Source: Candidatus Eiseniibacteriota bacterium
GTDB taxonomy: Bacteria; Eisenbacteria; RBG-16-71-46
Length of the DNA: 64,000 nucleotides
NCBI GenBank assembly: GCA_033853925.1
Contig: JAWOLC010000022.1
Location: 6,512-70,511 of the forward strand
Direction of reading: 5' to 3'
Shown here: piece after piece, positions 1-64,000 of the stretch
Numbering within the stretch: the first letter of the stretch is position 1
Layout of the letters: every line of letters starts with the position of its first letter
The notes under the pieces: generated by a model
The model's database searches: none
Told to the model about the DNA's origin: nothing
The model's input: the letters and a program-made list of their open reading frames with translations, nothing else
Translations under genes and position numbers: made by a program

Positions 1-61
1 GGTGCCAGCGCTCGTGGCCCCCGGCGATCGCCCCCGACTCGAGCACGTTCCCGAGGGTCTC

Positions 62-433
62 ATGTTCGGCTTACTGATCGTCTTCCATCTGCTCATCTGC
101 CTGGCCTTGGTCAGCGTCGTGCTCATGCAGTCGGGAAAGGGTGGCGGGCTCGCGGGCGGCGCCTTCGGCGGCTCGGCTCAGACCGTGTTCGGAGGTCGCG
201 GGGCCACGGACTTCCTGACCCGCGCGACCATGGTGCTCGCCGGCCTCTTCTTCCTCACCTCGCTGATTCTCGCCCTGCTGAGCACGAACATGGCCGGGGG
301 GTCGAAGAGCCTGATCCAGCAGGAAGCGCGCAAGGCATCGAGCAGCGCGCCGGCCCAGCTTCCGGGAGGGCAGGGGCAGCAGGGGACGGGTGGCGCGCCC
401 AGGGCGCCAGCCGCGCCGTCCGGCGGGCGCTGA
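62..433 (+). CDS. secG: Preprotein translocase subunit SecG
   Basis: Two TM helices, motif VLMQSGKGGGLAGGAFGG...FLTRAT; ATG at 62 with GAGGG upstream; followed by tRNA-Leu(GAG), the conserved secG-leuU synteny. Confidence 0.95.
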   Translation: MFGLLIVFHLLICLALVSVVLMQSGKGGGLAGGAFGGSAQTVFGGRGATDFLTRATMVLAGLFFLTSLILALLSTNMAGGSKSLIQQEARKASSSAPAQLPGGQGQQGTGGAPRAPAAPSGGR

Positions 434-453
434 CGCTCGCGCAAGTTGCGATT

Positions 454-538
<85 letters not shown>

Positions 539-544
539 GAATCG

Positions 545-573
545 CGAGGCCTCGCCGAATAGGCGGGGCCTCG
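545..573 (+). terminator. GC-rich hairpin after the tRNA, probable terminator
   Basis: CGAGGCCTCGCC-gaata-GGCGGGGCCTCG inverted repeat; no strong U-tract. Confidence 0.55.
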
Positions 574-797
574 GTGTGTCAGGGGTTGTGCTCGTCTCCT
601 GGGGGCCAGCCGAGGCGATGCGAGAGGGCGTCTGTGCCGCGCTTGTGCGTGCGCAATCCTCTCGGAGCGATCGCGCATGCCACTCGATTCTCCTAACAAC
701 ACTGCGCGGCTGCGGGGTATCCTCGACTCTTGTGGGTGTCGTCCGCACTGGTCGCCGGCCTCGCCTGCGCGGCCGGCGCCTTGCTTGGGAGGCCGCC

Positions 798-986
798 ATG
801 AGAAGACGTTTCCGCGCCCTTCGCGGCAACGGCGGCATCACGGACACGGACCAGAACTCCGCTGACTTCACGATCGTGAACGCGAGCAGCGTCACGCTCC
901 ACAACACGGGCTCGGGGACGAACCCGGGCTGTTTCGTTCCGACGGTCCGGCAGACTTGGGGACGGCTCAAGAGCATCTACCGCTAA
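798..986 (+). pseudogene. C-terminal remnant of a secreted protein (DTDxNSADF motif plus TWGRLKSIYR tail)
   Basis: 62-aa frame ending ...PTVRQTWGRLKSIYR; DTDQNSADF resembles lamin-tail-domain proteins; no signal peptide, so probably truncated. Confidence 0.55.
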
Positions 987-1024
987 GGCGACTCCGAAGA
1001 GGTGTAGCAGTTGGGCGGGTGCCG

Positions 1025-1669
1025 ATGAAGAGATCTCCGCGCTTCTGGATCTTCTTGGTCGTGCTCGGGGTCGTCGCGTTCGGGCGGTTGGACGTCGCCC
1101 TCTACACGGCGCCCGGCGGCCGGCAGGTCCATGTCCCGCACCGGCAGGACTTCGACAGTCCACCCCTCGTCCTCGGTCTCCCGACGGACGGCTGCCGCGT
1201 CTTCGTCGGGAACCAGAGTTCGGGCGTTCCGCTCTCGTGGAGGTGGACCGGCCAGTGCGTGGACATGTGCCAGGACACGATTGGGCCCGCGGCCATAGAA
1301 GGGAAGGCCGCCGTCCTGGCCCTCTCACCGGGCCCCGGGCTGGCGATCGGGTTCCGCAACCCTCGTCTCACGCTTTTCGGCTTCACCTGGCGCCGTCCGG
1401 TCCTCACCTCGGTCGCGTTCGTCTTCCCGGCCATCGAGTTGAGGCGGTGCGAGTGCGGCATCCTCGTGCTGCAGGCACCGGATGGACGCGCATTGATGTG
1501 GCTCCTCGTCTGGAACTCGTTCGCGCGATCCGAGGGCGGGTTGGACTTCATGACGCCGAGCCGGAGACAGGTGGGACTGCTGTGGCCAACGTGGGGAGGA
1601 GGCTGGGGCGTGTGGATCTGGAACTTGCTGGTGCAGCAGGAATCGCGCTTCGCGACGCCTCCGAGGTGA
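1025..1669 (+). CDS. Hypothetical membrane/exported protein
   Basis: ATG 1025, N-terminal hydrophobic segment (FWIFLVVLGVVAF), Trp-rich; no recognisable family. Confidence 0.5.
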   Translation: MKRSPRFWIFLVVLGVVAFGRLDVALYTAPGGRQVHVPHRQDFDSPPLVLGLPTDGCRVFVGNQSSGVPLSWRWTGQCVDMCQDTIGPAAIEGKAAVLALSPGPGLAIGFRNPRLTLFGFTWRRPVLTSVAFVFPAIELRRCECGILVLQAPDGRALMWLLVWNSFARSEGGLDFMTPSRRQVGLLWPTWGGGWGVWIWNLLVQQESRFATPPR

Positions 1670-1809
1670 CCGGAGACCTGCGTTCGGCGGCGGGGTCGGA
1701 CGCGGACATGAAGAAGCTGTAGCGGCGATCGTCCCGAGCCCGAACGCCAAGAGCCACGCGAGGCGATCGCGTGGCTCCTTCGCTTGCGGGCCCGGGGGGC
1801 CTCCCGCCC

Positions 1810-2325
1810 TCAGAGGATCTCGCGCACGAACCCCTCGAGGGTCTCCCGGTCCACGTAGCCCACCAGCCGCCGGACGATCCGGCCCCGCCGGTCGATGAAG
1901 ATCGTGGTGGGGATGGAGCGGATGGGGCCGTACTCGTCGAGCATCTTCTCCGGGGCCATGCCGACCGGGAAGTGCACCCGCAGCCGGTCGGCGAAGGCCC
2001 TGACCTGGTCGGGGGAAACGTCGTCCACCGACAGACCGACCACCTGGAGTCCCTGCCTGCCGAAGCGGTCCTGCATGGCGCTCAGGTGCGGCATGCTAGC
2101 CCGGCAGGGCGCGCACCAGGTGGCCCAGAAGTCCAGCACGAGCGGGCGGCCGCGGAGGTCGGCCAGGCGCAGCGTGCGGCCGTCGAGCGTGCGGATGGTG
2201 AAGTTACGAGCCGGCTCGCGCGTCCTCCTGGGGATGGCGAAGTGCTCCCAGCCGAGGGCTGCCCCCGCCAAGGCCGCGACCAGGACCGCCGGGACAGCGA
2301 TTCCGATAAGCCGATTCTTCGTCAT
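1810..2325 (-). CDS. TlpA/ResA-family thiol-disulfide oxidoreductase
   Basis: N-terminal anchor, LDFWATWCAPC (CxxC) and IPTTIFID cis-Pro loop. Confidence 0.93.
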   Translation of the reverse strand: MTKNRLIGIAVPAVLVAALAGAALGWEHFAIPRRTREPARNFTIRTLDGRTLRLADLRGRPLVLDFWATWCAPCRASMPHLSAMQDRFGRQGLQVVGLSVDDVSPDQVRAFADRLRVHFPVGMAPEKMLDEYGPIRSIPTTIFIDRRGRIVRRLVGYVDRETLEGFVREIL

Positions 2326-2687
2326 CGATGTCGATCAGCCACGCCGGCCGGGTGCGGTCTCCGAGGGCTCCACCTCACGACTCAACATGAGGGTAGATCA
2401 TTCGAGCCAGGCCTTCCACGCGGGACGCGGCGTTTTTTGCACGGTCTTGATGTGGAGGCTCCGCTCCGGCGGCGCGTGCCGGCAAAGGCCGGCCTTCCCG
2501 CCGCTCGCACGGAGGGCGCCGCCGCCGTGCGGCAAGCGACCCAGAATGCCCCGGGGCGATCTTGAGAGGCCCGGGAGCGTGTGTTAGCGTGCCATGGCCA
2601 GCCGAATTCGACGGCGCGTCGGGGCGCCGGCCAGGGGCCGCGGCCGGGTGCCCTTCCCGACAGATCTTCACAGGGAGCGTGAAGCCC

Positions 2688-3377
2688 ATGGCATTGGGTT
2701 CCTTCATCCTTCAGGCCAGCGTGGGGGTGCGAGCCTCGGTGCCCGCCCTCGTCGCCTCCTCGGGGCTGTTCGCCAAGTTCATCCTCCTGCTCCTCCTCGG
2801 AATCTCCGTCTATAGCTGGGCGATCATCGTCGAGCGGCTGCGGCTGTATCAGCGGGTGCAGCACGACGATCGCGTCTTCTTGACGGGCTTCCGCGCGGCG
2901 CCCAACGCCGACCCGCCCCCGCAGGCGCATCCCGCCAGCATCCTCGCCCGGCTGGCCCACACGGGCCAGCGCACGCTCGGCAATCCGGCGCCGGCGGTGG
3001 CCCCGGACGCCAGCCGCTACGATCTGGCCCAGCGCGCCATGGAGCGGGCGGCGGGCGACGAGCTGGCTCGGCTCGAGCGGCACGTGGGCTTCCTGGCCAC
3101 GGCCGGCAGCGTCTCGCCCTTCATCGGCCTGATGGGCACGGTCTGGGGCGTGATGAGCGCCTTCCTGAGCATCGGCGCCCAGGGCTCGGCCTCGCTCGTG
3201 GTCGTGGCCCCGGGCATCGCCGAGGCTCTGATCACCACGGTGGCCGGGCTCGCCGCGGCGATCCCCGCGGTGGTGGGCTACAACCACCTGCTCGGTCGCC
3301 TGCGCGCGATCGGCAACGTCAGCACGGCCTTCGTGACCGAGTACCTCGACCGGCGGGCGGGAGGTCCGCGGGCGTGA
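2688..3377 (+). CDS. tolQ: TolQ (MotA/TolQ/ExbB proton channel)
   Basis: FLATAGSVSPFIGLMGTVWGVM...VAPGIAEALITTVAGLAAAIPAV; first gene of the tol-pal operon. Confidence 0.93.
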   Translation: MALGSFILQASVGVRASVPALVASSGLFAKFILLLLLGISVYSWAIIVERLRLYQRVQHDDRVFLTGFRAAPNADPPPQAHPASILARLAHTGQRTLGNPAPAVAPDASRYDLAQRAMERAAGDELARLERHVGFLATAGSVSPFIGLMGTVWGVMSAFLSIGAQGSASLVVVAPGIAEALITTVAGLAAAIPAVVGYNHLLGRLRAIGNVSTAFVTEYLDRRAGGPRA

Positions 3378-3781
3378 AGAGCGCCTCCCCGCGCGTCCCC
3401 ATGGCGGAGATCAACGTCACGCCGTTCGTGGACGTGGTGCTCGTGCTGCTGATCATCTTCATGGTGACGGCGCCCTTCCTCCAGGGAGGGCTCGAGATCG
3501 ATCTGCCCCGGGTGGCCACGCGCGGGCTCGACGTCCGTGAAGGCCTGATCGTGAGCGTCCGGGCCGATCGCACGGTGGCCGTGGGGAACTCGATCGTGCC
3601 CGTGGACCGCTTCGAGGACGCCCTCGCGCAGGCAGGCGCCGCCCAGCGCCCCGTGTTCCTCAAGGCCGATCGCGGCGTGCCCTACGGAACGATCGTCGAG
3701 CTGATCGCGCGCATGCGGCGCGTGGGAGTGGCCTCGCTGGGACTGGTGACGCAGCCGCCCCTGAGGGGGACGCGCCCGTGA
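3374..3781 (+). CDS. tolR: TolR (ExbD/TolR family)
   Basis: EINVTPFVDVVLVLLIIFMVTAP motif; overlaps the tolQ stop. Confidence 0.93.
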   Translation: MKSASPRVPMAEINVTPFVDVVLVLLIIFMVTAPFLQGGLEIDLPRVATRGLDVREGLIVSVRADRTVAVGNSIVPVDRFEDALAQAGAAQRPVFLKADRGVPYGTIVELIARMRRVGVASLGLVTQPPLRGTRP

Positions 3782-4431
3782 CCCGCTCGGCGATCGTGGG
3801 CTCCGCGGCCGCCCACGTGGCGATCCTGATCGCGCTCTTCACGGTTCGTCAGGGGGAGCCCCTCATCGTGCCGGGCCCGGACGTGGTGCAGGTGGGCCTC
3901 GTGGAGCCGGGCGCCGTGCCCCGAGTGGCACCCGCGCCGCCGGAGGCCGGGAAGCCGAGCATGAAGGTCCCCGACATCAAGCCGGAGCACGCGGAGGGCG
4001 TGAAGCTGACGCCGCCCAAGAAGCCGGCGGCCAAGAGCCCGCCGGCCCGCGAGGAGGCCCCGGCGCTCGAGGCGCCCGTCCTTCCCTACGCCCAGGTCGG
4101 AGGCGCGGGCCTGAGCGGCGCGGTCGGCGTGGACTCGCGGGACTTCGAGTTCACCTACTACCTCATGCTCGTCCGCAACAAGGTGGCGCAGAACTGGGGG
4201 CCGCCGGCGGGGCTCGAGGCCGGGCGGCCCGTGCAGGCGGTCGTCTACTTCCGCGTGAGCCGCGGAGGAGACGTGTCGTCCATCCGCGTCGAGAGCAGCA
4301 GCGGCTTCGCGTTCTTCGATCAGTCCGCGGTGCGGGCCGTGACGCTCAGCGACCCGCTGCCGCCCCTGCCGCTCGGCTTCCCGGGGTCGGACCTCGGCGT
4401 CCACTTCGGCTTCGAGTACAAGCGGCCATGA
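3778..4431 (+). CDS. TolA/TonB-family energy transducer (short, TonB_C-like domain)
   Basis: N-terminal TM with SxxxH motif (SAAAHV), Pro/Lys linker, C-terminal ESSSGFAFFDQSAVRAV...PLPPLP; occupies the tolA position. Confidence 0.85.
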   Translation: MTRSAIVGSAAAHVAILIALFTVRQGEPLIVPGPDVVQVGLVEPGAVPRVAPAPPEAGKPSMKVPDIKPEHAEGVKLTPPKKPAAKSPPAREEAPALEAPVLPYAQVGGAGLSGAVGVDSRDFEFTYYLMLVRNKVAQNWGPPAGLEAGRPVQAVVYFRVSRGGDVSSIRVESSSGFAFFDQSAVRAVTLSDPLPPLPLGFPGSDLGVHFGFEYKRP

Positions 4432-5735
4432 GAACCGCGGCCGGCCTGACCCTGCTGGCGCTGCTCGCCGCCGCGAGCGCGCAGGCGCAGACGCGGGAGG
4501 TGCGCATCAACATCGCCGGCGGCGGTCGCCGGATCCAGCTCTACTGCGAGGCCTTCACCGCCGGGCCCGCGCCGGCAGGGGCCCCGGCCGCCTCCGCGGC
4601 CGCGGAGGTCCTGGCCGGCGACCTGGAGCAGTCGGCCGTGTTCCTGGTCTCGCGCGCCTGGGCCGGCCAGCCGCCCTTCGACGTGCAGGCGGTGACGGGC
4701 GGGCGCTGGAGCGTGAGCGGCGGGCAGGTCGTGCTCGAGGGCGAGGTGCGCGACTTCCCGGCGCGGCGGCCGATCCTCTCGCGCGTCTACCGGGCGCCGG
4801 CGTCGGCCTGGCGCGCGGCCCTCCATCAGTTCGCCGACGACATCGTGCTCCAGTTCACCGGCGAGCCCGGCGTCGCGAGCACGCGCATCGCCTTCGTGGG
4901 CCAGCAGGGGCGCAGCAAGGAGCTGTTCGTGATGGACGTGGACGGCGGGAACCTGCAAGCCCTCACCGCCGACCGCTCGATCGCGCTCTCGCCCTCGTGG
5001 TCGCCGGACGGCTCCCTGATCGCCTTCGCCTCCTATCGCGACGGCGGCGATCCCCACCTCTTCGTGGTGCCGTCCGGCGGCGGCAAGGTCTATCGGATCT
5101 CGGCCCGCCCCCGGCTCAATTCGAGCCCCGCCTATTCCCCGGACGGCCGCCAGATCGCCTGCACGCTCAGCATGGACGGCAACCCGGAGATCTATCTGCT
5201 CGACGCGCGCGGCGGCTCGCCGCGGCGCCTCACGGACAACCGGGCCATCGACACCTCGCCCTGCTGGTCGCCCACGGGGCAGGACATCGCCTTCACCTCG
5301 GATCGCAGCGGCACGCCGCAGGTCTACGTGATGGACCGCTCCGGCGCCAACGTGCATCGCCTGACCTACGACGTGGACTACACGGATTCACCCGCGTGGT
5401 CGCCCAAGGGCGACCTGATCGCCTTCGTGAACCGCACCGGCTCGGGCTTCGACATCTACGTCTGCCGGCCGGATGGCGGAGGCACGCAACTCGCCGTGAC
5501 CGGCGCCAGCAACGAGAATCCGCACTGGTCGCCGGACGGCCGCCACCTGGTCTTCGCCTCGGACCGGGATGGTCCCTACGCCTTGTACGTCACGGATCTC
5601 GACGGACGGCCGCCTCGCAAGCTCGACACCGGTGGGCACGTCGCCACTTCCCCCGCGTGGTCCCCACGCTTCACCGCCGGAACTGCGGCCGCCAGGAATG
5701 GCACCCAACCCTCAAACCCCGGAGGAAGCCGATGA
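4428..5735 (+). CDS. tolB: TolB beta-propeller periplasmic protein
   Basis: Signal peptide, TRIAFV, repeated P-x-WSPDG (PD40) blades. Confidence 0.95.
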   Translation: MRTAAGLTLLALLAAASAQAQTREVRINIAGGGRRIQLYCEAFTAGPAPAGAPAASAAAEVLAGDLEQSAVFLVSRAWAGQPPFDVQAVTGGRWSVSGGQVVLEGEVRDFPARRPILSRVYRAPASAWRAALHQFADDIVLQFTGEPGVASTRIAFVGQQGRSKELFVMDVDGGNLQALTADRSIALSPSWSPDGSLIAFASYRDGGDPHLFVVPSGGGKVYRISARPRLNSSPAYSPDGRQIACTLSMDGNPEIYLLDARGGSPRRLTDNRAIDTSPCWSPTGQDIAFTSDRSGTPQVYVMDRSGANVHRLTYDVDYTDSPAWSPKGDLIAFVNRTGSGFDIYVCRPDGGGTQLAVTGASNENPHWSPDGRHLVFASDRDGPYALYVTDLDGRPPRKLDTGGHVATSPAWSPRFTAGTAAARNGTQPSNPGGSR

Positions 5736-6259
5736 GAAACCCAGTCCGCGTTCTCTTCGCCCTGCTGTTGCTCGGCGCCGTGACCCTCTTCGCCGCCGGC
5801 TGCGCGAAGAAGGCCAAGGAGGCGCCGCCCACCCCGCCGCCGGCCCCGCCGGTCACGCAGCCCGCGCCGGCACCGACGCCGCCTCCACCACCGCCTCCGC
5901 CGCCGCCGCCGGCGCCCAAGGTGACGGAGAGCGACTTCACCGACGCGTTCTTCGACTTCGATGCGTACGCGCTGCGGGACGACGCCAAGTCCGCGCTCGA
6001 CAAGGATGCGAAGGTGATGCGTGACAACGCCGACGTGAACATCACGATCGAAGGTCACTGCGACGAGCGGGGCACGGTGGAGTACAACCTCGCGCTCGGC
6101 GAGAAGCGGGCCGGCGCGGCGCGCGACTATCTCGTGAACGCCGGCGTGCCGGCGGCGCGCGTGCAGACCGTCTCCTACGGCAAGGAGCGGCCGTTCTGCC
6201 AGGAGCACACGGAGGACTGTTGGCAGCAGAACCGGCGCGCTCACTTCGTCCTTCGATGA
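5732..6259 (+). CDS. pal: Peptidoglycan-associated lipoprotein Pal
   Basis: Lipobox FAAGC, Pro-rich linker, IEGHCDERGTVEYNLALGEKRA and SYGKERP motifs. Confidence 0.96.
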   Translation: MRNPVRVLFALLLLGAVTLFAAGCAKKAKEAPPTPPPAPPVTQPAPAPTPPPPPPPPPPPAPKVTESDFTDAFFDFDAYALRDDAKSALDKDAKVMRDNADVNITIEGHCDERGTVEYNLALGEKRAGAARDYLVNAGVPAARVQTVSYGKERPFCQEHTEDCWQQNRRAHFVLR

Positions 6260-7038
6260 CGGGCAGGCTCTCCGGGGCGAGGGGCGGCGCGCGCCGCCCC
6301 TCGAACCGGCCCTGGGCGCGGGGGACCGCGGTCGTCTGCGGGCTCCTCCTCGCCACGAGCCTTCCCGGCTGCTACGCGCCGCAGCTCACCCTCCTTCGCA
6401 CGGGGCTCGACAGCCTGCGCACGCAGGTGGACACCATGCGGGTGCGGGATTCGGTGGCCTATCGGGTGCTGGCGGACGTGCGCCGCGACCTGTCCGAGCA
6501 GAGGGACATCCTCCTCAGCACGCGGGCCTCCACGGGGAGCACGACGCAGGAGCTGTTCGCCCAGATGGGCCGGCTGGAGGGCAAGCTCGACGAGGTCATG
6601 GGGCGCTTCAACCAGCTCGAGAAGCAGGTCGGGCCGACCCCGGCTGCCCCCGGCGGTCCGGACCCGAATCAGCTCTACGATCAGGCGGCGCAGGACCTGA
6701 CGCAGGGCCGGTACCCGCTCGCCCTGCAGGAATTCCGCGACTACGTGCAACGCTTCCCGGCCACCGATCTCGCCGACAACGCGCAGTACGGCGTGGGCGA
6801 GAGCTTCTTCGCCCAATCGAAGTTCGACAGCGCCGAAGTCGAGTACGAGAAGGTGGAGCAGCTCTTCCCGCAAGGCGACAAGGTGCCAGCCTCGCTGTGG
6901 AAGCTGGCTCTCTGCCGCGAGAAGCTGGGAGAGGCGGCCCAGGCCCGCAGGACCATGGAGGACCTGGTCAAGCGGTTCCCCCTGTCGGGAGAGGCGCAGC
7001 TGGCGCGCGACCGGCTGGCGAAGCCGAAGCGCCGGTAG
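6256..7038 (+). CDS. cpoB: Tol-Pal system protein CpoB/YbgF (TPR)
   Basis: Coiled coil followed by TPR (LADNAQYGVGESFF, DKVPASLWKLA); directly after pal; start uncertain. Confidence 0.9.
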   Translation: MTGRLSGARGGARRPSNRPWARGTAVVCGLLLATSLPGCYAPQLTLLRTGLDSLRTQVDTMRVRDSVAYRVLADVRRDLSEQRDILLSTRASTGSTTQELFAQMGRLEGKLDEVMGRFNQLEKQVGPTPAAPGGPDPNQLYDQAAQDLTQGRYPLALQEFRDYVQRFPATDLADNAQYGVGESFFAQSKFDSAEVEYEKVEQLFPQGDKVPASLWKLALCREKLGEAAQARRTMEDLVKRFPLSGEAQLARDRLAKPKRR

Positions 7039-7051
7039 CGACGGGTCCTGC

Positions 7052-8785
7052 ATGGGCCGCGAAGCGCGATCGGGGGCGGAGCCCTCGCTCCGGGCCCCGA
7101 GGAAGAGGGCGGGTCGCCTGCGCGCCCTGGTTCTCGGCGCTGCCTTGCTGTGGGCGTGCGCGCCGGCGCCGTGCGCCGCCCGGTCGGGGGAAGAGCAACC
7201 GGCGCGCCCCGCGCCCGAGCGCGTGCGGATCCGCCCACGTCTGCGCCGGGCCGAGACCTCGGTCTCGCCGCTCGAGCGCGCTCCCATCGGCCGGATCGTC
7301 GTGCAGCCCGGCAACGTCTACGACCACGACCCCGACGCTCCGCTCGCCTCGGTGCGCCGCCTGGCCAACCGCCTGCACGTCCGCACCCGGCCCGCCACCG
7401 TGCGCAACGAGCTGCTCTTCAGCACGGGCGAGCCCTGGACCGCGCACGCCGCCGAGGAGACGGCCCGCAACCTGCGCGGGCTCGACTACCTGGTGCCCGA
7501 GCGGATCGAGGCGCGGCCCGAAGGGGACTCGGTCAGCGTGACCGTGGTGACGCGGGACCTGTGGACCACCTCGCCCGAGCTGAACGTCGAGACCGTGGGG
7601 GGGACGCGCACCGGCTCGTGGGGCCTGGCCGAGCGCAACCTGTTCGGCTTCGGCAAGTCCGTGTGCTTCCTCTACGCGCAGGGCTCGACGGCCATCTCGC
7701 GCAGCCTCACCTACGACGATCCCAACCTGAGCGGGAGCCGCGTCCGTCTCCACCTCGGCTTCTCGAGGTCGGTCGAGGGAACGGGGCGGAGCTTCGACGT
7801 CGGACGGCCCTTCTATGCCGAGGAGACGCCGCGCTCGTGGGATGTGGCCGCCCAGGCCGCGACGTCCGTGGCGCACCTCTACCAGGATGGCCGGGAGATC
7901 GCCTCCTTCGACCAGCGCCTGGAAGGCTTCCTCCTCGCGCGGGGCTGGAGGCTTCCCGGCGACAGCACCATCGTCCGGCTCACGGGCTCGTTCGAGCTGC
8001 TGGACCGCCGCTACGGGCCGAGCCGACTGGCCCCGGGCGCGCCCGCCGAATTCGCGGGAGGCGAGGAGAACGACCGGCGCCGCATGCTCGGCGCCGATCT
8101 CCTGCTCTGGCGCCCGCGCTACCTGGAGCTGGAGGAGGTGGATCGCTGGGACCGGGTCGAGGACTTCGACGTGGGGCCGTCCGTGCGCCTCAAGGCCGCC
8201 GTGGCGCCGCGGGCTCTGGGCAGCACGGTGGACGAGGGCCTCGTGCAGGCGCAGCTCGCTTGCGGGCTCGAGCGGGCTCTTGGATTCGGCTGGATGCGAG
8301 CCGGGGCGGAGAGTCGCCTGCGCCGCCGACCGCTCGATCAGTACGGCTACGTCGAAGGGCGCTGGTACCTCGTGTCGGCTCGGCACACGCTGGTCCTCGC
8401 GGGCCTCGGGCAGGCCGAGGCGCACGCGTCCCGTCCGTGGCAGCTCGTGGTCGGCGGGCTGAACGGGCTTCGGGCCTTCCCGGCGCAGGCGCTCGCCGGG
8501 AGGCGGCTGTGGCGGCTGAACGTCGAGGAGCGCTGGCTCGCCACGCCGCGGGAGTGGGATCTGCTGCGCGCGGGCACGGCCGTGTTCTACGACGCGGCTC
8601 GCGCCTGGGGACCGGGGGCCGCGGGCACGGGCTGGTTCCAGGACGCGGGCTTCGGAGTGAGGCTGGGCTTTCCCCAGGTCGGCCTGGCCCAGGTGGTGCG
8701 GGTGGATCTCGCCTGGCCGATCGAGCCCACCCTCGGCGGCCGGCGAGAGGCCGTGCTCTCCATCGGCTCCAGCCAGGCGTTCTAG
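7052..8785 (+). CDS. Omp85 (BamA/TamA-like) outer-membrane beta-barrel
   Basis: POTRA-like N-terminus (TRPATVRNELLF, ETARNLRGL), ERNLFGFGK, GLRAFP (VRGY-like) motif, C-terminal Phe (SSQAF). Confidence 0.85.
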   Translation: MGREARSGAEPSLRAPRKRAGRLRALVLGAALLWACAPAPCAARSGEEQPARPAPERVRIRPRLRRAETSVSPLERAPIGRIVVQPGNVYDHDPDAPLASVRRLANRLHVRTRPATVRNELLFSTGEPWTAHAAEETARNLRGLDYLVPERIEARPEGDSVSVTVVTRDLWTTSPELNVETVGGTRTGSWGLAERNLFGFGKSVCFLYAQGSTAISRSLTYDDPNLSGSRVRLHLGFSRSVEGTGRSFDVGRPFYAEETPRSWDVAAQAATSVAHLYQDGREIASFDQRLEGFLLARGWRLPGDSTIVRLTGSFELLDRRYGPSRLAPGAPAEFAGGEENDRRRMLGADLLLWRPRYLELEEVDRWDRVEDFDVGPSVRLKAAVAPRALGSTVDEGLVQAQLACGLERALGFGWMRAGAESRLRRRPLDQYGYVEGRWYLVSARHTLVLAGLGQAEAHASRPWQLVVGGLNGLRAFPAQALAGRRLWRLNVEERWLATPREWDLLRAGTAVFYDAARAWGPGAAGTGWFQDAGFGVRLGFPQVGLAQVVRVDLAWPIEPTLGGRREAVLSIGSSQAF

Positions 8786-8876
8786 CCCGGGCGTGGAGGC
8801 GGAGGCCGCGCGGGGGAGGGCGGTCCTTGACTCCGCTCCACGGGCCCCCGTAGCGTCGGTCGCGAGGAGGAGCGCC

Positions 8877-9359
8877 ATGAACCTGACCGCCGTGCCGCTG
8901 GAGATCCCCGCCGACTGCAACCTCGTCGCCGGGCAGTCCCACTTCATCAAGACCGTGGAGGATCTCGCCGAGATCGTCGTGACCGCCGTGCCCGGCGTGC
9001 AGTTCGGGCTGGCCTTCTGCGAGGCGTCGGGGCCCTGCCTCGTCCGCACGGAGGGCAACGAAGCCGGCCTCGTCGGCGTGGCGGTGGCCAACGCCGAGAA
9101 GGTCGGAGCCGGACACACGTTCTTCCTGCTGCTGAAGGGCGCCTTTCCCATCAACCTCCTGAACGCGATCAAGCTCTGCCCCGAGGTCTGCCAGATCTTC
9201 TGCGCCACGGCCAATCCCGTGCAGGCGCTGGTGGCCGAGACCGAGCTGGGGCGAGGCGTGGCGGGGGTCGTGGACGGCGAGGCGCCGAAGGGAGTGGAGG
9301 ACGAGGCCGCCCGGCAGTCACGGCGCGAATTCCTCCGGCGCATCGGCTACAAGCGGTGA
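8877..9359 (+). CDS. Adenosine-specific kinase family protein
   Basis: GQSHFIKTVEDL, FCEASGPCLVR, GAGH, FPINLLN, IFCATANP motifs; RBS GAGGAG. Confidence 0.92.
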   Translation: MNLTAVPLEIPADCNLVAGQSHFIKTVEDLAEIVVTAVPGVQFGLAFCEASGPCLVRTEGNEAGLVGVAVANAEKVGAGHTFFLLLKGAFPINLLNAIKLCPEVCQIFCATANPVQALVAETELGRGVAGVVDGEAPKGVEDEAARQSRREFLRRIGYKR

Positions 9360-9465
9360 GCGGACCAGCGGCAGGGACTTTCGGATACCCCGCGCCGGCT
9401 CGCCTCGGAGCTGCGGCTGGCATAGACTGCGGAAGAATCCTCGCGCGGAGCGGGGAGATTCGCGG

Positions 9466-10293
9466 GTGAGCCTGCGCTTCGGCACTGCGGGCAACCCGCT
9501 CTCGACGCCGCGCGCGGGGACCGAGCACGCCATCCGCCGAGCCCGCGAGCTGGGCCTCGAATGCCTCGAGATGGCGTGGGGCAACGGGGTGCGCATGCGC
9601 GGAGAGACGGCGGATCGGATCGCCAGAGCGCGCGCCGAGTGTGGTCTCGAGCTGACCGCTCACGCGCCCTACTACATCAACCTCTGCGGAGCCCGGGACG
9701 TCGTGGAGCGCAGCGTGGCCCGTCTGGTCGAGGCCGGAGCGCAGGCCGCGCGCTGCGGGGCGGCGAGCCTCTGCTTCCACGCGGGCTGGTACGGCGATCT
9801 GACCCCGGCGGCGGCCTGGCGCCGCGTGGCCACGCGCCTGCGGGGCGTGATGCGGGCGCTGCGCGCCCGCGGAGTGGCGATCGAGCTGCGCCCCGAGACC
9901 ACCGGCCGGATCTCCCAGGCGGGCACGCTCGAGGACGTCATCGCCTGGAGCCGGGAGATCGACGGCGTGCTGCCCTGCCTCGACTTCGCGCATCACTACG
10001 CGCGCCGACAGGGCGCGGGCAATCGCCACGAGGACTTCGTGGCCCTGCTCGAGCAGGTCGCCGCGGGCCTGGGCCGCGGGGCGCTCTCGCGGCTCCACGT
10101 CCACGCTTCCGGCATCGAGTTCGGCCGGGGCGGCGAGCGCCGCCACCTGCCGTTGACGAAGTCACGATTTCGCTGGCGGGAGCTGTTGCGCGCGCTGCGC
10201 GACGTTCACGCCTCGGGCTGGGTGTTCGCCGAGACCCCGGCCATGGAAGAGGACGCGCTGCGCATGCAGCGCTATTACCGGAGGATCCAATGA
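9466..10293 (+). CDS. Endonuclease IV-like (AP_endonuc_2) TIM-barrel protein
   Basis: RFGTAGNP, TAHAPYYINL, FHAGWY, PETTG, DFAH, HVHASGIE...GERRH, as in the archaeal-type Nfo subfamily. Confidence 0.85.
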   Translation: MSLRFGTAGNPLSTPRAGTEHAIRRARELGLECLEMAWGNGVRMRGETADRIARARAECGLELTAHAPYYINLCGARDVVERSVARLVEAGAQAARCGAASLCFHAGWYGDLTPAAAWRRVATRLRGVMRALRARGVAIELRPETTGRISQAGTLEDVIAWSREIDGVLPCLDFAHHYARRQGAGNRHEDFVALLEQVAAGLGRGALSRLHVHASGIEFGRGGERRHLPLTKSRFRWRELLRALRDVHASGWVFAETPAMEEDALRMQRYYRRIQ

Positions 10294-11447
10294 GTGGGCT
10301 CCCGGCAACGGCCCCGGTGGTCATCATCGGAGCCGGCTGCATCGGCGCCTCGATCGCGTACCACCTCGGGCGCAGGGGCGTGAAGGACGTCGTGGTGATC
10401 GAGAAGGAGCCGTTCGCGGGGGCCGGGTCGACCTCGAAGGCGGCGGGCGGCATCCGCGCGCAGTTCTCGACGCCCCTCAGCGTGCGCATCTCGATGCTGG
10501 CCGAGGAGCACTTCCGGCGCTTCGCCGCCGAGATGGAGACCGATCCCGTCTTCTTCCCGGTGGGCTACCTGTTCCTGCTCAGCGACGCGGAATCCTGGAG
10601 CGCCTTCCAGCGGCAGGCCGAGATGCAGATCTCCCTGGGCCTGCCCGTGCAGGTGCTGACCCCGGAGGGCGCGCGCGGGATCGTGCCGGAGCTGAACGTC
10701 GAGGACGTGGTCGGCGCGACCTTCTGCCTGGAAGACGGTCTGGGCAATCCGCACGAGGTCACGCAGAGCTACGTGACCCAGGCGCGGCGTCTCGGCGCCT
10801 ACTTCCATTTCGGCGACGCGGCCCGGGGGCTGGTGATGGAGGGGCGGCGCGTGACGGGGGTGCGCACGGCCTCCGGGGTGATCAGCTCGCCCATGGTGGT
10901 GAACGCCGCGGGTCCGTACGCCGCCGAGGTGGCCGCCTGGGCGGGCGTGGACCTGCCCGTGCGGCCCGTGCGCCGCCACTGCTTCACCACCGAGCCGCTG
11001 CCGATGGCGCGCGAGACCCTGCCCATGATCGTGGACATGGGCTCGGGGGTCTACATGCACCGCGAGAGCGGCGGCCTGCTGCTCGGCTACGCGAATCCGG
11101 AGGAGCCCGAAGGCTTCAACCTGAGCGTGAATTGGGATCTCCTCGAGCGCATCGTCGAGCCCGCCATGCACCGGGTGCCGGCGCTCGAGTCGGCGCAGAT
11201 CTCGAACGGGTGGGCGGGACTCTACGAGACGACGCCGGACCACAACTCCGTGCTGGGACCGCCGCGGGGGGTGGAGGGCCTGCTGCTCGCCAACGGCTTC
11301 AGCGGCCACGGCTTCATGCACGCCCCGGCCGTGGGGCAGCTCCTCGCGGAGTGGATCGTCGACGGCCAGCCGAGCCTCGACCTCTCGGCGCTGCGGCTGG
11401 AGCGCTTCTCGGAGCACAAGGCCATGATCGAGGCGAACGTCATCTGA
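10290..11447 (+). CDS. FAD-dependent oxidoreductase (DAO / sarcosine oxidase beta-like)
   Basis: GxGxxG (IIGAGCIG), AGGIRAQFS, WAGLYETTPDH, GFSGHGFMHAP. Confidence 0.92.
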   Translation: MSGLPATAPVVIIGAGCIGASIAYHLGRRGVKDVVVIEKEPFAGAGSTSKAAGGIRAQFSTPLSVRISMLAEEHFRRFAAEMETDPVFFPVGYLFLLSDAESWSAFQRQAEMQISLGLPVQVLTPEGARGIVPELNVEDVVGATFCLEDGLGNPHEVTQSYVTQARRLGAYFHFGDAARGLVMEGRRVTGVRTASGVISSPMVVNAAGPYAAEVAAWAGVDLPVRPVRRHCFTTEPLPMARETLPMIVDMGSGVYMHRESGGLLLGYANPEEPEGFNLSVNWDLLERIVEPAMHRVPALESAQISNGWAGLYETTPDHNSVLGPPRGVEGLLLANGFSGHGFMHAPAVGQLLAEWIVDGQPSLDLSALRLERFSEHKAMIEANVI

Positions 11448-12097
11448 TGGCGCTCGAGCGCCACGGGCTGCGGCTCGGCCCGCTCGACAACAACACCTAC
11501 GTGCTGGTCTGCGCGCGCACGCGCGAATGCGCGCTCGTCGACGTGGGCTTCGGAGGCCAGGAGGTCGTCCGCTGGGTGCGGTCGCGGGCCGGGCCCCTGG
11601 TGGTGCGCTACCTGCTCAATACGCACGGGCACTACGACCACGTCTGCGGCGCTCGCGAGGTGCAGGAGGCCCTGGGCGGCGAGTTCTGGCTCCATCCCGC
11701 CGATCGGCCGCTGCTCCAGCGCCTGAGCGAGCAGGGCGCGGCCTTCGGCTTTCCCCCGGCGCGCGCGCCCGACCGGGTGCACGACCTGGCGGACGGGCAG
11801 CGCCTGGACCTCGGCGACGAGGCCCTCGAGGTGATCCATACGCCGGGACACTCGCCGGGGGGCGTCGTCTTCCGCTGGCGGGACGACCTCTGGGTGGGGG
11901 ACACGCTCTTCGCCGGCTCGATCGGGCGCACGGACCTGCCCGGAGGGTCGGCGGCCGAGCTGGAGCGCTCCATCCGGACGCGGCTCTTCACCCTGGGCGA
12001 TCGCCTGCGCGTCCACCCCGGGCACGGGCCGTCCACGACGATCGGCCGCGAGCGCGCGAGCAACCCCTTCGTGGGCGAGAGAGGAGGACGGACATGA
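11447..12097 (+). CDS. MBL-fold metallo-hydrolase (glyoxalase II-like)
   Basis: THGHYDH, HTPGHSPG, GDTLF, HPGHG metal motifs. Confidence 0.93.
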   Translation: MALERHGLRLGPLDNNTYVLVCARTRECALVDVGFGGQEVVRWVRSRAGPLVVRYLLNTHGHYDHVCGAREVQEALGGEFWLHPADRPLLQRLSEQGAAFGFPPARAPDRVHDLADGQRLDLGDEALEVIHTPGHSPGGVVFRWRDDLWVGDTLFAGSIGRTDLPGGSAAELERSIRTRLFTLGDRLRVHPGHGPSTTIGRERASNPFVGERGGRT

Positions 12098-13164
12098 GCG
12101 GCGAGCCCGAGCGATCCCCACGACCTCCCGGAGAGTGGCAGTCCCGCCTGCGCCTGCACCCCACGGCGTTCATCGCTCCCGGCGCGGTGGTCGTCGGGGA
12201 GGTCGAGCTGGGGCCGCGGTCCAGCGTCTGGTTCCACACCGTGGTGCGCGGCGACGTGGCCCCCATCGAGGTGGGCGAGGACACGAACGTCCAGGACGGC
12301 ACGGTCGTGCACGTGGACGAGGGACAGCCCGCGCGGATCGGCGCCCGCGTCACGATCGGGCACCGGGCGGTCGTCCACGGCTGCCTGATCGAGGACGAGT
12401 GCCTGGTGGGCATGGGCGCCATCGTGCTCACCGGCGCGCGCATCGGCACGGGCTCCCTGGTGGCGGCCGGGGCGCTGGTGCGCGAGGGACAGGTCGTGCC
12501 CGCCGGCAGCGTGGTCCTCGGCGTGCCGGCCAAGGTGGTGGGCCCGGCGACGGACGAGCATCGGGCGCTCATCCGCGGCGGCGCCGAGCACTACGTGGCG
12601 CTCGCCCGCTCCTACCTGGAGCGGGCCTTCGCGGGGCCGCATCCGCCCGCGGCGAGCGTGGGCGTGGGCGCGAGACTTCGCGGCCCGATGAGCTTCCTGG
12701 AATGGGGGCAGCTCCTCGCCGTGCTGGCCGAGAGCCCCGATTGGGTCGCCGACCGGCTCGAGCGGAACGCCGAGCCGGCGTGGCGGGGGCGGCCGGCGCC
12801 GGAGCGGTGGTCCGCGATCGAGGTCCTGTGTCACCTGCACGACGTGGATCTGGAGGTCTGGGCCCCGCGACTCGAACGCCTGCTGACCGAGACGGCTCCC
12901 ACGCTCCCCGACGCCGACCTGTCCGGCTGGGAGACGGCACGCGGCTACGCCCAGCAGTCGCCCGCTCGCGTGCTCGAGGAATGGAGCGCGGCGCGGCGCC
13001 GACTCCTGGCGCGGCTCGCGCCGCTCGGCCGCGGAGACTGGGACCGCGTCGGATTCCATGCACGCCGCGGGCCGTATCCTCTGGCCGAGATGGTCCGCTA
13101 CTGGGGCGATCACGACCTGGGCCACCGCCGGCAGATGGCGGAAGCCCTTGGCGAGTTCGCGTGA
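12094..13164 (+). CDS. Gamma-carbonic anhydrase-like LbH domain fused to a DinB/YfiT-like domain
   Basis: N-half: VVRGD, NVQDGTVVH, IGHRAVVHG hexapeptide repeats; C-half: WSAIEVLCHLHD...HDLGH DinB His triad; single open frame. Confidence 0.85.
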   Translation: MSGEPERSPRPPGEWQSRLRLHPTAFIAPGAVVVGEVELGPRSSVWFHTVVRGDVAPIEVGEDTNVQDGTVVHVDEGQPARIGARVTIGHRAVVHGCLIEDECLVGMGAIVLTGARIGTGSLVAAGALVREGQVVPAGSVVLGVPAKVVGPATDEHRALIRGGAEHYVALARSYLERAFAGPHPPAASVGVGARLRGPMSFLEWGQLLAVLAESPDWVADRLERNAEPAWRGRPAPERWSAIEVLCHLHDVDLEVWAPRLERLLTETAPTLPDADLSGWETARGYAQQSPARVLEEWSAARRRLLARLAPLGRGDWDRVGFHARRGPYPLAEMVRYWGDHDLGHRRQMAEALGEFA

Positions 13165-13877
13165 TCCTCGTCCGCGCCCTCCCGCGCCCGGCCAGCGCCC
13201 CGCACCGGTTGCTCCGCGCGCTGGAGCGACGAGGCTGGGGCTGGGGCGTCGCGGGAGACCAGGCGACGGACGGGGATACGCTGCTCCTCGCCCCGGGACC
13301 CGGCGAGCCGGCGGCCGCGACCCTGGCCTGGCTGGCCGCGCGATCTCGGAGCGACCGGGCGCGCCTCCTCGTGCTGACCCGCCTGGGCACTCACCCCGAC
13401 GCCCGCGCTCCGGACCTCGGCGACTGCTGGAGACTGGAGGAAGCGGCGCGCGCCAGCGGGCAGCCGACGCTGACCTTGCGTCTGGCGCCGCTGCTGGGCC
13501 CGGAGAGCCCACTCTGGCTCCGGCTGCGCGCGGTGGCAGGGGGGTCGCGGTGGGGCGAGCGGCTCGTGAATCCGGTCGCGGAGGGGGACGTTCTCGAGAC
13601 CCTGGACCGCGGGCTCTCGGGCCGTGCAGAATGGGGTGGCTGGTTCGAAGTGGCGGGGCCCGAGGTCTGGAGCCTGGCGGAGCTGGCAGCGCTGGCCCGG
13701 GAGACGTGCGGCCCGCTGCCCCGCGGCGCGGGCGCCTGGGAGCCGCCGCTCGAGGAGATCGAGGAGCATCGGCTCGCCGAGGCGGGGCCGTGGCTCGCGC
13801 ACTTCCGGCTGAGCGCGCGGCCGCTGGTCGAGCAGGCGCGCGCCTGGCGGACGGCGGAGGAGGGGGGCACGGCATGA
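13161..13877 (+). CDS. Atypical SDR/NAD(P)-binding-like protein
   Basis: GTG overlaps the upstream stop; TLRLAPLLGP, NPVAEGDV, EVAGPEVWSLAEL resemble NmrA/NDUFA9-like SDRs; no clear GxxGxxG. Confidence 0.6.
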   Translation: MILVRALPRPASAPHRLLRALERRGWGWGVAGDQATDGDTLLLAPGPGEPAAATLAWLAARSRSDRARLLVLTRLGTHPDARAPDLGDCWRLEEAARASGQPTLTLRLAPLLGPESPLWLRLRAVAGGSRWGERLVNPVAEGDVLETLDRGLSGRAEWGGWFEVAGPEVWSLAELAALARETCGPLPRGAGAWEPPLEEIEEHRLAEAGPWLAHFRLSARPLVEQARAWRTAEEGGTA

Positions 13878-14437
13878 AGCGGCTGCTCGCGCGAGGGGCT
13901 GGCCGTCGCGCGCCCCGGCCCGCGGCGCATCGTTCGGACCGCGCTCCCCGCCCGGTGGGCTGCGCGCTGGTCACCGTGAGCGACACGCGGCGCGGCCGCG
14001 AGGACACCGCGGGCGCCCTCATCGAGCGGCGGCTCCTCGCCGCCGGCCATCGGCTGACCACGAGAGCCTGGGTGAAGGACGAGCCGGCGGCCCTGCGGCG
14101 CGCGGCGCGGATGGCGCTGCAGCGCGCCGACACGGACGTGCTCCTGGTCACGGGCGGCACGGGCCTGGGGCCGCGTGACCGGACGCCCGACGCCCTCGAG
14201 TCCCTCGTCGAGCGCCGCCTGCCGGGGTTCGGCGAGCTCTTCCGCGTGGCCTCGGTGAGCCAGGTGGGGCCGGCGGCCTGGCTCTCGCGGGCGGAGGCGT
14301 TCGTTGCCCGCGGGCGGCTGGTGGTGACGCTCCCCGGTTCCCGCGCGGCCGTCGCCCTGGCGCTCGACGAGCTGCTGCTACCCGAGCTGGTCCACGTCGT
14401 CCGGATGCTGGGCCGCTTCTCGCCCGTGGAGGAATGA
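13874..14437 (+). CDS. moaB: MogA/MoaB family molybdopterin biosynthesis protein
   Basis: [39 protein letters not shown]. Confidence 0.88.
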
Positions 14438-14994
14438 GGATGTCGATCAAGCCCGATCACTGGATCCGGAAGATGTGCCTCGAGCACCGGATGATCGAGC
14501 CGTTCGCGGAGAAGCAGGTGCGCGAGGGCGTCATCTCCTTCGGTGTCTCGTCGTACGGCTACGACCTGCGCATCGCCGACGAGTTCAAGATCTTCACGAA
14601 CGTGAACTCGACCATCGTGGACCCCAAGCGGATGGACCCGGCCTCCATGGTGGACTTCAAGGGGCCCGTGGCGGTGATCCCGCCCAACTCCTTCGCGCTC
14701 GGCCGCAGCGTGGAGTACTTCCGCATCCCGCGGAACGTGCTGTGCACCTGCCTGGGCAAGTCCACCTACGCCCGCTGCGGCATCATCACGAACGTGACGC
14801 CGTTCGAGCCGGAGTGGGAGGGCTTCGTCACCCTCGAGATCAGCAACACGACGCCCCTGCCGGCCCGCGTCTACGCCAACGAGGGGATCGCCCAGGTGCT
14901 GTTCTTCGAGAGCGACTCGCCCTGCGAGGTGTCCTATCGGGACAAGGCGGGGAAGTACCAGGCTCAGCGGGGCATCACCCTGCCGCGTCTCTAG
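14434..14994 (+). CDS. dcd: dCTP deaminase
   Basis: [36 protein letters not shown]. Confidence 0.97.
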
Positions 14995-15096
14995 CCGGGT
15001 CCAGCCGGGCGCCGCCGTTTGCGCCGGCGTGCCGCCCCCGCTACCCTGGCGCCTCTACTGTCGTCCGCTCTCCCGGTCCGCGAGGAGTCCGAAAGC

Positions 15097-15546
15097 ATGC
15101 TGAAGGAGCTGGCAACGGGGCTCAACGTCACCCTCGAGCACCTGTTCCTCAAGAAGCCGGTCACCTTGCAGTATCCCAACGAGAAGCTCGAGATGTTCCC
15201 GCGCTTCCGCGGCCGGCACATCCTGGCGCGCCACGAGGACGGCCTCGAGCGCTGCGTCGGCTGCGAGCTGTGCGCGGTGGCCTGCCCCGCGGACGCGATC
15301 TTCGTGAAGGCCGCCGAGAACGATCCCGACGCGCCCTGCTCGCACGGCGAGCGCTATGCCGAGCGCTACGAGATCAACATGCTGCGCTGCATCTTCTGCG
15401 GCATGTGCGAGGAGGCGTGCCCCGAGGAGGCGATCTTCCTCGAGAAGGACTACGAGCTTTCGGACTACCGGCGGGAGGCGTTCATCTACACGAAGGACGA
15501 GCTGCTCGTGCCGGTGGAGAAGGCCGGCTACCTCCCCGTGCGTTGA
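15097..15546 (+). CDS. nuoI: NADH-quinone oxidoreductase subunit I (2x[4Fe-4S])
   Basis: [23 protein letters not shown] and [12 protein letters not shown]. Confidence 0.93.
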
Positions 15547-15773
15547 GAGGCGGGCGGCACGGCCGGTCGCGGGCCGGACTGGCGGGCGGGGTCCCGAAGG
15601 ACCTCGCCCGCCAGCTCATGGGGGGGCGCGTTCCCGGACGAACCGCAGCGTTCCCACGCGGAACGCCTCCGTTCCGCTGCTGGACGCTGCGGGGGAAGAG
15701 CGCACCTCGCCCAGCAGGTGAAGCCATCGGTCGAGTCGCCGCCCCGGCAACGAGTTGGGTCGCGGCGGCGAGA

Positions 15774-15790
15774 CCGGCACGCGCTCTGCT
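15774..15790 (+). promoter_or_regulatory. Candidate sigma-54 (-24/-12) promoter for hsp20-dnaK
   Basis: CCGGCACGCGCTCTGCT matches YTGGCACGN4TTGCW with exact GG-N10-GC spacing, ~110 nt upstream of hsp20. Confidence 0.55.
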
Positions 15791-15901
15791 TTGCGCCCCG
15801 GCAGGTGATGGCAAAGGCCGCGTGTGGCCGGGCCGGCCGGCCCGCTGGGGCCGGCGACCGAGCCCGGCAGGACGCGTGAAGCTCTGAAGGAGGAACTCAC
15901 C

Positions 15902-16354
15902 ATGGCACTCATTCGCTGGACGCCCGCTCAGACTCCCATGCGGGATCTCGTCGGCATGCAGGACGAGATGAATCGGCTGTTCGACTCCGTGTTCGGCCGG
16001 ACTCCTGCCCGCACGGGGTTCGACTTCGTCCCGGTCGTGGACATCGAGGAGACCCCCGAGCAGTTCATCATCAAGGCGGACCTGCCGGGCATCTCGCCGA
16101 AGGACGTGAAGGTCAATCTGATGGGGGACACGCTCACCATCCGCGGGGAGCGGAAGCAGGAGAGCACGAAGTCCGAGGCCAACCTGGTGCGCTGCGAGCG
16201 GGTGTACGGCTCGTTCGAGCGTGCCTTCACCCTCGGGGCGCCGGTGCGGGCCGATCAGGTGAAGGCCAGCTTCAAGGACGGCGTGCTCGAGGTGCAGGTG
16301 CCCAAGGCGGAGGAAGCCCGCCTGCGGGAGATCGAGGTCAAGGTCGGCGGCTGA
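15902..16354 (+). CDS. Hsp20/alpha-crystallin small heat shock protein
   Basis: PVVDIEE, ADLPGI, ERVYGSFERAF, FKDGVLEV; RBS AAGGAGG. Confidence 0.96.
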   Translation: MALIRWTPAQTPMRDLVGMQDEMNRLFDSVFGRTPARTGFDFVPVVDIEETPEQFIIKADLPGISPKDVKVNLMGDTLTIRGERKQESTKSEANLVRCERVYGSFERAFTLGAPVRADQVKASFKDGVLEVQVPKAEEARLREIEVKVGG

Positions 16355-16505
16355 GTCGCCGCCGCGAGCGGGCCGGCCCGGTCGAGCCGGCCCTCGGAAG
16401 GACGAGCCAGGAGCGACCCGGGCCCCCGGCCACCCACTTCGGGTGGGCCGCGGGGCCCCGTGGCGCGCCTGCCGTCCGGGCCAGACACGGTAGGAAGGAC
16501 ACGTC

Positions 16506-18410
16506 ATGGGCAAGGTCATCGGTATCGATCTGGGAACCACCAACTCCTGCGTGGCCGTGATGGAAGGCGGCGAGCCGAAGGTCATCGCCAACGCCGAGGG
16601 CTTCCGCACCACCCCGTCGGTCGTGGGGTTCTCGAAGGGCGGAGAGCGCCTCGTGGGGTTGGTGGCGCGCCGGCAGGCCGTGACCAATCCCAAGAACACG
16701 GTCTACTCGATCAAGCGCTTCATGGGCCGCAAGTACGACGAGGTGGAGAGCGAGCGGAAGCTCGTGCCCTACGAGGTCGTACGCGGCCCCGGCGGCGACG
16801 CGCGCGTGCGCGTGGGCGAGCAGGAATTCTCGCCGCCGGAGATCTCGGCCATGATCCTGCAGAAGATGCGGCAGACGGCCGAGGACTACCTGGGCGAGAA
16901 GGTGACCGAGGCGGTCGTCACGGTGCCCGCGTACTTCAACGACTCCCAGCGCCAGGCCACCAAGGACGCCGGCCGGATCGCCGGGCTGGACGTGAAGCGC
17001 ATCATCAACGAGCCCACCGCGGCCTCGCTGGCTTACGGGCTCGACAAGAAGAAGGACGAGAAGATCGCCGTCTTCGACCTGGGCGGCGGCACCTTCGACA
17101 TCTCGATCCTGGAGATCGGCGAAGGCGTCTTCGAGGTGCGCTCCACGAACGGGGACACGCACCTGGGCGGCGACGACTTCGATCAGCGCGTGATCGACTG
17201 GCTGGCCGACGAGTTCAAGAAGCAGGAGGGCATCGACCTGCGCAAGGACCCGATGGCGCTCCAGCGGCTGAAGGAGGCGGCGGAGAAGGCCAAGTGCGAG
17301 CTGTCGGGAACGCTCGAGACCGAGGTGAACCTGCCGTTCATCACGGCCGACCAGAACGGGCCGAAGCACCTGACCATCCGGCTCAGCCGGGCGAAGCTCG
17401 AGCAGCTCGTGGACGATCTGATCGAGCGCTGCCGCGGCCCCGTCCAGCAGGCGCTCAAGGACGCCGGCCTGACCCCCGCGCAGATCGACGAGGTGATCCT
17501 CGTCGGCGGCGCCACGCGCATGCCCAAGGTGCAGGAGCTGGTGAAGCAGATCTTCGGCAAGGAGCCGCACCGGGGCGTGAACCCCGACGAGGTCGTGGCC
17601 GTGGGGGCCGCGATCCAGGGCGCGGTGCTGGCCGGCGACGTTCGCGACGTCGTGCTGCTGGACGTGACGCCGCTGTCGCTGGGCATCGAGACGCTGGGCG
17701 GCGTGATGACCACGCTGATCGCGCGCAACACCACGATCCCGACCAAGAAGAGCGAGATCTTCTTGACCGCGGCCGACAGCCAGACCACCGTGGAGGTGCA
17801 CGTCCTGCAGGGCGAGCGGCCGATGGCCGCCGACAACAAGACCATCGGGCGCTTCCACCTGGACGGGCTGCCGCCGGCGCCGCGCGGCATCCCGCAGATC
17901 GAGGTCACCTTCGACATCGACGCCAACGGGATCCTGCACGTGTCCGCGAAGGATCGGGCCACGGGCAAGGAGCAGAGCATCCGCATCGAGGCGTCGAGCG
18001 GCCTGAACGAGTCCGAGATCCAGAAGATGGTGAAGGAGGCCGAGGCCCACGCCGGCGAGGACCGGCGGCGCAAGGAGGAGGTCGAGGCGCGCAACCGGGC
18101 CGACTCCCTCGCCTACGAGGTGGAGAAGAACCTCAAGGAGCACGGGGGCAAGCTGGACGCGGAGACGAAGTCGCGGGTGGAGAGCGAGCTCGGCAAGGTG
18201 CGCGAGGCGCTCAAGGGCGGCGACACGGCGGCGATCAGCGCCGCCAGCGAGGCGCTGCAGGAGGCCTGGCACAAGGCCGCGGCGGCCCTCTACCAGCAGG
18301 CGGCACCGCCTCCCGGGGGAAGCGCGCCGGGCGGCGGTCCCGAGTCCGGCGAGAAGAAGAAGCCGGGCGGGGACGGGGCGGTGGACGCCGACTACGAGGT
18401 CGTGAACTGA
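16506..18410 (+). CDS. dnaK: Molecular chaperone DnaK
   Basis: [48 protein letters not shown]; C-terminal DADYEVV. Confidence 0.99.
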
Positions 18411-18417
18411 GGTGGAA

Positions 18418-18460
18418 GCGGCGAGGCGGCGGCGGGTGGAACCCGACGCCGCCTCGTCGC
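18418..18460. terminator. Long hairpin between convergent genes, probable bidirectional terminator
   Basis: GCGGCGAGGCGGCG-GCGGG-tggaa-CCCGA-CGCCGCCTCGTCGC near-perfect inverted repeat. Confidence 0.6.
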
Positions 18461-18473
18461 GCGCGGGCGGTCG

Positions 18474-19805
18474 CTACAGGCGCACGATCTTGGGCGAGCG
18501 CCGGCCCTTGAGGGCGTTGCGCGTGTCCACCACGGCGTGGGAGTGGCGGACGATGAGCGAATAGGGAAACGCCCGGTGGGCCGTGGCGATCACGGCGCAG
18601 TCGAAGCGCCGCAGGTTGCGCGGCGTCAGCGGCGTGCTCCGTATCTGGCGGCCGAAGTAGTCCAGCCTGGGCACGTAGGGGTCGCTGTACTCGACCTTGG
18701 CGCCGCGGTCCTCGAGCGTCTTCATGATGTCGAACGAGGGGCTCTCGCGGACGTCGTCGATGTCGGCCTTGTAGGCCATGCCCAGCACCAGCACCTTCGC
18801 GCCGCGCACCGCCTTTCCGTGCGCGTTGAGGGCCTGCACCGCGAGGTCGGCGGCGTGCTCCGGCATCTGTCCGTTCACGTAGCCGGCCAGCTCGATGAAG
18901 CGCGCCTCGAAGCCGCTGGCCCGGGCCTTCCACGAGAGGTAGAAGGGGTCGATCGGGATGCAGTGCCCGCCGAGCCCGGGGCCGGGATAGAAGGGCATGA
19001 AGCCGAAGGGCTTGGTCGCCGCGGCCTCGATGACCTCCCACACGTCGATCTTCAGGCGCCGGCAGAGCAGTGCCAGCTCGTTCACCAGGCCGATGTTGAC
19101 GCTGCGGAACGTGTTCTCCAGCAGCTTCACCATCTCGGCCACCTGCGGCGAGGAGACGGCGACCACCCGCTCGAGGCGCTGCCGGTACAGCTCGACGGCC
19201 ACCTTGGTGCAGGTGGGCGTGACCCCGCCCACGACCTTGGGCGTGTTCCGCGTCTGCCAGGTCGGATTGCCGGGGTCCACGCGCTCGGGGGAGAAGGCCA
19301 GGAAGAAGTCCTTGCCCACCCGGAGCCCGGTGGATTCCAGCTCGGGCAGGATCAGCTCGTCCGTCGTGCCCGGATAGGTCGTGCTCTCGAGGATGACGAG
19401 CATGCCCGGGTGCACGTACTTCTTCACCTGGGCCACGGCGGCCACGATGTACGACACGTCGGGGTCGCGCTGCTTGGACAGGGGCGTGGGCACGCAGATG
19501 CTCACGGCGTCGGCCTGGCGCAGGACGCCGAAGTCGGTGGTCGCCGCCAGGTGACCGCTGCGGGTCAGGGCCCGCACGTCGGCGGTGGAGACGTCCTGGA
19601 TGTAGGAGCGGCCGACCTGGAGCTGGCGGACCCGCCGGGCGTTCAGGTCGATGCCCGTGACGCGAAAGCCCGCCAGGCCGAACTCCACGGCCAGGGGCAA
19701 GCCCACGTATCCCAGGCCGATGACCGCCAAGCGGGCCCTGCGGGCCTCGATGCGGCGAGAGAGGATCTCGGCGGCCTGTGGCCGACCTCCGCGGAGCCTG
19801 CGCAT
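18474..19805 (-). CDS. Nucleotide-sugar dehydrogenase (UDP-GlcNAc 6-dehydrogenase, WbpA/WecC family)
   Basis: GLGYVGLPLA, ICVPTPL, ESTTYPGTT, FSPERVDPG, GGHCIPIDP catalytic Cys; start uncertain. Confidence 0.93.
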   Translation of the reverse strand: MRRLRGGRPQAAEILSRRIEARRARLAVIGLGYVGLPLAVEFGLAGFRVTGIDLNARRVRQLQVGRSYIQDVSTADVRALTRSGHLAATTDFGVLRQADAVSICVPTPLSKQRDPDVSYIVAAVAQVKKYVHPGMLVILESTTYPGTTDELILPELESTGLRVGKDFFLAFSPERVDPGNPTWQTRNTPKVVGGVTPTCTKVAVELYRQRLERVVAVSSPQVAEMVKLLENTFRSVNIGLVNELALLCRRLKIDVWEVIEAAATKPFGFMPFYPGPGLGGHCIPIDPFYLSWKARASGFEARFIELAGYVNGQMPEHAADLAVQALNAHGKAVRGAKVLVLGMAYKADIDDVRESPSFDIMKTLEDRGAKVEYSDPYVPRLDYFGRQIRSTPLTPRNLRRFDCAVIATAHRAFPYSLIVRHSHAVVDTRNALKGRRSPKIVRL

Positions 19806-20005
19806 AGACAGCGGACCGTAGCAAAACTCGCGCGCGAGGGTCAAACGCAGCGGAGCGCGCGAACGGGCGGCGCCGCGCGGCTCCGGGCCCGCATTTGCCG
19901 TCGCCGCCCGGAAACGCGAGAATGCCCTGAGACTCCGCGCCGCGTCTCTCGTCGCTTCGCTCGCCGGGTCGCAAGCGCGGAGCCGGGACGCTGGGGGCTC
20001 GATCC

Positions 20006-20806
20006 ATGACCGAGATCCGCGCGCAACTCATCGCTCGCTACCGCGCCGATGGCCTCGTCTGCTGGGGGCGGCGCGAGGGGGAGGAGTTCGTCCGCCTGGA
20101 CGGTCCGCCCTGGCTCGGCGGCCGCGAGTGCGGGCCGCGCGACGCCGCGGCGCGCGTGGTCCTGCTGCCGCCCGTCGTGCCGACGAAGATCGTCTGCGTC
20201 GGGCTCAACTACCGGGAGCACATCGCCGAGAGCACGACGGTGGTTCCCGGCGGGCTCGCCGAGCCCGCCGAGCCGCTGCTCTTCCTCAAGCCGCCCAGCG
20301 CGGTGGTGGCGACGGGCGAGGCGATCCGCTATCCGCGCGGCGTCGAGAGGCTCGATCCGGAGGCCGAGCTGGGCGTGGTGATGGGCAAGCGCGCGCGGGC
20401 GGTGCCGGCGGAGGCGGCGCTCGACTTCGTGGCCGGCTACACCTGCTTCGACGACGTGAGCGCCCGCAACTACCAGCGCAAGGACGGCCAGTGGGCCCGG
20501 GCGAAGGGCTTCGACACGTTCGCCCCGCTGGGGCCGTGGGTGGCCTCGGGGCTCGCGCCCGACGCGCTGCACGTCCGCTGCCGGGTGAACGGGCAGGAGC
20601 GCCAGCACGGGTGCACCGCGGACCTCATCCATCCGGTGCCCGCGCTGGTGAGCTTCATCTCGCGCATCATGACGCTCGAGCCCGGGGACGTGATCGCCAC
20701 GGGCACGCCCGCCGGAGTCGCGCCCGTCCACCCCGGGGACCTGATCGAGGTCGAGGTGGAGGGGATCGGGGTGCTGGCGAATCGCGTGGAGGTGGCGGAG
20801 CCGTGA
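20006..20806 (+). CDS. Fumarylacetoacetate hydrolase family protein
   Basis: KIVCVGLNY, FLKPPS, EAELGVV, DVSAR, AKGFDTFAPLGP, TGTP. Confidence 0.95.
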   Translation: MTEIRAQLIARYRADGLVCWGRREGEEFVRLDGPPWLGGRECGPRDAAARVVLLPPVVPTKIVCVGLNYREHIAESTTVVPGGLAEPAEPLLFLKPPSAVVATGEAIRYPRGVERLDPEAELGVVMGKRARAVPAEAALDFVAGYTCFDDVSARNYQRKDGQWARAKGFDTFAPLGPWVASGLAPDALHVRCRVNGQERQHGCTADLIHPVPALVSFISRIMTLEPGDVIATGTPAGVAPVHPGDLIEVEVEGIGVLANRVEVAEP

Positions 20807-21077
20807 GCCGCGCGCGCCGGCCGCCCGCGAGGCGCCTGGTCCCGACTCGTGCCCCGGAGCCGTGCAAACCCGGGCTCTTGACACGAAGCGGACACACGAA
20901 GACCCGCGCGGCGGCGATGCTGCCAGCCTCGGGCGTGGCCTCGCTTCCACAGTCCAGGGACCGGGCCGCTTCCTTGCTGCGCGACGGGCGCACAGTGTGT
21001 ACCCTGCTCGGAGGCGAGGTCGAGCGCCGAAGATCGGCGCCCCGACGGAGAGACGCCGCCACGAAACGACGGGAGAG

Positions 21078-21746
21078 ATGACCGACTCTTTCCGGACGCC
21101 ACCCGACCCGGCCGTCCATGCCGGGAGCTGCTCCCTGGCGGAGCTGCGGACGAAGAACGACGAGCAGCTCGTGCGCGTGGCGCAGGCGGGGGACAACCGC
21201 GCCTTCGACGAGCTGGTGCGCCGCTACCAGGACAAGGTGTACCGGCTCTCCTACAAGATCCTCCGCCACGAGGACGACGCGGCCGAGGCGCTCCAGGACG
21301 CCTTCCTCTCCGCCTACCGGGGGCTCAGGAACTTCAAGGTCGAATCCACCTTCTCGACCTGGCTCTACCGCATCGCCACCAACGCCAGCCTGATGAAGTA
21401 CCGCAAGCGGCGCGACGACCACGTCTCGCTCGAGCAGTCGCAGAGCCAGAACGAGGAGGCCGAGCCGCTGCAGCTTCCCGACTGGTCCGCCCAGCCGCCC
21501 GAGCAGCTCCTCACCGCGGAGACCCGCGAGGTGATGGAGGAGGGGATCCAGCGCCTGCCCGAGGAGCTGCGCACGGTGTTCGTGCTGCGGGACATCGAGG
21601 GGCTCTCGAACGCCCAGGTGGCCGAGATCCTCGACCTCTCGGTGGCGGCCGTGAAATCGCGGCTGCACCGGGCGCGCATCTCGCTCCGCGAGCGGCTCAA
21701 CCGCTACTTCGCGGACAAGATGACGAGGAAGGATCGCAGCCGCTGA
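21078..21746 (+). CDS. ECF RNA polymerase sigma factor (RpoE-like)
   Basis: AFDELVRRYQ, DAAEALQDAF, FSTWLYRIATN (region 2); LSNAQVAEILD...VKSRLHRAR (region 4). Confidence 0.95.
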   Translation: MTDSFRTPPDPAVHAGSCSLAELRTKNDEQLVRVAQAGDNRAFDELVRRYQDKVYRLSYKILRHEDDAAEALQDAFLSAYRGLRNFKVESTFSTWLYRIATNASLMKYRKRRDDHVSLEQSQSQNEEAEPLQLPDWSAQPPEQLLTAETREVMEEGIQRLPEELRTVFVLRDIEGLSNAQVAEILDLSVAAVKSRLHRARISLRERLNRYFADKMTRKDRSR

Positions 21747-21797
21747 AGCCGGGGCGCGAAGGAAGGACCGGATGCGAAGGGAAGGGATTCCCGGGCG

Positions 21798-22631
21798 TCA
21801 GTGCAGAGCCAGCCAGACCAGGATGACCCCGGCCACCGCCACGCGGTACGCGAAGAAGACCCCGAACCCCGCGCGGGCGAGCCACCACAGGCAGGCGCGG
21901 ATGCTGGCCAGCCCCACCACCGCCGCGGAGATCATGCCGGCCGCGAGCGTCGCGGCCGGCAGGTCGTGCGGCAGGTGGCGAAGCTCCACGAGCCCGGCGC
22001 CGAAGGTGATGGGGGTCGCGAGCAGGAACGAGAGGCGCGCGGCCGTGACCCGGTCCAGTCCCGCGGTGCGCCCGGCCGTGATCGTGATGCCCGAGCGCGA
22101 GACCCCGGGCACGAGCGCCAGCGCCTGGGCGAAGCCGACGATGAGGGTGGGGCCCCAGCCCGGGAAGCGCTCCTTCTGCGGCTTCGTGGGCGCGTGGTCG
22201 GAGAGCCAGAGCAGCAGGCCGAAGACGACCAGCATCGCCGCCTGCAAGGGCAGGGCGCGCAGCTTCTCCTCCGCGGCCTTCTCGAGGAGCACGCCCAGCA
22301 CCGCGCCGGGCACCGTGGCCACCGCCAGGCGGAGCACCGTTCCCCAGGCGTTCTCACGATCCGGCCCCCTGCCGAACAGCCCACGCGCGAGGTCGAGCCA
22401 CACGCGCCAGAAGGCGGCCAACAGCGCGAGCAGCGTGCCCCAGTGCAGCGCCACGTCGAAGGCCACGCCCTCGTACCGCCAGCCCAGCAGCTCCGGCACG
22501 ATGTACAGGTGGGCGCTGCTCGAGATGGGCAGGGGCTCGCTCACGCCCTGCACGGCGCCCAGCACCACCGCCTGCCAGGGGGTGAGGTTGGCGGCCGCGG
22601 GCGCGACCGGAGCGACGACGCCGAGGAGCAT
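21798..22631 (-). CDS. uppP: Undecaprenyl-diphosphate phosphatase
   Basis: GAVQGVSEPLPISSSAHL, FDVALHWGT, ALVPGVSRSGIT motifs. Confidence 0.95.
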   Translation of the reverse strand: MLLGVVAPVAPAAANLTPWQAVVLGAVQGVSEPLPISSSAHLYIVPELLGWRYEGVAFDVALHWGTLLALLAAFWRVWLDLARGLFGRGPDRENAWGTVLRLAVATVPGAVLGVLLEKAAEEKLRALPLQAAMLVVFGLLLWLSDHAPTKPQKERFPGWGPTLIVGFAQALALVPGVSRSGITITAGRTAGLDRVTAARLSFLLATPITFGAGLVELRHLPHDLPAATLAAGMISAAVVGLASIRACLWWLARAGFGVFFAYRVAVAGVILVWLALH

Positions 22632-22661
22632 GGCCGGGCACGCTAGCATGGGGGTGGGAGG

Positions 22662-24308
22662 GTGACAACCCCGCGCGCGCGCGGCTCCAGCACGGAGCGG
22701 AGCGTGGCTCGCGGGGCCGGCGCCTCCGGGGCCGCCATCCTCGTCTCGCGGGTCACGGGCCTGCTGCGCGACCAGGTGATGGCGGTCTTCTTCGGCGCGG
22801 GGTTCGCGATGGACGCCTTCAACGTGGCCTTCCGCATCCCGAACCTGCTCCGGGACCTGCTCGCCGAAGGCGCGATGACCCGGTCCCTCGTGCGCACCTT
22901 CACCGAGTACGACCGGACGCGCGGCGAGGAGGCGGCCTGGGAGCTGGGCCGGCAGCTCATGCTGATCCTGCTCCTCGCCCTCGCCGGGGTGTGCGTCCTG
23001 GGCTGGGTGTTCACCTCGCCGATCGTGCACTTCCTCGCCGGTGGCTTCGAGAAGGTCCAGCAGACGCTCGACGGCTACGGCAAGCTCCAGCTCACCGGCC
23101 TGCTCACGCGCGTCATGCTGCCGTTCCTGCCCGCGGTCGTGCTCGCCGCGGTCGCCATGGGCATGCTCAACGCCCGGGAGCGCTACGGCGTCTCGCAGCT
23201 CGCCTCGGCCGTGCTCAACGTGACGATGGTGGTGGTGGGGCTCGCGCTCATCCCGGTGGTGCGCGCCCTGGGGCAGCCCGCCATGCTGGCGATGGCGATC
23301 GGCGTGCTGGTCGGCGGGATCCTGCAGTTCGCCTACCAGCTTCCGCCGCTCTACCGGCTCGGCTTCCGCCTGCGTCCGGAGTGGCCGCGCTGGCACGCGG
23401 GCGTGCGGCGCGTGGCCCTGCTCATGATCCCGGCGACGGTGAGCAGCGCGGGCTGGCAGGTCAACACCGCGGTCAACACGATCATCGCCAGCCACCTGCA
23501 GCAGGGGAGCGTCTCCTGGCTCTACTACGCGCTGCGGCTGCAGCAGCTCCCCGTCGGCGTGCTGGGCGTGTCCTTCGGCATGGTGAGCATGACGAAGCAG
23601 GCCTACGCGATGGTGGAAGCCGATCTCTCGCGCTTCAAGGAGACGCTGGAGACCACCCTGCGGCTGGTCATCGTGGCCACGCTGCCGGCGGTCGCCTGGC
23701 TGATCGTGCTCTCGCAGCCCATCGTGGCCCTGCTCTTCGAGCACGGCCGCTTCCACGCCTTCGACACCGTGCAGACGGCCGGGGCGCTGGTCATGTACAG
23801 CCTCGGCGTGCCGGGCGCGGCGGGGGTGAACGTGATGGTCGGTGCCTTCTACGCCCTGGACGCTCCCTGGCTCGCGGTCCGGGCGAGCGTCGTGGCGGTG
23901 GCCGTCAACCTGGCGCTGAACCTGCTCTTCATCGGTCCGCTCGCCTTCCTCGGCCTGGGGCACCGCGGCCTGGCCCTCGCCAGCTCGGTGGCCGCGACCC
24001 TCAACCTCCTCCAGCTCCTCTTCTACATTCGCCGGCGCGTGGGGCGCTTCGGCGGGAGGCGCGTCCTGGACAGCGCCCTGCGCGCCGGGGCGGCCGCCAC
24101 GCTCGCGGGGCTCGCGAGCTGGGCGGCCCTGCGCGCCCTGGGCACGTCCTGGCATCGCGGCGTGCTCGTGGAGGGCGCGGTGGTGGCGTCCTCCTTCCTC
24201 CTCATGGCGGGGCTCTCGTGGGCCCTGATGCGCCTGCTGCGCGTCCGCGAGCTGGCGACCATCGAGTCCCTGGCGCTGGGGCTGCTGCGGCGGTTGCGAG
24301 GGCGGTAG
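22662..24308 (+). CDS. murJ: Lipid II flippase MurJ (MviN)
   Basis: SRVTGLLRD, AFRIPNLLRDLLAEGA, LYYALRLQQLPVG; multiple TMs. Confidence 0.95.
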   Translation: MTTPRARGSSTERSVARGAGASGAAILVSRVTGLLRDQVMAVFFGAGFAMDAFNVAFRIPNLLRDLLAEGAMTRSLVRTFTEYDRTRGEEAAWELGRQLMLILLLALAGVCVLGWVFTSPIVHFLAGGFEKVQQTLDGYGKLQLTGLLTRVMLPFLPAVVLAAVAMGMLNARERYGVSQLASAVLNVTMVVVGLALIPVVRALGQPAMLAMAIGVLVGGILQFAYQLPPLYRLGFRLRPEWPRWHAGVRRVALLMIPATVSSAGWQVNTAVNTIIASHLQQGSVSWLYYALRLQQLPVGVLGVSFGMVSMTKQAYAMVEADLSRFKETLETTLRLVIVATLPAVAWLIVLSQPIVALLFEHGRFHAFDTVQTAGALVMYSLGVPGAAGVNVMVGAFYALDAPWLAVRASVVAVAVNLALNLLFIGPLAFLGLGHRGLALASSVAATLNLLQLLFYIRRRVGRFGGRRVLDSALRAGAAATLAGLASWAALRALGTSWHRGVLVEGAVVASSFLLMAGLSWALMRLLRVRELATIESLALGLLRRLRGR

Positions 24309-24326
24309 GCGGGCGCCGGGAGTCTC

Positions 24327-25496
24327 TCAGCCGCGCGCCCGGCGGGCGTGGCCGCCGCGGCGCCAGAGCCCGGGGATGGCGGCGAAGGCGCTCAGCCGGC
24401 CGGGGCGCCACAGGCTGGAGGCCAGCTCCAGGGCCAGCCACCCGGCGTAGACGAAGCACACCTCCTCGCGCCAGCTCGGCCGAAGGAACTGCGCGAACCA
24501 GAGCAGGAAGAGGCCGGCGGCCTCGTACGCCTGGAGGTGGAAGTTGGCCAGGATCACCACCCCCAGGGCGCTCTGCAGCAGCGTCAGGATCAGCTCCACG
24601 CGATGCTCCTGGAGCGGCACGGTCATGGGCCGGCCGAACGAGAGCGAGTAGACGATCGGGATCATCGCCGCGAGCACGGTCCACTGGTTGATGTTCGAGG
24701 AGACCATGTTCATCAAGGCCATGCCGGCCTTGCCGCGGCTCCGCGCCCAGTAGAAGGCGCTGGTCTTCTCGGGGAACTCCGAGATGAACGGCGCCACCCA
24801 CTGCACGAACACGAACTGCGACACGCCCAGGGAGATGGCGATGCCCCGCATGCTCTCGAGGAAGGGATCGGCCGTGACGTAGAGCAGGGCGCCGGCGCCC
24901 ACGAACAGACCGAGGATCGACAGGCTGCGCGCCCAGGGGGGCAGGCCGATGATCCGCCGCGGCACGAAGGCCACGTCCTCCACTTCCTCGTGCTCCTTGG
25001 GGGGGATGCGGTTCAGCAGCGCCAGGTAGCCGAGGTACAGCGCCAGCAGGACGCCCGCATCCCACAGGTCGAGCGTGCCCTTGGCGATGACCCAGACGAA
25101 GTAGAGCAGGGGAGGGACGAGGCCCGCGACCTCGGCCGCGTGCTCCCGCTCGAGGCGGACCGCGGGCCAGCGCGTGCCCGTGTCCCGCCGCCCGTGGCTC
25201 AGGGCGTACACCACCCAGATCATGGGCCAACCCAGCCCGGTGAGCAGCCGCAGCGCTCCCGTGAAGTTGGCGGTCATCAGGGGCACGTTGCGGTTCCAGG
25301 CGATCACCGCCTCGACCGCGAACTCGGGCAGGACCTGGATCCAGGCGAGCAGGGCCAGGGCCAGCCCCTGCGACACGTAGAACTGCGCGGCCTCGGCGCC
25401 CCAGGCCACGACGAAGGCGCTCAGCAGCATGGAGGGGAACGTCCACAGCGCGTGGAGCGCGGCGCGATGGACGTCGTCGGGGGGAGTGCCGATCAT
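24327..25496 (-). CDS. Sodium/calcium exchanger-family membrane protein
   Basis: Two alpha-repeats (LPEFAVE...ANFTGA; SEFPEK...SSNINQWT); ~10 TMs. Confidence 0.8.
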   Translation of the reverse strand: MIGTPPDDVHRAALHALWTFPSMLLSAFVVAWGAEAAQFYVSQGLALALLAWIQVLPEFAVEAVIAWNRNVPLMTANFTGALRLLTGLGWPMIWVVYALSHGRRDTGTRWPAVRLEREHAAEVAGLVPPLLYFVWVIAKGTLDLWDAGVLLALYLGYLALLNRIPPKEHEEVEDVAFVPRRIIGLPPWARSLSILGLFVGAGALLYVTADPFLESMRGIAISLGVSQFVFVQWVAPFISEFPEKTSAFYWARSRGKAGMALMNMVSSNINQWTVLAAMIPIVYSLSFGRPMTVPLQEHRVELILTLLQSALGVVILANFHLQAYEAAGLFLLWFAQFLRPSWREEVCFVYAGWLALELASSLWRPGRLSAFAAIPGLWRRGGHARRARG

Positions 25497-25791
25497 CGAA
25501 GCCTCCCGGCAGCCTGGGAACGGTGGTGCGCCCGCAGCGCCGGAAGCCGCCCACCGGGACTCGCGTGCCGCGGATCACGCGACGCGGCCGACACCACCCC
25601 CGACGATCCGGGCGAAGCGAAGCGCGGCGATACTGTGCTGGGGCGGCGGCGGCGTCAAGCCGGACGTGCAGTTGACCGTGGCGGAAGCCGCGGCCTACGA
25701 TGCGGCCGCTCATGCGCGTCCATCGGCGGGTCTCCGCAGGCGTCCGGCGGCGCGTCTTCGCTCGGTCTGGCCGTGAAGGGGCTCGCCACTC

Positions 25792-27423
25792 GTGACGCAG
25801 GATGTCCTCGACCGCTCGCTTCCGGTCCGCGCGCGCGTCACGCCCGGGCCCGAGGCCCCGTTCGACCGCCTCTTCGACCCCATCATCCAGGACCTCGTCG
25901 CCGACGGACCGCTGGCGCGCGAGTGCTTCGCCACGCGCTGGCGCACGGACGCGGACCTGGCCCGACTCGCCGAGGCGAAGCGCGCCCCCCTGGCGGCGCC
26001 GCTCGCGGCCGAGCTGACCGACTACCACCGCCGGCTCGGCGCCTCGGAGCGCTCCCTCGAGGCGCTCGGGCGGCTCGCGCGGGGCGAGGCCGTGTGCAGC
26101 GTGGCGGGCCAGCAGCCGGCCCCGCTGGGCGGGCCCCTCTACTCGCTGCACAAGGTCGCGACCGCGGCCGGCCTCGCCCGGGTCGTGACCGAGCGCACGG
26201 GGGGAGCGTGCGTGCCCCTCTTCTGGATGCACGGCGAGGACTCCGACTTCGCCGAGATCCGCACCGCGACCTTCGCCGATCCGGAGCTGAACGTGCGCGA
26301 GCGGGCCCTGGCCGCGGAGGCGCACGCCACGGGCGGCCTCGTGGGCTCGATCCCCGCGACCGCGCTGGATCCGGTCGTGGACGAGGCCGTGCAGGCCTGG
26401 GGCGGGCTGCCCGCGCAGGCCGAGGCCGCCGAGCTGATGCGGGGAGCGCTCGGGCGCGCCCGCGATCTGGGAGAGGCGTTCAGCGCCCTGATGCTGGCCT
26501 TGTTCGCGGAGCAGGGCCTGGTGGTCGTGGACCCGCGGCTCCCGTCCTTTCGGGCCGCCGCGCGCCCCATCCTCGAGCGCTACCTGGCCCGTGGCGAGGC
26601 ACTTTCGCGCGTGGCGCGGACGGCGGGCGCCTGGCTCGAGGAGCGCACGCGGCGGCGGCCGCTCGCCGACGCCGCACTGGAGTCGTTCGTCTTCGCGATC
26701 CGCGACGGCACGCGGCACAAGCTCACCCTGGCGGAGGCCCGCGCGCTCGCGCCCTCGGTGCCCCTCTCGCCCAGCGTCGCCCTCAGGCCCGTGGTGCAGG
26801 ACGGCGTCTTCCCCACCGTGGCGATGGCCTGCGGGCCGGGCGAGACGGCCTACCTGGCGCAGCTCCGTGGCGTCTTCGCCGGCCTGGAGGTCGCAGCCGC
26901 CTGTCCCGTTCCGCGGCTCGGAGTCACCTGGCTGCCGCCGGCCGCCGTGTCCCTGCTCGACGCCTCGGGGGCCCAGCCCTGGGAGCTGGTGAGCGGCGCC
27001 GACGCCGTGCTGCGCAAGCTGGCCGAGCGCTCGCTGCCCGCCGAGGCGCACGCGGACCTGGAGCGGGCGCGAGCCGATGCGCTCCGCGGCCTGGAGCGCT
27101 TCGCGGCCTCGGCGCGCGCCGTGGACGCGAGCCTGCCGCAGCTCGTGGAGTCCGCGCGGGCCAAGGTGGACTATCAGTTCCAGCGGCTGCTCGAGGGCCT
27201 CGGCCACAAGGTCCGCCATCACCTCGAGCGCCAGCATCCGGAGTGGCTGCGGCTGCGCTACTACCTCCTGCCCGGCGACCGGCTGCAGGAGCGGCGGCTG
27301 GCCTCGCTCGAGATCGTGGCGTACCGCGGGCGCGCGGTCGTCCCGGCTCTGGTGGAGCAGGCCGCGGAGCATGCGCGCGAGCTGGTTCGGGGCGCCAACG
27401 ACCATCTGCTCGTGGAGCTCTGA
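25792..27423 (+). CDS. bshC: Bacillithiol biosynthesis cysteine-adding enzyme BshC
   Basis: AGQQ..LGGPLYSLHK, PLFWMHGEDSDFAEI, SPSVALRPVVQD, GPGETAYLAQL, LQER. Confidence 0.9.
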   Translation: MTQDVLDRSLPVRARVTPGPEAPFDRLFDPIIQDLVADGPLARECFATRWRTDADLARLAEAKRAPLAAPLAAELTDYHRRLGASERSLEALGRLARGEAVCSVAGQQPAPLGGPLYSLHKVATAAGLARVVTERTGGACVPLFWMHGEDSDFAEIRTATFADPELNVRERALAAEAHATGGLVGSIPATALDPVVDEAVQAWGGLPAQAEAAELMRGALGRARDLGEAFSALMLALFAEQGLVVVDPRLPSFRAAARPILERYLARGEALSRVARTAGAWLEERTRRRPLADAALESFVFAIRDGTRHKLTLAEARALAPSVPLSPSVALRPVVQDGVFPTVAMACGPGETAYLAQLRGVFAGLEVAAACPVPRLGVTWLPPAAVSLLDASGAQPWELVSGADAVLRKLAERSLPAEAHADLERARADALRGLERFAASARAVDASLPQLVESARAKVDYQFQRLLEGLGHKVRHHLERQHPEWLRLRYYLLPGDRLQERRLASLEIVAYRGRAVVPALVEQAAEHARELVRGANDHLLVEL

Positions 27424-27450
27424 GCGGGCTCGGCGTTCGGGAGGAGCGAG

Positions 27451-28662
27451 ATGAGCACGAGGAAGAGGCGCCGCGCGCGGCCCGCCGCCGGACGCCGCCG
27501 GACGGCGGCCGAGCCCGCCCGAGCGCCGCGCCTGGCGCGCCTCACGCCGCGCCGGCGCATCGGCATCACCTGCTACTCGCACTTCGGCGGCAGCGGCGTC
27601 GTGGCCACGGAGCTGGGGCTGGCGCTGGCCCGGCGCGGCTGGGACGTCCACTTCGTCGCCCACCGCCTGCCGTTTCGCCTCCGGCGCTTCGAGTCCAACG
27701 TCTTCTTCCACGAGGTGACGCCCGCGACCTATCCCGTGTTCGAGCAGCCCCCCAACAACCTGGCGCTGGCGACCAAGATGGTCGAGGTGGTGGAGAACCA
27801 TGGGCTCGAGATCCTGCACGTGCACTACGCCATGCCGTTCGCCGCCAGCGCCTACCTGGCGCGCCAGCTCGTGCTGCCGCGCCAGCTGGGGGTGGTGACC
27901 ACGCTGCACGGGACGGACATCACGGTGCTGGGGGTCGAGCCCGCCTTCTTCCGCGTCACCCAATTCAGCATCGAGTCGAGCGACCGGGTCACCGCCGTGA
28001 GCCGCTTCCTCGCCGACCGGGCGCGCGCGACGCTCAGCATCACCAAGCCCATCGAGGTCGTGTACAACTTCGTGGACCCCGAGGTGTTCATCCCCCGGCG
28101 TCGCTCGGGGCTGCGCCTGGCCCCGCCGGAGACCCGGGTCCTGATGCACGCCTCCAACTTCCGGCCGGTCAAGAACATCCCGGTCGTGATTCAGGTGTTT
28201 TCCGAAGTCCGGAAGCGCCTTCCGGCCAAGCTGGTCATGATCGGGGACGGACCGGAGAAGCCCGCGGCCGAGCAACTGGCCCGGGAGCTGGGGGTGGGGC
28301 GGGACGTACTCTTCCTCGGAAACCAGGATTGTATGGAGGAATTGCTCCCGTTGGCCGATGTCTTCCTATTGCCCAGCTCGTCCGAGAGCTTCGGCCTCGT
28401 CGCCCTCGAGGCGATGAGCGCCGAGGTGCCCGTGGTCGCCTCCAACATCGGGGGACTGCCCGAGGTCGTGCAGGAAGGGAGCACGGGCTTCCTCCACGAC
28501 CCGGCGGACGTTCGGGGCTTCGTGGGGTCGGTGATGAAGCTGCTCGCCAACGAGAACCTGCGCCGCGTCATGGGCCGGCGCGCCCGGCAGATGGCCCGTG
28601 AGCGCTTCAGCGTGGACGACATGGTGGATCGCTACATTCAGGTCTACGACTCGCTGCGCTGA
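27451..28662 (+). CDS. bshA: N-acetyl-alpha-D-glucosaminyl L-malate synthase BshA
   Basis: IGITCY..FGGSGVVATELG, HVHYAMP, TTLHGTDIT, HASNFRPVK, ESFGLVALEAM; adjacent to bshC. Confidence 0.95.
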   Translation: MSTRKRRRARPAAGRRRTAAEPARAPRLARLTPRRRIGITCYSHFGGSGVVATELGLALARRGWDVHFVAHRLPFRLRRFESNVFFHEVTPATYPVFEQPPNNLALATKMVEVVENHGLEILHVHYAMPFAASAYLARQLVLPRQLGVVTTLHGTDITVLGVEPAFFRVTQFSIESSDRVTAVSRFLADRARATLSITKPIEVVYNFVDPEVFIPRRRSGLRLAPPETRVLMHASNFRPVKNIPVVIQVFSEVRKRLPAKLVMIGDGPEKPAAEQLARELGVGRDVLFLGNQDCMEELLPLADVFLLPSSSESFGLVALEAMSAEVPVVASNIGGLPEVVQEGSTGFLHDPADVRGFVGSVMKLLANENLRRVMGRRARQMARERFSVDDMVDRYIQVYDSLR

Positions 28663-28665
28663 CAC

Positions 28666-29739
28666 ATGCTCGGACGACCGCGCAGGCTCGCCCTGCTCGC
28701 CGAAGGGCGCTTCACGCCCACGGACGCCAAGACCGCGGTGGGCGTGCTGCGCTACCGGCCACAGGAGGTGGCCGCCGTGATCGACTCGACTCAGGCGGGA
28801 CGCGACGCCGGCGACTGCGCGGGCGCGGGCGGCGGGATTCCCGTGGTCGCCGGCGTCGCCGCCGCCGCCGAGGCCGGAGCCGACAGCCTCCTCGTGGGCG
28901 TGGCGCCGCAGGGCGGCGAGCTGCCCGTCGCCTGGCGCGCCAGCGTGCTCGCGGCGCTCGAGCGCGGGTGGGACGTGCTCTCGGGGCTGCACGCGTTCCT
29001 CGCCGACGACCCCGAGTTCGCGGCGGCGGCCGCCCGCACGGGCGCCAGGCTGCTCGACGCGCGCCGCCCGCCGGCTCGCCGGCCGGTGGCCGCGGGGCGC
29101 GCCCGCGCGGTGGCCGCCGAGGTGGTGCTCACGGTCGGGAGCGACTGCAACGTGGGCAAGATGACGGCGGCGGTCGAGATCGTGCGCGCCCTCGAGAGCC
29201 TGGGCCAGCGCGCCGCCTTCGTCGCCACCGGCCAGACGGGCCTGTTCATCGCCGATGACGGCGTCGTGGTGGACGCCGTGCCCGCGGACTTCGTGGCCGG
29301 CTTCTGCGAGGAGCTGGTGCTCGAGGCGGCGCGGACCGCGACGTTCGTGCTGGTCGAGGGACAGGGCGCGCTCCAGCATCCGGCCTACTCGGGGGTGGCC
29401 CTGGGCATCCTCCACGGCAGCTGCCCGTCGCGGCTCGTGCTCTGCCATCGCGCCGGACGCACGCACCTGCGGCTGACGGCCGCTCCGGGCGTCTTCCCGA
29501 TCCCCAGCCTGTCCGAGCTGATCGAGGCGCACGAGCGGGCCGCGGGCTGGGTGCGGCCGGCGCGGGTGGTGGGCGTCGCGCTCAACACGATCGACCTCGG
29601 CGAGGCCGAGGCGCGGGCCGCGTGCGCGGCGGCGGCACGCGAGACCGGCCTGCCCGCCACGGATCCCGTGCGCTTCGGGGCCCAGCCGCTGGCGGCGGCG
29701 CTCGTGGCGGGCCGGAGGGACCATGCGCCTGCGCTGTGA
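28666..29739 (+). CDS. DUF1611 family protein (P-loop; DgcN-like)
   Basis: AKTAVG, SGLH, TVGSDCNVGKMT, ATGQTG, VEGQGAL.HPAYS. Confidence 0.9.
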   Translation: MLGRPRRLALLAEGRFTPTDAKTAVGVLRYRPQEVAAVIDSTQAGRDAGDCAGAGGGIPVVAGVAAAAEAGADSLLVGVAPQGGELPVAWRASVLAALERGWDVLSGLHAFLADDPEFAAAAARTGARLLDARRPPARRPVAAGRARAVAAEVVLTVGSDCNVGKMTAAVEIVRALESLGQRAAFVATGQTGLFIADDGVVVDAVPADFVAGFCEELVLEAARTATFVLVEGQGALQHPAYSGVALGILHGSCPSRLVLCHRAGRTHLRLTAAPGVFPIPSLSELIEAHERAAGWVRPARVVGVALNTIDLGEAEARAACAAAARETGLPATDPVRFGAQPLAAALVAGRRDHAPAL

Positions 29740-30745
29740 GCCGCTCGACCTCGAGACCACGTACGAGTTCCGCATCGCCGTGGGCGCCCGGCGGCGGCAC
29801 GAGAACCTGCGGGTCCGGCTGGAGCACGAGGGCCTCGAAGGTCTGGGCGAGGCCGCGCCGGCGCGCTACTACGGCGAGAGCCGCGCGCTGGCCGAGGCGG
29901 CGCTGGCCGCCTGGGCTCCCCATCTCGGCGAGGACCCGTTCGCGCTCGAGGCGCTGGAGACGCGTCTGGACTCGGTGCTGGCCGGGCAGTGGGCGGCGCG
30001 GGCCGCGCTGGACATGGCCCTGCACGACTGGATCGGCAGGAAGCTGGGCCTGCCGGTCTGGCGGCTCCTCGGGCTGGACGCGGCGGCGACGCCGCTCTCC
30101 TGCGTCACCCTGGGCATGGCGCCGGCCGCGGAGATGGAGGAGAAGCTCGAGGCCGTGCGCGAGTTCCCGCTCCTCAAGGTGAAGCTCGGCGGACCGGGCG
30201 ACGTCGACAATCTGCGCCGGATCCGCCGGGGCTACGCCGGTAAGCTCCAGGTGGACGCCAACACCGCCTGGAGCCCCGCGGAGGCGGTGCGCGTGCTGCG
30301 GGAGATCGAGCCGCTGGGGATCGAGCTCGTGGAGCAGCCGGTCCCGCGCGAGGACCTGGACGGGCTGCGCTGGGTGCGCGAGCGGAGCGGGATCCCGGTC
30401 TTCGCCGACGAGAGCGCGCATCGCCTGCCGGACCTCGGCAACCTGGCGGGGCGGGTGGACGGCGTGAACCTCAAGATCATGAAGACCGGCGGGCTGCGCG
30501 AGATGCTGCGCATGATCCACGCGGCGCGCGCGCTGGGCCTCCGCGTCATGCTCGGCTCGATGGTGGAGTCGAGCCTGGCCCTCTCGGCCGCGGCCCAGCT
30601 CGCCCCGCTGGCTGACTATCTCGACCTCGACGGCCACTGGCTCCTGCGGGACGACCCGTACGACGGAGCCCCGCGCGAACGGGGCGTGATCGCCCTGGGC
30701 GAGCGGCCGGGGCTCGGCGTGGCCCCGGCGGAGCGGAGACCATGA
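29723..30745 (+). CDS. Dipeptide epimerase (enolase superfamily; AEE/DgcA-like)
   Basis: KVKLG, VDAN, VEQP, ADES, NLKIMKTGG, DLDG motifs. Confidence 0.92.
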   Translation: MRLRCEPLDLETTYEFRIAVGARRRHENLRVRLEHEGLEGLGEAAPARYYGESRALAEAALAAWAPHLGEDPFALEALETRLDSVLAGQWAARAALDMALHDWIGRKLGLPVWRLLGLDAAATPLSCVTLGMAPAAEMEEKLEAVREFPLLKVKLGGPGDVDNLRRIRRGYAGKLQVDANTAWSPAEAVRVLREIEPLGIELVEQPVPREDLDGLRWVRERSGIPVFADESAHRLPDLGNLAGRVDGVNLKIMKTGGLREMLRMIHAARALGLRVMLGSMVESSLALSAAAQLAPLADYLDLDGHWLLRDDPYDGAPRERGVIALGERPGLGVAPAERRP

Positions 30746-32178
30746 GCCGCCGGCTCGCGACCTACGTCGTGGGCGTGGGCCTGGTCGCCGCCGTCCTGCT
30801 CGGCCTCAGCGTGCCGACCGAGCTGGAGAGCCTGTGGGGGCACTACCTCGCCTGGGTGGTGATCTGCGTCCTCTCCGAGATCATGTGGCTGAACACGATC
30901 TCCGGCCAGGGGACCTGGAGCCTGTCCTCGAGCGCGACCCTGGCCGGGGTGATGCTGTGGGGCCCGGCCCCCGCCACCTGGATCGCCGCCCTGAGCACCG
31001 TGCTCGCCGAGTTCACCGTGCTGCGCAAGCCCTGGACCCGCGCCTGGTTCAACGGCGCGCAGATGGCCGTGACCGTGTGGGCGGCCGGCGGCGTCTTCGC
31101 CCTGCTGGGCGGAGCGCCGGCGGGACTGCACCGGCTGGTGGTGGCCGACGTCCGTGCGGGCCAGATGCTGGCGCTGCGCCTGGTCCCGGCCACGCTCGCT
31201 CTGTTCGTCGTCTTCCTGCTCGTGAACCGGGCGCTGGTGGCGGTGGCCGTGGCCTGGTCCACGGATCGCCGGTACGGGCGGGTGCTGCGCGAGGACTGGT
31301 TCTACGCCGAGCGCCTGCTCGAGGACGGCGCGGCCTTCCTCCTCGCGCCCCTCATGGTGATCTCCTACCAGGCGATCGGGTACGCGGGCGTGGCGCTCTT
31401 CTACGCGCCGCTCTTCATGATCTACGAATCGGGGCGCCGCTTCGTGCAGCTCCGCCAGGCGCAGAACCAGATGATCCACACCGAGCGCCTGGCGGCGAAG
31501 GGCGAGATGGCCGCCGAGATCGGGCACGAGCTGCGCACCCAGCTCTCGGCCATCAGCGGCCACGCGCAGATGCTCCTCAAGGACGCCGAGCGCCGGATCT
31601 TCGAGCACGTGGAGCGCCGCGCCCGCATCATCATCGAGCAGTCGCGGCGCATGGAGGCGATGGCCAAGGGGCTGATGGACTTCTCGCGGGCCGAGCTGAA
31701 CGTCGAGCGCGTGGACCTGAACGCGCTGATCCAGCGCTCCATCGAGTTCGTGCGCACGCAGAACCGCTTCGACGGCGTGGAGTGGGACCTCCGCCTGTCC
31801 GAGCAGGTGCCGGCGCTCCACGGCGACCCCGGCCAGCTCCAGCAGGTCCTGCTGAACCTGTTCGTGAACGCCGCCGACGCCATGAAGGAGCGCCCCACGG
31901 CGCGCAAGGTGATCGGGATCACCAGCTCGGTGGACGAGCGCGGGCGCCTGACGCGCATCGTCGTCACGGACACGGGGCCGGGCATCCCGGCGCCGAACCT
32001 GACGCGCGTCTTCGAGCCCCACTTCACCACCAAGGTCGAGGGCCACGGCTTCGGGCTCTCCACGTCCTACCGCATCGTCACGAACCACGGCGGGCGCATC
32101 ACCGTCGAGAGCCCGCCCGGCCAGGGCGCCTGCTTCACGATCACGATCCCCGTGAACGGGCCGGGAGGCTGGGGCTGA
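30742..32178 (+). CDS. Membrane-bound sensor histidine kinase
   Basis: Multi-TM N-terminus, H-box EIGHELRT, N-box NLFVNAADA, DTGPGI and GHGFGLS. Confidence 0.93.
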   Translation: MSRRLATYVVGVGLVAAVLLGLSVPTELESLWGHYLAWVVICVLSEIMWLNTISGQGTWSLSSSATLAGVMLWGPAPATWIAALSTVLAEFTVLRKPWTRAWFNGAQMAVTVWAAGGVFALLGGAPAGLHRLVVADVRAGQMLALRLVPATLALFVVFLLVNRALVAVAVAWSTDRRYGRVLREDWFYAERLLEDGAAFLLAPLMVISYQAIGYAGVALFYAPLFMIYESGRRFVQLRQAQNQMIHTERLAAKGEMAAEIGHELRTQLSAISGHAQMLLKDAERRIFEHVERRARIIIEQSRRMEAMAKGLMDFSRAELNVERVDLNALIQRSIEFVRTQNRFDGVEWDLRLSEQVPALHGDPGQLQQVLLNLFVNAADAMKERPTARKVIGITSSVDERGRLTRIVVTDTGPGIPAPNLTRVFEPHFTTKVEGHGFGLSTSYRIVTNHGGRITVESPPGQGACFTITIPVNGPGGWG

Positions 32179-33173
32179 TCCCGACCTTGCGCTGGGCGGC
32201 GGTCGCGCGGGTGGACTTCGGCGGCTGCGTGCTGCTCACGGCGGAGGGCGAGCTGCTCCCGGCCACGGTGCGAGGCCGCCTGATGGGGCCGCGCAAGGCG
32301 CTGGGCAACGCCGTGGTGGTGGGGGATCAGGTGGGGCTGCGCCGCGAGGCGGCGCGGGCCGTCGTGGACGAGGTCCAGCTGCGCCGCGAGGCGGCGCGGG
32401 CCGTCGTGGACGAGGTCCAGCCGCGCCGCAACGCCTTCTCGCGGCGGGCGGCGGGGGAGCCGCCCCAGGAGCAGGTGGTGGCCGCGAACCTGGACCAGGT
32501 CGTGCTCGTGACCTCGCTCGCCCAGCCCGACTTCAGCGCCGGACTCGCCGATCGCGTGCTCGCCCAGGCCGAGCACGCCGGCATCCCCGCGCGGCTCGTC
32601 CTGAACAAGACCGACCTGGGCGATCCGCCCGCGGCGCGCGCGCTGCTCACCGAATACGAGCGCGCGGACGTGCCCTGCCACGCGATCTCGGCCACGCGCG
32701 GCAGCGGGCTCGAGGTGCTGCGCCACGCCCTCCTCGGCCGCCGCTCGCTGTTCGTGGGCCACTCGGGCGTGGGGAAGAGCACGCTGCTCAACGCCCTGGT
32801 GCCGGGCCTCGAGCTGCTCGAGGGGGCGGTCAACGAGAAGACCGGGCGCGGTCGCCACACCACCACGGCGGCCATCCTGGTGCGCCCCGAGCCCGGCTTC
32901 GAGCTGATCGACACGCCGGGCGTGCGCGGCTTCGGGCTGTGGGGTGTGGGCTCGCGCGATCTCGAGCAGGCCTACACGGAGTTCCGGCGCTATCTCGGGC
33001 TCTGCCGCTTCAGCGACTGCCGGCACGATACCGAGCCGGGCTGCGCCCTGCACGCGGCCCTGGAGGTGGGCGAGATCTCGCGCCTGCGCTTCGAGTCGTT
33101 CCTCAAGCTGAGAGCGGAGCTGGAAGAGGAGGAGGGCCCGGCCGAGTCCCGGACCCGCCGGACGAAGGCCTAG
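32175..33173 (+). CDS. rsgA: Ribosome small subunit-dependent GTPase A
   Basis: VVGD, ANLDQ, NKTD, GHSGVGKSTLLN, GRHTTT, DTPG, CRFSDCRHDTEPGC; start is probably CTG 32175 (GGAGG 6 nt upstream) or TTG 32187. Confidence 0.93.
   Translation: MIPTLRWAAVARVDFGGCVLLTAEGELLPATVRGRLMGPRKALGNAVVVGDQVGLRREAARAVVDEVQLRREAARAVVDEVQPRRNAFSRRAAGEPPQEQVVAANLDQVVLVTSLAQPDFSAGLADRVLAQAEHAGIPARLVLNKTDLGDPPAARALLTEYERADVPCHAISATRGSGLEVLRHALLGRRSLFVGHSGVGKSTLLNALVPGLELLEGAVNEKTGRGRHTTTAAILVRPEPGFELIDTPGVRGFGLWGVGSRDLEQAYTEFRRYLGLCRFSDCRHDTEPGCALHAALEVGEISRLRFESFLKLRAELEEEEGPAESRTRRTKA
32337..32420 (+). repeat. Perfect 42-bp tandem duplication within rsgA
   Basis: CTGCGCCGCGAGGCGGCGCGGGCCGTCGTGGACGAGGTCCAG x2 (32337-32378, 32379-32420), encoding LRREAARAVVDEVQ twice. 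Confidence 0.97.
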
Positions 33174-33364
33174 CCGGGACTACTCTTCCTCCGTCGCGGA
33201 GGGGCCAGAGGGCCCTTGCCGCAGGGGGTTCATGAATCGTCCCGCTGGCTCGGGCGTCTGCGCGCCGGCGCCCCCCGGCGAGCGGCCGGACGACGGCGCG
33301 AGGCCGTGTCGGCCGGCCGCGTCGCTTGACGCCACGAGACAAAGCGCGCTTGATAGGCGCGCTC

Positions 33365-34585
33365 ATGGGCTCCTCGGCGTTCAATCCGAACCTCGCGGCC
33401 CTCGACTGCCCGGCCTGCGGGGGCTCCTGCGACCTCGCCACGCCCCGCTCCGTGTGTCCCGCCTGCGGGCAGCCGCTGGTCGCGCGTTACGACCTGGCGC
33501 GCATCCGCGCCGAGACGCCGCGCGATTCGCTCTCCCGCCACGGCAGCGATCTCTGGCGCTACCGGGCCGTGCTCCCCTTCGCCGCCGAGTTCCGCGCCGT
33601 GCGTCTGGGAGAGGGCGGCACGCCGCTCCTGCCGCTGCCCCGGCTCGCGCGCGACCTCGGGCTCGGCGAGCTGTGGCTGAAGGAGGAGTCGCCGAACCCC
33701 ACGCAGTCGTTCAAGGCCCGCGGCCTCGCCCTGGCGGTGAACGGGGCGGTGGCCTTCGGCAAGCGAGCGATCGCGCTCCCCTCGGCGGGAAACGCGGGCA
33801 GCGCCGCCGCCGCCTACGCGGCGGCGGCAGGCCTCCGCTGTCGCATCGCCGTGCCCGAGGACACGCCGGAGGCCTTCGTGCTCGAGCAGCGCGCCTTCGG
33901 CGCCGAGGTGCGCCTGGTTCCCGGCACGATCTCCGACGCCGGCAAGACGCTGGCCGCGTGGGCGCCGGGGCCCGAGTGGTGGAACGTGGCCACCTTCAAG
34001 GAGCCGTTCCGCCTCGAGGGGAAGAAGACGCTCGGCTACGAGATCGCCGAGCAATCGGGCTGGCGGCTGCCGGAAGTCATCCTCTATCCTACCGGCGGCG
34101 GCACGGGGCTCGTGGGCATGTGGCGGGCGTTTCTCGAGCTGAAGGAGCTGGGCTGGGCCTCCGGCCCGCTGCCCCGTCTCGTGGCCGTGCAGACGCGCGG
34201 CTGCGCTCCCGTGGTGCGCGCCTACGCGGACGGAGCGGCGACGGCCACGCCGTGGCAGGACGCCCGCACGCTGGCCAGCGGGCTGCGCGTGCCCGCGCCC
34301 TTCGCGGACCGCCTCATCCTCCGCGCGCTGCGCGAGAGCGGCGGCACGGCGGTCGCGGTGGCGGAGGAGGAGATGCTGGACGGCATGCTCGAGCTGGCGG
34401 CGAGCGAGGGCTGCTTCGCCTGCCCGGAGGGCGGCGCCACGGTGGCGGCGCTCCGCCAGCTCCGGCGCAGCGGCGAGATCGGGGCGGCCGACCGGGTCGT
34501 GATCTACGACACGGGCAGCGGCCTCAAGTACCCCGAGGCCTGGCGCGCGGCCCTGGCCCGGCGGGGAGCGGAGGAGCGGGCGTGA
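33365..34585 (+). CDS. thrC: Threonine synthase (PLP fold II)
   Basis: N-terminal CxxC...CxxC, LGEGGTPL, NPTQSFKARG (PLP Lys), SAGNAG, EGKKTLGYE, PTGGGTG, TGSGLKY. Confidence 0.88.
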   Translation: MGSSAFNPNLAALDCPACGGSCDLATPRSVCPACGQPLVARYDLARIRAETPRDSLSRHGSDLWRYRAVLPFAAEFRAVRLGEGGTPLLPLPRLARDLGLGELWLKEESPNPTQSFKARGLALAVNGAVAFGKRAIALPSAGNAGSAAAAYAAAAGLRCRIAVPEDTPEAFVLEQRAFGAEVRLVPGTISDAGKTLAAWAPGPEWWNVATFKEPFRLEGKKTLGYEIAEQSGWRLPEVILYPTGGGTGLVGMWRAFLELKELGWASGPLPRLVAVQTRGCAPVVRAYADGAATATPWQDARTLASGLRVPAPFADRLILRALRESGGTAVAVAEEEMLDGMLELAASEGCFACPEGGATVAALRQLRRSGEIGAADRVVIYDTGSGLKYPEAWRAALARRGAEERA

Positions 34586-36066
34586 AGCGCGTCCTCGTGG
34601 CCTCGCCTCGCCGCTCCCTGCCCCCGCGGCGGCCATGCCGGCCCGCGCGGCGTGCGTTCCCGCCGCTGGTCCTCTGGCCGCTGGGAGGGTTGCTCGTGCT
34701 CGGCGTGGCCGCCGCGCTCCTCGCCCTCGCGCCGCGCGCGCGCGCGGGGCCGGCGCTGCCGCCCAAGCCGGCCCTGCCCGCGAGCCCGTTCGCCAAGGCG
34801 CGCGGACGCCTGGACGAGGCGCGCCGGCGAGTGGCGCCCCAGGCGACGCCCCAGCAGGGCCGCGTGCTCGTCATGCGCATCGACGGGCCCATCTCGCCGC
34901 TCACCGCCGAGGCGCTCTCGGGGGCCGTGGACCGCGCCGAGAACGAGGCCTACAAGGCGCTCGTGATCGAGATCGACACGCCGGGCGGCCTCGAGACCAG
35001 CATGCGCGACATGGTGAAGCGGATGCTGGCCTCGCGCGTGCCCATCCTGACCTACGTCTCGCCGTCGGGCGCGCGCGCGGCCTCGGCCGGGGTCTTCATC
35101 GTCATGGCCGGCGACGTGGCCGCGATGGCGCCCGGCACCAACATCGGCGCGGCCACGCCCGTGAACCTGCAGGGCGGCATGGATTCGACCCTGGCGCGCA
35201 AGGCCACGAACGACGCCGCCGCCTTCGCGCGGACGGTGGCGCAGCAGCGCGGCCGCAACGTGCAGTGGGCCGAGGACGCGGTGCGCAAGGCGGTGGCGGC
35301 GAGTGAGACCGAGGCCGTGGACCTGGGCGTGGTGGACCTCGTGGCCAACTCCCTCGACGACCTGTTCGAGCAGACGGACGGCATGGTGATCTCGCGCCAG
35401 GGGGTGGAGGCGACGCTCGCGCTCTCCGGCCTGCCGCGCGACACGATCAAGCCCACGCTCAGGCAGAAGCTCCTCGGCGTGCTCGTGGACCCGAACGTGG
35501 CCTACATCCTCATGCTCCTCGGCTTCTACGGCCTGCTCTTCGAGCTGCAGAATCCCGGCGCGATCCTCCCGGGCGTGGTGGGCGGGATCTGCCTGATCCT
35601 CGCCTTCCTGGCGCTCTCGACCCTGCCCGTGAACTACGCGGGCGTGGCCCTCATCCTGCTCGCCATCGCCTTCTTCGTCGCCGAGGTCAAGGTGGCGAGC
35701 CACGGCTTGCTCGCCACCGGGGGCGTTCTCTCCCTCGTCCTGGGCTCGGTGATCCTCTTCCAGGGCCAGGGCGCGCGGCTCTCCTGGTCCATCATCCTGG
35801 GCGCCACCGGGGCCACGACGGTCTTCTTCCTCTTCATCGTGGGCAAGGGTCTCCGGGCGCAGGCTCTCAAGGTGACGACGGGCCGCAAGGGGCTCCTGGG
35901 CACCCGGGCGATCGCGGTCGAGCGCCTCGCGCCGACCGGGCAGGTGCGCATCGGCGGCGAGCTGTGGAACGCGGTGAGCGATTCGGAGGTGGAAGCGGGT
36001 TCGGAAGTGGTCATCACGGGCGTGGCGGGGCTCACCCTCCGCGTGCGCTCCGCCAAGGAGGCCTGA
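34582..36066 (+). CDS. nfeD: NfeD family ClpP-class membrane serine protease
   Basis: [27 protein letters not shown] block, C-terminal GELWNA OB-fold; start uncertain. Confidence 0.92.
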
Positions 36067-36068
36067 TC

Positions 36069-36830
36069 ATGGTTCTCGCGCCCTTCCTGCTGTTCCTCGT
36101 GCTGCTGGCGATCGTCATCCTGGCGAACGCCATCCGCGTCGTCCGTGAGTACGACCGGCTCGTGGTGTTCCGCCTGGGCCGCCTGCTGGGCGAGCGCGGC
36201 CCGGGCCTGGTGCTGCTCATCCCCATCATCGACAAGCCCGTGCGCGTGGGATTGCGCATCGTCACCCTCGACGTGCCGCCGCAGGACGTGATCACGAAGG
36301 ACAACGTCACGGTGAAGGTGAACGCGGTGGTCTACTTCCGCGTGATCAGCGTGCAGGAGGCGGTCGTGCAGGTGGAGAACTACCTCTACGCCACCTCGCA
36401 GATCGCCCAGACCACGCTGCGCTCGATCCTGGGGCAGGCCGAGCTGGACGAGCTGCTCTCGGAGCGCGAGAAGCTGAATCAGGCGCTGCAGCAGGTCATC
36501 GACCGCGAGACCGAGCCGTGGGGCGTCAAGGTCATCAAGGTCGAGGTGAAGAACGTGGACCTGCCGCAGGAGATGCAGCGGGCCATCGCGCGGCAGGCGG
36601 AAGCGGAGCGCGAGCGGCGGGCCAAGGTCATCAACGCCGAGGGCGAGTACCAGGCGGCGGCGAGGCTGGCCGAGGCGGCGGCCGTGATCGCGCGCGAGCC
36701 GACCGCGCTGCAGCTCCGCTACCTGCAGACGCTGGCGGAGATCGCGACCGAGAACAACTCCACCACGATCTTCCCCGTGCCGGTGGACTTCCTCAAGGTC
36801 TTCATGGACGCGATGGCGAAGAAGTCGTAG
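36069..36830 (+). CDS. Slipin / SPFH (stomatin-like) protein
   Basis: [44 protein letters not shown]; canonical partner of nfeD. Confidence 0.96.
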
Positions 36831-36903
36831 CCGGAGTCGAGGCCGCTCGCTGTTGACCTCCTCCCGGGGCCGGGTCACCGGCCCCGGAGTCGTGCCTGGC
36901 CCC

Positions 36904-37807
36904 ATGCGCATTCTCGTCACCGGCCCGCGCGGCCTGATCGGCTCGGCGCTGCTGCCCGCCCTGCGGGCGCGCGGGCACACGGTGCTGGGCCTCAGCCGGC
37001 GCGCCGCGGGGGCCGAGGAGATCGGCTGGGACCCGGGGCGCGGGGTGCTGGAGGCGCGGGCGCTCGAGGGCTTCGCCGCGGTCGTGCACCTGGCGGGGGA
37101 GCCGCTCGGCGTGCGCTGGACGCCGCTGACCAAGGCGCAGATCCGCGCCAGCCGCGTCGAAGGGACCCGGTTGCTGGCGGAGCGCCTGGCGTCCCGCACG
37201 AGCCGGCCGGGCGTGCTCGTCTCGGTCTCGGCCATCGGCTGGTACGGCGATCGCCGCGACGAGAGGCTGGACGAGCGGAGCCGGCCGGGCACCGGGTTCC
37301 TCGCCGAGCTTTGCCGCGCCTGGGAGGAAGCCGCGGCGCCCGCCGGCTCCGCGGGCATCCGTGTCGTCCACCCGCGGCTGGGGCTGGTGCTCTCGCCCGG
37401 CGGCGGCTCGCTCGCGCGCTTGCTGCCGATCTTCCGCCTCGGGCTGGGCGGCCCCCTGGGGAACGGGTGGGCCTGGTGGAGCTGGGTGGCGATCGACGAC
37501 GTGATCGCGGCGCTCGAGCGTCTGCTCGCGGACGAGAGCCTGGCGGGCCCGGTGAACGTCACCGCGCCGGGGGCGGTGCGGAATCGGGTCTTCGCGCGCG
37601 CGCTCGGCCGCGCCCTGGACCGTCCGGCCTGGCTCCCGGCGCCGGCCTTCGCCCTGCGGGCGCTGTTCGGCGAGATGGCCGACGGCGCGCTGCTCGCCAG
37701 CCTGCGGGTGGAGCCCGCGCGCCTGCTGGCGGCCGGCCACTCCTTCCGCTTCCCCGAACTCGAGTCCGCCCTGCGGCACCTGCTCGGCGCCTCCGCGGTG
37801 GGGCTCC

Positions 37808-37818
<11 letters not shown>
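36904..37818 (+). CDS. TIGR01777 family NAD-dependent epimerase/oxidoreductase
   Basis: VHLAGE, SRVEGT, SAIGWYG, FLAELCRAWE, GPVNVTAP, GEMA. Confidence 0.93.
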
Positions 37819-38514
<696 letters not shown>

Positions 38515-38518
<4 letters not shown>

Positions 38519-41181
38519 GCTTCCTCCTGCGCTGGGTGAGCCTGCGCCACCTGCTGCGGGAGTGGCCGCGCGCCCTGCTCACGATCGGCGGCGTGACCCT
38601 GGGCGTGGCGGTGTTCGTGAGCGTCCGCCTCGCCAACCACTCCGCCCTGGCTTCGTTCTCCCAGACCGTGGACGCGGTGACCGGGAAGGCCAACCTGGAG
38701 ATCAGCGGCGACGCCGCGGGCTTCGACGAGCGCCTCTTCCTGGTGGCCCGCGCCACGCCGGGCGTGCGCGCGGCGGCCCCGCTCGTCGAGGTCTACGCCC
38801 TCGCCAAGGCCGGTCCGCCGGCCGACCGCGCCGTCTTCGCCGGCGCCCTGGGGACGCGCGCCCGCGGTCCCTACCGCGAGACGGTCCTGGTGCTGGGCAT
38901 CGACGTCTTCTCCGAGGGCCCCTTCGCGCTCTATCCCGCCGAAGGGGCGTCGGCCGCGGGGCCCGGCGGGTCGGCGGGCCACGCGGCCCGAGCCCGCGAG
39001 GGCGCGCTCGCCCTGCTGGAGCGTCCCTTCGGGGCCGCGGTCACCGCCTCGTTCGCGCGCGGCCACGGGCTACGGCTCGGGGACAGCCTGACGGTTCTGG
39101 CCTCCGGCCGGCCCGTGTCGCTCACGGTCCGCTGGAGCATCGCCTCGCCCGAGCTGGAGCAGGCCTTCGCCGGCAACGTGGTCCTCGTGGACATCGCCAC
39201 CGCCCAGGACGTGTTCGGGCGCGAAGGGCAGCTGGATCGCGTGGACCTCATCGTGGACCCCGCGCGACGCGAGGAGGTGGTCGCCGCGCTGACGCGCCGC
39301 CTGCCCCCGGGCCTCGAGGTCGGGCCCACCGCCACGCGCACGGCGCAGGTCGAGTCCATGGTCAGGGCCTTCGCCCTGAACCTCACCGCGCTCTCCTTCA
39401 TCGCCCTCTTCGTCGCCAGCTTCCTCATCTTCAACGCCGTCTCGATGGCCGTCCTGCGGCGGCGCGGCGAGATCGGGCTGCTGCGCGCCCTGGGGGTGAC
39501 GCGCGCGCAGGCCGGCGGGCTGCTGCTGGGCGAGGGGCTGATCTACGGGCTCGCGGGCGGCCTCCTCGGGCTCGCGGCCGGGGCGGCGCTCGCCCGTCTC
39601 GCGCTGGGCGCGGTGGCCCGGACGCTGACGGACCTCTACCTCGTGCACGCCGCCACCCGCCTGCACCCGGATCCGACCGGCGCCCTGGCCGGCGTCGGGC
39701 TGGCGCTGGTGACGGCCGCGCTCTCGGCCCTGGCCCCGGCGCTCGAGGCCGCGCGCACTCCGCCCGCTCTCACGCTGCGCCAGGGATCGCTCGTGGAGGC
39801 CCAGCATCCGCCGCGGGCGGGACTCGCCCTCGGCGGACTGGGCGCGCTCGTCCTGGCGGCCGTGGCCGCGCTCTGGACGGTGCGGGCGCGCCACCCGGAG
39901 GGCGGCTTCGCCAGCGCCGCTCTGCTCCTCCTCGCCTTCTCGCTCGCGGCTCCGGCCGTGGTCGTGGCCGTCGGGCGTTCCGCCGATCCGCTGCTCCGGC
40001 GTCTGGGAGGCGTCGCGGCGTCGCTCGGCGCCCGCGATCTGCGCGAGGCGGCGGCCCGCACCGGCGCGATCGTCTCGGCGCTGATGGTGGCGGTGGGCAT
40101 GATGGTGGCGCTCTCCATCATGGTCGGGAGCTTCCGCCGCACGGTGGAGGTGTGGGTGCGGCAGACGCTCCGCGGCGACCTCTACGTGGACCCGGTGGGG
40201 CACCGCATGGCCGCAGCCGCGACGGCCCTGCCGGCGAGCTTCGTCGCGGCGGTCCGCGCCCTGCCCGGGGTCGAGGCCGTGGACGGCTTTCGCGGCACGC
40301 GCGTGACGCTGGCGCGCCCCGGCGCGCCGGCCGGCGTGGTCTTCGTGGGCGGGGTGGACCTGGGCGTGGAGGCCAGGTACGGGCACCTGCAATTCCTGCG
40401 CGGCTCCTCGGCGCGCATCCTCGAGCGGGCGCGGGCCGCGGGGGCCGTGCTCGTGACCGAGAGCTTCGCGCACCACCAGCGCGTCTCCGTGGGCGACACG
40501 ATCCGGCTGGCCACGCCGGCGGGGGAGGCGCGGCTGGCGATCGCCGGGGTCTTCTACGACTACACCACGGACGCCGGGGCGATCCTCATGGACGAGAGCC
40601 TCTACGCACGCCTCTGGCGCGAGCGGCGCACCGAGAGCCTGGCCCTCTACCTGCGACCCGGAGCGAACGTGGACTCCGTGCGGGCGCGCGTCCTCGAGGC
40701 GGCGGGCGGCCACCTGGTCCTGAGCGTGATGCCCAACCGTCTGCTGCGCCAGCGGGTGCTCACCGTCTTCGATCAGACCTTCCAGATCACCTGGGCGCTG
40801 CAGGCGATCGCCGTGCTCGTGGCGGTGCTCGGGGTGGTGGGCGCGCTCACCGCCCTGATCGTGCAACGCGGCCGCGACATCGGCATCCTGCGGGCCGCGG
40901 GCGCCCTGCGCAGCCAGGTGCGGAGCATGGTGCTCGTGGAGAGCGGGCTGCTGGGGTTGTGTGGGGCGCTCCTCGGCAGCGTGGCCGGGCTCGCGCTCGC
41001 GCTCGTCCTCGTGTTCGTGATCAACAAGGAGTTCTTCGGCTGGACGATCCGCCTCGCGGTGGATCCCTGGATCTTCGCCCGCGCCCTGGCCCTGATCCTG
41101 GCTGCCTCCCTGCTGGGCGCCCTGGGCCCGGCGCAGTTCGCGGCCACGCGCGTGGCGAGCGAAGCCATGAGGACGGAGTGA
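38515..41181 (+). CDS. FtsX-like ABC permease (duplicated, AttF/G-like)
   Basis: Two MacB/FtsX repeats (AFALNLTALS...RRGEIGLLRALG; FDQTFQITWAL...INKEFFGWT). Confidence 0.92.
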
Positions 41182-42305
41182 GCCCGGGCCGCCGGCTGGC
41201 GCTCGCGCTCCTCGGGGCCGCGATCCTGGCGCCGCCGCAGGCGGCGTCCCGCTCGGCGCCGCCGCCCTGGCGCGAAGGCTACCGCCTGGCCGTGGCCCCC
41301 TACCGCTTCCGCTTCCCGCGAGATCACGCGTCCCATCCGGCGTACCGGGTCGAATGGTGGTACAGCACGGGACGCGTCGCGGCGGGCGAGCGGCGCTTCG
41401 GCTACGAGCTGACTTTCTTCCGCGTCGGCATGGCCGCGGCGTGGCGCGCGAGCCGCTCGGCCTGGGCGCCGCGCGACGTCCTGCTCGCCCACCTTGCGAT
41501 CACGGACGAGTCGCGCGGGCGCTTCCGCTGGACGGAGCTGGCCCAGCGCCCCGCGCTGGGGCTGGCGGGAGCGGACAGCACGCGCTATCACGTCTGGGTG
41601 GACGGGTGGTCGGCGCGGCTGGACGCCGACGGCCGCACGCAGCGGCTGGTGGCGCGGGCGCGCGGCCTCGCTCTCGACTTGGCGCTCGTGCCGCTGCGGC
41701 CGCCGGTCGTGCACGGCGTGGGCGGGATCAGCGTGAAGGGTCCGGGGGAGGGGCACGCCTCGCACTACTATTCCTTCACCCGCCTCGCCACGCAGGGCAC
41801 GCTCACCCTGGATGGCCGCTCCTTCCCGGTGTCGGGGGTGTCGTGGATGGACCACGAGTTCGGCACGAGCCAGCTCGCGCCGGGGCAGGCCGGATGGGAC
41901 TGGTTCGGCCTCAGGCTGGGAGACGGCCGGGATCTCATGCTCTATCGCCTGCGGCTGCGCGGCGGCGGCATCGAGCCGGCTTCGAGCGGGACGCTGGTCG
42001 AGCCGGATGGCCAGGTGCGGCACCTGGCGCTCGCCGACTGGTCCCTCGAGGAGACGGCGCGCTGGCGGAGCCCGGCGAGCGGCGGGGTCTATCCCGCGGG
42101 CTGGCGGTTGCGGATTCCCGGCGCGGGGCTCGACCTGACGGTGCGTCCGACCGTCCCCGATCAGGAGCTGGTCACCGGGGGCAGCACGGGCGTCACCTAC
42201 TGGGAGGGCAGCGTGCTGGTGCAAGGCATCTCGCGCGGGCGCGCCGTCGCGGGAGACGGCTACGTGGAGCTGACGGGCTACGCGGGAAGGCCGCCCGGGT
42301 TCTGA
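41178..42305 (+). CDS. Lipocalin-like AttH/CrtC-family secreted protein
   Basis: FPRDH, EWWY, SHYYS, SWMDHEF, GWDWF, YWEG, GYVELTGY. Confidence 0.92.
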   Translation: MSPGRRLALALLGAAILAPPQAASRSAPPPWREGYRLAVAPYRFRFPRDHASHPAYRVEWWYSTGRVAAGERRFGYELTFFRVGMAAAWRASRSAWAPRDVLLAHLAITDESRGRFRWTELAQRPALGLAGADSTRYHVWVDGWSARLDADGRTQRLVARARGLALDLALVPLRPPVVHGVGGISVKGPGEGHASHYYSFTRLATQGTLTLDGRSFPVSGVSWMDHEFGTSQLAPGQAGWDWFGLRLGDGRDLMLYRLRLRGGGIEPASSGTLVEPDGQVRHLALADWSLEETARWRSPASGGVYPAGWRLRIPGAGLDLTVRPTVPDQELVTGGSTGVTYWEGSVLVQGISRGRAVAGDGYVELTGYAGRPPGF

Positions 42306-42439
42306 TTGACTTGTCACCCCGGGCGCGCCAGGTTCATCAGCAGGCGGAGCGGATCGGCCGGCGCGCGTCGGCTCCCCCGCGACCATGCCCGGCCGGGACA
42401 CGGCGCGGGGCGTTCCTTGGTGGAGGACAGGAGGCGCGT

Positions 42440-42799
42440 ATGCGGAGAGCGAGAGTCACGGTCGGTCTCGTGGTCCTGGCGCTGGCGGCGATCGGGCTCG
42501 CGGCCAGCCTCGGCTGCCAGGGCGGGACGATCCAGATCAAGACGCTGCTGGACGATCCCGCTCGTTTCGACGGCAAGGTCGTGCACATCTCGGGCCACGT
42601 CGGCGAGTCGGCGGGGCTCCTGGGTTACGGCGCGTACCAGGTGGACGACGGCACGGGCACCCTCAACGTCGTGAGCCAGGGGGGCGGCGCCCCCCGCACT
42701 GGAGCGACGGTCGGCGTCGAGGGCACCTTCAAGTCCGTCTACACGCTGGGAAGCCAGAGCATGGCCGTCCTCCTCGAGACCCGCCGCACGACGAGGTAG
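42440..42799 (+). CDS. Hypothetical OB-fold-like lipoprotein
   Basis: RBS GGAGG, lipobox SLGC; LLDDPARFDGKVVHISG...YQVDDGTG resembles an OB-fold. Confidence 0.75.
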   Translation: MRRARVTVGLVVLALAAIGLAASLGCQGGTIQIKTLLDDPARFDGKVVHISGHVGESAGLLGYGAYQVDDGTGTLNVVSQGGGAPRTGATVGVEGTFKSVYTLGSQSMAVLLETRRTTR

Positions 42800-42912
42800 C
42801 GGCGGCGGGCCGCGCTGTCCTCGGTGGCGCAGGAACAATGGGGGCGCCGGACGCCTTCCCGGGCGACGGCGCCTCCTTGACGACTCCTGATCGAGGCGGC
42901 TAGTCTCGGGAC

Positions 42913-43590
42913 GTGGTTCCCAGGACTGGCCTGCATGTCTTGGCCGCGTTGCTCGCGGCCACCGTCCTAGCTGGTTGCGCCTCGACCCCGCCGGCCGGAG
43001 CGCCGCCTGCTGTCGCCCCAGGCACGGCGCCTCCTTCGACCGTGGGCGAGGACGGCCTGCAGAGCCTCGTGAGCGGGGCCGCGGACTCCGCCTCCGCCGC
43101 GCCCGGCTCGGCCACCGCTCTCTATCGCTACCGCTTCGAGCAGACCGTGCCGGGCAGCGAGCGCTTCACCTTCCAGGATCGGGACCTCTCCTTCTACTTC
43201 AAGCCCGCGCCGGACGCGCTCTACATCCAGATCGAGAACCGCAAGGACCAGCCGGTATGGATCGATTGGGACCGCTGCACCTTCTTCGATCCCCTGGGTG
43301 GAAACGGCGAGGTGGCCCATGCCACGACGGCCTGGAAGGATCGCTTCAGCACCCAGGCGCCCACGCAGATCCCCGGACTCCAGCGCTACAGCGACTACCT
43401 GCTGCCGCTGGACTATCTGGTGGACCCGGCGGGAAGCGACCAGCAGCTCCACCGGCCGCTCCTGCCGGAGGACGCCACGGCCCCGCAGTTCGCGGACAAG
43501 ACGTTCGGCGTGGATCTGGTCTTCCGCATCGAGAACCAGCCGCGCACCTACTCGTTTCGCTTCCGCGTCGCCAGCGTCATCCCCAAGTAG
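42913..43590 (+). CDS. Hypothetical lipoprotein
   Basis: Lipobox LAGC, Pro/Ala linker, beta-rich domain, host-like codon usage. Confidence 0.8.
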   Translation: MVPRTGLHVLAALLAATVLAGCASTPPAGAPPAVAPGTAPPSTVGEDGLQSLVSGAADSASAAPGSATALYRYRFEQTVPGSERFTFQDRDLSFYFKPAPDALYIQIENRKDQPVWIDWDRCTFFDPLGGNGEVAHATTAWKDRFSTQAPTQIPGLQRYSDYLLPLDYLVDPAGSDQQLHRPLLPEDATAPQFADKTFGVDLVFRIENQPRTYSFRFRVASVIPK

Positions 43591-43622
43591 CGCGTTCCGC
43601 GGCGGACCCGCTCCGCCGCCCT

Positions 43623-44945
43623 TCACCCCGCCCCACGCCATTTCCCCGCCACCAGCTTGATGCCGCGTGCCCGCGCGCGCAGGCGGTGCCGTAGATCCTC
43701 GAGGCCCACGGCCGCGTACAGGGCCAGGGCCGGCTCGATGGGCGCGCGGGAGCGCGGCAGCCCGGGGATGAGCACGACCAGGGCGACGAGGTAGAGGATC
43801 GCCAGCAGCGGGAGCGACTGGAACCAGCGCCGGGCACCGCGCATCGTGCGGGCGAGTCCCCAGAGCGAGCCGAGGTAGAGGAGCGCGAACCAGAGGGCGA
43901 TCCCGCTGGGCAGGCCCCGCGCCAATCCTCCGCGGGATCCGCCCGGTCCGCCCCCGTCCTCGATGCCGAGCCTCCAGAAGCCCGCGAGTCCCCGGGTCGC
44001 CTGCGCGGGCCACTCGTCCAGGCGCCCGCCCACGAAGGCCAGCGCTCCCGCGGCCGCGCCCGTCGGGGACTGCGCGCCCGGAGGAGGACGCGCCCCCGTG
44101 GGCTCCGGCGGTGCCGCGCGGAGGCCGGTGGCGGCCTGCTTCGCGCCCGGAGGGCGGCCGGCGACCGGGCGCCGCGCCTCGCTCGTGATGGGCACGAACG
44201 TCCGGAGCACGACGGCGTTGCGCAGGGTCCAGGGGCCGATGGCCAGCACGACTCCCAGGATCAGGAAGAGCACCTGGCGCACCCTCTCGCGCGGCGCCAG
44301 GGTGAGACCGAGCGGCGTCCAGGCCCACCCCGTGACCAGGATCGGCAGGGCGATCGCCGCGGGCTGTGCGAGCGCGCCGAGCCCCCAGAGCAGTCCGGTC
44401 CCCAGGGCGCGCCCGCGGCGCGGCGTCTTCACCCACTCGGCCGTGGCGAGGAGACCGACGAGCAGGAGGGTCGAGAAGAGCGCTTCTTCGCCGAGGGAGG
44501 CCGACGAGCGCGCCAGCAGTGGATCGAAGATGGCGATCCAGGCTGCCAGCCGCCCGGTCGTGAGGCCGAAGGTCACGCCCGCGAGCGCCACGAGGAGGAG
44601 GGGGACGAGCGAGCCGAGCGCGCATTGCAGGAGGAGCGCCGCGAGCTGCCGATGTCCCGCGGCGCGATAGACGAGGCTCACGAGCCAGGGGAGCAAGGGA
44701 GGAAGGTGCGCCGTGGGCACGGGCCCGGCTGGGCCGTCGAGAGCGAAGCCGGCGCCGCTCGCCAGGTTCCAGGCGACGGAGTCGATGTCGGCGGCGCCCG
44801 CGGGCAGCGGCCGGGCCCCGCCGACGAGCCAGAGGGCGAGGGCGCGAACGGCGAACCCGGCGGCGAAGAGGAGCAGCCAGGGACCCGGATGCGGCCACTC
44901 GCGCCGGTGGGGAAGGCGCTCTCGCGGAGGGGCCAGGGCGTTCAT
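43623..44945 (-). CDS. ArnT/PMT (GT39-like) membrane glycosyltransferase
   Basis: AWNLASGAGF, TAHLPPLLPW, PWTLRN; multiple TMs. Confidence 0.75.
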   Translation of the reverse strand: MNALAPPRERLPHRREWPHPGPWLLLFAAGFAVRALALWLVGGARPLPAGAADIDSVAWNLASGAGFALDGPAGPVPTAHLPPLLPWLVSLVYRAAGHRQLAALLLQCALGSLVPLLLVALAGVTFGLTTGRLAAWIAIFDPLLARSSASLGEEALFSTLLLVGLLATAEWVKTPRRGRALGTGLLWGLGALAQPAAIALPILVTGWAWTPLGLTLAPRERVRQVLFLILGVVLAIGPWTLRNAVVLRTFVPITSEARRPVAGRPPGAKQAATGLRAAPPEPTGARPPPGAQSPTGAAAGALAFVGGRLDEWPAQATRGLAGFWRLGIEDGGGPGGSRGGLARGLPSGIALWFALLYLGSLWGLARTMRGARRWFQSLPLLAILYLVALVVLIPGLPRSRAPIEPALALYAAVGLEDLRHRLRARARGIKLVAGKWRGAG

Positions 44946-45245
44946 GGGGCCAGGGTAGCAAAGAGAGGCCGCCGCGCGCCCTGCGCCGAGCCCGGGGCTC
45001 GCCCCCGGGGGCGGGGCGCCCGCGTGCAGGAGCACGCCGCCGCCCGCGAAAGCATTGCGGAGTGCAATGGCTCGTGGCCCGCGGGGAGCGCGGCGAGCGC
45101 ACGCCCCGCCGCCCACGGCGTGGCCGGCCGCGAGATTGAGCCCCCGCCCCCGGCCATCCGCCGCGGCGGCAGAAGTGTTGCTATGGCGCGCCCGGCCCCA
45201 CGCCGAGGTTGCTCCTCACGATTGTCGAGCCTGCCGAGGTCCACG

Positions 45246-45800
45246 ATGGATCACTACGTCCCGAAGCGCCGCGTACCGGTCACCCTCTGGTCGAGCCACG
45301 CGGAGGGCGTGGCGGGGGCGATCTTCCTCGACCTGGACGCCGCGGGTGTGCGGCATCAGACAATTCTCGAGAAGGTGAACGAGTCCATGCCCTTCCTCAC
45401 CGTCGCCGTGGGGGACGAGGGGCGCATCCACCTCTTCAACAAGGCGCGCCTCGTGCGCGTGACACCCGGCCGGCACGTTCTGCAGAGCGACGTCTTCGCC
45501 CGCGGGTTCCAGCCCTGGCGGGAAGAGGACGCCGAGCTGCGACTGAGTGACGGCGCCTCGCTGAGCGGGAAGGTGTGGATGCCGCTCCAGCGGCAGACCC
45601 AGCGGCTCTCGGACTTCATGAATCAGCAGGGCGCCGGCTTCTTCGTCGTGCTCACGGCGGACGGACCGCATCTCCTCCGCCCGGAGGCGGTGGTGGAGGT
45701 GCGCCTCGCCGAGAGCGCGGGCGCCCCGATCTCCGCCGGTGGAAACGGCGCGCCGGAATCCGGCGCGGAGAGTCCTCCGCTCGACAGCCGCGCGGCATAG
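45246..45800 (+). CDS. Hypothetical protein with two tandem DUF6812-like domains
   Basis: Two similar halves (GAIFLD...ILEKVNE.MPFL; GKVWMP...RLSDFMNQ..GFF). Confidence 0.7.
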   Translation: MDHYVPKRRVPVTLWSSHAEGVAGAIFLDLDAAGVRHQTILEKVNESMPFLTVAVGDEGRIHLFNKARLVRVTPGRHVLQSDVFARGFQPWREEDAELRLSDGASLSGKVWMPLQRQTQRLSDFMNQQGAGFFVVLTADGPHLLRPEAVVEVRLAESAGAPISAGGNGAPESGAESPPLDSRAA

Positions 45801-46063
45801 GCCGCGCCCGCGCCGCGCGCGCTCGCGCCCACCCCAGGCGCGAGCGCGTCGCTTCGCCGTCATGATCCGGCCGCGGTGAGCCGACGCGGCGCTCTCTCGG
45901 GCGCTCGGCCTCGAAGGCGTCGGGCGCGGCGCTCTCTCACGCGCTCGACTTCGATTCCGTCGGGCGCGGCCTCGCCGGCTCTCTGATACAATGCAGCGCC
46001 CGCTTCGTCGGCCGGCATCCCCGAAGCGCGGCCGGAATCTCGTCCCCCTCACGAGGAGCAGCC

Positions 46064-47704
46064 ATGGAGAGCGCGAAGGCGACCAGCGAGAAACGCGAGC
46101 GCGCACTGGCGGCATTCATCGACCGACTGGTGGAGGAGATCGAGCCCCTCCACCGGCAGCACAATCTGGCCTACTGGCAGGCGAGCCTCACGGGCGATCC
46201 GGCCGCGGAGGAGGAGGCGGCGCGCTTCGACACCCGCCTCCGGCTGGTCTTCTCGCGGCGGGAGGCCTACGCCTTCCTCCGCGCCCTCGAGGCCGAGGGC
46301 GGCGTCGGCGAGGCGAAGCTGGCCCGCCAGCTCGCCATCCTCCTCAACCTGCATCGCTCGCAGCAGATCGAGCCCGCCACGATCGAGCGCCTCGTGCAGC
46401 TCGAGAAGCGCCTGGAGAGCAGGTTCAACACCTTCCGCGCCGTGCTGGACGGCCGGCGCGTCACCGACAACGACCTCCGGCGGGTGCTCGCGGAGTCCGG
46501 CGATGCGGCCGAGAGGCGGCGCGCCTGGGAGGCGGCCAAGCAGGTGGGCGCCGAGGTGGCGGAGGACCTGCTCGAGCTGGTCGAGCTGCGCAACGAGGCT
46601 GCGCGGAGCATCGGCTTCGACAACTACTACGTCATGCGCCTGACGCTCGACGAGCTGGACGAGACGGCGCTGTTCCGTCTGCTGGACGAGGTCGAGCGCG
46701 AGACCCGCGCGCCCTTCGTGCTCTACAAGCGCGGGCTGGACGAGCGCCTCGCCCGCCGCTTCGGCATCGGCCCCGAGGAGCTGCGGCCCTGGCACTACGC
46801 CGATCCCTTCTTCCAGGAGGCGCCGGGGGAGGGGATCGACCTGGATCGCTTCTTCGCCGGGCAGCCGCTCGAGCGGTTCCTGACGCGCAGCTATGCCGCG
46901 GTGGGCCTGGACGTGAGCGGGCTGCTCGGGCGCGCGGATCTGTACGAGCGGCCCGGCAAGAGCCAGCACGCCTTCTGCGTCTGCGTGGATCGCGGCGAGG
47001 ACATCCGCGTGCTCTGCAACGTGCGGCCCGACGAGCACTGGATGAGCACCCTGCTGCACGAGTTCGGGCACGCGGTCTACGACCTGCACATCGACCCCTC
47101 GCTGCCCTTCGTGCTGCGCGAGCCCGCGCACATTCTCACGACCGAGGCCAGCGCCATGCTCTTCGGGCGTCAGTCGAAGAGCGCGGCGTGGCTGGAGCGG
47201 CACGCCGGCGTCCCGGCGGACGAGGCCCGGGCGGCGGCCGCGGCCTGCGCTCGCGCACAGGCGGCCCAGCTCCTCGTGCAGGCACGCTGGATGCTGGTGA
47301 TGGCGCACATGGAGCGGGCTCTCTACCGGGATCCTCGGCAGGACCTGGACGCGCTGTGGTGGAGCCTGGTCGAGCGCCTGCAGCTCGTGCGCCGGCCCGA
47401 GAGTCGCCAAGCGCCGGACTGGGCGAGCAAGATCCACTTCACGACCGCGCCGGTGTACTACCACAACTATCTCCTCGGCGAGATGATGGCCTCGCAGCTC
47501 AAGGCCCACATCCTGAGGGTGGTGCTCGGCGGCGGGCCGGAGGCGGAGTCTCGCTTCGTCTCGAGCCCCGAGGTGGGGGCGTTCCTGGCCGAGCGGTTCT
47601 ACCGCGACGGGCGCCGCCGGGACTGGCGCGGGACCCTCGAGCGGGCCACGGGGGAGGCGTTGTCGCCGGCCGCGATGGTGGCCGAGGTGACGCGAGCGCT
47701 CTGA
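46064..47704 (+). CDS. M3/M2-family zinc metallopeptidase
   Basis: HEFGH (HExxH), RPGKSQHAF, TEASAM, PDWASKIH, YYHNY; RBS GAGGAG. Confidence 0.92.
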   Translation: MESAKATSEKRERALAAFIDRLVEEIEPLHRQHNLAYWQASLTGDPAAEEEAARFDTRLRLVFSRREAYAFLRALEAEGGVGEAKLARQLAILLNLHRSQQIEPATIERLVQLEKRLESRFNTFRAVLDGRRVTDNDLRRVLAESGDAAERRRAWEAAKQVGAEVAEDLLELVELRNEAARSIGFDNYYVMRLTLDELDETALFRLLDEVERETRAPFVLYKRGLDERLARRFGIGPEELRPWHYADPFFQEAPGEGIDLDRFFAGQPLERFLTRSYAAVGLDVSGLLGRADLYERPGKSQHAFCVCVDRGEDIRVLCNVRPDEHWMSTLLHEFGHAVYDLHIDPSLPFVLREPAHILTTEASAMLFGRQSKSAAWLERHAGVPADEARAAAAACARAQAAQLLVQARWMLVMAHMERALYRDPRQDLDALWWSLVERLQLVRRPESRQAPDWASKIHFTTAPVYYHNYLLGEMMASQLKAHILRVVLGGGPEAESRFVSSPEVGAFLAERFYRDGRRRDWRGTLERATGEALSPAAMVAEVTRAL

Positions 47705-47799
47705 CAGGGCCGAGCGCCGCGACCGGCGCGGGTGTTCCTGACATCTCCCGGACCGACCGGCCGCCGATCCGGGCCGGGCCTGGCCGCATCATAGAGGCC

Positions 47800-49041
47800 A
47801 TGGTCGAGGCCGGTGGAACGTCAGTGGGGCCGCGCCGCGCCCGCGCGGTCAGGCTGCCTCGCTGGACCCGGGGGCTCGCCGCCTGCGCCTTCCTCATCCT
47901 CCTCGCCGTCCCCGGGCGCGCCGCCGCCGACGCGGACGACGAGGAGGTCTCCCTGGCCGGCATCTTCGTGGATCCCGCCCGCTTCGTGGCGGGCGGCACG
48001 GCGGACCAGCGCCCCGTGCTGGCGCCGGGCGCGCCTCGGCGCCTGGGCTTCTTCGATCTCCGGCGGCGGCAGTACTTCACGGTGATCGGCTTGCCGCCGG
48101 GGCAGGTCCGGCCCGGCGGGCTCGCCAGCCTGGGCGACACGGTGGCGATCCGCGGTCACGTCCGGCGCGCCGCGGGCGCTGCCGCCGTCACGATCGAGGC
48201 CGTCTACCCCGTGGACCGCCAACCCGCGGCGAGCTTCTCGTGGTGGCCCTGGGAGTGGCATCTGAGCGTGCTCGCGGGCTGCGGTCTGCTCGCCCTTCTC
48301 TACCTGCTGGCCATCGGGCCCTGGCGCGCGCGGCTCGATCCGCAGGCGGCCCCCGCGGGGACGGGCCCCGTGGCCCTCTTCCTGGGCGGGATCGCGGTGC
48401 TGGTCCTGGCCCTCAACGGTCCGCTCGACGAGTTGAGCGACGACTCCCTGTTCTGGATGCACATGCTCCAGCACATGCTCCTCGCCCAGGTGGTCCCGCT
48501 CCTCCTGCTCCGCGGCCTGCCGCCGTGGCTCCGGCGCCGGCTCCTGCGCCATCCGACCGTGAGCCGCCTCTGGGACTTCGTGGCCGGCGTGCCGCTGGGC
48601 TTCGTCCTCTCCGCCGTCGTGCTCGGCCTCTGGCACGTGCCCTCGTTCTACGACCGGATGATGCGCAGCGAGACCGTGCACGTGGCCATGCACCTCATGC
48701 TCATGGGCACGGCGTTCCTGATGTGGTGGCCGATCGCGGGGGGAGACGCGGCGCGCCGGCCCCTCAGCGCGCCGGGGAAGATGCTCTACCTCTTCCTGCT
48801 CGGCTTTCCCATGATGATCGTGGCCGCGCCGATCGTGCTCGCGAGCCGGCCGCTGTACGAGTGGTACGCCCTGGCGCCCCGGCTGGGGGGGATGAGCGCG
48901 CTCGACGACCAGCGCCTGGGCGGGCTCATCATGTGGATCCCGGGGGGTCTCTTCTACTGGGCGGTGGCCTCCGTCATCTACTTCCGCTGGGCCGCGCGCG
49001 AGCAGGAGCCCGAGCCGCCCTTGCTCCCCCGAGCCGTCTGA
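47800..49041 (+). CDS. Cytochrome c oxidase assembly factor CtaG (Caa3_CtaG) with N-terminal extension
   Basis: LFWMHMLQHMLL, WHVPSFYD, HVAMH, DQRLGGLIMWIPG; start uncertain. Confidence 0.85.
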   Translation: MVEAGGTSVGPRRARAVRLPRWTRGLAACAFLILLAVPGRAAADADDEEVSLAGIFVDPARFVAGGTADQRPVLAPGAPRRLGFFDLRRRQYFTVIGLPPGQVRPGGLASLGDTVAIRGHVRRAAGAAAVTIEAVYPVDRQPAASFSWWPWEWHLSVLAGCGLLALLYLLAIGPWRARLDPQAAPAGTGPVALFLGGIAVLVLALNGPLDELSDDSLFWMHMLQHMLLAQVVPLLLLRGLPPWLRRRLLRHPTVSRLWDFVAGVPLGFVLSAVVLGLWHVPSFYDRMMRSETVHVAMHLMLMGTAFLMWWPIAGGDAARRPLSAPGKMLYLFLLGFPMMIVAAPIVLASRPLYEWYALAPRLGGMSALDDQRLGGLIMWIPGGLFYWAVASVIYFRWAAREQEPEPPLLPRAV

Positions 49042-49333
49042 GGCGCGGCCGGCCGGGCCGGCCGCGCTGGTACCTCGGGAGCCTCGCCTTCGCCTTAGGT
49101 GGGGTATAGAATGCGACCCGTCCCGGAGTCCGGCCGCCCGTCTCTCCGCTTCCGGCGCCACTCGCCTTGCCCGCCGATGCCCAGTGGCCCGGCGACGGAC
49201 ACGGACCTCCGCGCTCGAACCAGATCGATCCAGAGTCTCAGCCATCGCCGCGCCGACCACGTGCGCCTCGTCGAGGCGCGGTCGCCTGCCGGGTAGGCGC
49301 GGAACGCAGCCAACCACGAGGAGGAGGTGCCGG

Positions 49334-50638
<1,305 letters not shown>

Positions 50639-50768
50639 CCGCGCTCGCGAGGACGCGCGGGCCGGGGAGCGATCCCCGGCCCGGCGTGTTGTCCGGGGCG
50701 GGCGCGGGTGCGATAGTCGGCGGCCGCGCGCCGTCCGGATCTTCCCTGCGGCGCGCCGGAGGGCGCCG

Positions 50769-51794
50769 ATGATCCTGAGCGTCATCCTCCCGGGCGCGGC
50801 GCTCGTCGCGCTCGGCCCGGGCCTGCTGCTGGCGAGCGGTGTCACGCTCGGCCTGATCGTGGCGGGCGCGGCGGTCCTGGGCGGCGCCGTGCTGCTCGGC
50901 TTCTATCCGCATCTGCCGCGGGACCTGGGCGGGGCCCCGAACCTGGACCGCGAGGCCCGGCACGTGCGGATCGCCGTGGGCGAGGACGACGCGCTCGACG
51001 GCTGGCTGCTGGCGCCGCGCGAGCCGGCGGTGGTGCTGGTGCTGCACGGCTACGGCCGCGACCACTCCCGCGCCTGGCGCTATGCGGCCTTCCTGCACGC
51101 GGCCGGCTACGGAGTCCTGGCCGTGAACTTCCGCTCGTCGCGCTGGAGCCGGCGGCTGCCCACCACGCTCGGTCACCACGAGATCGTGGACGCGCAGGCC
51201 GCGCTGGACTGGCTGCGGGCGGAGCCGGCGCTGGCCGGCCACGCCCTGGGGCTGCTCGGCGAGTCCCTGGGCGGCTCGGTGGCCGTGATCGTGGCGGCGG
51301 CGAACCCCGAGGTGGTCGCGGTGGTCGCCGACGGACCCTTCGTGCACGCGACGCTGGCGCTCGAGGATTCCTCCGAGCGCTGGGCTCGCCTGCCGCGGCG
51401 CTCGGCGCACCTGGCGCGGGCCCTGGGCCGCGTCGTCACCGGCCACGACCTGGGCGAGGTGGACGTCGAGCCCGCGGCCGCGCAGCTCGCCGACCGGGCG
51501 CTCTTCCTGATCCATGCCATGGCCGACAACCGCCTCTCGGTGGAGCACGCGCGGCGACTGTGGCGGGCGGCGGGGGCGAGGCATCCTCTCTGGCTCATAC
51601 CCGGCGCCGGGCACAACGAAGGCTGGAAGCGGCACCGGGCGGAGTACGAGCGGCGCGTCCGCGCCTTCTTCGACCGCTATCTGCTGGGCCGCGGCCCGGG
51701 TCTGCCGGCCGGCGAGAGCCTCTGGCCCGAGGCTCCCCGGGCCTCGGCCCGCCCCGTGCCCGAGGCCGCTGCGAGAAAGCCGCGGCTCGGGTAA
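50769..51794 (+). CDS. Membrane-anchored alpha/beta hydrolase
   Basis: LHGY, GESLGG nucleophile elbow, D and GAGH triad residues. Confidence 0.9.
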   Translation: MILSVILPGAALVALGPGLLLASGVTLGLIVAGAAVLGGAVLLGFYPHLPRDLGGAPNLDREARHVRIAVGEDDALDGWLLAPREPAVVLVLHGYGRDHSRAWRYAAFLHAAGYGVLAVNFRSSRWSRRLPTTLGHHEIVDAQAALDWLRAEPALAGHALGLLGESLGGSVAVIVAAANPEVVAVVADGPFVHATLALEDSSERWARLPRRSAHLARALGRVVTGHDLGEVDVEPAAAQLADRALFLIHAMADNRLSVEHARRLWRAAGARHPLWLIPGAGHNEGWKRHRAEYERRVRAFFDRYLLGRGPGLPAGESLWPEAPRASARPVPEAAARKPRLG

Positions 51795-51804
51795 GCTCCG
51801 CCGC

Positions 51805-52614
51805 ATGTCCGCCGCCTTCCCGGCCCGCATCCACCTCGGCACCCAGGGATGGTCGTATCCCGACTGGGTGGGCTCCTTCTATCCGCCCGGCGCCCGGCAG
51901 GAGGACTGGCTGCCCTTCTACGCGCAGGTGTTCGACACCGTCGAGCTGGACACCACCTTCTACCATCCGCCGCGACCCTCGGTCGTCCGCTCCTGGGATC
52001 GCCACACGCCCGCCGGCTTCGTCTTCACGGCCAAGGTGCCGCAGAGGATCACCCACGAGTCGCGCCTCGCGAACATCGGCGAGCACCTGACCGAGTTCGT
52101 GGAGGCCCTGGCGCCGCTGGGGGAGAAGCTGGGGCCGCTGCTCGTGCAGATGCCGGCCGAATTCGAGCGCGACGCGGGAACGGCCGGCGTGCTGGATCGC
52201 TTCCTCGCCGCCGTCCCCCGGGACGTGCGCTTCGCCGTCGAGTTCCGGCACGTCTCCTGGCACGTGCCGGAGACGCGCGAGTTGCTCCGCCGCCACCGCG
52301 CGGCGCTGGCCTGGACCGAATGGCGCAGCCTGCCGCGCGTGACCGAGCTGACGGCGGACTTCCTCTACTGCCGCTGGCTCGGCGACCGCCGCGAGATCGA
52401 GCGCTACGATCGCCTGGTCCTCGACCGCACGGGCGAGCTGGGGGCGTGGCAGGCCGACCTCGAGCGCGCCCTGCCCGAGGTGCGCGAGGTGTTCGGCTAC
52501 TTCAACAACCACTGGGCGGGCCACTCGCCGGCGAGCGCGAACGAGATGAAGCGGCGACTGGGGCTCGCGCCGATCGCGCCCAGGGAGCTGTGGCCGCAAG
52601 GGGAGCTGTGGTGA
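51805..52614 (+). CDS. DUF72 domain protein
   Basis: GTQGWSYPDW, VELDTTFY, FTAKVP..ITH, VEFRH, YFNNH. Confidence 0.93.
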   Translation: MSAAFPARIHLGTQGWSYPDWVGSFYPPGARQEDWLPFYAQVFDTVELDTTFYHPPRPSVVRSWDRHTPAGFVFTAKVPQRITHESRLANIGEHLTEFVEALAPLGEKLGPLLVQMPAEFERDAGTAGVLDRFLAAVPRDVRFAVEFRHVSWHVPETRELLRRHRAALAWTEWRSLPRVTELTADFLYCRWLGDRREIERYDRLVLDRTGELGAWQADLERALPEVREVFGYFNNHWAGHSPASANEMKRRLGLAPIAPRELWPQGELW

Positions 52615-52630
52615 GGAGGCACGCACAGCC

Positions 52631-53698
52631 GTGAGCCGCGAGCGCGCCTTCGCCGTCTCGACCCGCAGCCTGCTCACGGCCCTGGCCCTCGTCGTGGCCG
52701 CGACGCTGGCCTTCGTGCTGCGCGAGGTCCTGATCACGATCTTCGTGGCCGCGGTGCTCTCGGCGGCGCTGGATCCCTGGATCGGATTCCTCGAGCGGCG
52801 CGGCCTGCCGCGGCTCGCGGCGCTGGCCGGCCTCTTCTTCGGCATCCTGGCGATCCTCGTCCTCATCGTCGTCACCTTCGTGCCGGTCGTGGCCGAGCAG
52901 GTGCGCCAGCTCGCCGCCAATCTGCCCGACATCTACCGGCGCAGCGTGGAGTTCCTGCGCAGCACGGGCAGCCCGCAGGTCGCCGGCATGCTGGAGAACG
53001 CGCTGCATTCGCTCACCCAGGGGCTCGGCGAGGCGGCGAAGGGCGCGTTCGGACGGGCGCTCGGCTTCGCCCGGGGCGTGGCTTCGGTGTTCGGCGTGCT
53101 GATCCTCACCTTCTACATGGCCATGGACCAGCGAGGCCTGCGGCGGGTGATCGTCGAGCTGGCGCCCGGCCCCCGGCGCGCGCGCGTGGAGCGGCTCTTC
53201 GACCGCGTGAAGCAGCGGCTCGGCCTGTGGCTCCGCGGCCAGGTGCTGCTCGGAGTCGTGATCGGGGCGCTCAGCTACCTGGGGCTCGTGCTGCTGCACG
53301 TCAAGTTCGCGCTCGTCCTCGCCCTGCTCGCGGGCGTGACCGAGCTGATCCCGGTGATCGGACCGCTCATCGGCGCCGTGCCGGCGATCCTGGTGGCCGC
53401 GTCGGACCACGCTCTCCTGGGCCTGTGGGTGGCCGTCCTCTACGTGGTGATCCAGCAGCTCGAGAACCATCTGCTCGTGCCCCGCATCATGGCCGAGGCC
53501 ACCGGGCTCAACCCGGTCGCGATCATCGTCGCCATCCTGGCCGCGGCGAAGCTGGCGGGGATCGTGGGCGTGCTCCTCGCGGTGCCGGCGGCCATCATCG
53601 TCAAGGCGCTCCTGGACGACTGGGTGGAGGAGCGGTGGCGGCGGGAAGGCGCGGCCAATAGAGCGGGGCTCGAGCTGCGGGCCGGGGGCTTCGAGTAG
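52631..53698 (+). CDS. AI-2E family transporter
   Basis: WLRGQ, IPVIGP, QQLENHLLVPRIM, LLAVP; multi-TM. Confidence 0.93.
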   Translation: MSRERAFAVSTRSLLTALALVVAATLAFVLREVLITIFVAAVLSAALDPWIGFLERRGLPRLAALAGLFFGILAILVLIVVTFVPVVAEQVRQLAANLPDIYRRSVEFLRSTGSPQVAGMLENALHSLTQGLGEAAKGAFGRALGFARGVASVFGVLILTFYMAMDQRGLRRVIVELAPGPRRARVERLFDRVKQRLGLWLRGQVLLGVVIGALSYLGLVLLHVKFALVLALLAGVTELIPVIGPLIGAVPAILVAASDHALLGLWVAVLYVVIQQLENHLLVPRIMAEATGLNPVAIIVAILAAAKLAGIVGVLLAVPAAIIVKALLDDWVEERWRREGAANRAGLELRAGGFE

Positions 53699-53846
53699 CG
53701 AGCGAGCCGGCGCCCTCTCGCGCCGGCCCGCGCTTCCTCCGGGAGCGAGCGCGGCGCGCGAGACGCCCGCGCGAGGTGCGTGGCGGCGCCGACTGCGGTA
53801 ATTTCGGCTCGGCCCGCCGCCTTCTCCCACGGGGATCGACCGCGAC

Positions 53847-55205
53847 ATGCTCAAGCGCTCCACCCTGCAGCGCCACTCCGCGCGCCTGAAGCGCCTTCAG
53901 GTGGGGGAGAAGCTGGTGCGGCGGAACCCGCTCTGGTACGGGCCCGCCGTCCGGCACTTCGCCCGGCTGTCCGCGGCGCCCCTGGAGGCGCGCCGGGCCT
54001 GGGACGCGAAGCGCCTGCGCGCCATGCTCGAGCTGGCCGCGCGCACGCCCTACGGCCGCCGGGCGGGCGGCGGCGCCGACCTCGGCGCCTGGCCCTTCCT
54101 CGACTCGGACACGGCGCGGCGGAGCCCGCGCGACTTCGTCCTCGGCCGGCGCTGGGCGCTGCCGGCCGCGACCGGCGGCACCTCGGGCATTCCCCTTCCG
54201 CTCTGGCGCCCGCCACGCTCGCTGGTGGTGGAGCAGGCCGCTCTGGACCACCTGCTTCGCCGCCACGGCGCGGTGCCGCAGCGGGCGCGCGTCGCCGTGC
54301 TGCGCGGCGACGACGTCAAGGACCTGGCGGATCGCACTCCACCCTTCTGGGTGGATGTTCACGGCGGGCGGCGCCGGGTGTTCTCCTCGAACCACCTGGG
54401 CCGCGACACCGTGTCGGACTACGCCCGGGCGCTGCGCGAGTTCCGCGCCGACTACTGGTGGGTGTACCCGACCACGCTCGGCGCCCTGCTCCACTTCGCG
54501 GGCCAGGCCGGCGAGGCGCTGACCGTGCCGCTCCTGTTCTCCTCCTCCGAGCTGCTGGCGCCGGAGCTGAGCCGCGCGGCGCGAGAGGCGCTGGGCTGCG
54601 AGGTGGTGGACTACTACGGCCAGGCGGAGCGGGTGGCCTTCGCCTGGTGCGACCGGCCGGGGGAGTGGCGCTTCCTGCCCGGCTACGCCCACGTCGAGCT
54701 GGTGCCGCGGGGACGGGACGAAACAGGGGCTCTGTTCGAGATCGCCGGGACCGGATTCTGGAACGACGCCATGCCCCTCGTCCGCTACCTGACGGGCGAC
54801 CTCGTGCGCTTCGCGGCGGCGCCGGACGCGGCCGCGCTCGAGGAGATCGCGCTGGGCACCCGCTCCTTCTGCGGCGTCATCGGCCGGGACGGCGACACCC
54901 TGGTGGCGCCGGACGGCACGCAGCTCACCGGCATCGACCACTTCCACCGCGGCGTGGATCGCGTGGCGCGCATCCAGGTAGTGCACGCCCGCCCCGACCT
55001 GGTCGTGATCCGCGTGCTGCCCGCTCCGGGCTTCGGGGCCGCCGAGCAGGCGCAGATCGAGGCGAACGCGCGCCGCAAGCTGCCGCCTTCGATGCGGATC
55101 GTGGTCGAGGTGGGCGGGGAGCTGGAGCGCACGGCCGCGGGCAAGACGCCGTTCGTCGTGCGGGGGCCGGGCGTCGCGGCGCCGCCGCGCGGCGGTGCGC
55201 GGTGA
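53847..55205 (+). CDS. Phenylacetate-CoA ligase-like (CapK-type) ANL protein
   Basis: TGGTSG, YYGQAE, MPLVRYLTGD, GR, TAAGK. Confidence 0.85.
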   Translation: MLKRSTLQRHSARLKRLQVGEKLVRRNPLWYGPAVRHFARLSAAPLEARRAWDAKRLRAMLELAARTPYGRRAGGGADLGAWPFLDSDTARRSPRDFVLGRRWALPAATGGTSGIPLPLWRPPRSLVVEQAALDHLLRRHGAVPQRARVAVLRGDDVKDLADRTPPFWVDVHGGRRRVFSSNHLGRDTVSDYARALREFRADYWWVYPTTLGALLHFAGQAGEALTVPLLFSSSELLAPELSRAAREALGCEVVDYYGQAERVAFAWCDRPGEWRFLPGYAHVELVPRGRDETGALFEIAGTGFWNDAMPLVRYLTGDLVRFAAAPDAAALEEIALGTRSFCGVIGRDGDTLVAPDGTQLTGIDHFHRGVDRVARIQVVHARPDLVVIRVLPAPGFGAAEQAQIEANARRKLPPSMRIVVEVGGELERTAAGKTPFVVRGPGVAAPPRGGAR

Positions 55206-55423
55206 AGGCCGGGAGCGTCCGGCTTTGACAGCGGCGCGGGGCCGCTTCATCCTCAAGTGCGATCGCGCCGAGCGCCGCGCGGCGGCGGGGGCGTTCCCTC
55301 CGCTCGAGCTCGCTCGATCGGCGTCCGCCTCGTCGAGCGACGCGCTGCACGGCCCGGGCCCGCGGCCGCCCACGGAGAGTTGCACACGATGACCGCCGTT
55401 TCCCCCAGGGGCTCGGCCACGGC

Positions 55424-56902
55424 ATGAGCCGCCACGCCGTCGCGATCGTGCGGCAGGAGCCCGCCGCCTACCCCGAGCGCGCCCCCTACCATCCGCCCGA
55501 GCGCTACCCGGAGCTGCCGCCCGGGGCGGAGCTGGACCCCACGAATCGCGTCTACGCGACCGTGCGCCAGAGCCTGCTCGCCCTGGGACTGGACCGCGAG
55601 CACGCCGGCAGCGCGGCGTGGAATCCGCTCGGCGCCCTGGTGCGGCCCGGGGACACCGTGTTCCTCAAGCCCAACATGATCGCCCACCGGCACCGCCTGC
55701 GCGACGAATGGGACTCCGTGGTGACCCACGGGGCGGTCCTGCGCGCGGTGCTGGATTACGTCCACCTCGCGCTGCGCGGCGAGGGCGCCATCTGGCTGGG
55801 CGACGCGCCGCAGACCGACTCGCTCTGGGACGGCCTGATGGCGCGCATGGGCATCGCGGAGCTGCGCGACTGGTTCCGCGCGGAGCGCGGCTTCGTCCTC
55901 GAGGTGCTCGATCTGCGCGACGAGCACCACGTCGAGCGCGACGGCATCTACGTGGAGACCCGGCGCCTCCCCGGCGACCCGCGCGGCGGCGTCTCGTTCG
56001 ATCTCGCAGCCGACAGCATGTTCCATGCGCTCGACGCGGTGGGGAAGAGCTACTACGGCGCCTACTACGATTGGGCCGAGACCAACGCCCACCATCGCGG
56101 GGGCAGGCACGAGTACCGAATCTCGCGCTCGCCTTTGCTGGCGGACGTGTTCATCAACGTGCCCAAGCTCAAGACCCACAAGAAGTGCGGCCTCACCGTC
56201 AACCTCAAGGGCCTGGTCGGCATCAACGCCGACAAGAACTGGCTCCCGCACTACGCCTTCGGCTCGCCCGGCTCGGGGGGCGACCAGTTCGAGCACGACT
56301 CGCTGCGCGGCCAGATCGAGAACTGGGTGGTGCGCCCGGCCAAGCGGCTGCTGCTCGCGAACGCGCCGGGGTTCAAGAGCCTCGCCCGGCGGACGAAGCA
56401 CGTTGGCTACGACGTCTTCGGCGACACGGAGGAAGTCGTGCGCTCGGGCAACTGGCACGGCAACGACACGGTGTGGCGCATGTGCCTCGACCTGAACCGC
56501 ATCCTCCGCTACGGCGACCCCGACGGCCGACTGCGCGACGCCTCGCGGCCCAAGCGCGTCTTCTCCGTGGTGGACGGCATCGTCGCGATGGAGGGGAACG
56601 GCCCCGTGGCAGGGGACCGCCGCGAGGCCGGCCTGGTGATCGCCGGCGCCGATCCCGTGGCGGTGGACACGGTCTGCGCGCGGCTCATGGGGTTCGATCC
56701 CGCGCGGCTGGCGCTCGTGCACGGGGCCTTCGCCCCGCACCGCTGGCCGCTCACGGACGGCGGCGAGGCCGACATCGCCCCGGTGAGCAACGTGTCCGCC
56801 TGGAACCGCCCCCTCGGCGACTGGCGATCGCAGGATTCGCTGCGCTTCCGGCCCCACTTCGGCTGGACCGGCGCCATCGAGTGGGTCGAAGCCGGGCGCT
56901 GA
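55424..56902 (+). CDS. DUF362 domain protein
   Basis: VFLKPN, VTH, INVPKLKTHKK, VDGIVAMEGNGP, DPVAVD. Confidence 0.9.
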   Translation: MSRHAVAIVRQEPAAYPERAPYHPPERYPELPPGAELDPTNRVYATVRQSLLALGLDREHAGSAAWNPLGALVRPGDTVFLKPNMIAHRHRLRDEWDSVVTHGAVLRAVLDYVHLALRGEGAIWLGDAPQTDSLWDGLMARMGIAELRDWFRAERGFVLEVLDLRDEHHVERDGIYVETRRLPGDPRGGVSFDLAADSMFHALDAVGKSYYGAYYDWAETNAHHRGGRHEYRISRSPLLADVFINVPKLKTHKKCGLTVNLKGLVGINADKNWLPHYAFGSPGSGGDQFEHDSLRGQIENWVVRPAKRLLLANAPGFKSLARRTKHVGYDVFGDTEEVVRSGNWHGNDTVWRMCLDLNRILRYGDPDGRLRDASRPKRVFSVVDGIVAMEGNGPVAGDRREAGLVIAGADPVAVDTVCARLMGFDPARLALVHGAFAPHRWPLTDGGEADIAPVSNVSAWNRPLGDWRSQDSLRFRPHFGWTGAIEWVEAGR

Positions 56903-57129
56903 GGCCGCGCCGCGCTGCGTCACGGTCAGGCTCGCTTCCCCGGCACCCATCGCGCGGGCGGCTGCGCCGCGGCTCGGGTGGGCGCGCCCGTCGGATTGTC
57001 CCGGCCCTGACGCTCCAGCTTGGCTGAAGCCGCAGGATGCCTCTCGCGGCGCACCGCCACTTCGGCCTCGGCCCGCCGCGCATCCCCGCTCGCGCGTGTG
57101 AGCACCGGCTGGCCGGAAGAGGTGAGCCC

Positions 57130-57861
57130 ATGACGATCGCAGGCAGCACCGGCACCGTGAACCATCCGGTGGTCTCGCTGGAGCAATGGCTCGCGGCCCG
57201 CAAGGAACTCCTCACCAAGGAGAAGGAACTCACCCGGCTGCGCGACGAGCTGAGTCGCCGCCGGCGGGAGCTGCCCTGGGTCCGGGTCGAGAAGGCGTAC
57301 GAGTTCGAGGGCCCGGAGGGCAGGGAGACGCTGGCCCAGCTCTTCGAGAACCGGGGCCAGCTCGTCGTCTATCACTTCATGTTCGCCCCCGAGTGGGACG
57401 AGGGCTGCAAGCACTGCTCGTTCTGGGCCGACCACTTCGACAGCACCCGCGTGCACCTGAACCATCGCGACGTCACCCTGGCGGTGGTCTCGCGCGCGCC
57501 CTTTGCCAAGATCGAGGCGTTCCGCCGCCGCATGGGCTGGGGCTTCAAGTGGGTCTCGTCGTTCGGCAGCGATTTCAACCGCGACTTCGGAGTCTCGTTC
57601 ACGCCGGAGGAGGTGCAGGGCAAGGAGGCGGTCTACAACTTCACCAAGATGAAGGTGACGGTGTCTGAACTCCAGGGTGTTTCCGTGTTCTTCCAGGACG
57701 AGAGCGGCACCGTGTTCCGCGCCTACTCGACCTACGCGCGCGGCATCGACATGCTGAACGGCACGTATCAGTTCCTCGATCTCGTGCCGAAGGGTCGAGA
57801 CGAGGACGGGCTCAGCTCCCCGCAGGCCTGGGTCCAGTATCACGACCGTTATCCCGCCTGA
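57130..57861 (+). CDS. DUF899 thioredoxin-like protein
   Basis: WLAARKELL.KEKE, YHFMF, GCKHCSF, WVSSFGSDFN, LDLVPKGRDE. Confidence 0.95.
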   Translation: MTIAGSTGTVNHPVVSLEQWLAARKELLTKEKELTRLRDELSRRRRELPWVRVEKAYEFEGPEGRETLAQLFENRGQLVVYHFMFAPEWDEGCKHCSFWADHFDSTRVHLNHRDVTLAVVSRAPFAKIEAFRRRMGWGFKWVSSFGSDFNRDFGVSFTPEEVQGKEAVYNFTKMKVTVSELQGVSVFFQDESGTVFRAYSTYARGIDMLNGTYQFLDLVPKGRDEDGLSSPQAWVQYHDRYPA

Positions 57862-57886
57862 GCGCGGGCGAGCGGGAGAGCGATTC

Positions 57887-58693
57887 GTGGAGCGAAGCGC
57901 CGGCCTCGAGGTGCGTGCCGCTCGGGCGCGCGAGTGGAGCTTCCTCGCGGCCAGCGCGCTCCTCTTCGTCGCCTGCGCGGCGGCCACGGTCCGCGGCGGC
58001 GCGATGGCCGGCGGGATGCGCATGCCCGGCGGCTGGACGCTGTCCATGACGTGGATGCGGATGCCCGGTCGGCCGTGGCTTGCGGCCGCGGCCTCGTTCC
58101 TCTGGGCCTGGCTCGTGATGATGGTGGCCATGATGCTGCCCTCGCTCGTGGCCACGCTGCGGCGCTACCGCCGTTACGTCGCGGATGAGAGGCGTGCGTC
58201 CGCGGACGGGCCGACCCTGCTCGTGGCGGCGGGCTACTTCGTCGTGTGGGTGGCCGTCGGCGCGCTGGCCTACCCCGCCGGCCTCGCCCTGGCCGCCGCC
58301 GAGATGCGCTCGCCCGCGCTCGCGCGCGCCGTGCCGTGGGCGGCGGGGATCGCCCTGCTCCTCGCGGCCGGGATCCAGCTCACCTCGTGGAAGGCCCGAC
58401 AGCTCGAGCGCTGTCGCCGGGAGCCGGCCTGCTGGACCTCGCCCGCGCTCGCGGCCCGCGACGCCTGGTCGCACGGCCTCCGCATGGGCTGGCACTGCGT
58501 CCTGTGCTGCTCCGGCTACATGCTGACGCTGTTCGTCGTCGGGGTGATGGATCTGCGGGCCATGGCCGCGGTCGCGCTCGCCATCACGGTCGAGCGGCTG
58601 GCGCCGCGGCCGCGGCTCGTCGCGCGAGCCGCCGGGTTCGTCGTCCTGACGGTAGGCGCGATGGTCCTCGCTCGCGCGCTGCGCGTGGGGTGA
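57887..58693 (+). CDS. DUF2182 predicted metal-binding membrane protein
   Basis: WLVMMVAMMLPS, GYFVVW, QLTSWK...C, CVLCC, GVMDL; usual partner of DUF899. Confidence 0.92.
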   Translation: MERSAGLEVRAARAREWSFLAASALLFVACAAATVRGGAMAGGMRMPGGWTLSMTWMRMPGRPWLAAAASFLWAWLVMMVAMMLPSLVATLRRYRRYVADERRASADGPTLLVAAGYFVVWVAVGALAYPAGLALAAAEMRSPALARAVPWAAGIALLLAAGIQLTSWKARQLERCRREPACWTSPALAARDAWSHGLRMGWHCVLCCSGYMLTLFVVGVMDLRAMAAVALAITVERLAPRPRLVARAAGFVVLTVGAMVLARALRVG

Positions 58694-58819
58694 GCGGCAG
58701 CGGCGGACGGCCCGCGCGGGGCGCCGGCTGCGCGGCGCGGCGAGTGAAGAGGCCCGCCCTCCGTACGGCGGCGCGCGCGGGCAGACTTCGCGCCGCGCGG
58801 CGCCGAGGGCGAGGAGGAA

Positions 58820-58838
58820 TGAGCAGCGGTTTCCTCAG
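58820..58838 (+). repeat. Left att core repeat TGAGCAGCGGTTTCCTCAG
   Basis: 18/19 identical to 63321-63339; lies at the compositional boundary. Confidence 0.88.
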
Positions 58839-58908
58839 GGGACCGGACGAAAGATCAACGACATAGACGCGAAGCGAGCCAACGGACATCGCGGAATAGA
58901 GATAGCGT

Positions 58909-58940
58909 GCGGCCCAAGGACTTAGGTATCCTTGGGCCGC
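58909..58940. repeat. 12-bp perfect inverted repeat with IHF-like site (att arm)
   Basis: GCGGCCCAAGGA-cttaggta-TCCTTGGGCCGC; contains CAA-N4-TTA, the core of the IHF consensus WATCAANNNNTTR. Confidence 0.7.
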
Positions 58941-58962
58941 TTCGTGTCCATGGTCAGCGCTG

Positions 58963-59012
58963 GACGATCAGCGACGTGATTGGACGCTGAGACTGTAGCT
59001 GGTTTGTAGCTG
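58963..59012 (+). promoter_or_regulatory. Putative Xis sites (GACG, 10-bp phase) and integrase arm-type sites
   Basis: GACG at 58963/58973/58983; TGTAGCTG at 58994 and 59005. Confidence 0.65.
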
Positions 59013-59018
59013 CTCCCG

Positions 59019-60038
59019 GTGAAGGAGGGCCGTCCGGTGGGTGAGGTTGGATCGCGGACAGTGGGCGTCCTGCTGATTGTGGGTGCGTGCGTCCTCGGCG
59101 GTTGCCCAGGGAGGGCACATGCCGACTGCGCGCCAACGCCCTCAGGCACGCCGAGGTTCACTTCCGTCGAGGTCGCGCGTATCCCTGTCGGGAAGAGCCC
59201 CAACGATCTCTCGGATGAGGAAGTCGGGTGCTGCGGAGAAAACGAGGATCTGGGTTGCGCCTTTCTCGGGCCCGACGGTTCTGCATACGTCTACGACACC
59301 GGCAACGAGAATCTCAAGATCCTTCAGCCCACTGTGGGCGAGCGGTTCAAGCTGAAGGTGTTGCCGGGAATCGCCAGCCTTGAGGTAAGGCAGGGGCTAG
59401 TCTACGACGGGGCAGTCGACGAACAGGGCACGCTCTACCTTCTCGTTGACACGGGAAGACCGACTCAGGGCTATCGTCTCTTCTGGCGGACGCAAAGCGA
59501 TTCGACGTGGCAGCTGGCCGACCCTTTAGCGGTGGAGGGAGGCGTGCCTGTCGGAGGCGGACGCATTCGGGCTCGCCCGGATGGTGACGTGGTCGTTTAC
59601 TTCGCTGACGAGCGCACGAGCCAAAGTTTCATTGTAGCGAGGAATGGAAGGGTGTTGCCTTCCACGGAGCGGGAGACGTTGAGAGCTGGAATCCCTTTGC
59701 CCGGGCATAGGCTTGCGACGCTGCAGCCCGGTGGCATGGCTATTGAGGGCCAAGGGACGCCCATTCTGTTCAGGAACAGGGGGGAATACCTTGGCTGGGA
59801 CGACGCCGGGAATCACTACTTCATCGAATCCTGTCCGGGGCCGCCGTTCGTGCTCCGGCGGTATGACGAGGCCGGAAGCCTGTCAGCAAGCGTGAGGCTC
59901 CCGCAGAGGACGGATGGCTGGAAGCTCATGACGGGGAAGTTCGACTTCCAGGTGACCCGAAACGGCGACGTCCTGCAGTTCTGGTCTACACGGAAGGCAC
60001 TGCAGGTCATCCGGTGGCGCGCTGTGAGCGGCCACTGA
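59019..60038 (+). CDS. Hypothetical secreted protein (island cargo, possible beta-propeller)
   Basis: Hydrophobic N-terminus ending AHA-D; repeated DxxGxxY beta motifs; Cys-rich patch CCGENEDLGC; atypical codon usage. Confidence 0.7.
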   Translation: MKEGRPVGEVGSRTVGVLLIVGACVLGGCPGRAHADCAPTPSGTPRFTSVEVARIPVGKSPNDLSDEEVGCCGENEDLGCAFLGPDGSAYVYDTGNENLKILQPTVGERFKLKVLPGIASLEVRQGLVYDGAVDEQGTLYLLVDTGRPTQGYRLFWRTQSDSTWQLADPLAVEGGVPVGGGRIRARPDGDVVVYFADERTSQSFIVARNGRVLPSTERETLRAGIPLPGHRLATLQPGGMAIEGQGTPILFRNRGEYLGWDDAGNHYFIESCPGPPFVLRRYDEAGSLSASVRLPQRTDGWKLMTGKFDFQVTRNGDVLQFWSTRKALQVIRWRAVSGH

Positions 60039-60063
60039 CTTGGGCACTCGTGAGGCCGCTCAA

Positions 60064-60816
60064 ATGAGCAGGCGTGAAGCGCTCCGAAAGGTACTCACTG
60101 AGTTCCAAGAGGCGACGATTGCCTTCGCGACGGGTCATCAAGACGAAGTCAGCTACAAGAAGTGGGAAGGTGCCCGGAACGAGGTTATGGCGCAGCCCGA
60201 GCTCGTGGCTCGACTTCCGAAGTGGGTCGTCGCGAACCGCTGGGGAAGTCAGTTCTGGAGCTTCATCAAGAGCGAATCGAAGACCTACGACGGTCGCCGC
60301 AGGTTCGTCTGGGCCAGCCTCGGCCCTGTGTTCGAATTCATTGAACGTGGCGCGACGGAGCCGACAGCGCGGGCACTTGAACCTCTGCTGGGCAGAGTAT
60401 CTGCGGAGAGCGTCGCCGAGGCCTGGTCGAAGGCCCAAGCTCGTCGAGAGTCTGATCCAGAAGGTGTGATAACTGCGGCGCGGAGTCTCTTGGAATCTGT
60501 ATGCAAGTTCATTCTGGAAGAAATGGGCGAAGCGTTCGAAGATTCCGACGACCTGCCTCAGCTATACCGGCGAGTAGCGACCGCCATGAAGCTTAGTCCG
60601 GCGGATCATCCAGAGCAGGTGTTCAAGCAGATCCTTAGCGGGTGTGTGTCTGTGGTGGGTGGCCTGGCAGCTCTTCGGAATGCCTTTGGGGATGCGCACG
60701 GGAAGGGGAGGAGGGCTGCCAAGCCGTCGTCGCGTCACGCGGACCTTGCGCTGAATCTGGCCGGGAGCCTTGCGACATTCCTCATCGCAACCTACGAAAC
60801 GCGGAAAGGAAAGTAA
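60064..60816 (+). CDS. Abortive infection family protein (Abi_C / AbiJ-like HEPN domain)
   Basis: LPKWV...QFWSFIK...YDGRR N-domain; ITAARSLLESVCKFIL, DLPQLY, LRNAFGDAHG (Rx6H HEPN motif). Confidence 0.88.
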   Translation: MSRREALRKVLTEFQEATIAFATGHQDEVSYKKWEGARNEVMAQPELVARLPKWVVANRWGSQFWSFIKSESKTYDGRRRFVWASLGPVFEFIERGATEPTARALEPLLGRVSAESVAEAWSKAQARRESDPEGVITAARSLLESVCKFILEEMGEAFEDSDDLPQLYRRVATAMKLSPADHPEQVFKQILSGCVSVVGGLAALRNAFGDAHGKGRRAAKPSSRHADLALNLAGSLATFLIATYETRKGK

Positions 60817-60904
60817 GGCCGGATGGCCGCGAGGCCGAAGGTAGTGGTCACGCGTGGACAGGGGACGACAAGCGAGGGCGAAACGAGGAAAATCGATTTC
60901 GCCC

Positions 60905-60933
60905 TTGACTGACGCGGATGTGAGGACCATAGT
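60905..60933 (+). promoter_or_regulatory. Sigma-70-type promoter
   Basis: TTGACT-17 nt-CATAGT; the -35 abuts the inverted repeat AGGGCGAAA/TTTCGCCCT (60875-60905). Confidence 0.65.
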
Positions 60934-60939
60934 ACGCAC

Positions 60940-61087
60940 GAGTGGCGGCGCCTGAAGTACCCTGCGTTAGACGCGGTGGAGAGAGAAGGGCGCCTCAAAA
61001 CTCCAAGAGAATGGAATAGTCACCCGAGATGAGTCAGCTCCGGGAATGTGGGCAGAGTGGCCCCGTTTCCCGGGGCTTTTTGTTTTT
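60940..61087 (+). ncRNA. Candidate structured small RNA (~150 nt)
   Basis: Lies between a promoter and an intrinsic terminator with no complete ORF inside; stems GGCGCCT/GGGCGCC, CTGCGT/ACGCGG, TCCA/TGGA, CCCG/CGGG. Confidence 0.5.
61060..61087 (+). terminator. Rho-independent terminator
   Basis: GCCCCG-tttcc-CGGGGC followed by TTTTTGTTTTT. Confidence 0.85.
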
Positions 61088-61231
61088 GCGGAAGGTGGGC
61101 GGCGCGTCGCGGTCGTGGATCTGCCAGCGATTGAGGCGCGGGACCTTGGGAGGCTTCGTTCCCGATTCGGAGCCTGCAGCACGTAGCGAATCGGCGCGAG
61201 GGCGACGCAGAGGCGGTCCTGGCGTGATAGG

Positions 61232-61278
61232 GGCGGGCAGACTTCGCCTCGTTGCTTGACGCACAGAGTCTGCCCGCC
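61232..61278. repeat. 12-bp perfect inverted repeat upstream of xis-int
   Basis: GGCGGGCAGACT (61232-61243) / AGTCTGCCCGCC (61267-61278); the 23-nt spacer contains TTGACG. Confidence 0.75.
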
Positions 61279-61328
61279 ACTTGGACAGGGTGGGTCACGG
61301 GGTGGCGGACCAAAGGCCGGAGGGTGTG

Positions 61329-61571
61329 ATGGGTGGGGAGTTCGAGGAGGCGGTGCTGGGTTGGGCGCGGGCGGAGGGGGAGCAGGAGGCGCGGCGGGAG
61401 CGGTTGGGGCAGTCGCTGATGAGCGTGAAGGATGTCGCCCGATTCCTGCGGGTCAGCGAGAAGACCGTGCGACGGATGGAGGCGAGGGGAAAGCTGCGGC
61501 GTTGTGTCGGCCTGGACTACCTGGTTAGATTCCGGCCCAGCGATGTCCTGCGGCTCGCTTCGGCGAAGTGA
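61329..61571 (+). CDS. Excisionase-type helix-turn-helix protein (HTH_17)
   Basis: LMSVKDVARFLRVSEKTVRRM..RGKL...VRFRPSDV; RBS GGAGGG; directly upstream of the integrase. Confidence 0.88.
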   Translation: MGGEFEEAVLGWARAEGEQEARRERLGQSLMSVKDVARFLRVSEKTVRRMEARGKLRRCVGLDYLVRFRPSDVLRLASAK

Positions 61572-61584
61572 AAGGGGGCCGAAG

Positions 61585-62562
61585 ATGCCGAAGCGGCCGA
61601 AGGGGATGTTTCGACGCGGGCGGTCGTTCTACGTCCGCGTGTGGGAGAGCGGCGAAGACCGCTGGGTGTGCCTCGGGACGGACTACGGAAAGGCCTGTGA
61701 GACGCTCCGAGCGCTGCGCAGAGGCGAAAGGCCGGTGCAGCGTGGCTCCACGGTCAGGGACGTGGCCGAACGATGGCTCACGGTCTACGTGCCGACCGCG
61801 CGGGGCGAGAAGCAGGTGCGGATGTCGCGCACGCGGGTCAGCAAGTACTTGGCGGAGTTCATGGGGCACAAGCCGCTCGTTTCGGTGAAGCCCGACGATT
61901 TCCGCGAGTACCGGCTCTGGCTCGAGGACCAGGAGTTGAAACCGATGACGGTGGTGCATCTGCTGTCGGACGCGCGGTGCTTTTTCAACTGGTGCGCGGA
62001 TACCGGCGTGCTGGACAGGTCGCCGTTTCCGCGCCGGGTGATGCCGCGAGTCCAGGAGGTGCCACCGGACCGCCTCACGGACGAGGAGGTCGTCTCGGTG
62101 CTCTCCGTTCGCGAGCCTCATGCGTTCGTGTTGCGGCTGGCATTGGGTACGGGCCTGCGGTGGGGAGAGCTCACGCGGGCTCAGGCCTCAGACGTCGAGC
62201 ACGGGATGCTCGTGGTCAGCCAGACCAAGTCGGGTCGGGTGCGCCGGGTGCCGCTGTCGCCGGAGTTGCTGGCCGAGGTTCGGCGGAGAGTGGGCCGGCT
62301 GGTGGGCTACTCGTGGAAGTCGCCAGGGTCGTTCGCCGGCGCGGTGCGCCGGATGAGCGGCGTCCATCGGTTCCACGTTCACCAGCTGCGGCACACGTTT
62401 GCGTGCCGATGGGTCGAGCAGGGTGGAAACCTGGCAGCGCTTCAGCAGATTCTCGGGCACGCCAGCATCGTCACGACGCAGCGCTACGCGAGGCTGAGTG
62501 ACGAGGCGGTGAGACGCGAGGCCGAGAGGCTCTTGGAGATGGAGGCGGGCCGTGCTTCGTAG
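61585..62562 (+). CDS. Tyrosine recombinase/integrase
   Basis: N-terminal arm-binding-like domain (RGRSFYVRVW...RWVCLG); catalytic R (TGLRWGE), K (TKSG), HxxR (HQLRH), LGH, Y (QRYA). Confidence 0.96.
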   Translation: MPKRPKGMFRRGRSFYVRVWESGEDRWVCLGTDYGKACETLRALRRGERPVQRGSTVRDVAERWLTVYVPTARGEKQVRMSRTRVSKYLAEFMGHKPLVSVKPDDFREYRLWLEDQELKPMTVVHLLSDARCFFNWCADTGVLDRSPFPRRVMPRVQEVPPDRLTDEEVVSVLSVREPHAFVLRLALGTGLRWGELTRAQASDVEHGMLVVSQTKSGRVRRVPLSPELLAEVRRRVGRLVGYSWKSPGSFAGAVRRMSGVHRFHVHQLRHTFACRWVEQGGNLAALQQILGHASIVTTQRYARLSDEAVRREAERLLEMEAGRAS

Positions 62563-63196
62563 GCTGGACGGTCTCTGGCATTGGGGTGTGCCGCTTCTGG
62601 TGGCCTGCATCATCGCGTCGTTGGGATGCTCAGCTTCGGAAGACAAGCGATTCCGAAACGAGGTGGGGCCAGTCCTGAAGCTGTGTGCGGAGCTCAACTC
62701 CGACCTAGGAGTCGCCGCGTGGACACCGGAGGAGTTGGTGTCGGAGCAGGCGAGGACGAATGCGGAGATCGAGCGGTACGGTGCAGCGGTGAGAGCGCTG
62801 CCTCAGCCTCGGGACAAGCGGCTGAGGTACTTGGCCATCAGGCTGGGAGCGTTCAGAGTGACCGCGGCGGAGATGGTCGGAGCAAGGATCGCCACGCTGG
62901 ACGCGCTGATCAATGCGAGACTGCCCGGACTGACGCCGGGTGCTAAGCGTCTGACCGGATACTGGCTTGAGCGGCGCGGCCGGGAGCAGCGGGAGAGCGA
63001 AGCGAAGTACGGCACGGCTCTTCGGTATGTGCTCGCGGCGGAGCAAGTGGCGCTCGGGACCAGCGGACTCCGAGATGCTCTCGAAGCGTCTTACTTGGGC
63101 GGACACGAGCCGCCTGGGGTGAGTCGTGCGCAGAGAGACAGCTTGGTCGCTCAGACCGAAGGCTTGGTGCGGTCGGAGATCGCCGCGATGCGGTGA
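62552..63196 (+). CDS. Hypothetical lipoprotein (island cargo)
   Basis: GTG overlaps the int end; hydrophobic stretch plus lipobox SLGC; helical body. Confidence 0.6.
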   Translation: MLRRLDGLWHWGVPLLVACIIASLGCSASEDKRFRNEVGPVLKLCAELNSDLGVAAWTPEELVSEQARTNAEIERYGAAVRALPQPRDKRLRYLAIRLGAFRVTAAEMVGARIATLDALINARLPGLTPGAKRLTGYWLERRGREQRESEAKYGTALRYVLAAEQVALGTSGLRDALEASYLGGHEPPGVSRAQRDSLVAQTEGLVRSEIAAMR

Positions 63197-63201
63197 CGTT
63201 T

Positions 63202-63222
63202 TGTAGCAGGTGCTGTAGCAGG
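63202..63222 (+). promoter_or_regulatory. Integrase arm-type direct repeats at the right end
   Basis: TGTAGCAGG at 63202 and 63214, matching TGTAGCTG at the left end. Confidence 0.7.
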
Positions 63223-63320
63223 CGAGTTCCGCAGACCCTCAAGTAGCGAGAGAGGCCGTCCTGCGAAATCGAAGTGAGTGAGAGCGGTGCCCGGCCTCGG
63301 TGAGCGAAGCCGACAGAAGG

Positions 63321-63339
63321 TGAGCAGCGGCTTCCTCAG
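63321..63339 (+). repeat. Right/junction att core repeat TGAGCAGCGGCTTCCTCAG
   Basis: 18/19 identical to 58820-58838. Confidence 0.88.
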
Positions 63340-63603
63340 CCGTGACCGCGTGAAATCGGGGTGAGACGAGGTCGAGACGCCTGTTGGTGACGCGAGTTAT
63401 AGTTACCGTGAGCCCCACGGAGTTACGCGTCCGTGGGGCTCATGGTGTCTCAGGACTGACGGGAACGCTTCGGGACGTGAGAGGACGCTGATGCCGGTAC
63501 CAAGCCGGGACCAAGCGATGGGCTGCGGTGATTGGGCCTTCGGGAGTTGCCGATAACGAGATATGCGCTTGGGTGTACCGGAGGGCAAGGTGGGAGATTG
63601 AAG

Positions 63604-64000
63604 ATGGCGACAGCATCGAAATCGCTCGCATACGGGCTGATGGCGCTTGGCGTCGTCATGGCGTCTTTGAGCGTGCTTCCGGAAGAGAAGACGGTCAACG
63701 TTCCTCTCCGGATTCAGGCGGGTTACAGGGGCGAGGTTGAGTTCAGACCGCGCGCCCATGACGCCTACGAGATTCAGCTGGTGATCAACGACAACGGCCC
63801 GATGAAGAACGCGATTCTGAACGGTCGACCGAATGTGATCGGAGCCGCGTTAGTGGGTTCTAGACGGAGGGAGGAAGGGTCGGCGGCGTCTGCTGTGAGA
63901 ATGACTTGGTCGGCTGTGCAGGGTGGGCGAGTCATCGCGCGAGGGCAGTCGCGGGACCTCGGACTTGGATGGTTCTCGGGAAACGAGGCATTCAGGCGAC
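63604..64000 (+). CDS. Hypothetical exported protein, 3'-truncated by the window (element 2 cargo)
   Basis: ATG 63604 after GGGAG; MATASKSLAYGLMALGVVMASLSVLPEEK... open to the window end; N-terminal hydrophobic helix; absent from the ORF track because no stop falls in the window. Confidence 0.65.
   Translation, partial: MATASKSLAYGLMALGVVMASLSVLPEEKTVNVPLRIQAGYRGEVEFRPRAHDAYEIQLVINDNGPMKNAILNGRPNVIGAALVGSRRREEGSAASAVRMTWSAVQGGRVIARGQSRDLGLGWFSGNEAFRR

Follow-up and report, generated by a model that had tools for sequence, protein, structure and literature searches.

The region from 58820 to the end of the window (the whole stretch of DNA analysed, 64,000 nt) raises the question of what is delimited by the two copies of a 19-nt repeat, and whether this DNA is a row of self-mobile cassettes that stack at one site, as put forward in the original prediction. 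The best explanation is that positions 58820-63339 (element 1, E1) probably are a complete 4.5-kb integrative element, lying in the left junction of a related element (element 2, E2), with a core that is derived from tRNA-Arg(CCT).

Overall organization of element 1

E1 is a low-GC, site-specific integrative element, having the gene order lipoprotein, HEPN protein, candidate small RNA, xis, int and lipoprotein between two core sequences:

58820..58838, + strand: left att core (attL) of E1, TGAGCAGCGGTTTCCTCAG
59019..60038, + strand: predicted lipoprotein, 339 aa (lipobox VLGGC, assigned by eye; no family matched)
60040..60816, + strand: Abi_C/AbiJ-like HEPN protein, 258 aa, a defence candidate from profile matches
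60905..61087, + strand: candidate small RNA, with promoter TTGACT-17-CATAGT and T-rich terminator
61281..61571, + strand: excisionase-type HTH_17 protein (xis; HTH_17 4e-9, excisionase PHROGs)
61585..62562, + strand: tyrosine integrase, 325 aa (Pfam Phage_integrase 1.3e-22)
62552..63196, + strand: predicted lipoprotein, 214 aa, the start overlapping the int stop
63321..63339, + strand: right att core of E1 and at the same time left core of E2, TGAGCAGCGGCTTCCTCAG

The two cores, offset by 4,501 nt, are located where the original prediction placed them; as a small correction to it, they are not identical but share 18 of 19 positions, the sole difference being T/C at position 11. When up to two mismatches are allowed, these are the only two matches in the window, and none of 100 shuffles gave any. 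At the very position of the first core the GC content drops from 0.78 to 0.64, and it remains between 0.60 and 0.70 through E1 and beyond the second core.

The HEPN protein matches Abi_C (7e-21, residues 173-249), PADLOC AbiJ (3e-20, C-terminal part only) and phrog_23253 (9e-54); since its N-terminal part does not match AbiJ, this assignment is at the domain level. The candidate small RNA has no Rfam match. More than 40 related loci have a xis homolog immediately 5' of int, and the position of the 214-aa lipoprotein gene, not its sequence, is conserved among relatives. Profile searches of the E1 genes identify no replication, transfer or capsid gene. This is in agreement with the original prediction, as is the cargo of defence and surface type, which is supported by the AbiJ-like HEPN protein and the lipoproteins.

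The integrase is predicted to be of the lambda type

The residues R192, K215, H266, R269, H292 and Y301 of the E1 integrase are invariant in an alignment of 56 sequences of the family. In its AlphaFold model (pLDDT 90.1), the N-terminal domain is predicted to consist of three strands (residues 8-11, 14-21 and 24-31) and a helix (residues 34-45), with pLDDT values of 83-90, and the best Foldseek matches of the model are full-length lambda Int structures (1z1b_A with 3.8e-13, followed by 5j0n and 1z1g), extending over 350-360 columns at about 17-18% sequence identity. Pfam Arm-DNA-bind gives no match to this integrase at E <0.01. The E1 integrase is therefore predicted, from the model, to be a heterobivalent, three-domain protein with a separate N-terminal arm-binding domain. 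In the integrase tree it groups with those of relatives L075 and L069, both of which also have TGTAGCA and tRNA-Arg (SH-aLRT 96).

The core is derived from a tRNA-Arg(CCT) gene

In the whole 3.79-Mb assembly, a search allowing up to three substitutions returns four core matches, being the two E1 cores, a match on contig C60 with three mismatches, which is read as a chance match, and a match at position 416 of contig C124, which falls within the genome's only tRNA-Arg(CCT) gene. The core part GAGCAGCGGTTTCCT is identical to positions 22-36 of this tRNA, in the D/anticodon arm, at 15 of 15 nt. The equivalent of the anticodon loop is TTCCTCA in both E1 and E2, one base apart from TTCCTAA in the tRNA. 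The tRNA-Arg(CCT) gene of C124 is positioned directly 3' of the 3' end of a paralogous integrase gene and a pair of CTGTACCAC repeats. The core of E1 and E2 thus originates from tRNA-Arg(CCT).

ARAGORN finds no tRNA gene at or near 58820-64000, and neither an intact tRNA nor an exact half is present in the flanks of the array. The left flank, core excluded, shares only 12 of 22 in-register positions with the tRNA 5' half, as read by eye. Upstream of the right core there is a degenerate counterpart of what relatives carry intact:

63262..63320, + strand: degenerate version of the tRNA promoter and 5' half that the elements carry, its length kept and its sequence decayed

Over the stretch that extends from arm repeats to core, E1 can be aligned gap-free with its relatives L025 and L075, despite the decay of the tRNA-like part. 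With this degenerate promoter and 5' half, E1 could not restore a tRNA gene if it were integrated there, and it is possible that E1 is no longer mobile.

A conserved module follows each core

Downstream of each core there is a module that is built in the same way in E1 and E2, and arm-type repeats are also found at the right end of E1:

58909-58920/58929-58940, + strand: stems of the 12-bp, GC-rich hairpin of E1, with loop CTTAGGTA at 58921-58928
58951..58992, + strand: 10-bp-phased GGTC/GGAC/CGAC/GGAC repeats of E1, ending in GGACGCTGAGA
58994..59012, + strand: P' arm-type direct repeats of E1, TGTAGCTG twice, at 58994 and 59005 (period 11)
63202..63222, + strand: P arm-type direct repeats of E1, TGTAGCAGG twice, at 63202 and 63214 (period 12)
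63410-63421/63430-63441, + strand: stems of the hairpin of E2, with loop GTTACGCG at 63422-63429
63454..63492, + strand: phased GGAC repeats of E2, in register with those of E1
63494..63515, + strand: P' arm-type repeats of E2, CCGGTACCAAG at 63494 and CCGGGACCAAG at 63505 (period 11)

The two modules align without gaps, with 82 of 153 positions identical, to be compared with a null of 41.4 +/- 5.4 and a maximum of 63 over 9,007 offsets (z = 7.5). The geometry described in the original prediction is reproduced base for base: the loop (8 nt in E1) starts at +101 from the core in both modules, the hairpin regions contain CAA-N4-TTA and CAC-N4-TTA, the GACG series ends with a copy at +163 in each (58983 and 63484), the 11-bp-period direct repeats come next, and the E1 arm repeat recurs as a TGTAGC pair at the right end. 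GACG occurs in E1 at 58963, 58973 and 58983, and in the E2 series (G)GAC is found at 63454, 63464 (as AAC), 63474 and 63484. The phased repeats are a candidate array for an accessory protein (Xis). The arm-type repeats, which are candidate binding sites, flank the E1 core regions on both sides and are distinct from the core sequence; TGTAGC pairs are found in the 3.79-Mb assembly solely at the two ends of E1, and the E2-type pair recurs once, 3' of an integrase pseudogene on contig C112.

The hairpin had been assigned as the IHF site of a lambda-type layout of core, IHF, Xis and arm sites. The arm pairs, the xis gene and the predicted integrase fold agree with this layout; a structured RNA or a transcription terminator is a better reading of the hairpin than an IHF site. 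In an alignment of 12 related rows, five of which come from this genome, 96.5% of the cells are paired, compared with 78.7% in shuffles, which do not correct for the kinship of the rows, and with 36-50% when the partners are slid; compensatory changes are seen in seven of the 12 pairs. The stem of E2 can be extended to 17-18 bp, and among 18 modules bearing a hairpin, 12 have its centre between +103.5 and +106. The att hairpins have no T run, and the terminator scan does not call them; the E1 hairpin may serve the P' arm as an intrinsic terminator or as an insulator. A search of the arms for IHF-type sites shows AT-richer patches between core and hairpin, with no convincing consensus.

Relatives carry the 5' half of a tRNA gene and form arrays

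Relatives are encoded on 285 metagenome stretches, of which 80 were kept for analysis. A co-oriented tRNA gene or tRNA-Arg 5' half is present just downstream of int in 43 of these 80 (16 intact Arg(CCT), six Arg halves, 14 Ser and seven Cys), and the integrase family adjoins tRNA-Arg(CCT) on the upstream side. The closest integrases found elsewhere are 84%, 72%, 70% and 65% identical to that of E1, and 3' of their genes come the same arm pair, then a promoter of the form TTGCGN-17-NANAGT, and finally the tRNA part, which is either intact or an exact 39-nt 5' half. The elements of the relatives carry their own promoter and tRNA nucleotides 1-39, which is the rare "5' fragment" orientation. An element of 'reversed target orientation' is attributed in PMC6563490 to Zhao and Williams (2002).

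The arm layout of spacer, hairpin, phased GGAC repeats and arm-repeat pair is conserved in the family, and in the relatives the module is always the left end of the element, directly after the tRNA 5' half. P-arm pairs with a 12-bp period are found in 43 of 47 loci, and complete elements have a size of 2.9-6.8 kb. Only L095 has a rolling-circle Rep domain. The relatives bear out the anticipated family, in which small xis-int elements have a common core and keep the same arm layout.

Extra copies of the tRNA 5' half are present in 14 of 40 relatives. In the arrays that were fetched, they are located upstream of the intact tRNA gene on the same strand, bounding tandem arrays, and several relatives have arrays with at least three copies; an intact tRNA and a cognate displaced fragment in direct orientation, with an integrase between them, occur in L075, L103, L108 and L065. 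Stacking at one site, as originally proposed, is common in relatives. Many of the cassettes are too small for an integrase, or have no integrase match. The arm repeats agree between both ends of one element in six of six complete elements and differ between tandem neighbours at six of six informative junctions, these cases having been hand-picked and compared visually. The difference is slight at the L026 junction (TGTAGC next to CGTAGCC). On these small counts, neighbours may be insulated from one another by arm specificity, as originally proposed. The anatomy of the element, the family and the arrays of the relatives are established by these observations.

The nature of element 2

E2 (from 63321) is a related low-GC element or relic, interrupted by an IS3 and the contig end:

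63532..64000, + strand: exported 229-aa protein gene of E2, ending at 64221, past the window; the IS3 and the contig end follow

A further integrase, a GGKACCAA pair and a third core had been expected past 64,000. From 63321 to the contig end there is no integrase, right-hand GGKACCA pair or third core; the contig stops 2,008 nt past the window, 280 nt after the IS3, and the remainder of E2 may therefore simply be unassembled. Paralogs of module 2 are found on C135 (91%), C138 (86%), C112 (77% and 82%) and C162 (74%). Contig C112 has an integrase pseudogene, a lipoprotein gene, CCGGTACCA twice and a degenerate core; it is a decayed paralog, in which the predicted trio of integrase, right-hand arm pair and core is present on another contig.

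It is possible, if somewhat doubtful, that E1 is the one live element and that E2 is a scar, being an integrase-less, CIME-like relic whose leftover att site was used by E1, in which case there would be no row of self-mobile cassettes in the window. C135 is precisely such a relic, an ~850-bp low-GC patch immediately after moaE with the module, one exported-protein gene and, of an integrase gene, just the final ~30 nt, and E2 may be a relic of this kind from which the integrase gene has been deleted. C138 and C162 carry bare or partial modules, and the missing integrase downstream of 63321 and the integrase-less cassettes of the relatives point in the same direction. However, module 2 retains the full arm (hairpin, GGAC series and both arm repeats), whereas the bare relics of C135 and C138 end at about +155, and the unassembled DNA past the IS3 could hold the rest of E2.

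It is very unlikely that the module belongs to the host, being a small RNA or a regulatory region that serves as the target of a single element, E1, which brings a diverged replacement. The homology of the two modules in register, the RNA-like covariation of the hairpin and the solo modules beside host genes on C135 and C138 would fit such a region, but the GC content is still island-like to the right of 63339, the arm repeats of module 2 match the right end of the integrase-bearing paralog, the module is present in just one of 60 other genomes of the family and matches no Rfam family, and its invariable place in relatives is the left end of an element, after the tRNA 5' half; this possibility is disfavoured. 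That the 19-nt repeat arose by chance in a plain horizontally acquired patch without defined ends has a negligible probability, because, even if 18 of 19 identities are by themselves weakly significant in an 8-kb high-GC stretch (~0.15 expected by our own estimate), it is refuted by the shuffles, the z = 7.5 homology after the core, the GC break, the arm pairs unique to the two ends of E1 and the identity to part of a tRNA.

Proposed mechanism

For the preferred explanation, in which E1 is a complete element in the junction of E2, the following scheme is suggested by the anatomy of the family. The family core is the anticodon arm of tRNA-Arg(CCT). From left to right, attP consists of two arm-type repeats, a promoter with tRNA nucleotides 1-39, the crossover site in the equivalent of the anticodon loop, a spacer of ~65 nt, the GC hairpin, four GGAC repeats in 10-bp phase and two arm-type repeats. 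On integration, the tRNA gene would receive a new 5' half and become intact again, which would allow the next element to enter the same site, such that arrays accumulate. The arm repeats would be bound by the N-terminal domain of the integrase and the GGAC array by Xis or another accessory protein; the hairpin may end transcripts that start at the tRNA promoter, displaced or carried by the element, and run into it, and the differing arm words may allow each element to excise independently. Since the loop TTCCTCA is common to E1 and E2 and differs from TTCCTAA of the tRNA, it is probable that E1 integrated at the E2 junction, or at a pseudo-site, instead of in the tRNA gene itself.

Comparison with known systems

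The part of the Islander catalogue considered here (Hudson, Lau and Williams 2015, PMC4383910) includes tDNA islands with a 5' tDNA fragment as well as tandem islands; its Table 1 lists the 5' fragment in 159 of 3,919 islands, 125 tandems of at least two and four of at least three. As in the islands described there, a tyrosine integrase, a crossover in the anticodon loop and a gene restored by the element are seen, a displaced fragment marks the far end, and several islands can share one tDNA. Unlike those islands, the array of the window has no intact tRNA gene, just a 19-nt tRNA-derived core, complete elements of this family are very small, the 5' side is used throughout, at Arg, Ser and Cys tRNAs, and arrays of at least three 5'-half copies occur in several relatives. 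The core of E1 is part of a tRNA gene, as in such islands, and an intact tRNA with a cognate fragment and an integrase between them is absent from the window. Tycheposons, as presented in the part of the preprint on island growth at tRNA genes in Prochlorococcus considered here (Hackl et al., bioRxiv 10.1101/2020.12.28.424599), are likewise small elements that carry cargo, encode tyrosine recombinases and reside at tRNA genes. Unlike tycheposons as described there, E1 has no replication-type domain, so that the combination of tyrosine recombinase, primase/helicase-type replication module and cargo is not seen, and the hosts belong to a high-GC soil lineage.

The family resembles phage lambda in the predicted three-domain integrase with its catalytic set and N-terminal arm domain, in the adjacent excisionase-type (RDF) gene and in the pairs of direct arm repeats that flank the core and have no sequence relationship to it. 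The phased short-repeat array beside one arm pair may be comparable to the Xis sites of lambda. Unlike in lambda, the core is tRNA-derived, the P arm includes a promoter and half a tRNA gene, and the P' arm has a covarying hairpin.

In Streptococcus thermophilus, for example, ICEs and IMEs accrete in tandem with cis-mobilisable elements (CIMEs), and these tandem units are reported to share one integrase specificity. Integrase-bearing and integrase-less units share att sites here also, whereas tandem neighbours carry different arm words. The similarity to integrons, the comparison made in the original prediction, concerns just the arrangement of cargo units in a row, at a single recombination site, and the hairpin at each junction. 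Complete units encode their own integrase and xis, the att site is a double-stranded, lambda-type site with arm repeats and not a folded single-stranded attC, and no platform integrase, attI or Pc is present. As the core is a fragment of tRNA-Arg(CCT), which the original prediction had not recognised, the array belongs with the tRNA-type island arrays and is no integron-like novelty. E1 is a familiar kind of mobile element, belonging to a family that swaps the front half of an arginine tRNA, and not the back half.

Architecture of the two att modules and the genes of element 1

The window carries a tRNA-derived, lambda-type integrative mini-island (element 1, 58820-63339), which is stacked on a relative (element 2, an element or relic starting at 63321), and the family of these islands has the uncommon 5' orientation. 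The two copies of the 19-bp core, at positions 58820 and 63321, differ by a single base, and these are the only matches in the window at up to two mismatches, with none in shuffled sequences. As described in the original prediction, each core is followed by a 12-bp hairpin, with the loop starting at +101, then by 10-bp-phased GACG/GGAC words, with the final GACG at +163, and next by a direct-repeat pair, which is TGTAGCTG x2 for copy 1 and, for copy 2, CCGGTACCAAG/CCGGGACCAAG; TGTAGCAGG x2 is found at 63202/63214. These sequence observations are accurate, and the architecture was largely correctly deduced from the raw sequence. Past the core, the two copies are identical at 82 of 153 positions in an ungapped comparison (null, 41.4 +/- 5.4). 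Exactly at the first core, the GC content goes down from 0.78 to 0.64, and it is 0.60-0.70 thereafter, and in a search of the whole assembly (195 contigs, 3.79 Mb, GC 72.5%; the window is G000:C22:6512-70511), the TGTAGC pair is found only at both ends of element 1.

The genes of element 1 between the cores are all on the + strand:

Element 1, + strand: predicted lipoprotein, 339 aa, no family match
Element 1, + strand: Abi_C/AbiJ-like HEPN protein
60905-61087, + strand: candidate small RNA, a promoter-to-terminator unit between the AbiJ-like gene and xis
Element 1, + strand: HTH_17 excisionase-type protein (xis)
Element 1, + strand: tyrosine integrase, 325 aa (int)
Element 1, + strand: predicted lipoprotein, 214 aa, whose start overlaps the int stop

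The domain searches of element 1 detect no replication, transfer or capsid domain, in agreement with the gene content originally proposed. The integrase retains the set of catalytic residues found without variation in 56 relatives, and its predicted structure (pLDDT 90.1) has an N-terminal three-stranded sheet and helix, the top structural matches being full-length lambda integrase chains. For the cargo proteins of elements 1 and 2, no homolog is found in any fetched locus or elsewhere in the genome. The candidate small RNA is a stretch of ~150 nt flanked on one side by a sigma-70-like promoter (TTGACT-17-CATAGT) and on the other by a terminator that is strong and T-rich, with a fold z of -3.0; it has no copy in any fetched locus, and neither this unit nor the att modules match Rfam. 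It may be a small RNA that is tied to the HEPN gene or to the control of xis-int.

The core is a fragment of tRNA-Arg(CCT)

A relaxed search with the core identifies position 416 of C124, another contig of the same assembly, within the sole tRNA-Arg(CCT) of the genome, where GAGCAGCGGTTTCCT comprises the D-stem end, the 5' anticodon-stem strand and the greater part of the loop. The order in C124 is the 3' end of a paralogous integrase gene (53% identity), CTGTACCAC x2 and tRNA-Arg(CCT), all on the same strand, and this gene order is also seen for the closest integrases of public genomes. In one of these loci (L025, 84% identity), CTGTAGCAG x2 is followed by a TTGCGG-17-GATAGT promoter and an intact tRNA-Arg(CCT). 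In another (L026, 65% identity), xis, the integrase gene, an exported-protein gene, TTGTAGC x2 and an exact 39-nt tRNA 5' half are directly followed by a module with the hairpin, GGAC repeats and CGTAGCC-type repeats, after which new cargo begins. Therefore, the elements sit 5' of the tRNA, supplying its promoter and nucleotides 1-39.

When the module was used as a DNA query against 60 other genomes of the family, one weak match was obtained, and relatives were therefore traced by integrase and tRNA half. With the tRNA as the query, extra 5'-half copies of tRNA-Arg are found in 14 of 40 related genomes (13 of 39 without G026, a genome flagged as unpublished), spanning nucleotide 1 to nucleotides 35-44 and being mostly 95-100% identical. 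In the fetched arrays, they are upstream of the intact tRNA gene on the same strand, with up to four partial halves ahead of the intact gene in L060 and three in L059; L027 and L072, having identical junction sequences, were counted once. Four relatives have 3' fragments of tRNA-Arg(CCT) (G012:C158, G033:C276, G038:C1 and G003:C1), which means that islands of the classical 3' type use this gene as well. In Table 1 of the Islander study (PMC4383910), 159 of 3,919 islands have a 5' tDNA fragment, and there are 125 tandems with at least two members and 4 with at least three.

In three loci, the 5'-half copy is split at the same point of the anticodon loop (L061, about 12206-13613; L072, reversed, about 8662-10115; and L095, about 742, read by eye), with TTCCTTC followed by TGTGAAGCGG or TATGAAGCTG. 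A gene of an IS110-family transposase (Pfam) adjoins the break in L061, and a look-alike open reading frame is present in L072; it seems that an IS110-type element targets the same att core.

Metagenomic relatives of the integrase

A single metagenome scan identified at least 285 relatives of the integrase, of which 80 loci were kept. A co-oriented tRNA gene or Arg 5' half follows the integrase gene in 43 of these 80, namely 16 intact Arg(CCT) genes, 6 Arg halves, 14 Ser and 7 Cys genes. Among the other kept loci, tRNA-Met is on the opposite strand in two, and 35 have no tRNA in the available DNA, many of these contigs stopping right after int. In the loci with tRNA-Ser(CGA/TGA) and tRNA-Cys(GCA) (14 and 7, respectively, in the range L077-L151), the integrase gene is upstream and co-oriented, and each type has its own fixed distance between the arm pair and the tRNA. 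Therefore, the integrase family uses the 5' side of several tRNAs. At a contig end of the window's genome (L017; G000:C183, 14222-14644), a 3'-end fragment of an integrase gene (59% identity) is just upstream of, and co-oriented with, tRNA-Ser(CGA), and thus this genome also holds a Ser-targeting family member.

The complete single elements, from displaced half to intact tRNA, are 2.9 to 6.8 kb long (L075, L095, L103, L108 and L065). Ten cargo proteins of complete elements were compared with Pfam; SIR2_2, HEPN_AbiV and NHL-repeat proteins and the Rep-domain protein of L095 are included, and 4 of the 10 have no match. The 6.8-kb element of L095 encodes a REP_ORF2-G2P rolling-circle replication domain (4612-5682), so some family members may replicate after excision; element 1, unlike L095, has no gene of this type.

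Geometry of the att modules

A GC-rich hairpin is present in the expected zone in 18 of the 29 junction modules examined. Counted from the base that precedes GAGCAGCGG, its centre falls at +103.5 to +106 in 12 of these 18, including both window copies, at about +95 in three and at +84 in three. In the remaining 11 modules the stem is absent, weak or misplaced, several of these being junctions broken by insertions or deletions. Downstream of the hairpin, three or four GGAC-type words in 10-bp phase precede the two arm repeats on the right side of the core (P' arm), whose words are, by element type, CCGTAGCC, GGCGACCAA, CCGGGACCA, GGCTACCAA, CGTAGCCAA and TGTAGCTG. On the left side of the core, after int, the P-arm pair has a period of 12 bp in 43 of 47 loci, and its distance to the tRNA start is about 98-103 or 43-52 nt for Arg, 72-84 nt for Ser and 64-68 nt for Cys.

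In several modules, a second motif resembling an anticodon arm, GAGCAGCGGTCTCCTGGACCGCGTGCC, with a different 7-nt loop, occurs after the P' arm repeats (for example, L108, about 2570-2600). It is also found ~95 nt upstream of many tRNA genes and half copies (L063, L061, L062 and L064), where it is accompanied by a promoter-like TTGATTT ... GCGCTATCTT.

The hairpin is conserved as a paired structure. In the 12 type-A modules (5 of the 12 aligned rows being from the window's own genome), 96.5% of the cells are paired, versus 78.7% after shuffling and 36-50% with the partners slid, and compensatory changes are seen in 7 of the 12 pairs. Read on the + strand, the stem has six G-U cells versus one A-C cell, and this excess tips the balance slightly towards an RNA stem on the strand that the tRNA promoter would transcribe. 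The att hairpins are not among the calls of the terminator scan, and those of the window have no T run. In relatives, T-rich tails are seen, as in L075, from a lower-GC host, where the stem is followed by TTTTCGTTTTCC. Such tails and the G-U count are weak evidence, on which it is slightly more probable than not that the hairpin is a terminator halting transcripts that start at the promoter of the displaced tRNA or of a neighbouring element. The alternative is that it is a palindromic protein site.

In the few cases that could be read, the arm words are matched within elements and differ between neighbours. The P and P' words share a core in each of the six complete elements with both ends readable (element 1, L075, L103, L108, L065 and the second element of L072). 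The left P and right P' words differ at six junctions (the window, L026, L087, L114, L059 at 3835 and L067 at 3040), with little difference at the L026 junction. A quick tree of 44 integrases has clades that track the tRNA target (5 changes) and, largely, the arm word (20 changes for about 15 classes). Element 1 clusters with L075 and L069 (SH-aLRT 96), all having TGTAGCA and tRNA-Arg, and a separate clade of 17 rows is also tRNA-Arg, mostly with CGTAGCC. Several integrase lineages therefore share one core and differ in their arm words, and it is reasonable to infer that the arm-word difference may insulate neighbours from each other's integrase.

Element 2 and its paralogs

Rightward of 63339, the GC content remains low. 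Module 2 has all of its parts, the arm pair included, and is followed by a 229-aa exported protein, an IS3-family element and the contig end. The extended locus (L001, with coordinates equal to the window coordinates minus 56,000) covers the remaining 2,008 nt of the contig past the window, which hold the end of the 229-aa protein gene, the IS3 genes (orfA/orfB) and 280 nt; the further integrase, arm pair and core that had been predicted past 64,000 are absent from them. The IS3 element (L001, about 8290-9727; orfA with HTH_Tnp_1 and orfB with rve) interrupts element 2, and fragments of it are at the ends of contigs C162 and C139; the IS3 copies and fragments probably explain the assembly breaks.

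The predicted trio of integrase, repeat pair and core is present in this genome, on contig C112, as a separate, decayed copy. The GGKACCA pair occurs twice only in the assembly, in element 2 and in C112, and the latter has an integrase pseudogene (55-68% identity, one stop, a frameshift), a lipoprotein gene and the GGKACCA pair, 58 nt ahead of a degenerate core. Contig C135 (L013, 8100-8962) has a low-GC relic of ~850 bp directly past the moaE stop codon, in which an att module is accompanied by a single gene for a 189-aa exported protein and by no more than the final ~30 nt of an integrase gene, and C138 and C162 have bare or partial modules. Element 2 could be either a full element or a relic like that of C135.

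Origin of the window copies

At the right end of element 1, the stretch from arm repeats to core aligns without gaps with L025 and L075, and in this alignment its promoter (CTGCGA ... GCGGTG) and tRNA-like stretch are degenerate. The left flank of element 1 has a host-like GC content. Positions 58798-58819 were considered as a decayed displaced tRNA half; with 12 of 22 identities in register, this is not convincing. The loop variant TTCCTCA, where the tRNA has TTCCTAA, is common to elements 1 and 2, and the E2-like copies share ...CTCAG and are at different non-tRNA sites, after moaE in C135 and intergenic in C138 and C112. From these sequences, our reading is that the E2-like lineage would have moved to secondary sites and that element 1 would have entered the element 2 junction.

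An unoccupied site could not be shown, because no counterpart of the left flank (PpoB2 gene) was found in the seven same-genus genomes searched, and other genera give only 69-73% matches. The genes upstream in the window are not near the tRNA-Arg arrays of the fetched relatives, nor are the C124 genes downstream of tRNA-Arg there, and a further tRNA 5' half is absent from the assembly; C124, with its integrase 3' end, arm pair and tRNA-Arg, may be the right end of the window's array. In four soil runs of one study, the stretch is only partly present, in low-depth Logan contigs (depth about 2-8), and these have neither the 63320-58839 joint of a circle nor the 58819-63340 joint of an empty site. 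A single back-joint connects 7395 to 6296 (L001 coordinates) across 31 foreign letters, and there is a loose end at 7475; both fit paralogs such as C135.

Implications

A joint reading of these data, which we regard as improbable as a whole, is that tRNA-Arg(CCT) is an open, addressable stacking platform in this soil lineage, with arm-specific excision, mobilisation in trans and element 1 riding on another element. Integrase lineages with one core and the arm words TGTAGC, CGTAGCC, GGKACCA, GCGACCAA and others would then pile up small defence and surface cassettes that could still be excised singly, and a cognate integrase would act in trans to mobilise the integrase-less cassettes that keep their two arms. 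Element 1 would have given up the tRNA (decayed 5' half, TTCCTCA) and would now target the junction of a family element.

For the window, the outcome is mainly annotation, namely one small island with an AbiJ-like gene and a broken neighbour. More broadly, a well-resolved family, abundant in soil metagenomes, is added to the small class of islands that supply their own promoter and a replacement for the tRNA 5' half, and its att architecture is unusually readable, with fixed distances for the two arm pairs, a hairpin that covaries and a phased series of GGAC words. Having several arm words on one core, the family is therefore a convenient natural set for two questions, being how arm-binding specificity evolves and whether arm heterology permits the independent excision of tandem elements.
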